In this document: in pieces, positions 1-64,000 of the stretch | Position numbering within the stretch: position 1 is the stretch's first letter | Layout: the number at the start of each line of letters is the position of its first letter | Assembly: GCA_951406725.2 (NCBI GenBank) | Contig: OX597817.1 | Span: 4,836,001-4,900,000, forward strand | Direction: 5' to 3' | Length of the DNA stretch: 64,000 nucleotides | Source: Octopus vulgaris | Lineage: Eukaryota | Notes under the pieces: model-generated | What the model was told of the DNA's origin: nothing | Seen by the model: only the letters and a program-made list of their open reading frames with translations | Databases searched by the model: none | Position numbers and translations under genes: made by a program

Positions 1-454
1 CTATCATTCAACTACAGTTGTAGTTCAATAATGTTCTTAAGGCCACAATTTAATCACACGCAGCATCTTTCAGAGCTTGTCGCTAATCCAGTTAACATTT
101 GTGAAGAACACTGCTCCCTAGCTAGATTTTGGCATTAAAAATTTACATCAAAATTTGTAGCAATCTTATATGAGTGTAAGTAACGCCAACAATCAAGTTT
201 AGATCTAAATAACATTTTTATTTTAAAAGCAAAACATTTTAACCTTAGCTTCAATGATAGAGGAAAGCATCACGAATTTCATAGTTTTGTTCCCACGCAA
301 CAAAATTTTATATCAGGTGTAATAAGCTGTCCTGAACTTTTCCAAGTATAATAACTTATCCTTTAATTTTCCAGGTTTACAATCCTAAGAATATTATTTC
401 TCTTGCTCACATTTCTCCATGCAATACACATATTGCTTATTTATTACACGTGTG

Positions 455-599
455 TATGCTCATATGTATGTATACATGCACACACACATACGCACATACT
501 TACTCACACACATGCATGTATATATATATGTTTGTGTGTGTGTGTTTATATTATATAATATATATGTATATATATATACGTATATATATATATATATAC

Positions 600-636
<37 letters not shown>

Positions 637-725
637 TATGCATATATATATACGTATATATTACGTTTTTGTATAAACCCACACACACATATATATAGAG
701 AGAGATATTTATACAAACACACATA
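455..725. repeat. Compound (CA)n/(TG)n/(TA)n microsatellite
   Basis: Dinucleotide runs read directly; they explain ORFs 419-740. Similar tracts occur throughout (e.g. 4735-5145, 5390-5570, 6650-6965, 48120-48335, 49440-49620, 61140-61580, 63590-63835). Confidence 0.95.
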
Positions 726-1489
726 TAGTTTTTTGTTCATTCTTATCTTCTGACATACACATGTATACCTAACTAACTACGTACATATTGAACAAAAAGT
801 AAAAACAAAGAGGTATTGTGTATTATACTATAATAACAGATAGCGGATGACATTTTACCAGTTATACGTGTAATTCTGTGTGGGCGTGTATAAGAAATAT
901 TAATCTATATTCGTATTTCAAATACAATTAAGATTTAAAATCTCTGTGTTTGACAGTTGTTTTTTTAATGTTTGTTTTCTAAAAATAACCCTCCACCCAA
1001 TATATCAATCGCTATACATCTCTTAATGTTGTGCCTGAAATATAATAGTCCATAGTATTTTATATATACTGGTTGAACAAAAATTTTACTTACACAGAAT
1101 TTAGCGTAACTATATGCCAAATTAAACGCGTAGCAAATAAAAACTAATATATTTTGTTACATTTCTCTAAATATAATTTTCAAATGATGGTCTTTAATCA
1201 ACTAAGTATACAAATATGAAGTTAACTATTTCACTTTCACCTTCGTTTATCGATTATATTCTTTCTTGTTTCATACTGCGTTCCCAGCCTGTATACAGGA
1301 ATTGGTTGTGTCGAAATTCATTTAATGTGAACGCAGGGTTCATTTATATTTTCAAATATATTTAAGTATTATTGACAGGGAACTGGAATTCTATTTTATG
1401 CTTGTTTTGAGTCTCCTATTGTAATCCAGAAATATTTCAATATATGATCTCTATTTTCTCAACATCTATGAGTGTGTGTACCTACGTAT

Positions 1490-1752
1490 ACTCACGCCTT
1501 TGAGAGAGACCTTGAGACTATCCTTGTAGCGCTTCTTCTGCCCTCCGACTTTGCGCCTGCCCTGGCCGAGTTCACCGTAGAAGAGCTGTTTTGGGATGCG
1601 AGTGTCGGACATGCGGGAGACGTGGCCCACCTATCTCAGCTGGGCCTTGCGCATGATTGTGATGGTGCTAGGGAGATCTGCCTGCCTCAGAACTTCCGTG
1701 TCTTGGACTTTGTCCTGCCAGCGGATGTGAAGGAGGTTCCGAAACACCTAAA
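1490..1752 (-). mobile_element. RTE-clade LINE, C-terminal ORF fragment
   Basis: Manual minus-strand translation gives [74 protein letters not shown], the RTE post-RT motif (LRW.GHV.RM...R.PK..YGEL..G.R..G.QKKR.KD.LK). One in-frame stop; GC-rich island. Confidence 0.85.
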
Positions 1753-2899
1753 GTGACCACTACAAGAGAGCATCTTACTACATCCACGACAAAGCTTTAT
1801 TTGTGTTACTAAAGCTCCAAAAAGTAATTGCTATGTTGATTATCAATAAACGTACGTATATTGGTACATCTATCTATCTATATGTGTTGAGGGGGGGCAT
1901 GTGTTCTGTGAGGACAAGTGAAATATTGGAATCGCGTAAAAACTTTATTTATCTGACTTTTACAATGCTGAATGACACTAGTTCATTGATTTTGTTATTT
2001 TATATTACAGTTAAACCAAATCACGACTATATTTTCGATGGTTGATAAAATAACGATTTATGAGAAGCATATATATACTTAATGAAGATCATTAAAGATG
2101 CGAATAAACGACTTTGTTTGAGATTTAAATCTGTTGTGTCAACTCGATTCCCAAATAATTTGCACTTTCCTTGACAGACATTACATTCGTATATAAAATT
2201 ATGTAAGGAAACATTCTTTATTACATTTATCATTTCTTTTCATGTTATTGAATAATCATAATATAAAGAATTTCTACTACGCTCATTCTGCTGATGCCAT
2301 TTACAGAAGTTCATTCTGAACCAGAGAGAAATACATCAGGGCTTTACAATCTTAAATATTCGTCGTGATACACAAGCGCTTTAAAGGTTTCTCATGAAAA
2401 ACACCAGTGAATAAAAAACCGGATTAAGTTCCTATAGATAGTATTGCTGGTAGAATGTAACATTGTAAAGAGTGCCGATAAAATACTGATACGCTGCCAT
2501 ATGTAAATTTTATCATGAATTTTATCTAGCCACATAAAGATAACTGTAGAAAAATCTAGCGAAATCGAGAAAAAATTTACATATTCTTGGGAATTGATTA
2601 AAACCAATACTTTGAGGTTTTGGGTAACATTCTACAAATGATTGATAAATATAAATTACTATGTTCTTAATCTGTACCAAATTGGGCTTCAACAGTTAAG
2701 AATATATGGCCTATGGTTTACTAAGTGGCCTCCTTCAAAGCTACATATATTGTATTCTAGAATTAATAACGCTGCTATGGTTGATAAGATTTAATCCTAC
2801 GTTGTGATGATTCTCGTAGTTATTCTGACCGGGTTCTTTAAGACTTGTGAAAGGAACGGAAGTGAATGCAAATTTTGTGCTTGAAAATCTAGATGGAAC

Positions 2900-4005
2900 A
2901 TGGATATTTTTCCAAGGAGAGTTATGATTTGGTTAGAGGAAAAAGATAAATATTTAGTATGTTGTGTAAAGGAAAATCGTTTTTATTATTCATATCAGAA
3001 AGAAGAATAGAGATCTGTTACAGAAAATGGTAACGCATCCACTTCTTTACGGAGAGGCTACCATATTTCTGTATTAATATTGAGGATTTATTTCGCTGTT
3101 TCTTTCAAGAACACGTTCATTGATTTCTCTTAGAGAAGCCTCAAGGCAAGTAGTACTGTACAAGCATCAATAAGCAGCGAATCATTCCTATAGGATATTC
3201 TGAGTGCATGAACGAATGTTATGAGGACATACTCGTAGTCTACGATGCCGTAACGTACACAGATTACAAGTGTAAATTGTATGGAGACTTGAAGGTGATT
3301 ATATGTTGATGGGAATGCATTCATGATTCACGAAATATTGTTGCTTTTATTCATATGGAACAGTTGGACAACTGCCAAGTATTTTGTGTCATTAGAGTGA
3401 CCTTATCACAATCATACGAGCCTGGATTTCTAGCGTTCAGAGTAAGCAACATGCAAATCCAGAACCTTCTTTCCTCCCCTCCAATTTGTGAAAATACTTG
3501 CCAGGAAAATTTCAGAAGGTATCGAATATATGAAGGCTATGTTTCCAAAAATCTCCGAGGCAAAGTTCGAAGAAGACCTATTCGTAGGGCCGCAATCAAA
3601 AGGACTCTTGAAGGACAGCTTATCTACATCACTGCATGAGACCTATTTTAAACTTGGAAATACTTTGAATGGCTCTGCCAAAAATTCCGAATGACAAAAG
3701 ACCTCCAGAGTTTAGAAATGGAAACCAATGTCTCCTAAACTTTTATGGCGCAATGGACGCTCGCATTTCACTGAAAATCCATTTTCTTGATTCACATTTG
3801 GACTTTTTTTGAAGAGAACCATAGATCAGTATCTCAGGAGAAATGGAAGGGCTTTCATGATATATCATCAATGAAGCAACAATATCAAGAATTTTGGTAT
3901 GAAAGGATGTTAACTGCTTACAATTGGATGTTATACAAGAATAAACCTGAGATAAAGCATCATAGAAACTCTAAAACCCAAAGAATTTTATATGTAGTTC
4001 ACTGA
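2900..4005 (+). mobile_element. Degenerate DNA-transposon transposase, probably Chapaev3 (CMC) type
   Basis: Collinear frameshifted motifs: FIDFS*RSLKA, IPIGYSECMNECYE, GDLKV..MLMGM..FTKYCC, FPKISEAKFEEDLFVGPQ, LKIHFLDSHLDFFEEN..SVSQE..KGFH, YQEFWYERMLTAYNWML. The family assignment is from recalled consensus motifs. Confidence 0.7.
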
Positions 4006-4780
4006 AAAGTATCCTCACATTATTTCGACACAGTGAGTTTCATATTGTACATTGTACAGAAATCTCATGAACGATTTGCATTACGTGACCTGTATGTGAA
4101 AACTACAGGTATCGCTAGCAATGCTATGTACCTTGATAACAATAACTAACTTCAGATCAGTAATCAACATCAGCAATTAATGCAAGAAAGTCGTTTTGCA
4201 AATGTGGTGGTTGGAAAATGTTTCATTGTGTTCACCCGTAATTTTGTTGGTTTTGTTTCCTTAGAAATAGCCAAATGCGGGATTGGGAAGTAGCTAAATA
4301 AATGAAGAAATTGGTAATTTATGTGAATGCATTATCAATCAAATATAAAGTTTATTATAGAAGGTAATTCCAACAGAAGAAGCTAGATTACATCTGCAAT
4401 TCAGCTGACCATTATAAATAGTTAAATTACTCGATGCGGAATCTGAAATGTTGTCTGTCATGATAGATCGTTGAGTTAAGTAATTTTGCTTGATTTCCTG
4501 TACGTAAATGTGTACAGATATTTGAGAAATACATTAGCTAATCCCAGATTACCAGATAAGAAAACAAAGTTTCTTGTAATACATTGAATTTTTCATTAAG
4601 CGTATGCGACACACTCTATTACTGCATGCTGTTTCTTTGCGATATAATTAACTAAACTAAACTCGACATCCGATTTCATCGCTAGGCGTTTTCCTTTTCC
4701 TCCGTATGTAACGAATGAGTATTAAAATATATATACGTACATATGCATACATATATAAACACATACACTCATACACACTT

Positions 4781-4811
<31 letters not shown>

Positions 4812-5039
4812 CAAGCATATTCCAGAGAGGTAGGTGAAGACACAGAGAACATGTATTGACAAAGAGTTCACTTGCCACTTTCCCATGCATTCTCTCAAAT
4901 ATATATGTTCAGCTGTCCTTGCATAAGTCTATGTATATATGTACATAAGCTCACTCCACATGCACTTATATAAGTATGTGTGAATGTATGTATGTATGTA
5001 TGAACGTATGTATATTTATATATACATATACATACATAC

Positions 5040-5146
<107 letters not shown>

Positions 5147-5456
5147 GCAGCCGATGTAAACAGACAAATTTGTTTCCGAAGCGTTGAAATGTATTACAGA
5201 ACAAATAGAATGATAATTTATAAACAACGCGTAGATACTGAACAGTATATATATAAATGATCCTTTTCTTTTTGCTGAGGATTTTTTCTGCTTTTAAAAG
5301 AAAGCAAAAGGATTTAATCCTTTATATATATATTGTTCAGTATCTACGCGTTAATTAAAATTGATCTTACTACTTGTTCTACAATATATATGTGTGTGTG
5401 TGTGTGTGTGTGTATAAACTTACTTGGATGTGTCGCGTTCAATTAAATATGAAGAA

Positions 5457-5492
<36 letters not shown>

Positions 5493-5517
5493 TCTATCTA
5501 TCTATATACATACATAC

Positions 5518-5569
<52 letters not shown>

Positions 5570-5957
5570 TGTCGTGTCTGGGGAGAATCATTTTCTTTTT
5601 GTGCCTTATAATGTAACACACTCACCGGTAAAATTTCCACTTTTTCTTATTTATATTTTCCATCGTGTACGTACGTGATGTATAAAATAATGTGCAACTA
5701 ATGCAACATATTGTACGCCAGATGTACCTTCAGAAATTTGCAAAATTGAAATTAAGCTATATCAGCACCTTAAATCGTCTTCCCTCAAAGCACATCACCA
5801 AAAATGCCAGAAGATTTCCAGGATTCCATTGAAGATACAGAAAGAAACATTGGGAACTTGAGAATAATTCGGTGGAATTGGAACTCAGATGATAGATGAA
5901 ATATCATTTACCATATTCCCGACGTGCATAAAATTCTAACCATGCATTGATTTCAAT

Positions 5958-6387
5958 TTTTGGCACAAGGCCAGCAATTCGGGATTGGGAATAAGACGAT
6001 TACATCGACTCCAGTGTTCAGCAGGTATTTGTTTTATCGAGCCCCGAAATAGTGAAAAGGCAGGTTGACTTCGGCGGAATTTGAACTCAGAACGTAAATA
6101 CTGATGAATTGCCGCTTAGCATTTTTAATGCAGTGCTAATGTTTCTGCTACCCCGCCGCCTTAACCTCACCATATCCTGATTTAAAATGTTGGCACAAAG
6201 CCAGCCATTCTGTGTAGGGAATAAGACGATTTCATCGACCTCAGTGCTCAGCAGGTACTTATATTATCGACCCCAAAATGATGAAAGGCAAAGTCGGTGG
6301 AATTTGAATTCATAACGCAAAGACGGACGAAATGACGCTAAGCATTTTGTCCGGTGCAGTAATTATTCTACTATCTCACCGCCTTAA
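5958..6387 (-). mobile_element. Two tandem copies of tRNA-derived SINE (family A)
   Basis: Copies ~5958-6165 and ~6190-6387 each contain the reverse complement of GTTCTGAGTTCAAATTCCGCC (B-box-like) and the TTTCATC..GGGGTCGATAA..AAGTACC body also seen at 29488-29665. Confidence 0.8.
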
Positions 6388-6647
6388 ACGCACAAAAATA
6401 TTAATAGTTAAGAGCTACACGCGAATGGTTGGTTTCTATAGCGTCGCATATCAGATACACGCACACAAAACAATAGAGAAATCAGCGAATAACAACCTTT
6501 CTGCATAGATTTCTTGAATAAGGGTTCCTAACCCTGGAATATTGAAATTCTAGGTAAAAACTGTCAGCCTGTTGCATTGGCTAGAATTTTAAAATAATAT
6601 AATTAAAACATTTACATATGAGACAATACTTCAGGACAGTTATAGTA

Positions 6648-6701
<54 letters not shown>

Positions 6702-6828
6702 TAAAATTTATAAGTTTAAATTATTCAAATAATTTTTTATTTTTAACTTTTATATTTTTTAATTAATTTTATGTATTGGCTTATGTTTTTCACTCTTTGA
6801 TTTGCCTAATAGTGGTTTTATCTCTAAT

Positions 6829-6900
<72 letters not shown>

Positions 6901-6933
6901 GTGTGCGTGCATATAGGGAGGGAAAGAGTGAAA

Positions 6934-6967
<34 letters not shown>

Positions 6968-8199
6968 TGGATTCCTAAGTGAAATGGAATATCAATCAAA
7001 TAGTGTGAGTGAGAGAAAGAAAGAGAAGGGAAGAGAAAATTTAAGAGAAAAGACAAAAGCAAAACCCGAATTAACATGAATAAATATGAATAGCGAGTAA
7101 GAACTAATGATAAAGTGGGTTAGTTAGTAATTGAATTCCCGTAATTTTGTTAAACGCAGATGCCAGTCAGCAGTCGGTAATCTATTAACACATTAACAAT
7201 GCATGTTTCTTGGATTCCAACATTATTGCTTTGTATTAATACACTACGTTGTGAATGTCACACAGTAAGCGGTAATCTTCGAGCGAGCTGGCACCACAAG
7301 CACAGTTTCAATCACTAGGCGTTTTGATGTAGTCGAATAACGCCCACGTAGATAGTTTGGTGTCATAGATTTGATTTTATTCCGTGTTTATAAATTATCC
7401 TCTGTTGCTAATCGAAAAAAGAAGCTATAATTTTATATATTCTCATCTGCTATTTGAAGTGAAAGGTCAACACAAAACAAATGCAGATTACAAAGTGCTC
7501 TGAGTGTCTACTTGAGGTTGGAGTACATTATCTGACGTCAATAATAACATTAGGAAGACATGAATGTCATATTAGGTTATTTCACATTACTCTAAAATAA
7601 TGATATTTAAGCCTTGTTAGAAACAACCCCCAAAATATTAAATTAAATGAATCTAAGGGAGTAGCAGTGCTGGAGAGAAAACATAAAAGGAAACTTAAAC
7701 CTAAACTAGTTATTTCTTTTTCTTTTAATTTTCAGATAAAAGCAAATTGGAATACATTCGTCAATATTTCAAAAGCTACACTTTTACACTCATTATCGAT
7801 TAAGGTCTTGTACTGCGTCAAACAGTTTGCAGTAGAGTCACATCTGGTTGAGTCACTGCGATGTCCAATCGCCAATCAATATCATGTTATTTTGTTGAGC
7901 ATTAAAATATTTATGCTGTTGTATCTGGTGTATTTAGTTCCGAGTCAGTCCATATTAAGCATCCCAAAAATCAGAATCATTGCCGCTTTCTGCACTCTGT
8001 TTTCTTTTATATATCTAGGGTCAAATTATCCAATATAATCTTCTTGACTAGAATTAAGCGATTCAAAGTAGACCTCACACATGATTCCAGAAAGGTGGGC
8101 AACTGTTCATCCGGCAATATAACTTGTTTTCCTGGAGTTTGTCATTTGGAAATTTTAGACGCTTACACATTTTATTAAATAGACAATACTTAATGTAAA

Positions 8200-8502
8200 G
8201 TGTGGAGGCACATGGCCTAGTGGTTAGAGCAGCGGATTCCCGGTCGAGGGATCACGGGTTCGTATGTCAAACCGGGCGGTGTGTGTGTTTATGAGCAAAA
8301 CATCTAAGCTCCACGTTCCCCGGCAGAAGGTAATGGCGAACTTCTGCTGACTCTTTCCCCACAACTTTCTCTCGCTCTTTGCTCCTTCATTTTGCAGCTC
8401 ACCTGCGACAGACCGGCGTCCCGTCCAGGTGAGGAACCTGTACGCCAAGGAAACTGGGAAACCGGTCCTTTGAGCCAGGCGTGGCTCGCGAAGGAACAAA
8501 CA
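8200..8502 (+). mobile_element. Full-length tRNA-derived SINE (family C) with 12-bp TSD
   Basis: A-box TGGCCTAGTGG and B-box-like GGTTCGTAT; (AAC)-like tail; direct repeat ACTTAATGTAAA at 8188-8199 and 8503-8514. Confidence 0.9.
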
Positions 8503-9417
8503 ACTTAATGTAAAAGTAGGTAATCTTTTGGTTTTGTTTCAAAACCTACCTTTGGGAACCTAGGATAGTCACTTTAAGATAGTTCGGCATATTAAAATTT
8601 CTATACTTCAAAGCCTCTAAATGTAAATACAATAAATTGCATTTTTACTGTAATTTACGTTCTGATATTCCAAAGGTTTCTAATAATGGCGAGGTTCTAT
8701 TTCTTAGTGGCTTTAATGTCTTAGTTTCTTAATTTAATATTTGGTCAGGTGTAACTGGTAAGCACAGTGTAGGCAAGATAAATCGTAATTCACTGCATCT
8801 CATGTCTTTTTCTAATGTATTTAACCTCTCTTGTCACATATACACAGTCCAAACAATCAAATAGGTATAAACAAATTAGATTCGTCTTCTTTCTATGCAC
8901 TTGCATCTAATTTCTCACAAATCAACCATAACTTGACAGAAAGTGATTTCATGAAACTGGTTGGCTGTTATATACACATTCTAATCTGCAAATATGTTTT
9001 GGGAAATATGTTAAGCTTCTAAACTTATAGATGTTGTGTGACAGAAAGCTAAGAATAAAAATCATAAACTCTCGAAATGATATGCAACTTTGGGAAATGT
9101 AAAGAATTGTGAATAAGGTGAAGAATTTTGAAAGTGCAACTTTGAAACTATTTAAATTGCTCCATCAAACGCATCAAGATTAATTTTTAAAAACATTTGA
9201 AATTATGTATCGTATTGATAGGCTAAATACTGCAAACTAACATTAGGTATCTGCAAAAAATGCCTGGTTAAGAAGATTGACCTAGTGATAAACATATCAG
9301 TACAACAGTTTATATTGCGCCCACCAAATAACTAATATTCAATGTATAGCAGATAGTATGTGCATCTATATAGTCTATGAAGCTCTGAAAATTGCGCATT
9401 TCACATATGTATTAAAA

Positions 9418-10075
9418 AAGAGTGTTTATAATTATGAATAAATCATAATTATAACGGTGAGGGTTTCAAAAACCCTTAGATGTTTAGAAAGAGCAGTCAA
9501 AAGCCACTATAAAGCCTCTATTATCACTCATATTATAGCACTTCACAATAAAGCAGTCTGCGAGTGACATGGTTTTTAACATCCACAATTTAAAAATAAA
9601 AGGTTTATTCCCTATTGCAGTTTCGAAGTTAGGAACCTATTATACCATATTATATACCGTATCGTAAAATAACCGATATAAACAATGTAATGGTTCCATT
9701 CCTCTCATCCGGAGAATATTCCAATAGATACAAATTGGAACAAAATCATTCCTTGGGGCCTACAAGTATTCCGACCATCAAGAATAATATGTCAACCACT
9801 ATCTACACATTCCAGTTCGGAATTTCAATATCATGCTCAGCGTTTATCAGAAAAGACCGATAAATGGAGCCACTACAAAATACCGGATATTTTCAAATTG
9901 CGGATGTTTTATGTCATGTCGATTGCAGAGAGCTTTATTGTGAGGAAGTATTATATGAGTGATAATAGGTACTTTATACTGGTTTTTTACTACCATTTCT
10001 AAACATTTCTGAAAAAAGGGGGTTTTGCAACTTCTCAGTTATAATTGTGATTTATTCATAATTTTAAACACTCTT
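9418..10075. mobile_element. Inverted-repeat element, ~180-bp diverged arms
   Basis: 9418-9598 is the approximate reverse complement of 9888-10075 (AAGAGTGTTTATAATTATGAATAAATCA vs TGATTTATTCATAATTTTAAACACTCTT). Confidence 0.75.
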
Positions 10076-10102
10076 CTTGTATTTAATTTATTATTACATT
10101 CC

Positions 10103-10145
<43 letters not shown>

Positions 10146-10150
<5 letters not shown>

Positions 10151-10226
10151 TCTTGATACAACAGAGCCAATCGTCGGCGTTGTAAGTTGATGTCAACAAT
10201 GAAAAATATGATTTTCTCCAGACATG

Positions 10227-10266
<40 letters not shown>

Positions 10267-10291
10267 TAAATATATATATATATACATATAT

Positions 10292-10340
<49 letters not shown>

Positions 10341-10526
10341 TCTTTTACTCTTTTACTTGTTTAAGCCATTTGACTGTGGCCATGCTGGAGCACCGCCTTT
10401 AGTCGAGCAAATCGATTCCAGGACATATTCTTTGTAAGCCTAGTACTTATTCTATCAGTCTCGGAGACGTATACACACCACCATCGGTTGTTAAGCGATG
10501 TTGGGGAGACAAACAGACACACAAAC

Positions 10527-10557
<31 letters not shown>

Positions 10558-10851
10558 CATATATACGACAGGCTTCTTTCAGTTTCCGTCCACCAAATCC
10601 ACTCACAAGGCTTTGGTCGGCCCGAGGCTATAGTAGAAGACACTTGCCCAAGGTGCCACGCAGTAGGACTGAACCCGGAATCATATGGTTCGTAAGCAAG
10701 CTACTTACCACACAGCCCCTCCTACGCCCATAGCCACCCCTATGCCGCCCATTATATATATATATATAAACATGCCTGGAGAAAATCACATTTTTCATTG
10801 TAGACATCAACTTACAACGCCGACGTTTGGCTCTGTTGTATCAAGATATTT
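10146..10851. repeat. ~80-bp inverted repeats enclosing (TA)n and a SINE
   Basis: 10146-10227 vs 10771-10851 are near-perfect reverse complements (AAATATCTTGATACAACAGAGCCAA / TTGGCTCTGTTGTATCAAGATATTT). Confidence 0.85.
10338..10722 (-). mobile_element. tRNA-derived SINE (family B) with internal microsatellite
   Basis: Reverse complement of the 32956-33360 copy (GGCTGTGTGGTAAGTAGCTTG...GGCACCTTGGGCAAGTGTCTTCTACTATAGCC...CAGCATGGCC.CAGTCAAATG). Confidence 0.9.
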
Positions 10852-12286
10852 CGATTTAGAGAAATATCATTGAAATTAATATTTTCGAAAACACATGTTA
10901 AAGCAACGTCGTGTTAATACCTAAAAGTGGTAATACAGAAGAGACAATTGTCGGCTTTGTAAAGTGAAGTCTACAATTAGATGTGATTTTCTATACACGT
11001 ATTGTTGTTGCCTAGTACTCTAAATTTCTCGAAATTCTTCGAAATGATATTTGGATCCCCTTGTCGTGCAAGCGGAATTACATTGGATGTGCATTAAGCA
11101 TGCATCTATTGCTGTCTTATTATAGTTAACAAAAGTCGTTTAAAACCGAGTGCTTTATTGATATCTGTTTGGTTCCTGGCCTCAGATACTCTGATTTGGA
11201 CGAGGTTTAACCTCATAAAACCAAAGGATATATTTTCTGCTCGCCTACATTGTGTGATGGGCGAGTCTGTTTATTATTTGCCTATACATTCGGAACTTTA
11301 CGCATCTGCCGTTGTAGTTATTCCAGAACACTGATGAGGTGAAGTGCAAAATTGCGTAATATATCTCCAAACATCAAGTTATAACTACACCATTTTGTGG
11401 AAATATGTCTATGCCCTATAGAGCATTGAATACCATAGCTGGTATCTTTGAAGGATCGTTATTTCTATTCTTTGGCGCATATTTCGCATAGTTGGCGTTC
11501 CATGACGTATTAAGCCGGATACTGGAGTGGTGTGCAGAATCCTCAACTGAGCCCGAGCTTTGGTTATGTGTTACGCGTAAATTGCCCTTTTTTTATACGT
11601 ATTTAAATGTAGATACATACGTAAACACTAATACAGAAAAATACATGCTTACTACAGTTAATGTTGTTGCATCTGTTTGTGAGTATGGGCGTGCGTTTAA
11701 GTCCGCAAATAACTCATAATTGCAGATGTGAGCAAAAAAAGGTCAGTATTTTGACTCTATTTATTTGTTATTCTTGTACATGAAAGCAAAATTATACAGG
11801 GAAGAAATAACAGCAGCTAACATTGAAAGTGGAAACAATGATGTGAATAAGCAAATACTGAACATAATGAATAAATAAATAAATCCATAAATATTTTGTT
11901 AGTAACATGATGTAAATGTCTTGTGATTAATAATACCCTTAAACTCGGATCGATGTTACAATTTCGCTGATCACTGCAGAATGTTTCTATGAATGTTGAG
12001 AATGATGTTGTTAATGAAACTTACACGCATTATATTTCCATCTAGTTTACCCAATTTCTATCAAAAACAGATTTCCCTTAGGTACTGAGAATACAAAGTG
12101 CGATATATATATATTAAATATATAAATGTGTATATATGCATGAGTGTGTGAGTGTGGCGATAAACCGTCTTTTTTATACACAAACATATACATATACAGA
12201 ATCTTACACTTGCGCTTACGTACACCCGTACACATATTTAACGATGCATATATGTGAGTGTGTGTTTGTGTGTGTGTGTGTTTGTG

Positions 12287-12328
<42 letters not shown>

Positions 12329-12330
12329 TG

Positions 12331-12751
12331 TTTTAAGTATATAATTATAAGAATATAATTATAATTTACGGCGCTGGAATACCATCGCCTAGACATTAGA
12401 AGTAGATGTCAAATTATTTATCTATTCATAACACCAGGTCGAATGCAATGCGAAGTAATGAGCAAGAAGATTAACAAATTTCGTATACTGTAATCCCTGA
12501 AATCTAGCGGCTGCTACGTTCCAAAACCCCACTCGATTTATGAAAATCCACGAAGTAGAACAGGTAATCCTATATCGGATAATCCTATATTATCAGAAAT
12601 TTTGCTCATTACCTCGAATTCGACCTGGGGTTATAAATAGAGAACAAATTTGCAGTGGATTGTAGGTATTTGATATCTACTTCTAACGCATAAGCGCCGA
12701 CATTCCAGCGCCTATTATTATAATTTTGTTTTTATAATTATACACTTAAAA
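12331..12751. mobile_element. Inverted-repeat element, ~135-150-bp diverged arms
   Basis: 12331-12465 vs 12602-12751: TTTTAAGTATATAATTATAA / TTATAATTATACACTTAAAA, CCAGGTCGAAT / ATTCGACCTGG, GTAATGAGCAA / TTGCTCATTAC. Confidence 0.75.
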
Positions 12752-13022
12752 ATTAATTTTACCGATAAAGTCATTTTTTTAGACGCTAGCCACTGATATA
12801 ATTCTTTTTAATGATTATATCCCTTTAAATGGCTTCACAACCTGAGAACATCAGCATCCAAAATAATCTTGAAGCCATCTAATGAGGTCTCTGTTCAGAA
12901 GGCTGTAATATCATTTGATAAAAGAACACGGTACAATGAGTTCATATAACAAGGCTGTTACTTTAAATACCTTTACTCGAGGTCTCAAACATATACAAAT
13001 GAACAATATTCTTTTTTTAAAT

Positions 13023-13432
13023 TCTTTTTACTCGTTTCAGTCATTTGACTGCGGCCATGCTAGAGCACCACCTTTAGTCGAGTAAATCGATCCCAGGACT
13101 TATTCCTTGAAGCCTTGTACTTATTCTAGCGGTCTCTTTTGCCGAACCGCTAAGTTATGGGTACGTAAACACACCAGCATCGGTTGTCAAACGATGTTAG
13201 GGGGGAGGCACAAACACAGACACACAAAGATACACACACACACACACATATATATACATATATACACATATATATGACGGGTTTTTTTTCAGCTTTCGTC
13301 TACGAAACCCACTCGCAAGACTTTGGTCGGCCCGAGGCTATAGTAGAAGACACTTGCCCAAGGTGCCACGCAGTGGGACTGAACCAGGAACCATATGGTT
13401 AGTTAGCAAGCTACTTACCACTCAGTCACTTC
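13023..13432 (-). mobile_element. SINE family B copy
   Basis: Collinear similarity to 10338-10722 and to the reverse complement of 32956-33360. Confidence 0.9.
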
Positions 13433-13639
13433 TGGAAAGAGTTTGATGAATTGAGGCCATGTTCATCTTCTGTGTACTACATGTCTGCTAGCTGGCGTGT
13501 GTTGTAAAAGACCCAACTAGATAATGTCTTTGCTCTCCGACTTCTAAAAGTCAAAAGAGGAAGTCGCAAAACCTAGTGTAAAAATCTCATCGTTGGTTGC
13601 GCCATCTGGCGGGAGCTTGTCTAAACCCGCAGTCAAGGG

Positions 13640-13805
13640 AGGTAACTGCGCCTTTTTTCTCTCCTTGTTTTTTGTGTACCTTCCTGTAGAAGAGCGTAGG
13701 CTCGAAACGTAAAAGACTTTTCTATTCCTCAGCGTTATACTAATACATCTGTTTGCTTTGTACACCACCTGTCTTCGTCTTTTGTTTTTTTCGTAAACTT
13801 TCCAT
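13640..13805 (+). mobile_element. PLE-associated terminal repeat with minimal HHR-like motif (13679-13716)
   Basis: CCTTC-CTGTAGAA-GAGC GTAG GCTC-GAAACGTA-AAAGA; flanks homologous to 31110-31290, 45360-45572 and 63390-63577; ends at (TA)n. Confidence 0.75.
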
Positions 13806-14734
13806 ATATATATATGTATGTATTTATGTATGGTATGTATGTATGCATGTATATATACGTACAAATACGCATTCAAATATATTCACAGACACGAGTGCGT
13901 GCGAACACATGCACATATATATGAATATATTTATCTGTTGATATAACATTGCATGCTTACATCTATATATGCATATGTGTACAATCATAAATTCGCATGT
14001 TTTTACACATATATTTGAAACTTTGAAAAGATAAATGTTTAAAAATTAAGAAGTTTAACAAATGTAAATGCCCGATCTGCAAAAAAATGCATTTTTCGAT
14101 TTCAATAGGAGATTTAACGCACTTTAGTTAAGTATGACATTTTAACCTGATAATTTCTGGACTATTAAACAAAGTAACATTTTCTCTTAAACAGTTTCAC
14201 GAAAATACCACCACTACTACTGCTACTATTACTACTACGAATTCTCATTTTTATATTAGTGTATTATGAATACCAAATTCACCACATCAAAATCAACATT
14301 AATATGTTTGTTGTAGATATAATTATTCATCAGCTGGTCATCGTCACCAAATTCAGCAGCAGAACCAGTATCAATACCACCATCATCATCATTTTCATCA
14401 CAACCATTCACACAACTAACATCACATTAACTACGATCAAAAGTGGCACCAGTGTCATCAGCATCTTCACCATGCTGAGGACTATGTGCGGTGTATCACT
14501 TGTAGTTGAGATAAAATGGCTTCTAATTGCAATCACTCAAGCCTTGTTGCATAAAGGGGAAAATAAGGATATAAAATCGACTATTATGCGTTGATGTGTA
14601 CACAAATATATACACACATACATTCATATAAACAGACATACCTACAGACAGAGACAGTGAGAGTCAGACAGTGACAGTGTGATAAATAGATAGCTAGATA
14701 AATCAAGAGATAGATAGAAAGGTAGATTGATAGA

Positions 14735-15075
14735 TAGAAAGGTAGGTAGGTAGGTAGGTTGGTTGGTAGGTAGGTATGTAGGTAGATAAATAGATAGGTA
14801 GGTAGATAAATAGAATGATAGATATAAAGAAAGTTAGATGTGTGTTTGAGAAACTCTGTGTCAGAGAGAGGGGCTCCCAACCAAACACAGAGTCTCTCAA
14901 ACACACATCTAACTTTCTTTATATCTATCATTCTATTTATCTACCTACCTATCTATCTATTTATCTACATACACACCTACCTACCAACCAACCTACCAAC
15001 CAACCAACCAACCAACCTACCTACCTACCTACCTACCTACCTACCTACCTACCTACCTACCTACCTACCTACCTA
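14735..15075. repeat. Near-perfect inverted duplication (foldback) including (TAGG)n/(TAGA)n
   Basis: ~14735-14861 and 14885-~15075 are reverse complements around a ~23-bp spacer. Confidence 0.9.
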
Positions 15076-15203
15076 TCTTCATTGTTATTGCCAGTTGTAA
15101 AAGACCACGGCCTCCCTCTTTTCTTGGCAGATAAAGTCGTTCTGTATCTGCCTTAAGTTGGTGCATTCAATGCATTGTCAACAGTTTTCGTATTTTTCTG
15201 TCA

Positions 15204-15930
<727 letters not shown>

Positions 15931-16359
15931 GAGGACAAATACATTCCTCATTGGTAGAGCTCTCATTGACTTCAAGTTTCAAAGAAATTAAGAATAGAGA
16001 AGGAAGTAATGTTCTCGCGGAGTTTATTAAAAATGGGTGGACGAAAGTTGCGAAAATCTCAAGAGTGAATGATTCTTCTTTAAGTGTCGACCTATGAGTC
16101 GGAGAAGGCATTTCCTCTTAGGATTTCAGGGAAATCATGGACAGTAGGATTCCTCGATTATCCATAGAGGCTTTCCTTTATCAGGAAGACCACATCTCTA
16201 TCATCCTGAATACGTCCCTTCTTTTTTAGTGCACACCCTGTATACTTAATTTCTTTCTTCCTTTCCTTTTTAATAATTTCATTACGTCTTTATGTCCTTC
16301 TTTGTATTGTCCCCCCCCTCATCATTCGCTCTTGTAGGCAATAAGTGAAATCCTTAACA

Positions 16360-16462
16360 TATCATCATTATCGTCGTCGTCGTCGTCGTCGTCGTTATCA
16401 TCATCATCATCATCATTCTCATCGCCATCAAGATCATCATCATCATCATCATCATCATCAAG

Positions 16463-16493
<31 letters not shown>

Positions 16494-16525
16494 AGATCAT
16501 CATCATCATCATCATCATCATCAAG

Positions 16526-16558
<33 letters not shown>

Positions 16559-16604
16559 TTCACCATCATCATCCTCATCATCATCATCTTCACCTTCATC
16601 ATCC

Positions 16605-16638
<34 letters not shown>

Positions 16639-16650
16639 AATCATCATCAT

Positions 16651-16713
<63 letters not shown>

Positions 16714-16736
16714 TATTATTATTATTATTATTATTA

Positions 16737-16780
<44 letters not shown>
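16360..16780. repeat. (CAT)n/(CGT)n/(TAT)n trinucleotide array
   Basis: Read directly; source of the poly-D/H/M ORFs. Confidence 0.95.
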
Positions 16781-16783
<3 letters not shown>

Positions 16784-17660
16784 CATTCATATTTTTATTA
16801 CGTGCTTTCACTGCAATACCGACCGCAGCTCTGTATGCCTTGGGTACATGCTGTTGTTTGTTATGATGCTTTTATTGTTACTGCATTGAAAGTGCATTAC
16901 GTGGGATGTGTGCGATGCCTAGAAGTGCTATTTTCTGTATGTTATATATGCTTGTTAGACCTGGTGTTTTGTTGTTACGTATATGTCTGAATATGTTTTC
17001 ATCATACCTAACGCGCATACTATGATAGTAATTGTTTCTGTTTTTAGACTTCACATTCGAGTTACTATTCTATTCTATTCTATTCTATTGCCAGGTCTTT
17101 GTATTTTGATAGTCTTTCCATTTCTTTTAGAGAAACGTTGTCATCTCTTGGTATTGATACATCGATTAGAAAGCATTGTTTTTCTTGATGAACTCTGACA
17201 ACTGTATCCGGCCGATTGGCCTTAAGTTCTATATCTGTTTGTATTGACACATCCCATACTATAGTTCTGTTCTCATTTTCTGTGGCCTTTTCTGGCGTGT
17301 GCCTACACCATCTTTTTTCCGTTGTCATTCCATAGTGTTGGCATAGCTTCTAGTGTATATTGATCCCAACACTGTCGTGTCTATGAATATGTTACTTATT
17401 AGCCAGGAATGGGCGGCCTGAGACAATATAGTTTTTTGTTTCTTGTCCATATCTACATATTCTATAGTTACTTGCTATAGATGTTTTTGGTAATTTCTGG
17501 TGAGAAGGCATTAGTCTTATGCTGCAATTAAATACCCTTCAGTCTCTGCTTTGATTCCTGAGCTTCTCCCTCATTGTTGGGTGTTTCTTTTGCGATTAGT
17601 TGAACCCAGTATTTACCGTGAAGGGCCTCTTCTTGCCATCGTTTTATCATGATGCTGCAT
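16781..17660 (-). mobile_element. R4/Dong-clade LINE 3' fragment (degenerate zinc knuckle and PD-(D/E)xK RLE)
   Basis: WDVSIQTDIELKANRPDTVV..KQCFLIDVSIPRDDNVSLKEMERLSKYKDL; homologous to 15351-15695; 3' end abuts (TAA)n. Confidence 0.85.
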
Positions 17661-18829
17661 GCTGTTGAATGCAGTTGGTTTGTGGCAAACTTTCGGTTTA
17701 TCTACGCTACGAAATTTCCATTTCTGTTGCTGGTTATCTCATCGTAAGATTTCATAAGAACCAAGTAACAACTCCCAATAAATTTTCTATTGATGCCTCT
17801 GTAGCTGAATGGAAAATCTTACTCAGTCAGATTATAGTGTAAAGCTTGTATTTTCATTACATTTGTATTTTTACTAGTTTTTAGATGTAAGTAATATTTA
17901 TGCGGGGTTTTCTTTTTCAAGCAAGCAATTTAGAGCAACGTTTTTGACATTTATGTATAATATTTTTTTTTTTAAAGGGACTAAGACTGGGGTAGGAAGA
18001 GACTCTGTACTTAACGTGCACCTCTATATGTAACTCAATCGAAATGATACCAACTTGTCAACGAGTTTAAAATATTTGGCGTTGAAGTGTGTTAGGTTTC
18101 AAATCAGCAGACAATGGAAGGAGAAGCCTTTAAATTATAAACAAAATAGTGAACAAATAATTACATTTTGATTAGAATTAAGACTATTCGCTAAATTATG
18201 ACGGATTTTTAATGCAGAGTTTGTCCTTAATTTATATAAGGATTTTTAATGTCTTTTGACATATTGCGTTCGAATCTTACGTATGAATATGCAGGATGTA
18301 TTAATCCTAACAAAGTATAAGATCAGCAGGGGCGCAATTGTAACTACTATCAACGCCGTCGGCTGAGTTACAAATATCACTAAAAAATTATCTCGCAATA
18401 TTCACACATGACATTCTTCAAACAAGACAATAAGGGGCTCTCTCAGTGGCTTCCTAACTTGTTAGAAATAGTAGCTAGGCCTTCACAATTTACATAGTAC
18501 TGTTAAAAGAAAAAGAAACTCTATGCTTTCTTTGATATGAGAGAATGACCATGGCTGGAATGCCTTTACAGTGACCTTTGCCATTTCAAAGAGAAATTCT
18601 CTGAGGTTAAATATACTACACAAGCATATTGGACACAAACTGGTCGAATTGTCAGAGCGTATTACAGAATGTTTCATAATATTTGTTTTGTCTCCTTGCG
18701 CCTTGACTTCAAATATCACTGATGTTCTTTTTAACTTTTAGCCATTCAGGGTCGATAAAAATCTACCAATCCAAGGCAGTGGATCAGAGGAACAGTAAGA
18801 ATATCGAACCGAGGGTGATGCAGTATTTG

Positions 18830-18871
<42 letters not shown>

Positions 18872-19658
18872 GTCACCAAATTTCCCTATGACCTACTAAG
18901 TTGGGAGACTTAAACGCGTCATCTTGGGTGTTTTTAGCGAAACACATTCCGTTGCAAGCATTTTAGGTCATACTATTAGTTTGATCATACGTCCCTTTCT
19001 CCTTTCTATCAGTAACCGGACGCTCGATTCCAGTTCATGTCTATTTTTTTCTCGCTAAAGCTCACGCGCGCACGCACACGCACACACACACAAACAACAA
19101 AAACACACACAGAGTAAAAAAACAATAGTATCAACCAAGACATACACCAGACAATAATAGTAATTTCTACACAATATGCCATGGGAAATTTATCAAAGCA
19201 TACAGTAAACGACGGTTATTTTTTTGGCTTTTGTTTTTTTCAAAACGCAGAAAATTCAATTCTGTTGTTAGCAATATTTCTTTTGTTATTCATCCATCAA
19301 GCGTGTAATAAATGAGAAACAATAATATATATTTTAATAGCCATAAGGGACATTTTCATTATAATATACAGCAACTGTTTTTGTCTCTGGCATTGTACTG
19401 TGTACGTTAAATGTGATCGACCATTATCAAGAACCTAATAATTCACAACGGGAGGCGTCTCACTATTTCAGGCATTAGCAGTACTGTAAATCTGTATATT
19501 TGTAATCATAGATCAGGCAAACTGATAATATTTATTTGAAATTCAAAGTATGTATGTTGAGGAATTCGTGAAGACCATACAACACAGCTGAGAGTGAAGC
19601 ACATTTAGTGATGACAAGATATGTGAGTCAGCGAGAAAGATGTATCAGAATATATCGT

Positions 19659-19985
19659 TTCTTTACTTGTTGAAGTCAATAGATTTCGGCCATGCTGGGG
19701 CACTGCCTTGAACAACATTTAGTTGAATGAACAGATCCCAGATTTTTTTAAGCTTTGCACTTATTCTATCGTCTATTTTACCGAATCGCTAAGTTAGGGA
19801 GACGTAATCACACTAACAACGTTTGTCAAGCAGTGGTGGTACACAAACACATTTTGCGTTACCTCATAAGGCTTTAATAAGCCTGAGGCTATAGTAAAAG
19901 AAACTTGCCCAAGTGGCCAAGCAGTTGAGCTGAAATCAAAATCACGTGACTGGGAAACAAGCTTCTAATCACATTGCCACGCTTC
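19659..19985 (-). mobile_element. Diverged SINE family B copy
   Basis: CGGCCATGCTGGGGCACTGCC, CTGAGGCTATAGTAAAAGAAACTTGCCCAAG and other blocks shared with 13023-13432. Confidence 0.75.
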
Positions 19986-20644
19986 ATCAGAAAAATATTG
20001 GAATATTCTATTGAAATATCCATATTTTTTATGTTGTTTCTCACTGTGTATAATGTACGGCAAAGATATTTAATCACTGACATTTCTGGTCCATATATGT
20101 CGGTATGTATTAAGAGTTCTAGCTGGTTCTCAAATATAACCAGTAAAATAATATAAAAGGGAATTGTGTCACTTATGTAGATCACATGGGTAAAGCAAAG
20201 TATTGGAAAACAGTCATATGTCATATGTCATAAGTCATATGTCACAAGTTTTATCTTTAATGTTACGCTTGCATGTTTGAAAGATATAGAGGGGGACGCT
20301 AGGTGTTTACTTAAGCGAGTGTGTGGGTTGGTGTGCGTGTATGTGTGTGTCTGTGTTTGTGTGTGTGCCTGTGAGAGAAAGAGAGAGAAAGAGGGAGCCA
20401 GAGAGAATTGTACATTTGCATTTGTTTTGCAACGTAATTCTAGTGAAATCCTGTTATGAAGCAGATGTACTTTAGAGAATTATTTTATTCATAACAAAAG
20501 CATATCCAGATTCTGACGAAAAGACATTGACGAATGGACTGCTTGAAGACTCAAACAACTTCTGAAACAAAGTAACGAATCCCATAAGCCACGTGTTCTA
20601 CAAAAGAGGATAATAGTAACAACAACGATAATAACGATAATAAT

Positions 20645-21220
20645 CCTTTCTACTATAGGTACAAGCCCTGAAACTTAGTGGAGGGGGCACGTTGAATATA
20701 GCGGCACATTATTCAAATGGTACCTATTTTATTGTCCGCTAAAGGAAGGAATGCAAAGTCAACCTGGGCAGCACTTGAACTCAAGATAGAAATCGGAAGA
20801 AATACCGCTAAGCATTTTATCCGATTTTGCCAGCTCATCATTTAAACGACGACAACAAAAGCAACAATAACAGTATTAATAATCATTTTTACTAAAGACA
20901 CAAGGCCTGAAATTTTTATGGGGGCGGGCGAGTTGATTACGTCAGCCAAGGTGCGTAACTGATACTTATTTCATCGAACCCGAAAGGATGAAAGGCAAAG
21001 TCGACCTCGGTGGAATTTGAACTCAGAACGTAAGGACGGACGAATTGTTTCTGATTTAAGGTACAAGGCCCTGAAATATTGAAAGTGGATTTCAAGTCGA
21101 AAGCATGAGACTCATCACTAGACTGGAACTTTATTTTAACGCCTTCAGAGGAATGGCTGAAAGGCAAAACTGGCCATTGCAGCATTTGAACTAAGAACGT
21201 AAAATGTTTAAATACACTTG
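20645..21220 (-). mobile_element. Three tandem diverged SINE family A copies
   Basis: Repeated ACAAG(G/C)CCTGAAA...AAAGGCAAAGTCGACCTCGG.GGAATTTGAACTCAGAACGTAA blocks at ~20645, ~20890 and ~21050. Confidence 0.75.
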
Positions 21221-21409
21221 GTTTAAATTTGATTTTTTTTTTATCCAACTTGGTCGATAAAACACCAGTCAAATAATCGATTAACCTTCTGCCCGCAATT
21301 TGCGCCTACATTAGTAACAACTGCTAACAGTAATAGTAATAGAGTTATGATAACGATAACAACGATAATGTTAACAATAACAGCAATGATGATGATGATG
21401 ATGATGATG

Positions 21410-24070
21410 GGGGGACGAAAGAAAAGTTGAAACGAAATGTCTGTGAAAGAAGAAACTGTGCAAGAAAAGCACAAAACAAAGACGCATAATGTAAAAGAAT
21501 ATTTCAAGATGTAGATAAGATTGTTGGAAAGAGAAAGATGAAGTTAGAAAATGGTTATGAATATGACAGACTGAAGAAAAAAATTTAGTTGTGACAGGAA
21601 ATGTTTGAAGGTTGTAATTGAAGATATAAAGCAGTGCATATTCGTAAATATAGGAAAAGTAACAAGATATGCTGACAGAGTAGAGCATTGTAGGAAAATA
21701 GATTAGTACAAATTGATCAGAAGAAATTTCATCAAGAAATAAGCGGAGAAAACACGCAACAAAGTGTTATGCCAGAAAGAATAGAAAAGAATAGGAGTGA
21801 GATGTAGCGTAAGGAAGAGCAGCGTAATACTGAGACTGGGCGACTACAAAATTCGAAGGTGTCTGTTACTTGTCCACAGGAGGAAGACATTAGAATCGAA
21901 AAAGAAGATGCACGACAAGTAAAAGAGCAAATGAGTAAATGGAAAGCAGCTGGGTATGATAGTGTTCAGTGGCTATTGGATAAAGAAGCTGACAGGATGC
22001 CACAAAAATTGTACAACAGTTTAATGCGCCGAACAACGAAAATGACTGTCGGATAAACAGTACTATGTTTGAAGTGTGCTTCCACAGAGAATGCCGTGGA
22101 TAATTACAGACACATAATATACCTGCTATTGATAGAGAATCTGTTCATTGGAATAATCACTGATGAAATAAATACATTGCTTGATGGCAACGAAATTCAG
22201 GTTGTTGTATAGAGAGCTGTAAACGGAATTGCAATGGGCACTAGGGAACTGCATTTCATAGTGAAAATCGTTATGAAAGACAGTAAGCGAAGGAAGACAA
22301 ATTTAGCAATGTCATGGACAGATTTCCGTAGGAGGAATGATATGAAGCCAAATTCATGGTTCATTGAATGTTTGAACATGAGCGGAGTTGTAAAGAACGA
22401 CAAGCGGACTTTCAGAAAAAAAGGGGGAGTTGAAAGATTGGGCTCACAAGCTTAAGAACGTGTTAGAAATCAAGGAAGAGATTTTTCAAGGAAACAGCTT
22501 TACACCTTTCCTAATTGTTTTAAGTTTTATTCTTGTAATATCATTACTGTGAAAAGTAATATCTGGATATAAGTGCAAAAGCATAAGGATCTTGAAATAT
22601 AAAGTAAGGATTGTGCTCAAATCTGTTATTTAGTGGACATATTTCATTGCTTTTGAAAGTACATCGAAATTGAATTTGACCTGAGTAATATTCCTGTTAA
22701 GAGTGAAAGTTGAGAAACTTGATTTATAAAAGTATCTTCATGGGAAATGATTGATGAAAATGGGTATGAATAACCGGGCATATTTCAATTTAGGAAACTG
22801 ATGGAAGAAACAACGAAGAAACGTTTAACGCAAAACTGTACTTCCCAAGAGTTAGACATGAGCAATGGTCAAAACTAAACGGAAGAAATCATTTTCGATT
22901 AATTACTATTTGAGCGCTTGCATTATTCAAGTATGGTGCATGTATTATCATTTGGAACAAAAATAGAGTTACAGAGGCGCTAAGGAAATCGAAAAAACTA
23001 GTCATAAGGCACGGAGCATTCTTTACATGGAACGATATTGACAGTTAAAATGTGGGTGGGATAAATCAGAAGTTGAAATCGTAAGTGCTTAGGAGAAACT
23101 AGTTTGGGATGAAGAATGCTGTAGAACATTTGCGAGTGCAGGTGAGAATTTCTTATATAGGCAGGACAGACACGTGTGCTGAGACAAAATGGCACAAAGA
23201 AAAAGGAAAGAGTAAGGAAGATGAAAGAAAATGGAATGAAAGCAAAATGTACGGGCAGTATGCAAGAGATGTGAACTAAAATACAGATGTCGATGGAAGA
23301 TGGCATTCATTAAGGGAGATGGAAGATAGTACAAGAACCAGCATTTAGGACAAATTACACCAAAATACAGCAATAAGTGACAAGTGCAGAATGTGCAGTG
23401 ATAACAGTGGGATAATAAGGCATTCTGTGAATAAGTGCACGAATAAATGCGCAATAGGAATACAAAAGAAGACAAGATAATGCCACAACGTTGATTCATT
23501 AAGAGGCGTGTAGGTAGTATGGATTGGGTAGAACAAAGATTTACTAGGGGAAAACCAAAGAAGCAATGATCCTGAATCACAAGGTAAAGATACCATGGGA
23601 TGTAATGATGCAATAGGATCATGAGTTTGAACATCGAAAGCTGGCTGTATTGATTTTTAATAGAGAGAGAAACGTATATGTAATCATAGATAAGACATGC
23701 CCAGGTGATGAGAAGGTACCTTTGGAAAAACAGGAGATGCAGATCTGATATCATGGTTTCAAGTGAGATATAAAAAGACTGGGGTCTTTTCAGAAATTAA
23801 GTATTGTAGCTGTCGTTGTTGGAGCCTAGGCAAATATAAGTACGACGCTCACAAATTGGATTGAAGAGATAGGAGCGCATGCAACAGTAGGGCATCTACA
23901 CAAGAAAGCGTTGCTTGAAACAGCACGAATACTCCGCTGTGTCCTCGAAATCTGGATGAAGAATGTTACTTAGCCCACTGGCTGTGGTCAACTTGCTACA
24001 TCATCTAGCGAAGTTGCTCTGTTAAACAACAACAACAACAACAACTGCATGAACATAATGATAATAATAC
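21410..24070 (+). mobile_element. Long, heavily decayed R4/Dong-like LINE (RT, CCHC, RLE)
   Basis: Ordered motifs: WKAAGYD; GTRELHFIVKIVMKDSKRRKTNLAMSWTDF..NDMKPNSWFIECL (RT); IFQGNS; K.MYGQY; CRMC; VVVGA; KKALLETARILRCVLE; (AAC)/(ATA) tail. Confidence 0.8.
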
Positions 24071-24823
24071 TTTAGTTTTGGTAAAATTAAAACCCGATAT
24101 TTTCAGACAAAAAGAATTTGAGCATCAGGAATTTCATGCCATTTAGCTTAGCAATATTATATAGTCAACCAAATTGCTTCAGTTGCAAAATGAAACTGCG
24201 CCACCTTTTTTACTTAACAAAAGCTTAACTTTCCTTTCATCCAATCCTAGAAAAATTTAGATTAGAAAAAAACAAGAAATAAAAAAAAAAAACATTGTTT
24301 ATGGGTTCAGTTGTCAGACCCTTACTTAATGGTTTACTGTCTGACTGATTATTTAACTGTCGTTTCTGAAACCCAATATGTTTGTTAGTATGTATTCCCG
24401 TAAGTCTCTTGTAAAAGTTCACTTTGCTTTGACCCTACCGCTTACTCCCTAACAAATCTCTTATTATAGTTTTCGTCAAGGCTGTCACATTTCACTAGAG
24501 CCGGAGAGTAAAACGATATTTCTCTTTACTGATAATAAAAAGAAATTTAAAACTAGCAATGTATATTACAGACCTATATACTTACAGCTAAAATCTTTTG
24601 CTTTGTATGATGTCTGAAGTACGTGTGTGTGCTTGTTTGCTCGTGTGAGTGCGTGTAGTTTTAATGAGTGTTTGGAAATATGAGTTTTGTGTGTTTACAC
24701 AAAAGCTGTCAGGTTCCAATCAGACTACAGATACCACTGTACTTTTGGCTGGTACTGTATATCTCCTTTTTTTCTCCCTGCCTCTATCATGCATACATGC
24801 ATGCATACAGTAATATATTTATA

Positions 24824-26426
24824 TTGGGTCATCCCCTAAATAATGCGGTTTTTTAATACTTCTTTTATTTTTCTTATGTAAGATAAACAGAGTTCATTTT
24901 TTATCTAAAACTAGCAGTATCGCCCGGCGTTGCTCGGGTTTGTAAGGGAAATAACTATATAAGCATTTTTAGAGAGTTATAGCCAAAAAATAGCAAAAAA
25001 TGCATTAAAAATGGAAAAAAAAATTATGGTAATTTTTTTTTTAATCGTTGACTCATCGTAGTCATTTTTAGAGAGTTACTTCCCTTATATAATAGCGAAA
25101 AAATGCATTAAAATGGAAAAAAATGATGGTAAATTTTTCTTTTAATCGTAGACTTATCGTAGACGCGCGCTAATACCCAGAAGGGCTCGATATGAATAAC
25201 AACTATAAGATACCCGGTTTTGGTTAAACTGCACCGCAAAATGTGGGAGTAGTTAGGAATCTAGATCGTACGAGACAGACACACAACTTGACTTTTATAT
25301 ATAAAGATATACTCTCCATCATTTTCTACAATGCTCTTTCATATATCTACCAGATATATAAATTCACTTGTCCGTTACGAAAAATACTACTTCAGTACTG
25401 TTTTGACCCCGTCTACAGAATTCCTGTTATTCTGTCCAAATGATTTTGAAGATTGCGGAATAAATGACAATCAGATGGGGCAAAGTCCGGCGAATACGGT
25501 GGGTAGAGCATCGTTTCCCATTCACACTGCTCCTGCCTTTGGAATGTCATCCTCGCTGTATGTGGCCGAGCATTATCCTGATGGAAGAACACCTTTCGTC
25601 TTCAAACCAAAGATGCTCGTTTTCCTTCTGGCGCTGACTTAAACCGCCCAAGGTGCTCGTAGTAGATCTCCTTTCTTATCGGTTGGTTTTGGTTTAAAAG
25701 TTCAAAGTGGAATAAACTTTTCACTAAACAGATAAGAACACTTTATGTCATTGAAGACTTGGGTGCCAGTGTCTCTCGTTTCTCAACTCACTGTCTTGAG
25801 TGCTTGACATTTTCATAGAGAGCCCATTTCTCGTCACCCGCCACTATTCTGTCCAGAAAAGGTCCATTCGTAAGACGCGTCAGCAAAGAAGAGTGCACAT
25901 TCACTCTCTGCGTGCAGTTACACTCGGAAAGTTTGTGAAGACCCCACTGACCCAATTTGTTGAATTTTCCGATGGTACGTAGGTGTCGATGAATGGTTGC
26001 ATGCCCAAATCCAAGCTTCTCTGCTAGTTCCTCAACATTTACGACGGGATTTTGTTCCACGGGGTTTGCGGGACCTCCTCGTCGAGCTCTACAGGTTTTC
26101 CAGGTCGAGACTCGTCTTGTAGGCTGTAGTTTCCAGCTCGGAATTTCTGGAACCTGCGTTGACACTGGCTTACTCTTATTTTCCGATATCCATATCCTGC
26201 ATTAATATTCCTCGTACTTTCCGGTGCGTTTATGCTTTTATTGAACTCATAAATGAAAATAAGCCGAATATGCTCTTCTGTCACTTCCACTACAACTTTG
26301 AAAAAATAACTGTTAAAATGGAGCTGGACTCTTTAAAACGTGTACTAAGAATACCTAAAAGGTAAAATTACTACTTGCTTTTATAGCAAGTTGATGCAAC
26401 ATCACATTATTTATAGGATGACCTAA
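24824..26426 (-). mobile_element. Full-length mariner (DD34D) transposon, frameshifted transposase
   Basis: TIRs TTGGGTCATCCCCTAAATAATG / CATTATTTATAGGATGACCTAA with TA flanks. Motifs: HIRLIFIYEF, GQWGLHKL (WVPHEL-like), RIVAGDEKW, FHQDNARPH, PPYSPDFAPSD. Confidence 0.93.
24911..25307 (-). mobile_element. Non-autonomous Helitron nested in the mariner
   Basis: On the minus strand it starts TC and ends CTAG, with subterminal hairpin CCCGAGCAACGCCGGG; inserted between A and T without a TSD; second copy at 56942-57325. Confidence 0.85.
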
Positions 26427-26467
26427 TATATACTCAGATAAAGAATGAAGGGATTTTATGTTGAGAG

Positions 26468-26514
<47 letters not shown>

Positions 26515-26554
26515 TCTCTCTATATATATATCCATGTAGTTTACTACTTCTTGC

Positions 26555-26586
<32 letters not shown>

Positions 26587-27435
26587 CATGTATGTATGTA
26601 TACTTATATATACTTTCAGTAGATGACTTATGCATATATATCTCTTTGTGTATGTGTATGTGAGTGTGTTTCTGAAGTAGCCACTGACAATGCATATATT
26701 TTGAGGCTCAGATCATTGACAAATATTTAACTCTATTGATATTTTAGATTCACGTCTCCCAAGCACATCAGAATATTTTATATAATGATTGTAATAGATG
26801 TTTTGAAAAGAATACAAAATACAAAAGCTGTGTTCTGTTGCCAAGAGCAAATCATTATTTGCTCCCTAAAATCGAGGTTGCTACAAATTCATTGCCGTAC
26901 TTTATTATCAGGAAAATGTTAATTTTTGTCAGAGGTCTATTTTTATGAATGATCGCAACGTATGACTGAGAGCGTCGTATTTTCTTCGACATACGTTTTG
27001 AAATAAAGACTTCTTTGATATTGCTGCCGGTCGATAAACATAGACGTACGGAACATCTGTCTCCATGTAGATGGTTTTTAGGCCTTAGATCCACTCTTAT
27101 GTGATATATATATCGTCCCTATTCCTATTCCGTCATGTCCAGGAGTTTATGCCCTAAGTTATCAATATATGGAAATGAAAGCCATTTCCCAAAATATATT
27201 AAAATAAGCATGTTGATGACTTGTGGTGTGTGTGTATATATGCATGTATACATACATACATACATACATATATATACATATATTTAGAAGCATGCGCCCA
27301 CACACTCACGCGCACACACACACATACACTCGCATACATGATATTTTACATCATGTATAGACAAAATGAGAAAAGGGAGTAATAGAATGAATGGGAGGAG
27401 CAAAAGATTAGAAGAGAAAAAGAAAGATAGAAGAG

Positions 27436-27503
<68 letters not shown>

Positions 27504-27519
27504 GGTGGTGGTGGTTGTG

Positions 27520-27568
<49 letters not shown>

Positions 27569-27650
27569 CGGTGGCAGCGGTGGCGGCGGCGGCGGTGGTG
27601 GTGGGGGAAGTAGAAGAAAGAAAGAAAGAAAGAAAGAAAGGAAGAAAGAA
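27436..27650. repeat. (GTA)n/(GGT)n/(GAAA)n simple repeats
   Basis: Read directly. Confidence 0.95.
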
Positions 27651-28079
27651 GTGTGTATTTCGGCACGTAAATATATAATTAGACTAATTAATGTTTTTTT
27701 TGTTTAACGAGATTTATTCACGTGTGAACGTCATTAACGCAGTACAAATAGTTCCCTTTTAGATTAGTGAAACGCGAGAGGTAAAGATGTTGGACGGGAG
27801 GGTGGAAATTTAGGGAATAGAGATAAAATATGAATTGATATAGATGGTGCTGAGTAGTGTAGATGATGAGCGTGATGATATGCGTGTGTGGGGGTGGGGG
27901 GTGGAGGAGCCTAAGTGACAAAAAGGTGATGGAGGCGAGATGGAGACAGGTGAAATGGATATGGGTGTTTGAATACTGTGGCGGTCGATGATTATTATGG
28001 TGGAAATGGTTCGTGATGAACCTAATTGTAGAGGTGATGAGAGTTGTGATGGCAGTGCTATTGCTCCTGTGGCTACAGA

Positions 28080-28082
28080 TTG

Positions 28083-28120
<38 letters not shown>

Positions 28121-28400
28121 GTGGTGATGATGATGATGACGACGACGACGTCGACGATGATGATGATGATAACGACATCGACAAGAACGATGATGATGAT
28201 GATGATAATGATCACGACGACGACGATGATGATAACGACGACGACGGGGACGATGATGATGATGATGATGATGATGATTGCTATTGTTGTTGTGGTAGTG
28301 ATGGTGATGGTGGTGGTGGTGGTGATGATGATGAATGACGATGGGGATGAGGGTAATAAGGGCGATGATCACCACAACGAAGATAATACTGATGATGATG
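28080..28400. repeat. (GAT)n/(GAC)n/(GGT)n array
   Basis: Read directly. Confidence 0.95.
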
Positions 28401-28946
28401 GCCACAGCGTTGTGGAGAGCATTGACCACTTTGATGAATTCGTTGATGGTGATGTGGATTGTAACGGGGATGCATGGCGCATACCGGATTTCCAATTAAC
28501 CTGGTCTCTTAATTAAATGAAGGGCATTACGTATGATTTACAAGCTAACAGCAGTTATTGCAAATGAATAATTAAGTTACAGCACTCACCGTGGTGTAAT
28601 AGTTGACTATTTGGTTGCCATTGTGACAGGTTAGTGGGGTGGGTACATGGACGACGCGATTTCCATCCCGGAACGGAATAATTATTCATATTTCAGCGTC
28701 TCATATGGCGTCGAACTAGTGTAATTGGTAGTGCATCGGTCAAGCGCCTTACATTATTTAGTTGCGGCCCTTTGCATTTGATTTCAAATCATTTTGAGTG
28801 AATGTTGCTTTGCATCCTTCTATGGTTGATAAAATAAAATAGCAATCAAGTAATGAGATTGATAATAACCATCTGTTTCCCACTCACCAAAAATATTGCT
28901 TTACCACTTTGCGTATTATAACGTCTACTCTCATAAGACTCCATTA

Positions 28947-29018
<72 letters not shown>

Positions 29019-29487
29019 ATCTATCTATCTATCTTCTATCTATCTACCTATCTATCTATCTATCTATCTATATATATATATATATATATATATATTGTGT
29101 GTGTGTGTGTGTGTGTGTGTTTGTGTGTGTGTGTATAGAAATAGATAATGTATTTAAGAGAACAGTTATGAGTAGTGCAAATGAGTCGAATAGAATTCCT
29201 TGTTGGAGTATATACCCCTTATCTCTGTGATCTGAGTTCAAATCCAGTCGAGGTCAAGTATTTTTTGTGTTACCTTTGTGTGCAATAAATTCGTCATCAA
29301 TTCAGAACGGCAGATTGGCAGTTCTTTGCACCACCATTTACTCTTCCTTTCTTATGGGATTTTAAATTCCGTTCACCCTCGCTGACATGTTCGTGTTCAG
29401 AAACCGTTCACTCAAGAGCCTGAAAACGGTGACAGCCCTTAATTTCACGTAGACTAACACTTTGATTGCAAAAAACAACAAAAAACA

Positions 29488-29665
29488 TCTTAGCGGTATT
29501 TCGTCTGTCTTTACGTTCTGAGTTCAAATTCCGCCGAGGTCGACCTTGCATTTCATCCTTTCGGGGTCGATAAATTAAGTACCTGTTGCATACTGGGGTT
29601 GATCTAATCGACTGGTCCCCCCACCAAAAATATCATCTCTTGTGTCTTGAGTAGAAAAGAATATT
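29488..29665 (+). mobile_element. SINE family A copy
   Basis: GTTCTGAGTTCAAATTCCGCCGAGGTCGACCTTGCATTTCATCCTTTCGGGGTCGATAAATTAAGTACC. More degenerate copies near 28720-28920, 29200-29300, 32150-32240, 33420-33550 and 60020-60190. Confidence 0.85.
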
Positions 29666-30059
29666 GAAAAACTATTGTTCGCCGAAGAAAGTCTCAAAAC
29701 CCACAACAGAAAAATAAAGACAGAATCTCTGAGTGTATCTAGTCTGAGTCACAATTTTGTGTGTCGATTGAAATCATGCCATTTTCTTCGTGGCACGAAT
29801 GTCATCGAGAAATTCATGGACATCACATCGTATCATTTCTCTTCTCTTCTTTAACTGAGACACGCCTAACTAGTAAAACTTAGTATGATGTACATTAATT
29901 TCGATGTAGTAGTTGAGAGCTGCATGATATGTTGTAAAATATTTAGTTTACTCTTGTAAGTTTTATATTCAAACCCTGCTGGCACCGTGATTAATTTTAT
30001 TCTTCCAAGGTCAAAATTACAAATATCTGTCAAATGTACGTGTTAAATGGATAATGTTG

Positions 30060-30124
<65 letters not shown>

Positions 30125-30770
30125 AAGCACGAGGCCTTTTTCTAACGTAAAATCAGATTAGTCTTATGAACGCTGAAAGGAATCTTGCCAGAATCTAATA
30201 ATTGCCGACACCTATTTGACAAGCTTCGCCTTCCAGCTTGACTAACCTTTCAATCGAAGACTAATGCCTAATCATTTAATCCTCTCAAATCCATTAAATA
30301 ATTTCATGTAATCTTACTGATTTCACCTTCGATATAAAAATAACATTTTCAATAACTGGCACTCATTTAATAAACAAGAATTTTCTGTTGAATTTTTGCA
30401 AGAAGTTTATGAAAATCTATTGAAGGCTTAGGTGGATAAATTCCTGGTGAAAAACGGCTTGTGAATATTGAGCTTGATGAGGAATATAGTTTAATGGTTT
30501 AATCTCCAGGAAGGAGATGAGAATATGGAGAAAGAAGCCGTGATTTATTGAGTGCTGTAATAGGAATCAATGGATCGCGATTTAGAGTTATATTCAATCG
30601 AGTATCTTTTTCCGAAGAACTGAAATATATTGAACTCCACTAAAGACAAACAAGCAGCAAGCGTTAGAACATGTCTACTGTCCAAGAAGGATGGTCAGTT
30701 GGTAGAATCATTAGATTATTTAAGAGATAAATTTGCAGTAGACTTTAGAGCACTACACACTAAACTAGGA

Positions 30771-30900
30771 CAGCGTTTCTCAACCGGGGTTCCGTGAAAT
30801 GTTCCTAGTGGTTCTGAGAGAAAGAGTGAAATAAGCTAATGCTAATTTCATGATCATAATATTACTATATATGCACATTATACGTGCATATAAATACATT

Positions 30901-30954
<54 letters not shown>

Positions 30955-30988
30955 ATATAATATAATATATTATATATACATATATATC

Positions 30989-31027
<39 letters not shown>

Positions 31028-31062
31028 GTGTGTATATATATGTGTGTGTGTGTGTGTGTATG

Positions 31063-31111
<49 letters not shown>

Positions 31112-31304
31112 GCCATGATAGATCGTTAACCACTACACATTCTTTATTTTCTCTCCTTGTTTCTTTCTGTGGAAGGGCTTAGGTTCGAAAGGTTAAAGAC
31201 TTTTCACTTCCCGAGCGTCAAACTAATACATCTGTTGGTTGTCTACACCACCTGTCTTCGTCTTTTGGTTTCTGTGAATTCTCCCTACACACACACACAC
31301 ACAC

Positions 31305-31379
<75 letters not shown>

Positions 31380-31506
31380 TTACCACGTGAACTACGATGA
31401 AAAAATATGAAAAAGATATGGTTTATAATTGTGCAGGGGTTCCTTGAGACATGTAATTTATTTTAAGGGTTACGTTACGCAAGGGTAAAAAGGTTGAGAA
31501 ACGTTG
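30771..31506. mobile_element. hAT (Charlie-like) MITE with nested microsatellites and HHR repeat
   Basis: TIRs CAGCGTTTCTCAACC / GGTTGAGAAACGTTG; imperfect 8-bp TSD AACTAGGA / CTCTAGGA with central TA. Confidence 0.75.
31110..31290 (+). mobile_element. PLE-associated terminal repeat with minimal HHR-like motif (31162-31199)
   Basis: TCTTT-CTGTGGAA-GGGC TTAG GTTC-GAAAGGTT-AAAGA; lies between (TA)n and (CA)n/(TA)n. Confidence 0.75.
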
Positions 31507-31719
31507 CTCTAGGATCTAATCCCGTTGTTGTCAGCATTATCTGCTAACCATTCTGGGTTTACAATTATAAGCACCGTCTTTGGATTGATTATTACCTCTT
31601 TTACTCTCACTCTCTTTCTTTCTTTCTCTCTCCCTCTCTCTCTCTCTTTCTCTTTGTGTTGAACTTTTAATTGAAAAGCCTATCTTTGTCATTGACGTGT
31701 CTCTTGAATAAGCAACCAC

Positions 31720-32087
31720 CTGAAAGGCTTCCATCTCCCCAATATTACATACACGCCTTCATTCCACCCAATGCTATTGTAGAAGAGCTTCTCAACGACG
31801 CTATATAATGGATGCTTAATTGCGATGCAAACTTCTTGAATATGCATCCATGCTAGATTTTCCTGCTGTAACGATTGTTGTACATTCGTCTGAATTTGAG
31901 AAAGATTTCGCTTTGCAGTAATTGGTTGAAATACTGCAATTGAGAAGCCCCTTGCTAAGTCTGTGACAACAGAGTAGACGATATGTACATTTTCCTCATC
32001 ATCGATGTGACTTCTTCGTAGATACAATGAATGAAAATGAAAGTGTACAAATTCTCCATTTGTCTTCAACTCTTGTATACAACTTGT
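31720..32087 (-). CDS. Candidate host-gene exon, unknown product
   Basis: Longest non-repetitive, non-TE open frame (145 aa, 31689-32126); pyrimidine-rich tract plus AG at ~32088 and CAG|GTGGTT at 31720; no recognised homology. Confidence 0.3.
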
Positions 32088-32909
32088 CTTTCGACAGTAG
32101 AGAGACAGCAGGCAAAAATTGATCAAACATCAAAAAAATCACGTGATCTTGTTGATTACCACCTTTAAATTATCTGAGTTCAAACTCTGCCAAGATCGAT
32201 AAAATAATTTCCAGTCAAGTAGTACAATTGATGTAGTCCAATCCAGAAAACGCGCGCACTAAGAATGCTTCATTGTATCGTGTCAGTTGAAACTCCATGT
32301 GATAACATGTGACAATTATAATTATACATATGACATTCTTAATATCCATGCGTGTGCACAATCATTAGTATTAATAAATCAATCATATTCATCATTCGTG
32401 TAACTATTATATTAACAATTAACACAGCGTTAGTTGTCACTCATTTGTTTGGTTCATCTGATTATGACCAAAACTTCTATTGCCAGCATCATAATACTCC
32501 GATTCTACCAAAGTAATTAACTTCCCTTAGTATCACACCCCAATAATACTACCACCAGCACTAATGTAAGCATTGCTACTAGCCCTACCCTCGCTATTGA
32601 GTTAGTGGTAATGATGGTAACACCAGCAGTACTACGGCTAACAGCACAACCAGTACTAAAGTCCTCATCGACAACATAACGACCACTAACATGACCATCA
32701 CTGACACCACCATCACCATCACCAACGCAGCCAAACCGCAGATGAGCGCTTCAACATTAACAACGCCACCAGTTCCTGTATCACAAATAACACCAGCGCC
32801 ACTAGCAGTACTATCACTGAACCCAGCACCATCAAACCGTCGAAGAGGTCTCTGCGTAGTCATTTGACCTGCTAGAAACATTTCCATCACATATCACCTT
32901 CTACTCGTA

Positions 32910-32955
<46 letters not shown>

Positions 32956-32957
<2 letters not shown>

Positions 32958-33357
32958 GAGTGGCTGTGTGGTAAGTAGCTTGTTTACCAACCACATGGTT
33001 CAGGGTTCAGTCCTACTGCGTGGCACCTTGGGCAAGTGTATTCTACTATAGCTTCGGGCCGACCAATGCCTTGTGAGTGGATTTGGTAGACGGAAACTGA
33101 ATGAAGCCCGTCGTATATATGTATATATATATATATATATATGCATATGTGTGTGTGTTGTGTGTCTGTGTTTGTCCCCCTAGCATTGCTTGACAACCGA
33201 TGCTAGTATGTTTATGTCCCCGTCACTTAGCGGTTCGGCAAAAGAGACCGATAGAATAAGTACTAGGCCTACAAAGAATAAGTCCCGGGGTCGAGTTGCT
33301 CGATTAAAGGCGGTGCTCCAGAATGGCGGCAGTCAAATGAGTGAAACAAGTAAAAGA

Positions 33358-33360
<3 letters not shown>
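32956..33360 (+). mobile_element. Full-length SINE family B inserted in (TA)n
   Basis: tRNA-like head (TGGCTGTGTGG, GGTTCAGTCC), internal TA/TG tract, tail AAACAAGTAAAAGAGTA; (TA)n on both sides. Confidence 0.9.
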
Positions 33361-33422
<62 letters not shown>

Positions 33423-34539
33423 TTTTATCCTTTCGGGGTCAATAAATAAAGTACCAGTTTCGCACTGGTGTCGATGTGATCGACTTAATCCCTTTGTCTG
33501 TCCTACTTTGTCCCATCTATGTTTAGCCCCTTGTGGGTAGTAAAGAAATATATATTTATTTATTTATTTATTTATTTATTGAACACGTTACATTGAACTG
33601 TCACGCCTGGAATGTCTTTGATTACAGGACTATTCGGTTAGAGCTAACCTGCTTTGTACAGCATTCATATTAATAACATCAGTAAAGTTTAACTCAACAT
33701 CACTACTACCACAATCACCACCACCATCACCGCCATCAAACCACCATCCTCAAACACCCCATCCCGCCGCCGACACCACCACCACCACCATCATCGCTAT
33801 GTGGTCTGCTATTATTGGCATCGGTAACATCACCAGTATCACTAATATCAACAGTGTTAACATCCGCATCATCATCATCATCATCATCAGTACCAAAATC
33901 AACAATACCATTATTACCATCGATTTCACTTGGAAGGAGAGAACATCACTGGGAAGAACATTATTAATCTTTGAAGATAACGGAGTAATTTAATTATCCC
34001 CACATCCACAACAGTAGAATGAATTGCTTTGAAACAACTGTGCACTTAGCTACTCCATACTACACAATAGCTAGACACTACTGCACTGAAGTCTACTATT
34101 AGAATTTATTTCTATAAAAACATATGACTATCAAATAGTTTCTGCATAAATTACTTTTGACGCAGAAAAAGAGAAGGCAAAATAATATAAACAACCGGAA
34201 TTTTGCAAGAATATTTTCTATGAGACAAACTAATACCATACACATAGATAATTCTTCAAAAGACCATTGAATGTTTTATACACAAGGAGGGCACAATTAT
34301 ACACACCACTTACGAAGACCTTATTCTGTATAAGGTTTGCATTTTAGAACAGTCCCTGCTTCTACTGTCGACTGGAGATCGCAACTGTTTCTACGAACAG
34401 CATTGAGGTTCCTTAAAGAATGCCCATGTCCCATAGGGTCTACAAGCTTGCACGTGTTATTAATTCTTTTCATTTGTCATGAAAATCTTATGCAACAATC
34501 TTACTAAAAGTAGGCCGTTGCAGCTACCTAAAGTTTATT

Positions 34540-34810
34540 GTACTTCAGTGTTTCTCATATCTCTGCTATATCCTTGGTGAAAAGCAACTTGTCTCCCTCT
34601 GCTAATTCTTGCAAGTCCAATGTCAGCTAAAGTGGTTATCTTGTGTTTAGACATAAATCCAAGACAACCAGCCTTAGTTGCTTCGATCCATGCCCATTAT
34701 TTTCTGCTGAGTGAGAATGGAAGCACATCCTATGTCTATCTCTGGAAGAATCGCAATGTTGCTGGCGCTTTCCTTCACAGTTTCCATTAAGACAACTGTT
34801 CTTTCACTGC
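34540..34810 (-). mobile_element. Very degenerate RLE-type LINE 3' end (Hero/NeSL-like)
   Basis: Minus-strand remnants VVLME.. and ..KAGCLGF resemble ELTVPWE...EVGCRGF; several frameshifts. Confidence 0.35.
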
Positions 34811-35154
34811 TTTTTAATTTCAGTGAATTTCTTTAATTGCTGCAGTTATTCTAAAACATAACTTATATATCTGATAATACATAGTTTATAACGAGCAAGC
34901 AATAATGGCCAATGCACTTTGTAGAGAATAGTTATACTTATATGGCTGAGATTGCTCGTCGTTTCATAACTTCCTTGATTAGACACTTATTCGTCTGTTA
35001 GTACTGCACACTGTAATGCAATGTTATTTCACCTATCATGGCATCAATGTGTCACTAATTCGTAGGCAATTACAGAGTAGCCGAGTCGCATATAATGCGT
35101 TGTAAATCCCAAATAAGTGCAAATAAGTTTTACTTATCTGTTTATTTGAACGAT

Positions 35155-35213
<59 letters not shown>

Positions 35214-35253
35214 CTCTCTCCTTTTATATAAATACATATATATACATATGTAA

Positions 35254-36620
<1,367 letters not shown>

Positions 36621-37417
36621 TAGATAGATAGATACATATGTATGTATTAACGTATGAGTAAAACTAAAACGACGCACTCAACACACTCAGCAGGGGTTTA
36701 CATACAGTATTTTTAAAAACAGGTTGATTCTACAACTCGTAATTTAAGTTTCGTAAGCTTCCTGCAGAAGCCAAACCCATCGAGCTCAGTAAACTGAATA
36801 GAGTGATACAGGAAGTCCAAGATGACTACTGAAATCTGGGCCACAATCAGTCAAGGAGGATCACATGGCGTTGTTACAACTGAGATCGACATTCCAGCGT
36901 AGGGTTGAGATTACGTATGACCCATACGTGAGTATTCGCTTGGTCGAATATGTGGTTATACGTGTCAGCTGTGTATCTCAGCTAAGTATGTATCATTTGT
37001 CTGTGTGTGTGTGCATGGTTTAATACACTGTACACGCGTGTATGCGGGTACGGCTTTAGGTTGTATGTATGGATGTCTGTTCGTATGGACGATTGGCATA
37101 CCTGTGCTTGTACATTACTGTAGTTATATGAGTGCGTATGAATGCGGACGTGTTTGTGTGGAAGTATTTATATGTGTACGTGTATTTTCATCTGGTGTGT
37201 ACGTGTGAGTGTACATATATATTCATGCTTTTGGTGCTTGTGTGTGCGAGAATAGTAGATGTATACTAACGTGGTTGCTACAGTGTCATTGTCGTTGGAT
37301 TGAGATTTTGTGGAGTTAGGGAAAGATTTGGTTGCGTTGGGTAAAAAAAGAAAAGATAAGCATAAGTACATAAATGTATGTGCAAAAACACAAACCTGCA
37401 AATTCCTCCAACCCTAA

Positions 37418-37540
37418 TCTGTAATTTCCCAAAACCTACCAGCTTTCCTTTAGAAGGATCCTACCTCTCGAGGGCCATAGTCTACAAAACCTCCCTCGCA
37501 AAATCCGATGACATCACAAGGCACTTCGCGGGCATTTCAC
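37418..37540 (+). mobile_element. Penelope-like GIY-YIG N-terminal fragment
   Basis: ICNFPKPTSFPLEGSYLSRAIVYKTSL...RHFAGIS resembles PLE CNCR..CPL.G.CL...IVYKA....YIG. Confidence 0.5.
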
Positions 37541-37850
37541 CACCGCCCACATAGTAGTATTTTTGCAACTGCATTAGTATGTATCTGCCATGCTTGCACA
37601 CACAAACATCCCAATAATGCATACGTATATATATATATATATATTTATATATATAGATAATAATAATAATAATAATAAAGGGTGAAATTAATTAATTTGG
37701 AATAATCATCAATTTCACCAAGTAGATTTCGGCATGTAAAAACCCCATTCAAGGAAGGTTTAAGTAAAACTAAGTAATTAAGGGTTTAGCAACGATTTGC
37801 CTCACCACACACCGAATTTAGAAATAGCCAGTCAAAGAGTTTTGGCTATT

Positions 37851-37884
<34 letters not shown>

Positions 37885-37989
37885 GGAGATCCCAATGGGA
37901 CTGAACTCGGAAATGTGGTTGGTTTTACTCCTATAGGATCTCCCTTTTAAGTATCAAAAAATTTAAGTAATATTTTGCCAAATGTCTGT

Positions 37990-38042
<53 letters not shown>

Positions 38043-38078
38043 TTGCAGATATACATATATACATAGAGACATGCACAT

Positions 38079-38269
38079 ATAGGAGGCGGTTCTGAAAAGT
38101 TTCTGACTTTAGGGTAACCTGCTGAGTTCTTTTATAGGACTTAGGAAAAAGGAAGAACCGCTACACTAAGCGTGTGAATCTGAAAGCGGAATATGTTGCA
38201 TAAAATTATAACTAATCTTCCTGTATTTTCTTTTACTCAAAGCCAGGAACTTTTCAGTACCCCGTCGTA
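38079..38269. mobile_element. Tc1/mariner-derived MITE
   Basis: Imperfect TIRs GAGGCGGTTCTGAAAAGTTTCTGACTTT / AAAGCCAGGAACTTTTCAGTACCCCGTCGTA; same family as 42530-43152. Confidence 0.7.
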
Positions 38270-40515
38270 CACGCATATATGCATACATACATATATTCAT
38301 GCATACACAGACACACACAAACACATACATACAGGCATACAATACATATACATATTCACATGCACTGACACCAAATACTGCACATATACACACATTCATG
38401 CAAAAATTGTTGAATTTCAAATGAAGGAGTTTTTGAAACTGTTTTTTTTTCTTCTTTTCCTTTCTCTATTGGCAAAAAACTTTGAAATAGAACTGAATAA
38501 TTAAATACGTCCATATACACAGGTATGGTCGTATCATGAAGCAATGGGTAAAAAGTATATATCAAAGAGAGAAAATTTAATGCTAGTGAGTTTCAGCATT
38601 ACAACATAATAAATACGGATCTAAAAAGTTGCAGAAATGCAAAGGTACGAACATACGATAATATGGGATTAAAATTACTTGTTTATATACCAATAAAAGC
38701 AAATTCAAATTAAAAAGATCATGGACATATGTATTTGCATAAGTATAGAAATAGAAATATGCATAATGCGAATATGCAAAAGTACTATAGAACGAGATGT
38801 AAATTGTAAAACACTTTCCATTGTAGAAAATTTGAAATAGCAAACGAATAATAAATACAATCTATAAGTTACAATATGTTAGATATAAATTGCACAAGTG
38901 TAAGCCGGTTAGCGAAATACAAAATACAAAATATAACATTTCGAAATACAATGCGACAATTGTTAGAAAATTATAGAAATTTAAAATAATAATAGAATAT
39001 AAAATACAAACATTAAAATGTAATACACAAAAAGAGATAAACGATTCAAATTATAAAATTGCTACATTATGGAATTCCTATGACTTTATGTTATAAAAAC
39101 ATAAAACTCTATAATTATACAATTATGAAATTACATGTTTGAACACCTGGATTGTGTCGTAGATAATGAGAGTATTTTGATGCAGGTGAATAATAGTAAA
39201 TCAGCGTGGAACTACAAAAGATAGCCATACATAAAGATAGCGGACATATAACAAACGCATTATGAAAGAATAATGAAATGAATAACGAAAGGTGGATAAA
39301 ACATGTGTTGTATGTTGTAATGTGTGGTCTCCTGAGCGCTACATTATAACAATTCTGTATTAAAGTTCTTAGACACAAAAGTGGGAAAAAGATATATTAT
39401 GTTCGACTTTCAAGTCGTGTAGTTATACCACCAATATTTATCACCATGGGATACGGGCAACATTTTGTCATAAGGTTTTGCTCGTTTTATAATTTGCAAT
39501 ACTCAATTTGAATTTCTATGTGGTTACATATACTTTTATCAACCCTACATTCACATCGGTCATTTGAAGACCCCAGTATTTCCTTACCCAGTATCAACAT
39601 GCCGTTCGCTTCCATTAAAACTTTTACCAAGATGTCATAACTAACGCACAAATCTTCCTTTCACTAAAGATTATCGTAGAGTTGCACAAATATACCTGAA
39701 AAGTAGATAAAGAATACTTCAAACCATTGGTACAAGTAACGGGGTAATTTGTATCATTAGTTTAGGACAAATTTCCTTAAAGTAATAGTTTGATAAAATT
39801 ACAGTTACTGCGATAAGCAACCTACACTGTGTTTTTATGTGTAAGTGTGTAAGTGTGTGTGTGTGTGCGTATATGCCTGCGTGCGTATATAATAGAAATA
39901 GTGGAATATATACATTTATTTAGATATTATAGGCTTACACCTCTTTCAGATATGCATTTGCAAGGGTTCATAATTCAATTTCATCAATTGATGGGTTGAT
40001 CGACAGAAAATATCGGGAACAATCAGCGCGACGATAGCTTCCTCGAAGTCAAAATTCAATGGCCAAAGAAAAAGAAGGGGGGAGGGTAGAGGATAGAATT
40101 TGGTCAGCGTGGGATTTATAGAGAATTAGATCGCCTGTTTCCAACCATCAAACTTAGGCTATTGTCCCCTTTTCGGATGGATTAATAGTATTGAAATACA
40201 GCAAATGTATTTGATACCCAACAACGTCGATTGGATCAGTGACACACTTTTTGGCGATTACGACTAGGGTATAGTCTTTGGATTATATATGTGTATAGTT
40301 ATATATATATATATATATATATCACAAATAAAGAAATGGAGAAACACATTAGTTGGTTTATCAGCTTTAGGATATTAGAATGTTGACTTATTTATTCATC
40401 AAAACGACAACTATAATAACAGATATATACATTATAAAATTCAATACATATAAGATAAGAATACAAGTAGTTATTTAAAAAAAAACTTAATATAAATTAC
40501 TAAAATCATTAAAAT

Positions 40516-40638
40516 CACTTACAGCTGTTTCAGCCTTTGGAAAAAGTAATTTGTTGTGCCCATACATGTCAATTGTCTTGAGGTTGTAGGCAGTTAAAAC
40601 TGAGGTACTTATATATATCCATAGGCCTCGTCAGAGGC
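40516..40638 (-). ncRNA. Type I hammerhead ribozyme motif with long stem II loop
   Basis: RNA: CU-CUGACGA-GGCCUAUGGA...UCCAAAGGCU-GAA-ACAGCUGU-A-AG. Canonical core, palindromic stem III, GUA triplet; stem I only ~2 bp. Confidence 0.65.
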
Positions 40639-40639
40639 T

Positions 40640-40715
<76 letters not shown>

Positions 40716-41165
40716 AGATTTAGGGTATGGAGTATGGGAAATCCGGGCCACCTATGTTTCATAGCTAGTGGAAACTCAGAAGTGGTAAAATCCAAGTGAG
40801 ATGTATACTGCCAACTGCTCTTCAGGCCAAGGATATTTTGATAAGATTAAAGGCAACACCTTACCGCTTCTGATGTTACACTCGCTATGAAACATATGTA
40901 GCCCAGATTTTACGCACTCCATTCCGTAACTATTGCATTCTTTTCGCACACTTGGCAACCCTTTTTGCCTACCGAGTAATATAAAAAGAACTTTTTTTTC
41001 AGTGCAGTGTTCTCCCATAAAAGAAAAAAAAATATCTGTAAGCCTTCCGTCTCAATAAACTACTAAACTGCCCGAAACTAAATTTCTTCCTACACATCGA
41101 TCCATGGATCTTACATATATATAGATTTATAGATGTGTGGGGGAGGGGGGCATGTGTGTATGCGT

Positions 41166-42186
41166 TGTGGAAGGATTTCATCCACCCTATGTGACTAAAA
41201 TTAGACTGACACATTGTTATAAGATAAAGAACTGTACCAATTGAAGACAAGCAGTTCACTGTGAGCCGTTGGCAAAGAGCGTTTAACCTTGTGTAACAGT
41301 AATAGTAGTGCGTCGTGTAAATAGTTCTTTCCCCTGCTTCGTTAAATTAGATATCGAACACCAGGATATAAAAGTGGCGACGAGTTGTTGTAAGCTTGCG
41401 TAGGACATTTAGAATTTTTTCTTTCTGTGTTAGGAAACCAAAGAAACAATCGTTTGACATGGAGGACTTATTGGTCTCTGTGGTTCAGTTACTACAGCAA
41501 CAGCAGCAACAACAACAGCAATTACAACAGCAATCACAGCAACTACAACAGCAACAACAATAAAACCAACAGTTGATGGAATTTAATGTTGAAGAAGTCT
41601 GAAAATACTTCAGGTCCGTACTCGCCATGCAGTGTAGAAAACTCAATTGAAGAGCTTACTCATAATCCAGAAGAAGGGGTTATCTTCTCTGTATATTTTC
41701 GAAGATTCGAAGAAATCTTCAAAGAAGAATGTAAAAATTGGTCTGACGACAAAAATTACGACTACTTTTACGAAAGTTTTTCCCCTATCGAACTTGAAAA
41801 ATGTAGTAACTGTATTCTGCTGAAGAAACCACGTGATTGCTATTTTAATTGATGTTATTGTTGCTGTAATTATTGTAATTATTAAACAAATCGAATGAAT
41901 GTTATTCCTGGTAAAAGGAAAAACACGTCGAAAAGAAAATATGTTAACAATTATTTCTAAAAAATTCACGGATGAAAACAGTCACAAGAAATGAAATCCT
42001 CATAGAACCCAAACAATTTGAAACTACACGTTCTAGCACCAGAAAACGGAAACGAATAGAAACTTAAGCGTAAGAGATGTGTATGCATGTATGAATGTAT
42101 GTATGTATGTATGTATGTATGTATGTATGTATGTATGTATGTATGTATGTATGTATGTATGTATGTATGTATGTATCAATCAATCA

Positions 42187-42221
<35 letters not shown>

Positions 42222-42510
42222 AATCTATCTATCTAAGGACGGAGTTCAATTCTGCAATCGGGAGAAGTAATGGGCGACTAAATCTAAAAGGGGGAAATAT
42301 TGTGGTAGGATCCGACCAATCCATGGGACTTAATATTGGACTGACACGTTGCCATAAAATAAAGAACTATGAGCAACTGTGTAAGCAGTTCACTGTGAGC
42401 CGTTGGCAAAGAGTGTTTAACCTGGTGTAACAATAATATTAGTGCGTCGTGTAAGTACTTCTTCCTACCTACTTCGTTATAATTTATATATCCAACACCA
42501 GGATATAAAA
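41166..42510 (+). mobile_element. Internally deleted Gypsy (Mag-like) LTR retrotransposon
   Basis: ~205-bp direct repeats 41166-~41372 and 42301-~42510 starting TGTGG; PBS TGGCGACGAG at 41375; PPT AAAAGGGGGAAA before the 3' LTR; gag remnant (poly-Q, IEELTHNPEEGVIFSVYFRRFEEIFKEECKNWSDDK); no pol. Confidence 0.85.
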
Positions 42511-42529
42511 GTATACATAAATATATAAA

Positions 42530-43152
42530 AGTGGGTGGCTGAAAAGTTCCTGAGATCTTTTCGGTTTGAACGGTAGTTTTTTACATAATTTCTAGGTAAC
42601 TAAAAAATTTTAAACTTCGTATACTGGTAGAATATGTTTATAAATCATCTTTTTCTCTTGGCTTTATTGAGAAAATTCTATAGTTTGTAAGATATTTGTT
42701 GTCTTTTTCTTCAATTTCTGCAATTTCAACCAATCAATTACGTCCATTGAGGTAAAATCCTTCTGTGGCGTATGAATATGTCCCTCGTCTAAGAAACATT
42801 TTGGGTTTATTTACATTTGTGAAGAAAAAAAGATACCCTTCCCCGCACCCCTAACCCTAACCCTAACTCTAAAACAGATTGAAATGCAATAGATCGATAC
42901 TAGGGTCATAATTATGGGTGACAATTTCATATGACACCGCCGTTCAAACAGAAAAGATCCAGTTCCTGGCTTATCAAGAAAGGGTATCAAGAAAGGCCTG
43001 GTTGAAGGTCTAATCTTTTGAGCTCTTTTACAGAGTTCCGAAAACTGAAGTGTGTGAATCTGAGGAGGGAATACGTTGAATAAAGTCAAAATCAACTGAT
43101 CCTTTCATATTTTATTTTACTCAAAGCAAGGAACTCTTCAGCACCCCATAGT
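42530..43152. mobile_element. Tc1/mariner-derived MITE interrupted by a second MITE
   Basis: GGCTGAAAAGTTCCTG[insert]GCTT ... AAAGCAAGGAACTCTTCAGCACCCC; internal similarity to 38079-38269. Confidence 0.7.
42553..42960. mobile_element. MITE with ~21-bp TIRs, 8-bp TSD and internal (CCCTAA)n
   Basis: AGATCTTTTCGGTTTGAACGG / CCGTTCAAACAGAAAAGATCC; TSD AGTTCCTG at 42545-42552 and 42961-42968. Confidence 0.9.
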
Positions 43153-43448
43153 TTCTACACACACACACACAGACACACACACAAACACACACACATTATT
43201 TATGTATATAAAAAAGACTGAGGGCGATATCTAACAAAAGTGTTGCTAAAAATAAGAGTCAAAAGCAACTGATAGCCATATTAGCGCACCGTCTGTAAAT
43301 AAGACGGTGCGTTAATGTAGCGATAAGTTGTTTTATACTCTTATTTCTAGCAATACTGGTGCTGAATAGTGTCCTTTGTCGTTTTAGTGACGTATAGTTG
43401 CCTTTCGGTTGAAAAGTTGCTAACAAGCCACCTTGACTATTTGTAATG

Positions 43449-43495
<47 letters not shown>

Positions 43496-43555
43496 CTCTC
43501 TCTTTCTCTCTCTCTCTACATATTTATATATATCAATATATAAAAACATACATAA

Positions 43556-43588
<33 letters not shown>

Positions 43589-44759
43589 TAAATATATATA
43601 TATATATAAATGCCAACACAATGCGAGTAACAAGATACCAAAACAATGTGAGCAATAAAAAAAAATAAGGATATTGACCGACAGTTCTTACATGTTATCT
43701 GGTATTTTCACATTCCGCGAAAATAGATGTTGATATCTGATTTCACAAACAAATATCTGTGAAATTTGCTATCAACATCTTTTCTCGGTAAATTTCATAA
43801 CGAAAAGGTTCTAAACCTGAACTCTTGAAATACCATGTAATAGTACCTACCAACAACCTGCAATCTAAATTATTTATATAACTTACATTGTTTTAGCATC
43901 AAAAATATATTTAAAGCATTTACATATTTGGAGAATGATTAATGAAAACAAAACACACACACACACACACACTCACACACGCGCGTGCACATAGATACGT
44001 ATATTCGTATACGCTACTGTCATCAGAATCTGCAGCAATGAAGCGCAAGTAATCAAAGCAGGATATACAGAATAAAAATATTTATTCATTAAGTTGATTT
44101 TAATTGATAGCTTGCAAGAGGAATTTTCAAAGAGACAACTGGACATTTGTCTTGAATGAAACAAATGTCATTATATTAGTCGACTATATTTTATGCAGAC
44201 ACACGTACACGCACGTATGCATCTGTTTATGTGTGTAAGCGTGCATGAGTAATGAATTTGGAAATTTCATGTGCGTAAATTTTTGCGAATTAAATATTAA
44301 ATAGTCGTCTGTTTAGTAAGATAAAGTTATATTTGATGGGGAAAATTTAATGAGTAGCCTTAATTGTTTAGCTCGTTATGCTAAAAGTATTGCAGATTGT
44401 TAAAAATGAATTTAAGCATCGCTAATGCTCTCCTCCACATTTATATTGCGGAAGTACAAATTCAGCTCCGTATTGATATTCTTCTATCAAATATTTTGAA
44501 CAACTCCATAGAGTGATTGTCAGAACCCGTTCGGCACCAAAATATATGTACGTTTGTATATATGTATTTATGTATGTGTGTAGATGTAAAACCGGCATGT
44601 ATGCATGCCTACATATACAGTTGTGCCTACATATACATACCTTAATCTCTCTCTCTCTCTCTCTCCATCACACACACACACACATACACAAGCACACACA
44701 TATACGCACACACGCAAACACACACACACACACACATGCATGCATTCTCTCTCGGGATG

Positions 44760-44900
44760 GGGTGGGGGCCTTGTCGTAAGAAACCTATTTCACAACCACA
44801 TGCTTGGCACCATGTGCAAATGTCTTCTACTATAGTCTCGGGCTGACCAAGCCTTGACAGTGGATTTGGTAGGCGGAAACTAAAAGAAGCCCACTAGTAT
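44760..44900 (+). mobile_element. SINE family B 5' fragment
   Basis: GGCACCATGTGCAAATGTCTTCTACTATAG...GTGGATTTGGTAGGCGGAAACT. 3' fragments also at ~47160-47362, 57870-57995, 61995-62085 (-) and 54060-54100 (-). Confidence 0.75.
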
Positions 44901-44929
44901 ATATATATGTATATATATATATATATAAA

Positions 44930-45572
44930 TTCTACTCCTCCCTTTTGTATATATGTATATATGTATGTATCTCTCCCCCTCTTCTCCTCCCCCTCCACTT
45001 CCCCTCTTCCCCCCTCTCCTCCCCTTCCCCTCTTCTCCTCTCTCTCATACACACACACATACACACTTATACATACTAATACGTACTAATACATACTAAT
45101 ACATACTAATACATACACCAACCCTATACATACGCACGTTCAGACCTCTCATACGCACTAATACTCTCTCATACACACACACACACATACACACACCCTT
45201 ATACATACTAATACATACACCAACCCTATACATACACACGTCCAGACCTCTCATACGCACTAATAGCTGGTCATTCAACCCTATTATCAACCCTATTATC
45301 TCCCCTTATTTCGCTCTCGCGTCTCATGTTTGATCTTTGACCTCTGGCCGAAATCAGATCGCCATGTTGATTCGTTAGTTACTGCACGCATTTTTTTTTC
45401 TCTCCTTCTTTCTGTGTTTTTTTTCTCTCTGTGTATCTTTCTGTTGAAAAGCGTAGGCTCGAAACGTTAAAGACTTGTTTTATTTATATTTCCTGAGCGC
45501 CATATTAATACAATTGTTTGTTTGTTTCCCACCTGCCTTCGTCTTTTGTCGATTTTCATAAAGCTTCCCGTT
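44930..45572 (+). mobile_element. PLE 3' region: C-rich tract and terminal repeat with HHR-like motif (45436-45473)
   Basis: Same organisation as 62870-63577; TCTTT-CTGTTGAA-AAGC GTAG GCTC-GAAACGTT-AAAGA; internal ~110-bp tandem duplication at ~45040-45262. Confidence 0.7.
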
Positions 45573-45599
45573 ATATATATACTTACATACATATATGGT

Positions 45600-46510
45600 A
45601 AGAAAAGGGAGGAGGTGAATTTCGATTATCCTCACGTGGTCAGTTGAGTTGTTAATGCAAAAAAAAAACGAAACATAAGTAAAATAAAAAAAAATTAAAA
45701 TGCAAGCAGTTTACAAAGTTTTGATATATTTCAAATGAAAGAATTTTGTGGTTGTCGACTGGTTTCTCTTTCGCTAATCATGACGTTGAAGTTATTGTAA
45801 TTTTGTATTTTGTTAAGAAGATTTTAGTCCATGATTTTGTATGAGAGTTTGTGAAAGAATCAACAAGTATGAATATCTAAGAGAAGGCAATTAGTGATAG
45901 TTCTTACTCGGAACAGGGGAGGTAACTGCTCATATTTGGGTTGGGATAAGTAAACATACAAAAACTCATAAGCTAAAGTAGTAAGATGAAATGTGTACAG
46001 TGATGGATATGGGATCAGGAATTAGAATATATACTCAGACCAAAGTCGGTTATGAATTCATATTTAGGCGTGTTTTATATTTTTTGATAAATATTTTTTC
46101 TATTTAACCGTTTTTATGCAGAAATTGTTTCTCTGCACTGGTAGATAGGGAAGACTGTGAAATTTTTAAAGAGATTCCCTGCATATCTTTCTATGTATTC
46201 ATTCAAAAGTATCTGTCTATAGTTTGGGAAATAGGAAATGGATCTGTTCCTTCTGTAGTGTGTTTTTATCCTATATAGTTATGCCTACCACCTGAACAAT
46301 TTATAACAATCAATTAAATTCTCGGATGCAGAAGTTAAATTGGCTTTAAGTGTGAACCTCTCTCCTTGATTGAACTGGAATTCCGAACCTTCCAATAGAT
46401 TGGGGTATGTGCACAGTTTGGACGTTCACATGTGTAAAGCTTCGCATTTGTCAGAAGTTTTTTCAGCGATTTGGGTTACTTTTTACATTTAATAAATTCA
46501 TGTGTTTTCA
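45600..46510 (-). mobile_element. Penelope-like element 3' part (degenerate GIY-YIG, 3' UTR, minimal HHR-like motif at 45754-45784)
   Basis: Minus strand: CERPNCAHTP-like Cys motif and VINCSGGRHNYIG*; downstream GTC-ATGATTA-GCGAAAGA-GAAACCAGTC-GAC. Confidence 0.65.
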
Positions 46511-46529
46511 GCTTAAGCATCTTCCAAAA

Positions 46530-47088
46530 ACAACCGATGAAGAGATCATTTGTTTCCTTCGATGCTATTAATCTTTATACTAATATCCCACATGACTACG
46601 GACTAGAAGCAATAAAAATCTGGCTAGAAAAGTACCCCGAAGAACTTTCGGGACGCATAAATGAAGTTTTTGTTATTGAAACTTTAAAATTTATACTTCA
46701 GAACAACTATTTCATATTTGATGACACTTATCAACGATTGTGAAATTACAATGGGAACGAAAGCAGCCCCTGTTCTTGCGAACTTAATAATCGGATATTT
46801 TGAATTAACCATATATGAAGCGTCACTGTAAAAATATGGATATCCATTTCATCATTATGTAAGAGAAAACTGGAATTGATATATGAATGACTGCTTTATC
46901 ATTTGCAATGAGACCATTGATACACTTTTTGAATTCAAATCAATACTAAATTGGATAAACCCTAACATTCAGTTTACATTGGACTATAGCAAAGAACAGC
47001 TCACTTTCTTAGATATTCTGATAAAAAATATCAGTAACCAAATTGTAACTGACACTTATCATAAACCAACGCACTCGAAGCAATATTT
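46530..47088 (+). mobile_element. Penelope-like reverse transcriptase fragment
   Basis: FVSFDAINLYTNIPH..GLEAI..., LKFILQNNYFIF, MGTKAAPVLANL, YMNDCF (YIDD-like), INPNIQFT...LTFLDI...TDTYHKPT.SKQYL. Confidence 0.9.
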
Positions 47089-47368
47089 GTGTATGTATGT
47101 ATGTATGTATGTATGTATGTATGTATATATGTATCTCTGCTTGTGTGTTTTTCTCTCTGTGTCTATCTTTTACTATTACTTGACAACCGGTATCTATGTG
47201 TTTACGTCATCGTAACTTAGCGGTTCGGCAAAAGTGAACGACAGCATAAGTTCCAGACTTTAAAAAATAGATATTATGATCGACTCACTTGACTAAAAAT
47301 TCCCCCAAGGCGATGCCCCTACATGGCTGCAGTGTAATGACTGAAACTAGTACAAGTAAAATGTATAT

Positions 47369-47753
47369 CTGGGGCTAAAGAAGGGAGGTAACATCGTCCT
47401 AATTAGGACCGCCACTTTACGTTAACAAATAGATTTTACTGTGTATTACCATTACTACTCACTTCTCGACCAGAGATTCAAAACTAATTGCCTTCCTCTC
47501 TATGAAATGGGGGACTGTGTGTCACTTGAAAAGTATACACCACGAACAAAACATAGCGCTGCCATCTCTAGCCAACGGTTATTCTGTGCGGAAACTATGT
47601 GCTGGTTTCGCTTTCGTTTAAGGTTGAGCGGGAACATTAGCTCCCTTGTTCGATGTAGAAGGACGCAGTTGTGCATCAGTAGCCAGCTCGAAAAGATGGT
47701 TTCCTGGGGCAAAAAAAAGTAGTTACATCGTCCTAATCAGGACTGCCACTTTA
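47369..47753. repeat. Element with ~50-bp terminal direct repeats
   Basis: CTGGGGC..AAA...TAACATCGTCCTAATTAGGACCGCCACTTTA (47369-47419) recurs at 47704-47753. Confidence 0.7.
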
Positions 47754-47869
47754 ACTCTGATATATAAATAAATAAATAAATAAATAAATATACATATATA
47801 TATATATAAAAATGCTGGCCACTTGATAATTTCGACACTTAAATATCGATATTATCCTCATATATAAAT

Positions 47870-47909
<40 letters not shown>

Positions 47910-48120
47910 GAGAAATCTTAACTGCTTAAAATGACTCCACTTATGTCTGAAGTTATCGTAATGGCCTCAAAGCAATATTTTATCTTCTCTGAAAATGCAG
48001 AAAATTTCAATACATCATGAAATTATACGGTATGTTATTTTCTACAATGCCCTTATTCTAATTTGTTTTCCAAATTTATGTCTCTGTTTACTCTGAGTTG
48101 TTTAAGAAAATGTATGGCTC

Positions 48121-48200
<80 letters not shown>

Positions 48201-48229
48201 CGGAATATATATATATATATAAAAACACA

Positions 48230-48332
<103 letters not shown>

Positions 48333-49201
48333 GTGTGTGATTGTGTGTATATGAAAGAGAAACTGTGAGGGAGAGGAAGAGTGACAGAGAGATCAACGCT
48401 GAATATTCTGTAAGGCGACTATAGAAGCAACGTTGCCAACTATCAGCAGACAAGTATCGTGTACTGCATATACGATATCAGTAAAAGCATTTCTGTTTTC
48501 ACATAACACATAACCAGAATAAGATGTCATGGATGCAGAAAAATCACATGGGTCAATCCCCTATTTCGTAAGAGTGCATTAACAACATACATTTTTCTAA
48601 CACAAAAATTATACATTTTCCAGTTAGAGACATATAGAAAAATACTGAGAAGCAATTTTATCAAGGTGGTTATACAAGATTAGTCAATATTTGATTACAA
48701 ATACACAAACACTATAATGAAATACCTTGTGCAATCACCACAACGTGGCAGTAACTGCGAATGTACTGAAATACACCCTGAATAACGAATGACTTAAATG
48801 TAGGTGGTATATAAAGCATGTTATAGATATCACAACACAATGGAAATAATGCAAAACTTCCTTCCAGTAATGGCATTCAAGGTCCGATACGCAAAGCATA
48901 TTTTCACCTTTAGCAGTATCAAGAAGCGCAAATTGACCCTGCTATTAAAATTTATCTGGAACCGCACGGCATTGCTGAAAAAGGAAAGATAAACAACAGA
49001 TGAAACAGCTAGGGCAACTTATACGCAAATGTAAAATCAAAGAAGCTAATTTTCCCCGTAAAATGAATGGGAAAAATATTTTCGTTTATTTCATACTCAT
49101 AAAAACATATAAACATCTTAACCGACCTTACGAGATGTGGGTTTCGTAAAAACCTCGGGAAAAAAAGTGTATATGTATATCATGTGTATGTGTGTGTGTG
49201 C

Positions 49202-49237
<36 letters not shown>

Positions 49238-49493
49238 AAGAGAGATAAATATTGCTTGAATCTACTTGAGTAGTTGTACTGAAAATAGCTACATCAGCAC
49301 GGATAAATTGATGTGTGCATCGGATAAACGTTATGGTTGATGAAAATATCTCAGTGCAAATCTCTTTCATAATATAAACACCAATGTTTCTACAGTTGTC
49401 ATCGTATGTCATCTATAGGTACACTCAGACGTTCCCTCGTATATTGTATATATACGCACACACACGGATACACACACATGTATACATACGCAC

Positions 49494-49550
<57 letters not shown>

Positions 49551-49862
49551 TATACATATATATATATGTATATATGTATGCATATAAGTATGTGTATACA
49601 TATACGTATAGGTGTAAACATACATATGCATATACATATAAATTCGTGAGTGTATGTTGTGTTTGTGTATGCGTGTATGTCTGTGTGCATTTATATGCAC
49701 TTATGGGTGTTTTCATGTCCGGTTAAAACATATAAAACATGTATATATATACATCAATTTATGCTTCTCCTGCTTGTTGCAATAGTCCTATAAGCATATA
49801 CATATATACATCATATGTACACCTTCTTATCTATCCATCAATCTATCTATCTATAAGTATGT

Positions 49863-49934
<72 letters not shown>

Positions 49935-50159
49935 AAGAGGTTCTCAGTAATAACAGTGTAGCAAAATGGCGGTGCATCAGCATGGCCGCAGCTCTGAGCT
50001 GAAACTACAGACAAGAAAAAAGAATGTACATATACACACACAGATATGTATAATATTCATATATATCAATAAAAATGTGTGTGAATAAGAATTTAAGTAG
50101 GTTCTTGAGAATGTATGTATAAATGTGTATATGTGTGTGAGTTTATGCATGTATCTATA

Positions 50160-50312
50160 TCACCGTGATCACCGTGACCAAACAGGCTATCAGATGTTGC
50201 TACACATCGCTGGTCACCACCACCCTGCCCGAGAACGCCTGGTCTGGGAATCGAAACCGCGATCCTACGACCGCGAGTTCGCTGCCCTAACCACTGGGCC
50301 ATTGCGCCTACA
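50160..50312 (-). mobile_element. Short or deleted tRNA-derived SINE (family C head)
   Basis: Reverse complement GGCGCAATGGCCCAGTGGTTAGGGCAGCGAACTCGCGGTCGTAGGATCGCGGTTTCGATTCCC matches the head at 60320. Confidence 0.8.
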
Positions 50313-50777
50313 CATGTATCTATATACAAAACACATTCAAAAAGACTGTCGGTGAGAGAGAAATAGACAGAATGAGTGAGTAAGTGAGAGTGAGAGAGAC
50401 AGAGAGAGAGAGAGAGAGAGTGGGGGAGGAGGGGAATAAAAGAACAAAATAATATTAAAGGAAATTTTTTTTTTTTATTCCTCACTGAAACTTAGTAAAG
50501 GAGAAAAAAAAAGCGAATAAAAGAGGAAATGTGAAAGAAAGAAATAGTGTCAAGAAGGAAGAAAGTGGAGAAAAGTGCAAAAGGAAAACGGGGAACGGTA
50601 TGAAGAAAAACAAGTCGCGTCAATGACGGTCATTTGACACGCTTCATCTGAACCCAACAGAAATTCTATCCCCTTCTTGCATCGATATTAGGGAGCACTA
50701 AGTGACATAGCCCTTGTAATAATACATGAAAAGTGAAGTGTTGTGGGTGGTCCCCATATAGAGGAAACTGTGTAACC

Positions 50778-50832
<55 letters not shown>

Positions 50833-50833
50833 T

Positions 50834-50871
<38 letters not shown>

Positions 50872-51522
50872 TGTGGTGGTGGTGGTAATAGTAGTAGTAG
50901 ATTTTTTTCTTTTAGCTTAAGGTCAAATGCTAATTAAACAGCAGTATTATCAAATGTGTTCCATCCGTGACCAAACCATCTCTTTGATTATAATTTTTTC
51001 TTGGCATAATGTACTTGGACGGCATGACACAAAACATTCAACGTTTTGTTAAAACATTTGATATCAATTCAAAAAAAAAAAAAATACTTAGTTGCTATTT
51101 CTAGCAGGTGAAGTGACATCTAGAGGCTTATCAGTACTTGTTGTCTAATTGATGCCGTTAGTGTTGTGCCGTCGTAACTTTTGTTGCTCTAGTAGTCGTA
51201 GTAGTGGTGGTAGTGGTGGTGGTGGTGGTGGTGGTGGTGGTGGTTGTAGGTGGAGGTGGTGCTTGATGGTGGCGGAATTTCATGTCGTTGGTGGAGGTGT
51301 GATGTTTGTTCCCCACGCAATCCCAGCACTAAGTAACACCGAATGGAATAGACTTTGTTGCTTGATTTCCCTAATATCACGTTGATGGTGTTGTTAAGGG
51401 CAAAGCATGTACTCTTGTTGACGTATGAAACTGTCCCAATTAGGAGTAGTCTACAGATGAGGTGAAAATGTCGAAGGATCTTAGGAAAACGATACTTGTA
51501 TTAATCAAAGTAGATAAAAACT

Positions 51523-51557
<35 letters not shown>

Positions 51558-51930
51558 GGAGCAGGTTACTAAGGATGATATTTTCAGAATTACGATGGCA
51601 ATAGTGGCAATTATAATTACGATAAAGTTGATAGCAACGGTGATGACGATAATTAGAGATAGGAAATTTTTATGTAAATGGCGGTAGTGGTGGCGGTGGC
51701 GGCGGCAGTGGTGGTGGTGGTGGTGGTGGTGGTGGTGGTGGTGGTGGTGGTGGTGGTGGTGGTGGTGGTGGTGGTGGTGGTGGTGGTGGTGGTGGTGGTG
51801 GCGGCGGCGGCGGTGGTGGTGGTGGAACGGTGGTGGTGGTGGTGGTGGAACGGTGGCGGCGGTGGTGGTGGTGGTGGTGGTAATGGTGGTGGTGGTGTTG
51901 CTGGTGGTGATGATGATGATGATGATGATG
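50778..51930. repeat. (TAG)n, (GGT)n and (GAT)n trinucleotide arrays
   Basis: Runs at 50778-50900, 51190-51250 and 51520-51930. Confidence 0.95.
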
Positions 51931-52446
51931 TTATCCATGACAGAAACAAGGTATACATTTCGAAAGATTCCTCAGATCACACTACAATTCTTTTAAGTGT
52001 ACTGTTAACGTCAAAGGTTAATTGATACTCATCAACAACCCTTTTTTACTTCAGTGCCTTCATTAATGCCCTTAGGATTGCCATTAACTCAAAATTATCT
52101 TCTCTCCTGTCTGCAAATGGGATAGAGTTGTAAAACATAATATATTTCATTTGCGTAAGTGGACAGACAACGGAGTTATGAAGCAATCTTTTTGACCAGT
52201 TTCTTCAAACATTGTCCGTCCTTACTTGTGATCAATTAAATTATTTTCCTTTTTTGTTTGAAAATAAACAGTCATCGAAGTAGCAAGATTTTAGTCTTCA
52301 GAATATATTTTGCATACTGTCAAGCAAAACAACTTCTGTTCTAACTGTATGAAAAGTCAGGTACTTTTGAAATCGGCCTCTTTTACCAAAACGTCTAACT
52401 TACGGGACAGTAAAATCAGCAACAGTTATCAAGCAATTGACACACA

Positions 52447-52496
<50 letters not shown>

Positions 52497-52581
52497 AACA
52501 AGCACACATATATTATACACATAGGTATGTATTTGTTTACATACAGAACATCACATGTGCATATATATAGGTAAACAAATA

Positions 52582-53085
52582 TCGTAAATCCTCGAGTATA
52601 ATCCACATTTTCCCCCAAAAATTTAAAGGTCAAAATCCCTAATGCGTACTATATACGAGGTTAAAAATGAAAAATATTCTCTAAGTAATGTCCGTGTCTC
52701 TATTTGCTGTCCAGCAATATTTATTCAGACGCATTTCGTGATGTCGGGCGCGAAAATACCTGAAGCTAAGCCTGAAAGCAACGAAGTCATAAAAGAATCG
52801 TCCATAACTTGCAACATTTATTAAATGTTATTACTGTTATTTCTTTATTTTCTGTAAACATAATGCACAAAAACGCTACACGTTTGCATCATGTTATATA
52901 TACAATAATAATAAAGGACGTTACCGTATACATTTTTACAAACCAAGGACGTTATAATAACCTCCTTGACTCAAGTTAGGGAAGGGGTGCGTATTATACA
53001 CAAGGTTTAGGTTTTCAGAGGTACAGCCCCCTAAAAATCCCCTGCTTATTCTACTGAAGGGGGGACTTTACTCGAGGATTTACGG
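52582..53085. mobile_element. Tc2/pogo-like MITE
   Basis: TIRs (T/C)CGTAAATCCTCGAGTA / TACTCGAGGATTTACGG with TA on both sides. Confidence 0.8.
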
Positions 53086-53327
53086 TACATATTTACGTAT
53101 GTACAAATGTGTGTTTGTGTGTATATAGGTATATACATACATGCATACATATAAAGTAACATACAAAGGAAAAAATTCTTTCAGCGGGGTGTGTAAACCA
53201 CCCAATTCACTGGTACGTCGATTGAATACAACATGAATATGGGTATAATGCAAACTACAAACAATAAATTAAATATAGAGATAGAAATGACGATCCAATA
53301 ATTTATTTATATTATGATATAACATAA

Positions 53328-53696
53328 TATACTACGAATATAAGATAATATAGGAGGTGACCCTCTTCGGTTATGAATGACCATGGGATTGCACCTAGAA
53401 AGTTACTCTCCGAGGCACAAGTTCGGGCAAGGTTGGTTTGTGGAAGGCCAGCAGTCGTCCATCGATATCAGCCTTCACTCACCACAACACTGATGTTATC
53501 CAAGGGAAAGGTAAAGGCCGATACAGCTTGGCACACTGACATCACAAGTCATTTCTACAGCTGAGTGAACTGGAGCAACGTGAAATAAAGTGTCTTACTC
53601 AAGAACACAACACGCAGCCCGGTCCAGGAATCGAACGTACAACCTCACGATCGTAAGCTCGACTCTCTAACCACTGAACCATGCGCCTTCACGATG
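53328..53696 (-). mobile_element. Full-length tRNA-derived SINE with 13-bp TSD
   Basis: Head GTGAAGGCGCATGGTTCAGTGGTTAGAG...GTTCGATTCC; TGATATAACATAA at 53315-53327 and 53697-53709. Confidence 0.8.
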
Positions 53697-54128
53697 TGAT
53701 ATAACATAAGCAATTATTTAAAAAAATCCAAAAGCCAAGAATTTGATTCGGGTTATATACATTTTTGCTATATAAACAATTCAATTCTCTTATATGTATG
53801 TATATATATAAGCTTCAGCAGGGCCAATGTTGTGTAGATAGACGGAATTACTTAATCTAGAAACTGTTATAAAATGTGTTAAAAGATATAAAGTATAATT
53901 ACATATTTAATATATATTAACACTTCTATTTATTTAAAGTTATTGATTAAAAAAAAAACTTATAAAAACACCTTATAAAAAGTTTTCTATTTTTATTGTT
54001 TATCGGAGAGAGATTTCCGTAATAAATATGATTTTGATTTTGATTTTGATTTTTCCAGTTTCAGCTAATGAGCTGTGGCCATGCTGGGGCACCGCCATTT
54101 AAATGAATATATATATATATATATATAT

Positions 54129-54302
54129 ACAAAAACCTTTAGATTCACTTTAATATTTAAAATTAATTTGTCAAAATATTTCCGTAGCTTTGAAACCGCA
54201 ACCTGTTCACCGAGAAAATTCTGCGAACAGGTCGCGGTTTCAAAGCGACGAAAATATTTCACAAATTAAGTTTAAATGTTGAAGTGAATCTAACGGTTTT
54301 GT
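54129..54302. repeat. ~170-bp imperfect palindrome (hairpin)
   Basis: AAAACCTTTAGATTCACTT...GCTTTGAAACCGCAACCTGTTC / GAACAGGTCGCGGTTTCAAAGC...AAGTGAATCTAACGGTTTT. Confidence 0.9.
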
Positions 54303-54473
54303 GTCATTTCAAATGACTTATAAATACCTTCCACGTTATAATTGTTTTTTTTTTGTTTCAGCACACTATTTCAGATACAGTCTCTTGCTATGCAAGTACA
54401 TCGCCGTAATATGTAACCAGATGCGAATCGTTGGCGATTTTTTCCCGTCTTCTTTTCTATTGGACTTTCCTCT

Positions 54474-54508
54474 GTTTCTGAAGAAGAGCTTTGTTCGAAA
54501 CGTAAGAC
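54474..54508 (+). ncRNA. Minimal type I hammerhead motif (in repeat ~54400-54612)
   Basis: GUUU-CUGAAGA-A-GAGC UUU GUUC-GAA-ACGU-A-AGAC: full core, extra A before stem II, palindromic ACGU stem III, GUA triplet. Confidence 0.7.
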
Positions 54509-55378
54509 CATGTTTCTTTCCTTCCCTGAGTGTCTGCTATTACTTTACATGTACCACGTCCTTGCGTTGTATTTTTTTGTTTGTTCTTCGTTTTATTTTT
54601 ATTTTATTTACTATATATATATATAACATTTTAGGTACAATGTTATACATATAAGATTCCAATACCGTATGAGTAAAATCCAATAGTATTTAAAATTGGT
54701 CATTCCAAGTATAGAGTTTATACACAGTGTTATTGAATCAAGGGTTTTATTAAAGTGACCTAAAAATAGGGAGTATATTAGTAAGGTCAAATTGAAAACA
54801 GGAAAAGAGGTACAAAGAAAGAGAAAAAGAAGAGAAAAAAGAGAAAAAAGAGAGAAGGAGAAGAAAGAAGAAAATAACAAAAGAAATAAAAATTAAAAAA
54901 CAAGAAGAGAGGAAAAAGGAAAGAAAGAAATAAAAAAAGAGATAAAAAGATAAGGATAAGGGAAAGTGTATCAGTTAGTGGTCAGTGGAGATAATTTGAA
55001 AGTACGAGTGGGGAGATAAATGGTGATAGAGAGAGAGAAAGGTATTAGAATGTAAAAAGATAGAAGGAATGAGGGTGATAAAAGGTAAAGGAGTGACAAA
55101 TGTGTTGTGATAGTGTCTAAGTGATGGGGCAGCGGGAAAGTTAGCAGTAAGGAATTAAGGATTTAGGAATTTAGATGGTTTGGCAGGTCAGTGCTTAGTA
55201 ATATATGAAAATATATGTGATGATGTAAACATATGTATATATTAGACATGTATATATGAATATATATTATAGTTAATCCAAACAAGAAAACACAAAAAAA
55301 AACAAAAAAAAACACAACTCGAGGACGTGGAACAAATACAGTATTATTGGACGCTCAGGAAAGAAGGGAAGAAGGAGG

Positions 55379-55413
55379 GTTTAACGTTTCGAGCGGAGCT
55401 CTTCGTCGGAAAC
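55379..55413 (-). ncRNA. Minimal type I hammerhead-like motif (in repeat ~55270-55482)
   Basis: GUUU-CCGACGA-A-GAGC UCC GCUC-GAA-ACGU-U-AAAC: perfect stems I and II, U4->C. Confidence 0.65.
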
Positions 55414-55590
55414 ATAGGAGAAGGAAAGATCCCGAGAAGAGGAGACAGAGGAAAAACATCGCCAACGGTACTCACGAGGTCACATATATATATATATATT
55501 AATATATATAAGGGTAGCAAAAATATTCTAGAAAAAATTCTCCGCTACTAGCGGTCTAGTGAGAAAGGAAAGATAGTCAAAGACTATATA

Positions 55591-56030
55591 ATATACATTC
55601 AACAATATAAGGAATGGCCCTGATAGGCCATTCGACTCACTAGAAAGACCAGCCAAACTCAAACCGCTAAATAGTAGAGATTCTGAAATTGAAAGACAAA
55701 TAAAAACATTTACCCTTTTCATCTCTGGACTATGCATAGTTTCGACAAATTTGTAAACAAATTAATTAAATTAAATTAAATTTATTTACAACTGGCGTGT
55801 CTCGTCAGCAGAGAAGCCGAGGACTAGAATATGTCCACGAGGCAACAGCAAGGAAGCCTCAAGCCTATATGCTCGAAATTTTCAAAATCCACCGCCACTA
55901 CGCGGTCTTCAATTGTTTTTATTTCTCTTTCAATTTCAGAATTACAACTATTTAGCGGTTTGAGTTTGGCTGCTCTTTCTAGTGAGTCGAATGGCCTATC
56001 AGGGCCATTCCTTATATTGTTGAATATATA
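55591..56030. mobile_element. Inverted-repeat element (~120-bp arms) enclosing a hammerhead ribozyme
   Basis: 55591-55710 and 55912-56030 are near-identical reverse complements; (TA)n-rich sequence on both sides. Confidence 0.85.
55722..55814 (-). ncRNA. Intact type I hammerhead ribozyme
   Basis: RNA: UCUCUG-CUGACGA-GAC-[AU-rich hairpin]-GUC-GAA-ACUAUGCAUAGU-C^CAGAGA. All core nucleotides present; 6-bp stem I; palindromic stem III; GUC triplet. Confidence 0.88.
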
Positions 56031-56198
56031 TATATATATATTATACAAATATATATATATATACAAATATTTATACGGATGTTTATACATGTCAATATAT
56101 ACACACAACTCCAACTGGTCTGTATAGGCACAAATGCGCACCCACATATGCGTGTATCTGCATGTATTTGTATATATATACATATATATACATATATA

Positions 56199-56847
56199 TG
56201 TTCCTGGATCTTAAGAATTTTTCGGTCCAGAGAACAAGGTGTCATCATACCACTTTTCTCCTCCTTTGTACGGCCACACCTCGAATACTGCTGCCCACTG
56301 TGGTCTCCCCATACAAGACAAAACATCTCGGGGATTGAATCACCCCAGAATTGAAGGCATGGCTGCTCTCGATTATTGGGATCGCCTTAAAACCTTGAAA
56401 CTCTACTCTCCTCATTTACAAGATGTGGAGAATGTACCACCAACTTTGCCCAAACGACCTGAACATTAGCTTCAAGGTTCATCCAAGACTGGGACCACGG
56501 GCCATACGTCCCTTGCCCAGTTCAAGATCACAGCACACATGTACACTGCAACATAATTTCTTTTCCTCAACAGGCCCTGCCCTATTTAACATTGTCCCGA
56601 AAGAGATCAAAGAGGAAAAGGATCCCATCAACTTTAAACGGAGTCTGGATGGATTCCTTCAAGGAATACCAGATAAGCCACCCATAATTGGATACAACTC
56701 ACCCAACAAAAACTCACTACTTGAATGGACCATAAACAAAACTTGACTTAAACAGGATTCAAATAATCCTATCAGGTGGTACTATTAGGTTAGACATGGC
56801 CTGGACCAATCTTTGATCGAAACATATCTAAGTTTATCTAAGTTTAT
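56199..56847 (+). mobile_element. CR1-group LINE 3' fragment
   Basis: WILRIFRSRE...LFSSFVRPHLEYCCPLWSPH...IESPQ; LDYWDRLKTLKLYS; tandem tail ATCTAAGTTT x2. Confidence 0.85.
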
Positions 56848-56868
56848 ATATGTGTGTCTTTATGTATA

Positions 56869-56941
<73 letters not shown>

Positions 56942-56950
<9 letters not shown>

Positions 56951-57325
56951 AAAAGTGATGTTGTGTGCTGTCTGTCTCCTACGATTTAGATTCCTAACTA
57001 CTCCCACATTTTGCGGTGCAGTTTAACCAAAAGCGGGTATCTTATAGTCGTGATTCATATGGAGCCCTTCTGGGTATTAGCGCGCGTTTATGATGAGTCT
57101 ACGATTTAAAAAAAATTACCATCAATTTTTCCCATTTTTAATGCATTTTTAGCATATATAAGGGAAGTAACTCTCTAAAAATTTATTATTAAATCTCAGA
57201 ACGTAAAAGTAACACCCCCCTTTGTGGTTAGCCATATTGAAATGGCTATTATACTTTACAACTCTAAAAATGCTTATATAGTTATTTCCCTTACAAACCT
57301 GAGCAACGCCGGGCGATACTGCGAG
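56942..57325 (+). mobile_element. Non-autonomous Helitron copy
   Basis: Reverse complement of 24911-25307; 3' end CCTGAGCAACGCCGGGCGATACTGCGAG (CTAG->CGAG). Confidence 0.8.
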
Positions 57326-57682
57326 TATATATATAGATATGTTTATATATATATATGCATTTATGTATATGTATATATATAGATACGTGTTGGGCCAAGC
57401 CTGACCTTTGTTGGTTCGACTACCATCCGGGTAACATCTATATTCCTCGTCCCTACCGTAAGGCTTTACTTCCACACACGCCAGCTTAATATAATTCGTC
57501 CTTAGTCGAAAGACACCTGTTGTTATGTCCGGTTTATTGCAGGTGTATTTGTGTAATATTTCACCATTTTTTTCCGTCCTTGTTTTCTTTGTCTCGTCTG
57601 CCTGGATGTTTTGTTGTCCCTTTTTTGTATCCCCAATCGTCTGGATGTTTTGCGTTCTTGTCCCATTTTTGTATTATATATA

Positions 57683-57757
57683 TATAATCAAAGTAAGCAA
57701 CAAGGATATCCAAGGTACCATATACATTGGATATCCTTGTGGCTTATTTTGATTATA
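57683..57757. repeat. ~75-bp hairpin
   Basis: TATAATCAAAGTAAGCAACAAGGATATCCAA / TTGGATATCCTTGTGGCTTATTTTGATTATA. Confidence 0.85.
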
Positions 57758-58052
57758 ATCATCCCATTTGATTTATATGGATAATACCATACCAAATTCT
57801 GGTGCATTTAACTTAAGTACCATATACATCTGAATCTAAATTTGCTGAACTATATATATATATATATATATTGGCAAAACACCGATTGTATAAGTACACG
57901 GCTTACAGAGAATAGATCTTGGGCCCGATTTCTTCGATTAAATTAAGTGCTCCAGTTTGACCGCAGTCACATGACAGAAACAAGTAAAACAATAAAAATA
58001 CTGCCATATTAATCCCGAGGAACGCCGGATATCTCTGCTAGAATATATATGA

Positions 58053-58100
<48 letters not shown>

Positions 58101-58589
58101 TGCCAAGCCAATTTATTTGCATCCCAATATAATAGAAATGTAGTACTTCCCGTACATAGAGTTTCGGTGATGCAGGATGCAGGTAACTAATGACTGGAAA
58201 CAGCTCCAGTTATGTATGGTCTTAGACTTTTTGTCTGGGACGCAAAAATTACCCAGGATATATCTATAACGTACTCTCCCACAAAGCAACAAAATATTGG
58301 GTCATATACACTTGAACGTTCATTGATTTTTCAAAATTATTATCCTTTTATCAAAATTCTAGAGAGAGAAACCAACTACAAAACGTCCTTCCACAAATGG
58401 TCTTCTTATAATAAATCGAAATTTTTCCGTTTACACTGTTCAGGTCGCAGATTTATTCACGTTAATTAAAGGTAGTATTTAACTGAAATGATATAAAGTC
58501 AAACAAGCAACAGTGTTTGCCCACATCACCATTTTCCAGAAGTTAACCAGATGTGGGAGCAACTCTTATCATGATCATTGTATACTTAC

Positions 58590-58758
58590 CCTGACTAATG
58601 AAATGGAAACAGTGATAGCAAGCTTGAAGATCTGAACTTCTAATATCCGAAGGAACGCTGTTGTCAATGCCGGAACAGGACGCCTGACCGAATAAGAGTG
58701 TCCCTAGAAACTCAGCTAAATGCAACATTAGACTGGTCATATTAAGTAATATATTTGA
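58590..58758 (-). CDS. Candidate exon, unknown product
   Basis: Acceptor TTTTAATTTCCAG, consensus donor AGG|GTAAGT, open frame SNILLNMTSLMLHLAEFLGTLLFGQASCSG...CYHCFHFISQ. Confidence 0.3.
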
Positions 58759-59059
58759 CTGGAAATTAAAATCCCTTACCAAATGAACAACCCCACGCAA
58801 TATGACAATTTAGAAGGTTCTAAACGATAGGGTACATGTACTCAGTTAAATCCCACAACTAACATCTTCTTAAATAAGAACTTTTGTAATCTGTAATGTC
58901 CCTACTAAGCATAGTAATAGACCCTTTAGTCAAGAAAGTACAAATCGACTAATTTTTCCCACCTCTAAAAGCCTATGGAACTGTTATTGTTCCTCATCGA
59001 AGTATTTTAAGTTTCAAGAGTTAAAGATGCTAAGTGTAACCGAATAGGGGTTGTGGAAC

Positions 59060-59380
59060 TTAGGTGACACTCCGTCGGTTACGACGACGAGCGTTTCAGT
59101 TGATCCGATCAACGGAATAGCTTGCTTGTGCAATTAACTAGGCAAGTGGATAGGCACTCCACAAACATGCGTACCTTTAATTTTGTTCTCAGGAGGGTTC
59201 AGCGCGGCACAGCGTGACACAGAATTAAAACCCTTTGAATTAGAGGTACAATTCATTTTTGCCATCTGAGTGAAATGGAGCAACATGAAATAAAGTGTCT
59301 TGCTCAAGGACGCCCCCAGGAGTCGCACTCACGGTCATACGATCGTAAGCAGAATACCGTAACCACTAAGCCAGCGCGAC
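59060..59380 (-). mobile_element. tRNA-derived SINE
   Basis: Head-side similarity to 53328-53696 (CTGAGTGAA.TGGAGCAAC.TGAAATAAAGTGTCTT) and tail shared with 60320-60700 (CGTCGTAACCGACGGAGTGTCAC). Confidence 0.75.
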
Positions 59381-60266
59381 AAAACACTATACGCTACTTC
59401 AAATAGCTAGAAATATGAGCGGAGGTGTCTCACATATCATTCTACTGTCTTAACAAATTGCACCTTGGATTATATCTCCCTTCCTTAACATATTGAACTA
59501 AAGAGCTGCCACGTTTGAAAGCATAGTAAGATAATTTTTTTATTGTAATAAAGTTTGGCTTGGATATAGAGATATGCGCCATGAAGTATTTCAACAAACA
59601 CAACAAATTTCGTTCTTAGTGTTGTATATTACGTGCGTTCTGAATAAGTTCAGGCACCATTTTAGATAAAATCTAAGCGGTTTGAATGGCTTAAGTTCAG
59701 TTTTCTATTAGTCAAAAGGCAACATTTCTTTTGAGAGAGAGTTTAAATATCAAAGATACATAATAATACATGATGCAACAAGTAAGACAAATAGCACTCA
59801 ATACATGAGATTATATTATTATTTAATCGGTAGAGATAGATTGTTACAAAACAGACATAACGGCTGAAAGTTGGGTGCATAACACTTAACAAAATAGCTC
59901 CATAAAAGCCAGACACAAACCTCTTTGAATTTGAGTTACTTTTGAAAGCTTTTGGCCAGTGATGTGTGCGCGCGCAAGTGATATATGCGCTAGCGTAATA
60001 GTTATCGCTCTGCAGAAAATGTTTCGTTGCATGTTATTTGTCTTGTTGCCCTGCGTTCAAATTCCATTGAGGTCAACTCAATGTTTCATCCTTTCGAAGT
60101 GGATAAAATAAGTACCTTTTGAGCACTAGGATCTCTGCAATCGACTACACCCATTCAAAATTGCTGACCCTGTGCCAAAGTTAGAAACAAATGTATGCAT
60201 TTGTATGTGGGTGTGCGCGTGTGTATGCGTGTGTGTGTGCGAGTGTGTATTTGGATGCATAGATAG

Positions 60267-60309
<43 letters not shown>

Positions 60310-60319
60310 AGCGACCGAT

Positions 60320-60700
60320 GTGGAGGCGCAATAGCCCAGTCGTTAGGGCAGTGGGCTCGCGGTCGTAGGATCACAGTTTCGATTCACAGGCCGGGCGTTG
60401 TGAGTGTTTACAGAGCGAAAACACCGAAAGCACCACTAGGCCCCAGCAGGGGGATGGTAGTTAACACTGGGGCACTCTTTCACCACAAATTTCTCTCACT
60501 CTTTCTTCCTGTTTCTGTTGTACCCGTAATTCAAATGGCCAGCCTTGTCACACTTTGTGTCATGCTGACTCTCCTAGAGAACTACGTTGAGGGACAATTG
60601 TCTGTGGAGTACTCAGCCACTTGCACGGTAATTTTACGAGCAAGCAGTTGATCGGATCGGCTAGAAGCTTCATCGTCGTAACCGACGGAGTGTCACACTA
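60320..60700 (+). mobile_element. tRNA-derived SINE (family C head)
   Basis: GTGGAGGCGCAATAGCCCAGTCGTTAGGGCAGTGGGCTCGCGGTCGTAGGATCACAGTTTCGATTC; head homologous to 8200 and 50312. Confidence 0.85.
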
Positions 60701-61246
60701 TAGCAACCATCAAGCTAGTTATAATCTTTATATTGACTACACTAATGCAGATATCACCAAGTTATCTTTCACACTTCGCAGCTGTAAACTCGAAATAGAA
60801 TGGTAAAAGGTTAAAAGAAATTCCTTTACTAGAAAGATTAAGAATTATATAAAACAGGATAAAGAGTCCATTTCTAACTGAAACTTTATCATTTCGCAAC
60901 GCAAATTCCAGCAAATGAGCAACTATAATATTTATACTTATACCGGTTTTTAAATTCACCAGAAAAGTCAACGAAGATTTATATCTCTTGCTGAAAGACA
61001 ACAGAAAAGCTGTATATATTAACAACCTTGTACTATACTAAATAAGAAGTGAAAATACTTTCCTCGGTAATTTCTTTCGCTCCCTTTCTCTTTCAATCCC
61101 AGACAATATCCCCTTGTGTATATTTGCATGTTTGTGTGTTTCTACGTGCGTACGCGTGTATGTATGTATGTCTGTATGTATGTATGTATGTATGTATGTA
61201 TGTATGTATGTATGTATGTATGTATGTGTGTATGTGTGTGTATGTA

Positions 61247-61284
<38 letters not shown>

Positions 61285-61288
61285 ACAG

Positions 61289-61403
<115 letters not shown>

Positions 61404-61444
61404 GTGTATGTATGCATATATATATATATATATGCATATTTATA

Positions 61445-61522
<78 letters not shown>

Positions 61523-61898
61523 CATGTAATTATACATATTTACATATATGTGTATGTATAGTATATATGCTATATATATATACAGACGCATACACGCAAT
61601 AATAAGAGAAATTGTGTGTAGCCATAGTCAGGCTATATATGTAACAAGTTCGCTTCACATCCCACGACATAGCATATTGAGTAAATATTGTATGCTATAG
61701 CCTTATGCCGATGGAAATAGTTTGAAATGATAGCGAGTGCCTTGTAATTAAAAAAGTTAATAATGTTTCGTGCTGATTCTGCCTGAGAATGAAATTAAGG
61801 ATGCAAATTTATGCGGAATGCTGACTCATTAATTCAGTCATTAATTCGGGTGCTCAGTAGAAAATAATCCCCATCGTGATGCCACGAAGATCCATACA

Positions 61899-61956
<58 letters not shown>

Positions 61957-62504
61957 ATACATATATATATGTGTGTGTGTTTGTGAATAAATTCTTTTAT
62001 TCTTTTACTAGTTTCAGTTATTTGACTGCGGTCATGCTAGAGCACCACTTTTAGTTGAACAAATCGACCCCTTACTTATTTTTTGCTAGTAAAGTAGGAT
62101 CTAGTTTTTTTTTTTCATTTGCAAAATATGCAGTTTTTAAAAGACAGTAAAAATCTGAAAATCGGCTATAATAATGTAGCCTTCCAGTCTCATTGCTTTG
62201 AAAGTATAACTTTGTGGAAAAAAATTGGAGAAAACAGTTACAGAGGTTTAAAAATCGAAAAACTCTAATTCTTTTTTGCAAATAGCGAGACAGAAATTTT
62301 CTGCGTTTATAGGAGCGCCGTCAACTTTAAAAGTTGTACCCTCTGAAATTGAAAGTTTTGCGTCTGACCTGTTCACTGTAGGTTTCTAAATAAGCAGAAA
62401 TACGTAAGAAAATCAACACGTATCATCTTAGTGTTTCTTTTGTCTCTTCAGTAATTCTACGGTTTTATTATTATTTTAAATTTATTATATTTATATATTT
62501 GTCC

Positions 62505-63577
62505 GTATGTGTTCCCTTGCTCCCGCCCACGATGTCGCACATGCGCTTACCTCTCCAACACTACCCCCCTCACAAGCATCCATCATCGACCTTATCATAT
62601 CACTGACTCCTTCACTTCCACTTCATCTACTGCATTTCTTGCTCTCTGTCCTTCTCTAGACAATCGTCAAACGGGAAGACGCTTGGCTGACCGGTTCGCG
62701 GGAAAACTCCGAGACATCAGACTCGGCAACGACATCCCTTTGTCGCGCCATTTTACAACATCTATCTGTGTTCGGATTGTCCTTGCACAGGGTCCATCCG
62801 GACTCCCGTCTCCGGCGTGAGCAGGGATTAATCTTCTCTCTTCGCACCTTTGCTCCACATAGGCTCAAATCCTCTCCCCTCTTCATTTAACCCTCCTCCT
62901 CTCTTTCTCTTCCTCTCACACCTACTTCCTACTACCCACCTCTCATATGGCTCTGGCACCTACTTCCTCTCTTCATTCCTACCCACTTCTCTCTTCCACC
63001 CTCTCCCTTCATCGTCACCCCTCCCTCATTACCCACTCCTAAACATTCCAACCCCAACATCCATATATATATCTCATCTCACCCGCACTCCATCCCTTAG
63101 ACCTCACCCTTGCTTCCCCAACTCTCCACTCCCCCACACCCAACACCACACCACCACACCACATCACACTAACCCGCACACACTAGCATTAACCAAGTCA
63201 CAGCACCTACACCATCATCCACACACCTATACATGCAGACACGCAAACGTCAAGGTCACCAGCCCTCTCCTCACACAGATACACGCTCTTACATACACAT
63301 GTACACGCGCCTTCATTTTGGGATCACCACTACTTTATTATCTCCCATTTATCATAGCTCTCCTGTGTGACTCCTCTGTACGGCATTCGACTTGATAGAT
63401 CGCTAGCCATTAAACCCTTTTCTATTTTCTCCCTGTTTATTTCTGTGTTCCTTTCTATCGAAGAGCGTAACCTCGAAACGTAAAAGTCTTTCTCACTTCC
63501 CGAGCGTTAAACTAATACATCTGTTCGTTGCTTACACATCCCTCTTCGTCTTTTGATTTTTTTGTAAATTCTCACTA
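62505..63577 (+). mobile_element. 5'-truncated Penelope-like element: GIY-YIG remnant, C-rich UTR, terminal repeat with HHR-like motif (63451-63486)
   Basis: FPCSRPRCRTCAYL...ITDSFT.TS....QTGRRLADRF..LRDI....P.SRHF; then CTTT-CTATCGAA-GAG CGTAAC CTC-GAAACGTA-AAAG; ends in (TA)n. Confidence 0.85.
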
Positions 63578-63623
63578 AAGACACACAGACATATATATAT
63601 AATATATATACATGTATATATAC

Positions 63624-63678
<55 letters not shown>

Positions 63679-64000
63679 TTTATACATACATATATATACA
63701 TATATATATGTATATATATGTATATATAAATATACATACATATATGTATATATATATACACACACACATATATTTATACATACATATATATATGTATATA
63801 TATGTATATATAAATATACATACATATATATACATGCGGTATCCTTTCATAAGAAAAACGGAACATCCCTACCGTAAGAAATGCGCAAACCATATTTTCA
63901 ACACCCCTGATATTTGCATAGTAGCAATAAGAAAGTTATAAACAATAGATGTAAAATGTCAAAACTCATCTACGAAATAGTATTTCATCTACAACGCTGT

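What the first reader, a model, noticed from the sequence alone, without database searches (positions are those of the whole stretch)
55520..56030. Recurrent architecture: long inverted arms around a hammerhead, inserted in (TA)n
Seen: the intact HHR lies between ~120-bp inverted arms (each with internal hairpin GAATGGCCCTGATAGGCCATTC); a short direct repeat CCGC.ACTA.GCGGTCT occurs near 55542 and 55892. Two other inverted-repeat elements with unrelated arm sequences (9418-10075, 12331-12751) also have HHR-like remnants just inside an arm. Inference: several families of protein-free, ribozyme-bearing foldback retroelements, probably PLE pseudo-LTR derivatives. They would be misclassified as MITEs and could make long dsRNA (ADAR or siRNA substrate).
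Basis: partly seen in the sequence, partly recalled or inferred. Interest (0 to 1): 0.7.

Follow-up and report, generated by a model that had tools for sequence, protein, structure and literature searches.

The report
Head-to-head Penelope-type hammerhead insertion
This hairpin-shaped stretch is two shortened, mirror-image copies of the end of a common repeat that carries a hammerhead-ribozyme motif, likely pasted together into a TA microsatellite by a Penelope-type jumping-gene enzyme; the layout is already described, and the arms are likely a by-product of this one insertion rather than fixed ends of a new family.

Summary
The main observation holds: 114-nt inverted arms (108 of 114 identical), a complete type I hammerhead motif on the minus strand, a 25-nt direct repeat and (TA)n flanks. 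The idea of 'foldback families' does not. Contigs from public runs of four organism codes show one repeat family with two alternative 3' ends, with or without an 86-99-nt tail. Five contigs continue past this copy's inversion junction into other family sequence, and one contig inverts at different points. This is the published insertion footprint of Penelope-like elements (PLEs): an inverted 5'-truncated copy, a one-sided tail and a (TA)n target. The hammerhead has 0 of 43 variable positions against 30 of 291 around it. It looks canonical, as in retrozymes, rather than minimal, so the donor RNA is likely non-autonomous; its full unit and enzyme partner are unknown. The element at 9415-10078 has a credible decayed hammerhead in the same position; the one at 12331-12751 does not. 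Cleavage, transcription, circles and editing are untested. This scan has noted the same layout before, in this genome and in others. Verdict: a new member of a known kind, low to moderate interest.

The parts
55484..55498 (.). Left (TA)n target microsatellite
   Evidence: sequence
55499..55597 (-). One-sided 3' tail of the long copy, 86-99 nt; its outer end lies between 55499 and 55512 because it merges into TA
   Evidence: Family sequence: contigs span tail and arm (pieces 22, 31; pieces 1, 2, 9-12, 17-19, 25); 13 X2 contigs run from the tail end into TA-rich sequence (table 7)
55534..55557 (.). Direct repeat copy 1, in the tail; includes a small GC hairpin
55598..55711 (-). Left arm = 3'-terminal part of the long copy; short 3' end at 55598
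   Evidence: 11 X1 contigs have (TA)n directly against this end (table 7)
55612..55633 (.). Sub-terminal GC hairpin (mirror copy 55989-56010); candidate RT recognition or start element (inferred)
   Evidence: two loop positions and one stem position vary in about 40-80% of laid depth
55722..55814 (-). Type I hammerhead motif: helix I 55814-55809/55727-55722, core 55808-55802, helix II 55801-55798/55747-55744 with AU-rich insert, GAAA 55743-55740, palindromic helix III, predicted cut after 55728
   Evidence: 0 of 43 positions variable at >=20%
55815..55910 (-). 5' part of the long copy, truncated at 55910
   Evidence: 3 X1 contigs and 2 X8 contigs continue with other shared sequence (table 7)
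55884..55908 (.). Direct repeat copy 2, next to the inversion junction; predicted to pair with arm segment ~55660-55698 in the sense RNA
55911..56024 (+). Right arm = inverted, 5'-truncated short copy without tail; its 5' end corresponds to 55711, 16 nt past the predicted cut site
   Evidence: 2 X6 contigs continue this arm into hammerhead-side sequence (table 7)
56025..56066 (.). Right (TA)n target microsatellite, directly abutting the arm
   Evidence: sequence
9415..10078 (.). E1: older inverted-arm element of another family (arms 9415-9598 / 9888-10078, 77%)
9606..9718 (-). E1 decayed type I hammerhead (core U4 changed to G; cut after 9613), just inside the left arm as in E3
12331..12751 (.). 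E2: old inverted-arm element (80%); hammerhead not confirmed
55290..55483 (-). Neighbouring, unrelated and far more abundant repeat end with a minimal hammerhead (core at 55409); second copy near 54420-54600 (+)

Best explanation
E3 is two 5'-truncated copies of the 3' end of one hammerhead-bearing repeat, joined head to head inside (TA)n, likely laid down in a single insertion by the reverse transcriptase and GIY-YIG endonuclease of a Penelope-like element. Shown: the anatomy; that tail, arm and hammerhead are contiguous family sequence; that the family has two 3' ends; that other copies continue past 55910. Inferred from PLE biochemistry (PMC11167929): the enzyme would nick both strands of the AT-rich target and prime cDNA on each from two internal start sites in the RNA. 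The long start gives the left copy with tail (about 400-410 nt). The short start gives the right copy (114 nt). The two unfinished cDNAs would then be joined at 55910|55911, which produces the 'arms'. The donor RNA is more likely a non-coding, retrozyme-like non-autonomous element (about 60%) than the pLTR of a coding PLE (about 40%). The hammerhead is predicted to cut best as a dimer through its palindromic helix III, and would process tandem transcripts of the donor rather than act at this locus.
For: Two 3' ends: TA-rich loose ends at the arm end (X1, 11 contigs at 55608 and 11 at 55591) and at the tail end (X2, 13 contigs). Junction not fixed: 3 X1 and 2 X8 contigs continue beyond 55898-55910 with the same other sequence; 2 X6 contigs extend the right arm into hammerhead-side sequence; 1 X7 contig inverts at 55612/55895. 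Summed contig depth falls about 14-31-fold from the arm to the 5' part, and the tail holds 0.22-0.48 of the arm's depth, in 4 of 4 runs (weak, depth is not copy number). Hammerhead positions: 0 of 43 variable vs 30 of 291, Fisher p=0.013. The single-copy sense RNA folds at z=-5.5, 0 of 100 shuffles. Published footprint: inverted 5'-truncated copy, one-sided tail, (TA)n bias (PMC8557442; PMC3846280; PMC8969392). A PLE-type RT remnant lies in the same window: 46540-46740 is 63-75% identical to cephalopod proteins that have sub-cut-off RVT_1 hits; the DKG motif is seen in P0003.
Against: No genome was held, so no whole copy other than this one was seen, and no listed contig spans the locus. The junction evidence is 8 short contigs from truncated tables (24 of 241 loose-end rows shown, 24 of 528). 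The tail is 86-99 nt against the published 30-40. No partial tandem and no ORF link this family to a PLE enzyme. Rfam does not recognise the hammerhead. The depth gradient could reflect subfamily divergence and the masked 55753-55791 stretch. The variant count mixes private changes of this copy with subfamily differences. A TSD cannot be read in (TA)n.
Confidence: 0.82

Rival explanations
1. Same insertion mechanism, but the donor is the 3' pLTR of an autonomous, protein-coding PLE rather than a non-coding element. This is compatible with the main mechanism and concerns only the donor.
For: The family continues 5' of 55910 for an unknown length. A 64-codon frame opens with ATG at 55722, just after the hammerhead, and PLE ORFs start near their hammerhead. 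PLE RT remnants are present.
Against: The hammerhead is canonical (6-bp helix I, 4-bp helix II, no extra base at 9/10.1), whereas metazoan PLE pLTRs mostly carry minimal ones, as the neighbour does. The 64-aa frame has no relative among 174 candidates (weak). By my reading of the codons, the common variants at 55603, 55620, 55622 and 55628 all change the residue, and 1-nt deletions occur in the frame.
Confidence: 0.35
2. One reading: the whole foldback (both arms plus hammerhead) is a fixed non-autonomous family that is re-mobilised as a unit.
For: Arms are 95% identical and share the same subfamily alleles at 55603-55628. PLE enzymes can move pLTR-flanked cassettes in trans (PMC3846280). E1 has the same geometry.
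Against: Depth over the junction bin is near zero (55910-55924: 0-44 vs about 1,000-10,600 at 55880-55894; this bin is also the end of the stretch laid). No listed contig crosses the junction. Five contigs continue differently and one inverts elsewhere. The window holds no second copy.
Confidence: 0.08
3. A MITE (DNA transposon) with 114-nt terminal inverted repeats and a TA target duplication that captured a hammerhead.
For: Long near-perfect inverted repeats; TA on both sides; mariner-type transposase remnants in the window (PF17906).
Against: The family runs beyond the left 'TIR' into a tail on one side only. The arm is contiguous with a conserved hammerhead in other copies, and the internal structure is not fixed.
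Confidence: 0.04
4. The unit is a 350-nt retrozyme monomer and the direct repeat is the overlap of a 1.1-unit tandem.
For: Repeat spacing is 350 nt, close to published monomer sizes (PMC7229834) and to 355-360-nt units in earlier, unchecked notes on this genome.
Against: What follows 55910 in other copies is not the sequence that follows repeat copy 1. The repeat is only 80% identical over 25 nt while the arms are 95%. No 'goes back' joint is listed.
Confidence: 0.05
5. Assembly or library fold-back artefact.
For: No listed contig spans the locus.
Against: The arms differ at 6 of 114 sites, whereas a chimera would be identical. The right arm has its own (TA)n end.
Confidence: 0.01

Closest known systems
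Inverted-pLTR insertions of endonuclease-bearing Penelope-like elements (Arkhipova et al. 2013 PMC3846280; Craig et al. 2021 PMC8557442; passages read)
   Same: Inverted 5'-truncated copy joined head to head, tail on one end only, microsatellite target, type I hammerhead near the 3' end.
   Different: No ORF and no direct pLTR in this copy; tail 86-99 nt instead of 30-40; canonical rather than minimal hammerhead.
Poseidon_Ac of Anolis (Frangieh et al. 2024 PMC11167929; parts 1-2 of 4 read)
   Same: Two internal RT start sites define the tail; both strands of AT-rich DNA are cut and extended; initiation in a stem-loop.
   Different: There the hammerhead and tail overlap the ORF start and the start sites are 30-40 nt apart; here no coding link was found.
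Metazoan non-LTR retrozymes (Cervera and de la Pena 2020 PMC7229834, passages; Li, Clavereau and Pollet 2026, 10.64898/2026.07.22.740005, parts 1-3 of 5)
   Same: Apparently non-coding, AT-rich, highly structured repeat with a canonical type I hammerhead; proposed to be PLE-mobilised; dispersed monomers are known.
   Different: Defined by tandem units each with a hammerhead and by circular RNA; this copy has one hammerhead, no tandem, and an unknown unit longer than about 400 nt.
MITEs
   Same: Short, non-coding, long inverted ends, TA context.
   Different: Asymmetric ends, variable junction, conserved ribozyme motif.

Membership tests
PLE-type (EN+) insertion | Inverted 5'-truncated copy joined at the 5' end | tested here: met
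PLE-type (EN+) insertion | Optional tail at one end only (two 3' ends) | tested here: met
   table 7; length 86-99 nt exceeds the published 30-40
PLE-type (EN+) insertion | Type I hammerhead near the 3' end | tested here: met
   (motif only; no Rfam hit)
PLE-type (EN+) insertion | AT-rich or (TA)n target | tested here: met
   sequence; TA-rich loose ends in other copies
PLE-type (EN+) insertion | Variable 5' truncation | tested here: inconclusive
   8 contigs and a depth gradient point that way; no whole copies seen
Autonomous PLE | RT plus GIY-YIG ORF upstream of the 3' repeat | not testable with these tools
   absent from this copy; sequence beyond 55910 known for 30 nt only; no genome held
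Autonomous PLE | Partial tandem forming a direct pLTR | tested here: not met
   only a 25-nt direct repeat in this copy
Non-LTR retrozyme | Canonical type I hammerhead | tested here: met
   against the description in PMC4209133
Non-LTR retrozyme | Non-coding | tested here: inconclusive
   64-aa frame without relatives (weak); 5' part of the family unseen
Non-LTR retrozyme | Tandem monomers each with a hammerhead | tested here: not met
   one hammerhead in this copy; 350-nt period not supported; family-level tandems not testable
Non-LTR retrozyme | Self-cleavage and circular RNA | not testable with these tools
   only contigs were available
MITE | Inverted repeats form both termini | tested here: not met
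   family tail extends beyond the left arm
MITE | Fixed internal structure across copies | tested here: not met
   other copies continue past or invert away from 55910 (few contigs)
MITE | Fixed-length TSD | tested here: inconclusive
   unreadable inside (TA)n

The most novel reading that the evidence does not exclude
The hammerhead sets the length of the inverted arm. One cDNA is copied from uncut RNA and reads through the ribozyme; the other runs off the 5' end of a self-cleaved RNA, so arms stop just short of the cut site (16 nt in E3, 2-14 nt in E1). Both start sites are read from one signal: ATATAAGG lies 7 nt inside the short end and, likely, the long end. The tail-matching repeat at the junction (E3 and 57687-57753) marks how the two cDNAs are sealed. 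This would give PLE hammerheads a direct role in integration.
Probability: 0.15. Interest if true: 0.6.

Novelty: new member of a known kind. Interest (0 to 1): 0.27.

Why it matters
Practically, such insertions will be mis-called MITEs. A 2026 octopus repeat annotation used MITE finders, and its main text has 0 hits for 'hammerhead' or 'ribozyme' (PMC13282606). Mechanistically, the function of PLE hammerheads and the origin of the inverted structures are stated as open (PMC8557442). A family with two well-separated 3' ends, a conserved canonical hammerhead and many inverted copies lets one test whether inversion points pile up at the cut site. If read through by transcription, the 114-bp duplex could be an editing or small-RNA substrate, but that is untested.

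Tried and rejected
Own-genome search and file: no genome held. Rfam: 0 matches at gathering score in 64 kb; no hammerhead family among 7 and 22 weak hits. Exact 24-nt hairpin motif: 0 matches in metagenome and viral contigs. Family 5' continuation motif: 0 matches in the window. tRNA head: 0 genes. Expression: no RNA holder listed. X11 is only a guessed RNA run; its contigs cover the family and show 12 A>G places against 13-15 in the other three runs; contigs cannot show expression or editing, so this is no evidence either way. 350-nt tandem period: not supported. Tail as a duplicate of the arm: 678 and 119 of 1000 shuffles score as well, so the shared ATATAAGG end motif (3 of its 6 window occurrences lie at E3's three ends) is a post-hoc lead only. 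64-aa frame: no homolog. Stretch 62512-62817, which I recalled as GIY-YIG-like: no Pfam hit and no homolog among 234 candidates, so unconfirmed. E2 hammerhead: rejected; E1 and E2 spacers fold no better than shuffles (z -1.4 and -0.6). Earlier-findings look-ups by sequence or relatives found nothing for E3 or E1. The arm-difference list was off by one base and was replaced. The right-hand TA distance for E3 (24) is a script artefact; the arm abuts TA.

Full report
Setting. The window is 35% GC and rich in microsatellites. An RT remnant at 46540-46740 is 63-75% identical to four proteins, three of them labelled Octopus sinensis or Argonauta. Earlier, unchecked notes on this genome also call it octopus.

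Observation. E3 has arms at 55598-55711 and 55911-56024, 108 of 114 identical, each with the named hairpin. A type I hammerhead lies on the minus strand: helix I 6 bp, core CUGACGA, helix II 4 bp with a 50-nt AU-rich insert, GAAA, a 12-nt palindromic helix III, and a predicted cut after 55728. It scores 15 in my descriptor, and no hit in 12 shuffled windows reached 12. The hammerhead fold lies 2.1 kcal/mol above the local optimum, and helix III can self-pair as a duplex at -15.9 kcal/mol. Rfam does not report it; I infer this is due to the long helix II insert. The direct repeat is 55534-55557 vs 55884-55908, with 1 of 2000 shuffles as good. The right arm abuts (TA)n. E1 has a decayed hammerhead in the same position (score 9; 0.58 null hits per 64 kb at that score). 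E2 has none above chance.

What the other copies show. Twenty of the 24 listed runs hold part of 55290-56035, under four organism codes; that stretch includes an abundant neighbouring repeat. On 55505-55925 alone, 788, 757, 618 and 368 contigs were laid from X1, X2, X7 and X8. (a) Tail, arm and hammerhead overlap in contigs, so the tail is family sequence (pieces 7, 16, 22, 23, 31; pieces 1-32). (b) There are two 3' ends: (TA)n directly at the arm end (X1, two rows of 11 contigs) and TA-rich sequence at the tail end (X2, 13 contigs). (c) The junction is not a family feature. Three X1 contigs and two X8 contigs, from two organism codes, go on past 55898-55910 with the same other sequence. Two X6 contigs extend the right arm into hammerhead-side sequence. 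One X7 contig inverts at 55612/55895. (d) Summed depth is about 14-31 times higher over the arm than over the 5' part, and the tail has 0.22-0.48 of the arm's depth, in 4 of 4 runs; the tool warns that this is not copy number. (e) Of the places where at least 20% of depth differs, 0 fall in 43 hammerhead positions and 30 in 291 surrounding positions, p=0.013. I left the helix II insert out of that count; it was mostly skipped by the tool and holds 2 variants from single contigs. Limits: only 24 of 241 loose-end rows and 32 of 2552 pieces were shown, and no listed piece spans the locus.

Mechanism. The layout matches published PLE insertions: an inverted 5'-truncated copy at the 5' end, a tail at one end only, and microsatellite targets (PMC8557442; PMC3846280; PMC8969392; passages read). 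In vitro, the Anolis Poseidon protein cuts and extends both strands of AT-rich DNA and starts at two internal RNA sites that delimit the tail; its hammerhead is not needed for insertion (PMC11167929). I therefore infer one event: a long cDNA from the outer start on one strand, a short cDNA from the inner start on the other, both incomplete and joined at 55910|55911. The 'two fixed starts, one per strand' reading was also in earlier notes on this genome; I reused it and tested only the two-ends part. Arkhipova 2013 offers self-priming on an antisense template as another route to the same structure, which I cannot exclude. Each end has a hairpin a short way inside it, in line with stem-loop initiation, but this is inference.

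Donor. The hammerhead is canonical, as described for retrozymes, while metazoan PLE pLTRs mostly have minimal ones, like the neighbour at 55409. The single-copy sense RNA is strongly structured (z -4.0 and -5.5). Repeat copy 2 pairs with the arm in either arm's allele form (-28.2 and -26.5 kcal/mol; 0 of 500 shuffles as good for the latter). The direct repeat may therefore be an intrinsic pairing motif. A templated junction filler remains possible, since a second foldback at 57687-57753 has a 13-nt exact junction-tail repeat (2 of 9 foldbacks tested). A 64-codon frame after the hammerhead has no relatives. A 350-nt monomer is not supported. I favour a non-autonomous, retrozyme-like donor at about 60%, but do not file it as a retrozyme, because the tandem criterion is not met here and circles are untested.

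dsRNA. A read-through transcript is predicted to form the arm duplex (-251.8 kcal/mol, z -21.5). In that fold the hammerhead helix I is not formed. Nothing here shows transcription or editing of this locus.

Novelty. The architecture is in print for PLEs, and PLE mobilisation of retrozymes is proposed in print (10.64898/2026.07.22.740005). Searches listed no paper on hammerhead repeats in octopus, judged from listings and the passages cited. The octopus repeat annotation lists 31 recently active PLE families and has no mention of ribozymes in its main text. Earlier scan notes report the same layout in this and other genomes but no look-alike of this sequence, so the family may be uncurated. 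What remains of interest is the long tail, the arm ends close to the cut site in E3 and E1 (one counter-example, the X7 joint), and the junction-tail repeat. Verdict: new member of a known kind, interest 0.27.

Noticed in passing
window 57670-57870: Mini foldback: (TA)n, 67-nt palindrome, ~97-nt one-sided tail, (TA)n. The 13-nt spacer 57715-57727 is repeated exactly in the tail at 57817-57829 (0 of 500 shuffles), the same geometry as the E3 direct repeat.
   Followed up: partly
window 5198-5380, 40720-40929, 43211-43385, 54132-54300: Further short foldbacks with a TA run close to one arm and a longer gap on the other side; possibly the shortest form of the same head-to-head insertion. No hammerhead passed the descriptor in them.
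   Followed up: partly
window 9415-9455 and 12331-12370: E1 and E2 arms begin with a similar AT-rich TATAATT hairpin (0 of 1000 shuffles; AT-rich, so treat with care). E2 is flanked by TTAA on both sides and could be a true DNA element.
   Followed up: partly
window 55290-55483 (-) and 54420-54600 (+): Two copies of a very abundant repeat end with a minimal hammerhead; the one next to E3 has core CCGACGA, and position 55408 differs in about a quarter to a third of laid depth.
   Followed up: partly
window 46438-47100 (+): Broken PLE-type reverse transcriptase remnant, 63-75% identical to cephalopod proteins.
   Followed up: partly
window 62455-62820 and 63440-63500 (+): Frame with CxxC that I recall as PLE linker/GIY-YIG-like (no database support), followed by a repeat end with a minimal-hammerhead-like motif that also occurs near 13651, 31110 and 45404.
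   Followed up: partly
window 25788-26332 (-): Mariner-type transposase remnant (PF17906, E=1.8e-12).
   Followed up: no
window 56205-56746 (+): Fragment that I recall as the C-terminus of a LINE reverse transcriptase; no Pfam hit.
   Followed up: no
window 24911-25295 and 56952-57325: Two copies of one repeat in opposite orientation 32 kb apart, 90-100% identical in three blocks.
   Followed up: no
window 55598-55711: At 5 of the 6 arm differences the left arm carries the rarer allele among laid contigs in most runs and the right arm the common one; three of the five form one cluster.
   Followed up: no

Follow-up and report, generated by a model that had tools for sequence, protein, structure and literature searches.

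Locus and features

There is a two-armed repeat copy between two TA tracts in the window, which is the whole 64-kb stretch of octopus DNA that was analysed. The longer arm lies on the minus strand and carries a type I hammerhead motif; the shorter arm is inverted. Positions within the repeat unit are numbered from the predicted cut of the hammerhead. The features are listed with the evidence for each in brackets.

55498..55910, minus strand: main arm, unit positions 286-470 then 1-230, 415 of 470 nt (unit alignment)
55911..56038, plus strand: inverted second arm, unit positions 17-143, 128 nt (inverted-repeat and unit alignment)
55585..55597, minus strand: proximal AU-rich end site, apparent unit position 143 (end mapping)
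55483..55500, no strand: (TA)n target tract at the distal end (sequence)
56025..56065, no strand: (TA)n target tract at the end of the inverted arm (sequence)
55722..55814, minus strand: type I hammerhead motif (sequence, descriptor against shuffles, covariation, core conservation)
55814-55809 with 55727-55722, minus strand: hammerhead stem I, 6 bp (sequence)
55808-55802, minus strand: hammerhead core CUGACGA (sequence)
55801-55798 with 55747-55744, minus strand: hammerhead stem II, 4 bp (sequence)
55751..55791, minus strand: AU-rich hairpin inserted into loop 2 (folding, subfamily alignment)
55743-55740, minus strand: GAAA of the hammerhead (sequence)
55740-55729, minus strand: 12-nt palindrome that forms stem III (sequence)
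55728, minus strand: C17, with the predicted cut between 55728 and 55727 (sequence)
55794..55818, minus strand: predicted 3-bp pseudoknot, 55818-55816 with 55796-55794 (alignment against shuffles)

The main arm stops at a distal fixed site and the inverted arm at a proximal fixed site. An inverted repeat of 121-128 nt, 94% identical, flanks the hammerhead, and the element continues 87 nt past it, to 55498. The locus had been described from its sequence as a foldback element, a description that was given up because the inverted part varies between copies and is a second arm of the insertion, whose end falls at a fixed site inside the unit. The apparent foldback is a back-to-back second arm and likely the footprint of Penelope-type copying. 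Between the two arms there are 6 differences in 128 positions and one gap, with a target-derived base among the six, so that change after insertion is needed if they shared a template.

The copy possesses one hammerhead and 0.9 of a unit and is therefore unable to release a unit circle alone. Under the two-unit rule given in bioRxiv 10.64898/2026.07.22.740005, it would by itself fail as 'active'. It is likely a truncated two-armed product rather than a source, and likely inert, and its ribozyme could matter only within a read-through transcript. No host gene was established around the site from the listing of open reading frames (ORFs). An unrelated repeat adjoins the element both here (window 55270-55370) and at a second locus (L018:1938-2015); this is likely another inserter into TA tracts.

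The hammerhead motif

The motif has the CUGANGA, GAAA and UH core and three helices, and is open at stem I. All of the parts that the sequence-only reading named for the minus strand are present, with two adjustments of length. Stem II is there, although it is 4 bp and not the 3 bp GAC/GUC first described. The 12-nt palindrome is likewise present, and it overlaps GAAA by its first base (A15.1) and the cleavage triplet by its last (U16.1), which leaves a monomeric stem III of 4 bp capped by a loop of 4 nt. A strict descriptor (stem I of at least 6 bp, stems II and III of at least 4 bp each), run on both strands of the 64 kb, matched at 55722..55814 and nowhere else in the window, and none of 100 dinucleotide shuffles matched it. 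A looser descriptor was matched by 1 of 100 shuffles.

Two of the checks that had been proposed for the motif did not return it. Rfam gave no hammerhead match to the window hammerhead at the gathering score, nor up to an E-value of 10, likely owing to the insertion of about 50 nt in stem II. A simple core pattern allowing gaps of no more than 30 nt also does not reach the site. The expectation that annotation would overlook the locus thus holds for the hammerhead in Rfam; repeat annotation is unlikely to miss the family itself, since it has more than 1,500 candidate places. The second check was folding of the reverse complement, and here the lowest-energy prediction for the window copy is a rival fold (-21.8 kcal/mol vs -19.7 for the hammerhead, a gap of 2.1). 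The hammerhead helices make up about 0.9% of its predicted ensemble, and the three-way junction is the minimum-energy fold in none of six subfamily examples. Folding models disregard tertiary contacts. The palindromic stem III has a predicted dimer duplex of -15.9 kcal/mol, compared with 0 for the lone hairpin. Judged by its sequence, the window hammerhead is a genuine type I motif for which self-cleavage is predicted.

There are also two short hammerhead motifs of minimal type in the window, at 54478-54504 (plus strand) and 55409-55382 (minus strand), which belong to other repeat families. Both have an extra A before a 4-bp stem II and a 4-nt palindromic stem III. The one at 55409-55382 has a U4C core.

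Conservation of core and stems in other genomic copies had been set as a check, and the copies bore it out. Across 148 segments of family A, the family of the window copy, the 12 core positions deviate in 8 of 843 cases (0.9%) and stems I and III in 27 of 1341 (2.0%), compared with 355 of 4576 (7.8%) for the neighbouring unit positions 286-381. Loci that were fetched without a hammerhead query behave alike (core 4/423, neighbours 138/1772). One stem II pair flips from AU to GC, with 43 AU, 16 GC and 2 mixed among 61 passes. Covariation was explored in 15 hammerheads chosen by hand across the subfamilies. Changes on both sides were found in 5 of 6 pairs of stem I, 4 of 4 of stem II and 1 of 4 of stem III, and 92.6% of 419 cells are paired, as against 26-43% when the strands are slid. 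The number of doubly changed pairs was equalled by 33 of 500 shuffles, so this measure is weak alone. In 5 of the 15 rows stem II is not closed by a base pair; three of these have the A-A of family B. All aligned subfamilies possess the AU-rich hairpin in loop 2, with differing sequence and with 91% of cells paired over 10 pairs. From this pattern, core and stems are under selection in the copied lineages.

A further pairing is predicted between the nucleotides that adjoin stem I on its outer side and the 5' part of loop 2. At least three Watson-Crick pairs are present there in 13 of the 15 aligned hammerheads (shuffled mean 5.7, maximum 12, in 1000 shuffles), a comparison that gives no probability because the aligned rows are related. 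The pairing is 3-5 bp long, and after re-registration by eye its sequence differs in family B; in the unadjusted alignment of the 15 hammerheads, no change on both sides was seen. This is likely a pseudoknot of the kind described in PMC3088659 and is treated as a predicted tertiary contact.

The repeat unit and its subfamilies

Four DNA searches of the 2.8-Gb genome gave 918, 1752, 1583 and 1739 candidate places, of which the best 40 were scored in each. The best 40 scored relatives of the window copy are mostly 88-97% identical to it, and its main arm is 95.4% identical to the family A majority. The element had been called young, and these values make it only moderately so. In partial tandems of family A, hammerheads are spaced 470 and 469 nt apart. 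The unit closes on itself in tandem arrays, where position 470 is followed directly by position 1 and the two ends are linked by positions 231-285.

No ORF lies within the unit or continues from it, and no LTR structure was found. The ORF for reverse transcriptase (RT) plus GIY-YIG of an autonomous Penelope-like element (PLE) is absent from the unit. None of the frames of at least 220 aa listed among 220 loci runs on from a unit, and the PLE-like frames at those loci lie beyond the TA tract or apart from it. At the level of sequence, the unit is a metazoan non-LTR retrozyme.

Sister subfamilies have units of 473-494 nt that are 65-75% identical to family A. A diverged copy (L037:395-526) led to one of these, family B (L121-L190), with a 473-nt unit that is 67-70% identical to that of family A and arrays of up to 6.9 units. 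Since 40 of 41 family B matches are 100% identical over 151 nt, family B is by this measure far younger than family A. It closes stem II with an A-A mismatch. A pattern for stem III and the downstream sequence, with 8 of the 12 stem III letters fixed and 4 free, had 2454 exact matches, compared with none for a control pattern, and it uncovered further subfamilies of 474-494 nt. The stem III variants listed are all self-complementary, some by way of G-U pairs. Subfamilies E, F and G (L193, L208, L211-L214) have a U4C core in tandem copies; U4C cuts activity in vitro yet permits viroid infectivity (PMC3088659). A DNA search with a stretch of subfamily E returned only retrozyme-type and TA matches. 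Remoter relatives of the unit at L317:926-1400 and L336:1225-2094 (profile E-values of 1e-8 to 1e-12) suggest that there are older subfamilies.

Fixed ends, target and paired arms

The ends of the copies can indicate how they were inserted. At 46 distinct loci, 56 of 75 segments end at unit positions 138-150 or 222-240, and TA-rich DNA adjoins 52 of these 56 ends. The 5' ends of the segments are scattered. In copies that end at the proximal site, about the last 11 nt are often derived from the target: a G at this site reads as A in 29 of 45 terminal passes and in 1 of 85 internal passes. The proximal ends of family B are likewise target-derived.

The two sites are used in pairs. There are 50 back-to-back pairs in family A, with both outer ends at fixed sites in 32 and at least one end elsewhere in 18. 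Thirty of the 32 classifiable pairs have one end of each kind, one has both proximal and one both distal. In family B (20 pairs, copied by hand), 17 of 18 classifiable pairs follow the same one-each rule. The marks of Penelope-type insertion are thus present, namely two fixed 3' ends (the tail), an inverted 5'-truncated arm and an AT-rich target. This copy structure and these ends bear out the earlier assignment of the hammerhead to a non-autonomous, non-coding retroelement tied to PLEs and retrozymes. In the literature covered, which comprised main texts rather than supplements and few subscription papers, no account was found of this family in cephalopods, of the one-each rule, or of Penelope twin priming.

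At several family A junctions (L040, L059, L087, L100 and L106) the start positions of the two arms sum to about 32-36. This sum matches a hairpin formed by unit positions 1-33, as if the arms joined, or snapped back, through it.

Candidate drivers

A PLE-like fragment beside one family B insertion led to an intact PLE-like family of 899 aa. Its period is 3624 nt; it carries a long-stem-II hammerhead of its own and has TA targets. Measured from the cut of that hammerhead, its ends lie 57-70 and 220-227 nt downstream, and 21 of 22 classifiable pairs among 43 loci, judged by eye, have one end of each kind. A young tandem of this element (L253/L254, G000:C1:119513000-119531000) has ends about 160 nt apart, one per arm. 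Other PLE-like families (L297-L316) have intact ORFs of 981, 1090, 842, 896 and 806 aa and are candidate drivers too; most possess long-stem-II hammerheads, with 8-nt stem III segments.

These proteins are presumably those of PLEs, an assignment made partly through RT and GIY-YIG motifs; Pfam and PDB sequence searches of them gave nothing useful. A DKT motif is present in the PLE-like families, and RWK as well in the 981-aa family. With the TA targets, these motifs would fit the Hydra clade described in PMC8557442.

Sequence similarity between the unit and these elements was also explored. Nucleotide local scores between the 899-aa family and the unit are within the shuffle range. A five-unit profile, applied at PLE protein matches (53 and 21 stretches), found no pLTR match; its matches there are retrozyme copies or are not joined to the ORF. 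One match near an old PLE (L269/L317) is separated from it by a CA tract and looks like a further diverged two-armed retrozyme insertion. As no PLE terminal repeat homologous to the unit was found, the driver is proposed from the shared footprint only.

Proposed mechanism and alternatives

It is quite probable that a non-LTR retrozyme unit was copied into (TA)n by a Penelope-like enzyme from two fixed sites, and that the window copy is a truncated two-armed product. The unit length, copy structure, fixed ends, target, paired end use and ribozyme conservation, on which this rests, are observed. Tandem copies of the unit would be transcribed, and the hammerhead could cut the multimer to unit-length RNA, acting either as a monomer or, by way of the palindromic stem III, as a dimer. 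Part of this RNA may then be ligated into a circle. A dimer of a Penelope-like RT/endonuclease would nick both strands of a (TA)n tract, and the DNA ends would be extended on the same RNA, one from about 131-143 and the other from about 226-230. Copying would run around the circle, giving arrays such as those of up to 6.9 units in family B, or would end close to the cut 5' end, and the two cDNAs would be joined back-to-back. Of these steps, cleavage, the circle and the identity of the driving element are those that we infer. Such a pair of starts has a precedent in an anole PLE, where two internal RT starts were found in vitro and both strands are extended by a predicted dimer (PMC11167929).

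The nature of the template can be considered from single insertions. Insertions of family B nearly always contain one haplotype across units and arms. In two of them, a variant that is private (1 of 35 insertions) is present in all 4 passes, with both arms among them, and in a third a private variant is present in 4 of 5 passes. Single-haplotype insertions fit repeated copying of one circle, and also read-through of a homogeneous array. Where copying stopped was examined in 55 distinct arms, for which the queries used in sampling lay downstream of the cut. The 5' stops fall at unit positions 1-40 in 20 of 48 arms at risk, compared with 27 of 121 when the upstream windows are pooled (p=0.014); the next window by itself has 6 of 28 (p=0.085). 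This excess hints at cut linear templates in vivo. The hairpin at 1-33 could be an alternative cause of these stops, by stalling of the RT, or of the joining of arms. None of the runs listed is recorded as RNA; contigs of four runs guessed to be RNA cover the unit, and such contigs are uninformative on strand, ends, level and circles.

The alternative that survives best, although it is unlikely, keeps the same element and a Penelope-type driver but takes as template a transcript that reads through a genomic tandem array and stays uncut, with no circle intermediate. Conservation of the hammerhead would then reflect a role in RNA turnover or promoter release, or passenger status. Insertion in vitro was normal for hammerhead mutants of the anole PLE, no RNA-seq ends were seen at the cut and uncut RNA was the main substrate (PMC11167929), so a tandem read-through template would also fit the arrays. 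In addition, 28 of the 48 arms at risk pass the cut site, and homogeneous arrays could yield homogeneous daughters. However, a variant that is private and yet fixed in every unit of one insertion requires that a template of a single unit was used at some stage, 5' stops are in excess directly downstream of the cut, and core and stems are under selection in the copied lineages. Abundant circles are also reported for the retrozymes of mussel, coral and axolotl (PMC7229834).

It is far less likely that the unit is the pLTR of an autonomous PLE lying outside the matches, the copies being its 5'-truncated insertions. The ends, target and inverted arms are as in autonomous PLEs, and the scoring covered the best 40 candidates of each DNA search. 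Of the 57 retrozyme families in Xenopus, 24 had matches to 22 known repeats, of which 21 are PLEs, at terminal repeats (bioRxiv 10.64898/2026.07.22.740005). Nevertheless, the unit closes on itself in tandem arrays, and the long frames at the 220 loci do not continue from it. A MITE or foldback DNA element with 121-nt terminal inverted repeats and a hammerhead by chance, which the 94% inverted repeat around the motif and the position within TA repeats would favor, is refuted by copy structure: no fixed terminal inverted repeats bound all copies, 87 nt of element lie beyond one arm, many copies have no inverted arm, arms differ in length and content between copies, and tandem multimers exist.

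Within the reading preferred here, copying of a retrozyme by a Penelope-type enzyme, a more specific form can be put forward tentatively and with more doubt than confidence. The Penelope-type dimer may have copied a single ribozyme-made circle from two sites at once, one per DNA end, while the hammerhead is active through a short pseudoknot into a hugely extended stem II. Retrozyme and driver would then have this design in common without homology.

The retrozyme class, the two-start mechanism and the dimeric palindrome are already in print. Mobilisation of retrozymes has been proposed in the literature and not demonstrated, and this family is a clean test system for it, with a very young sister subfamily, intact candidate driver ORFs, mapped starts and the one-each rule, which predicts the products of an in vitro reaction. 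In addition, its long-stem-II hammerhead is of a form that escapes Rfam, and the sister subfamilies offer natural core variants.

Comparison with known systems

The closest known elements are the metazoan non-LTR retrozymes, whose circular RNA is abundant (Cervera and de la Pena 2020, PMC7229834). As described there, these are also non-coding, low-GC units of a few hundred nucleotides with one type I hammerhead each, present as monomers to multimers and co-occurring with PLEs. The mussel retrozyme hammerhead, like this one, is without the usual loop-loop nucleotides (PMC7229834). The units here are 470-494 nt long, compared with 350-390 nt in mussel and the 150-450 nt quoted for metazoans (PMC7229834), and the survey of Li, Clavereau and Pollet (2026) includes units of 51-972 nt (bioRxiv 10.64898/2026.07.22.740005). 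Only one of nine predicted retrozyme dimers of Xenopus cleaved in vitro (bioRxiv 10.64898/2026.07.22.740005), which, like the normal insertion of the anole hammerhead mutants, counts against cleavage being required. The octopus family differs by the stem II insertion of about 50 nt and by having no sequence link found from the unit to a PLE terminal repeat. Further differences are its insertion into (TA)n, its two fixed ends and its back-to-back arms; neither 'inverted' nor 'microsatellite' is used in the main text of PMC7229834.

Endonuclease-bearing PLEs (PMC8557442, PMC3846280, PMC11167929) are reported to share partial tandems, an inverted 5'-truncated arm, a tail at one end, two internal RT starts and an AT-rich target. 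Those of the Hydra clade also insert into (TA)n and have canonical hammerheads (PMC8557442). In contrast to these elements, the unit is without an ORF, and its tail is about 87 nt rather than 30-40 nt (PMC8557442, PMC3846280). The start sites here are AU-rich and resemble the target, whereas the anole starts are not homologous to the cut DNA (PMC11167929).

The hammerhead itself can be compared with two described kinds. It shares type I topology and a palindromic helix III with the minimal, dimeric hammerheads of PLEs (Cervera and de la Pena 2014, PMC4209133). In those, helix III is 0-2 bp, whereas here it is 4 bp, with a stem I of 6 bp, and family A is without the extra base between A9 and G10.1 (PMC4209133). 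In pseudoknot-stabilised hammerheads, a pairing between the stem I and stem II regions replaces the loop-loop contacts, as it may here; such a pseudoknot was predicted for about 40% of the examples in Perreault et al. (2011, PMC3088659). The octopus pairing differs from those described in PMC3088659 in that its predicted 3-5 bp reach into an internal loop of an extended stem II.
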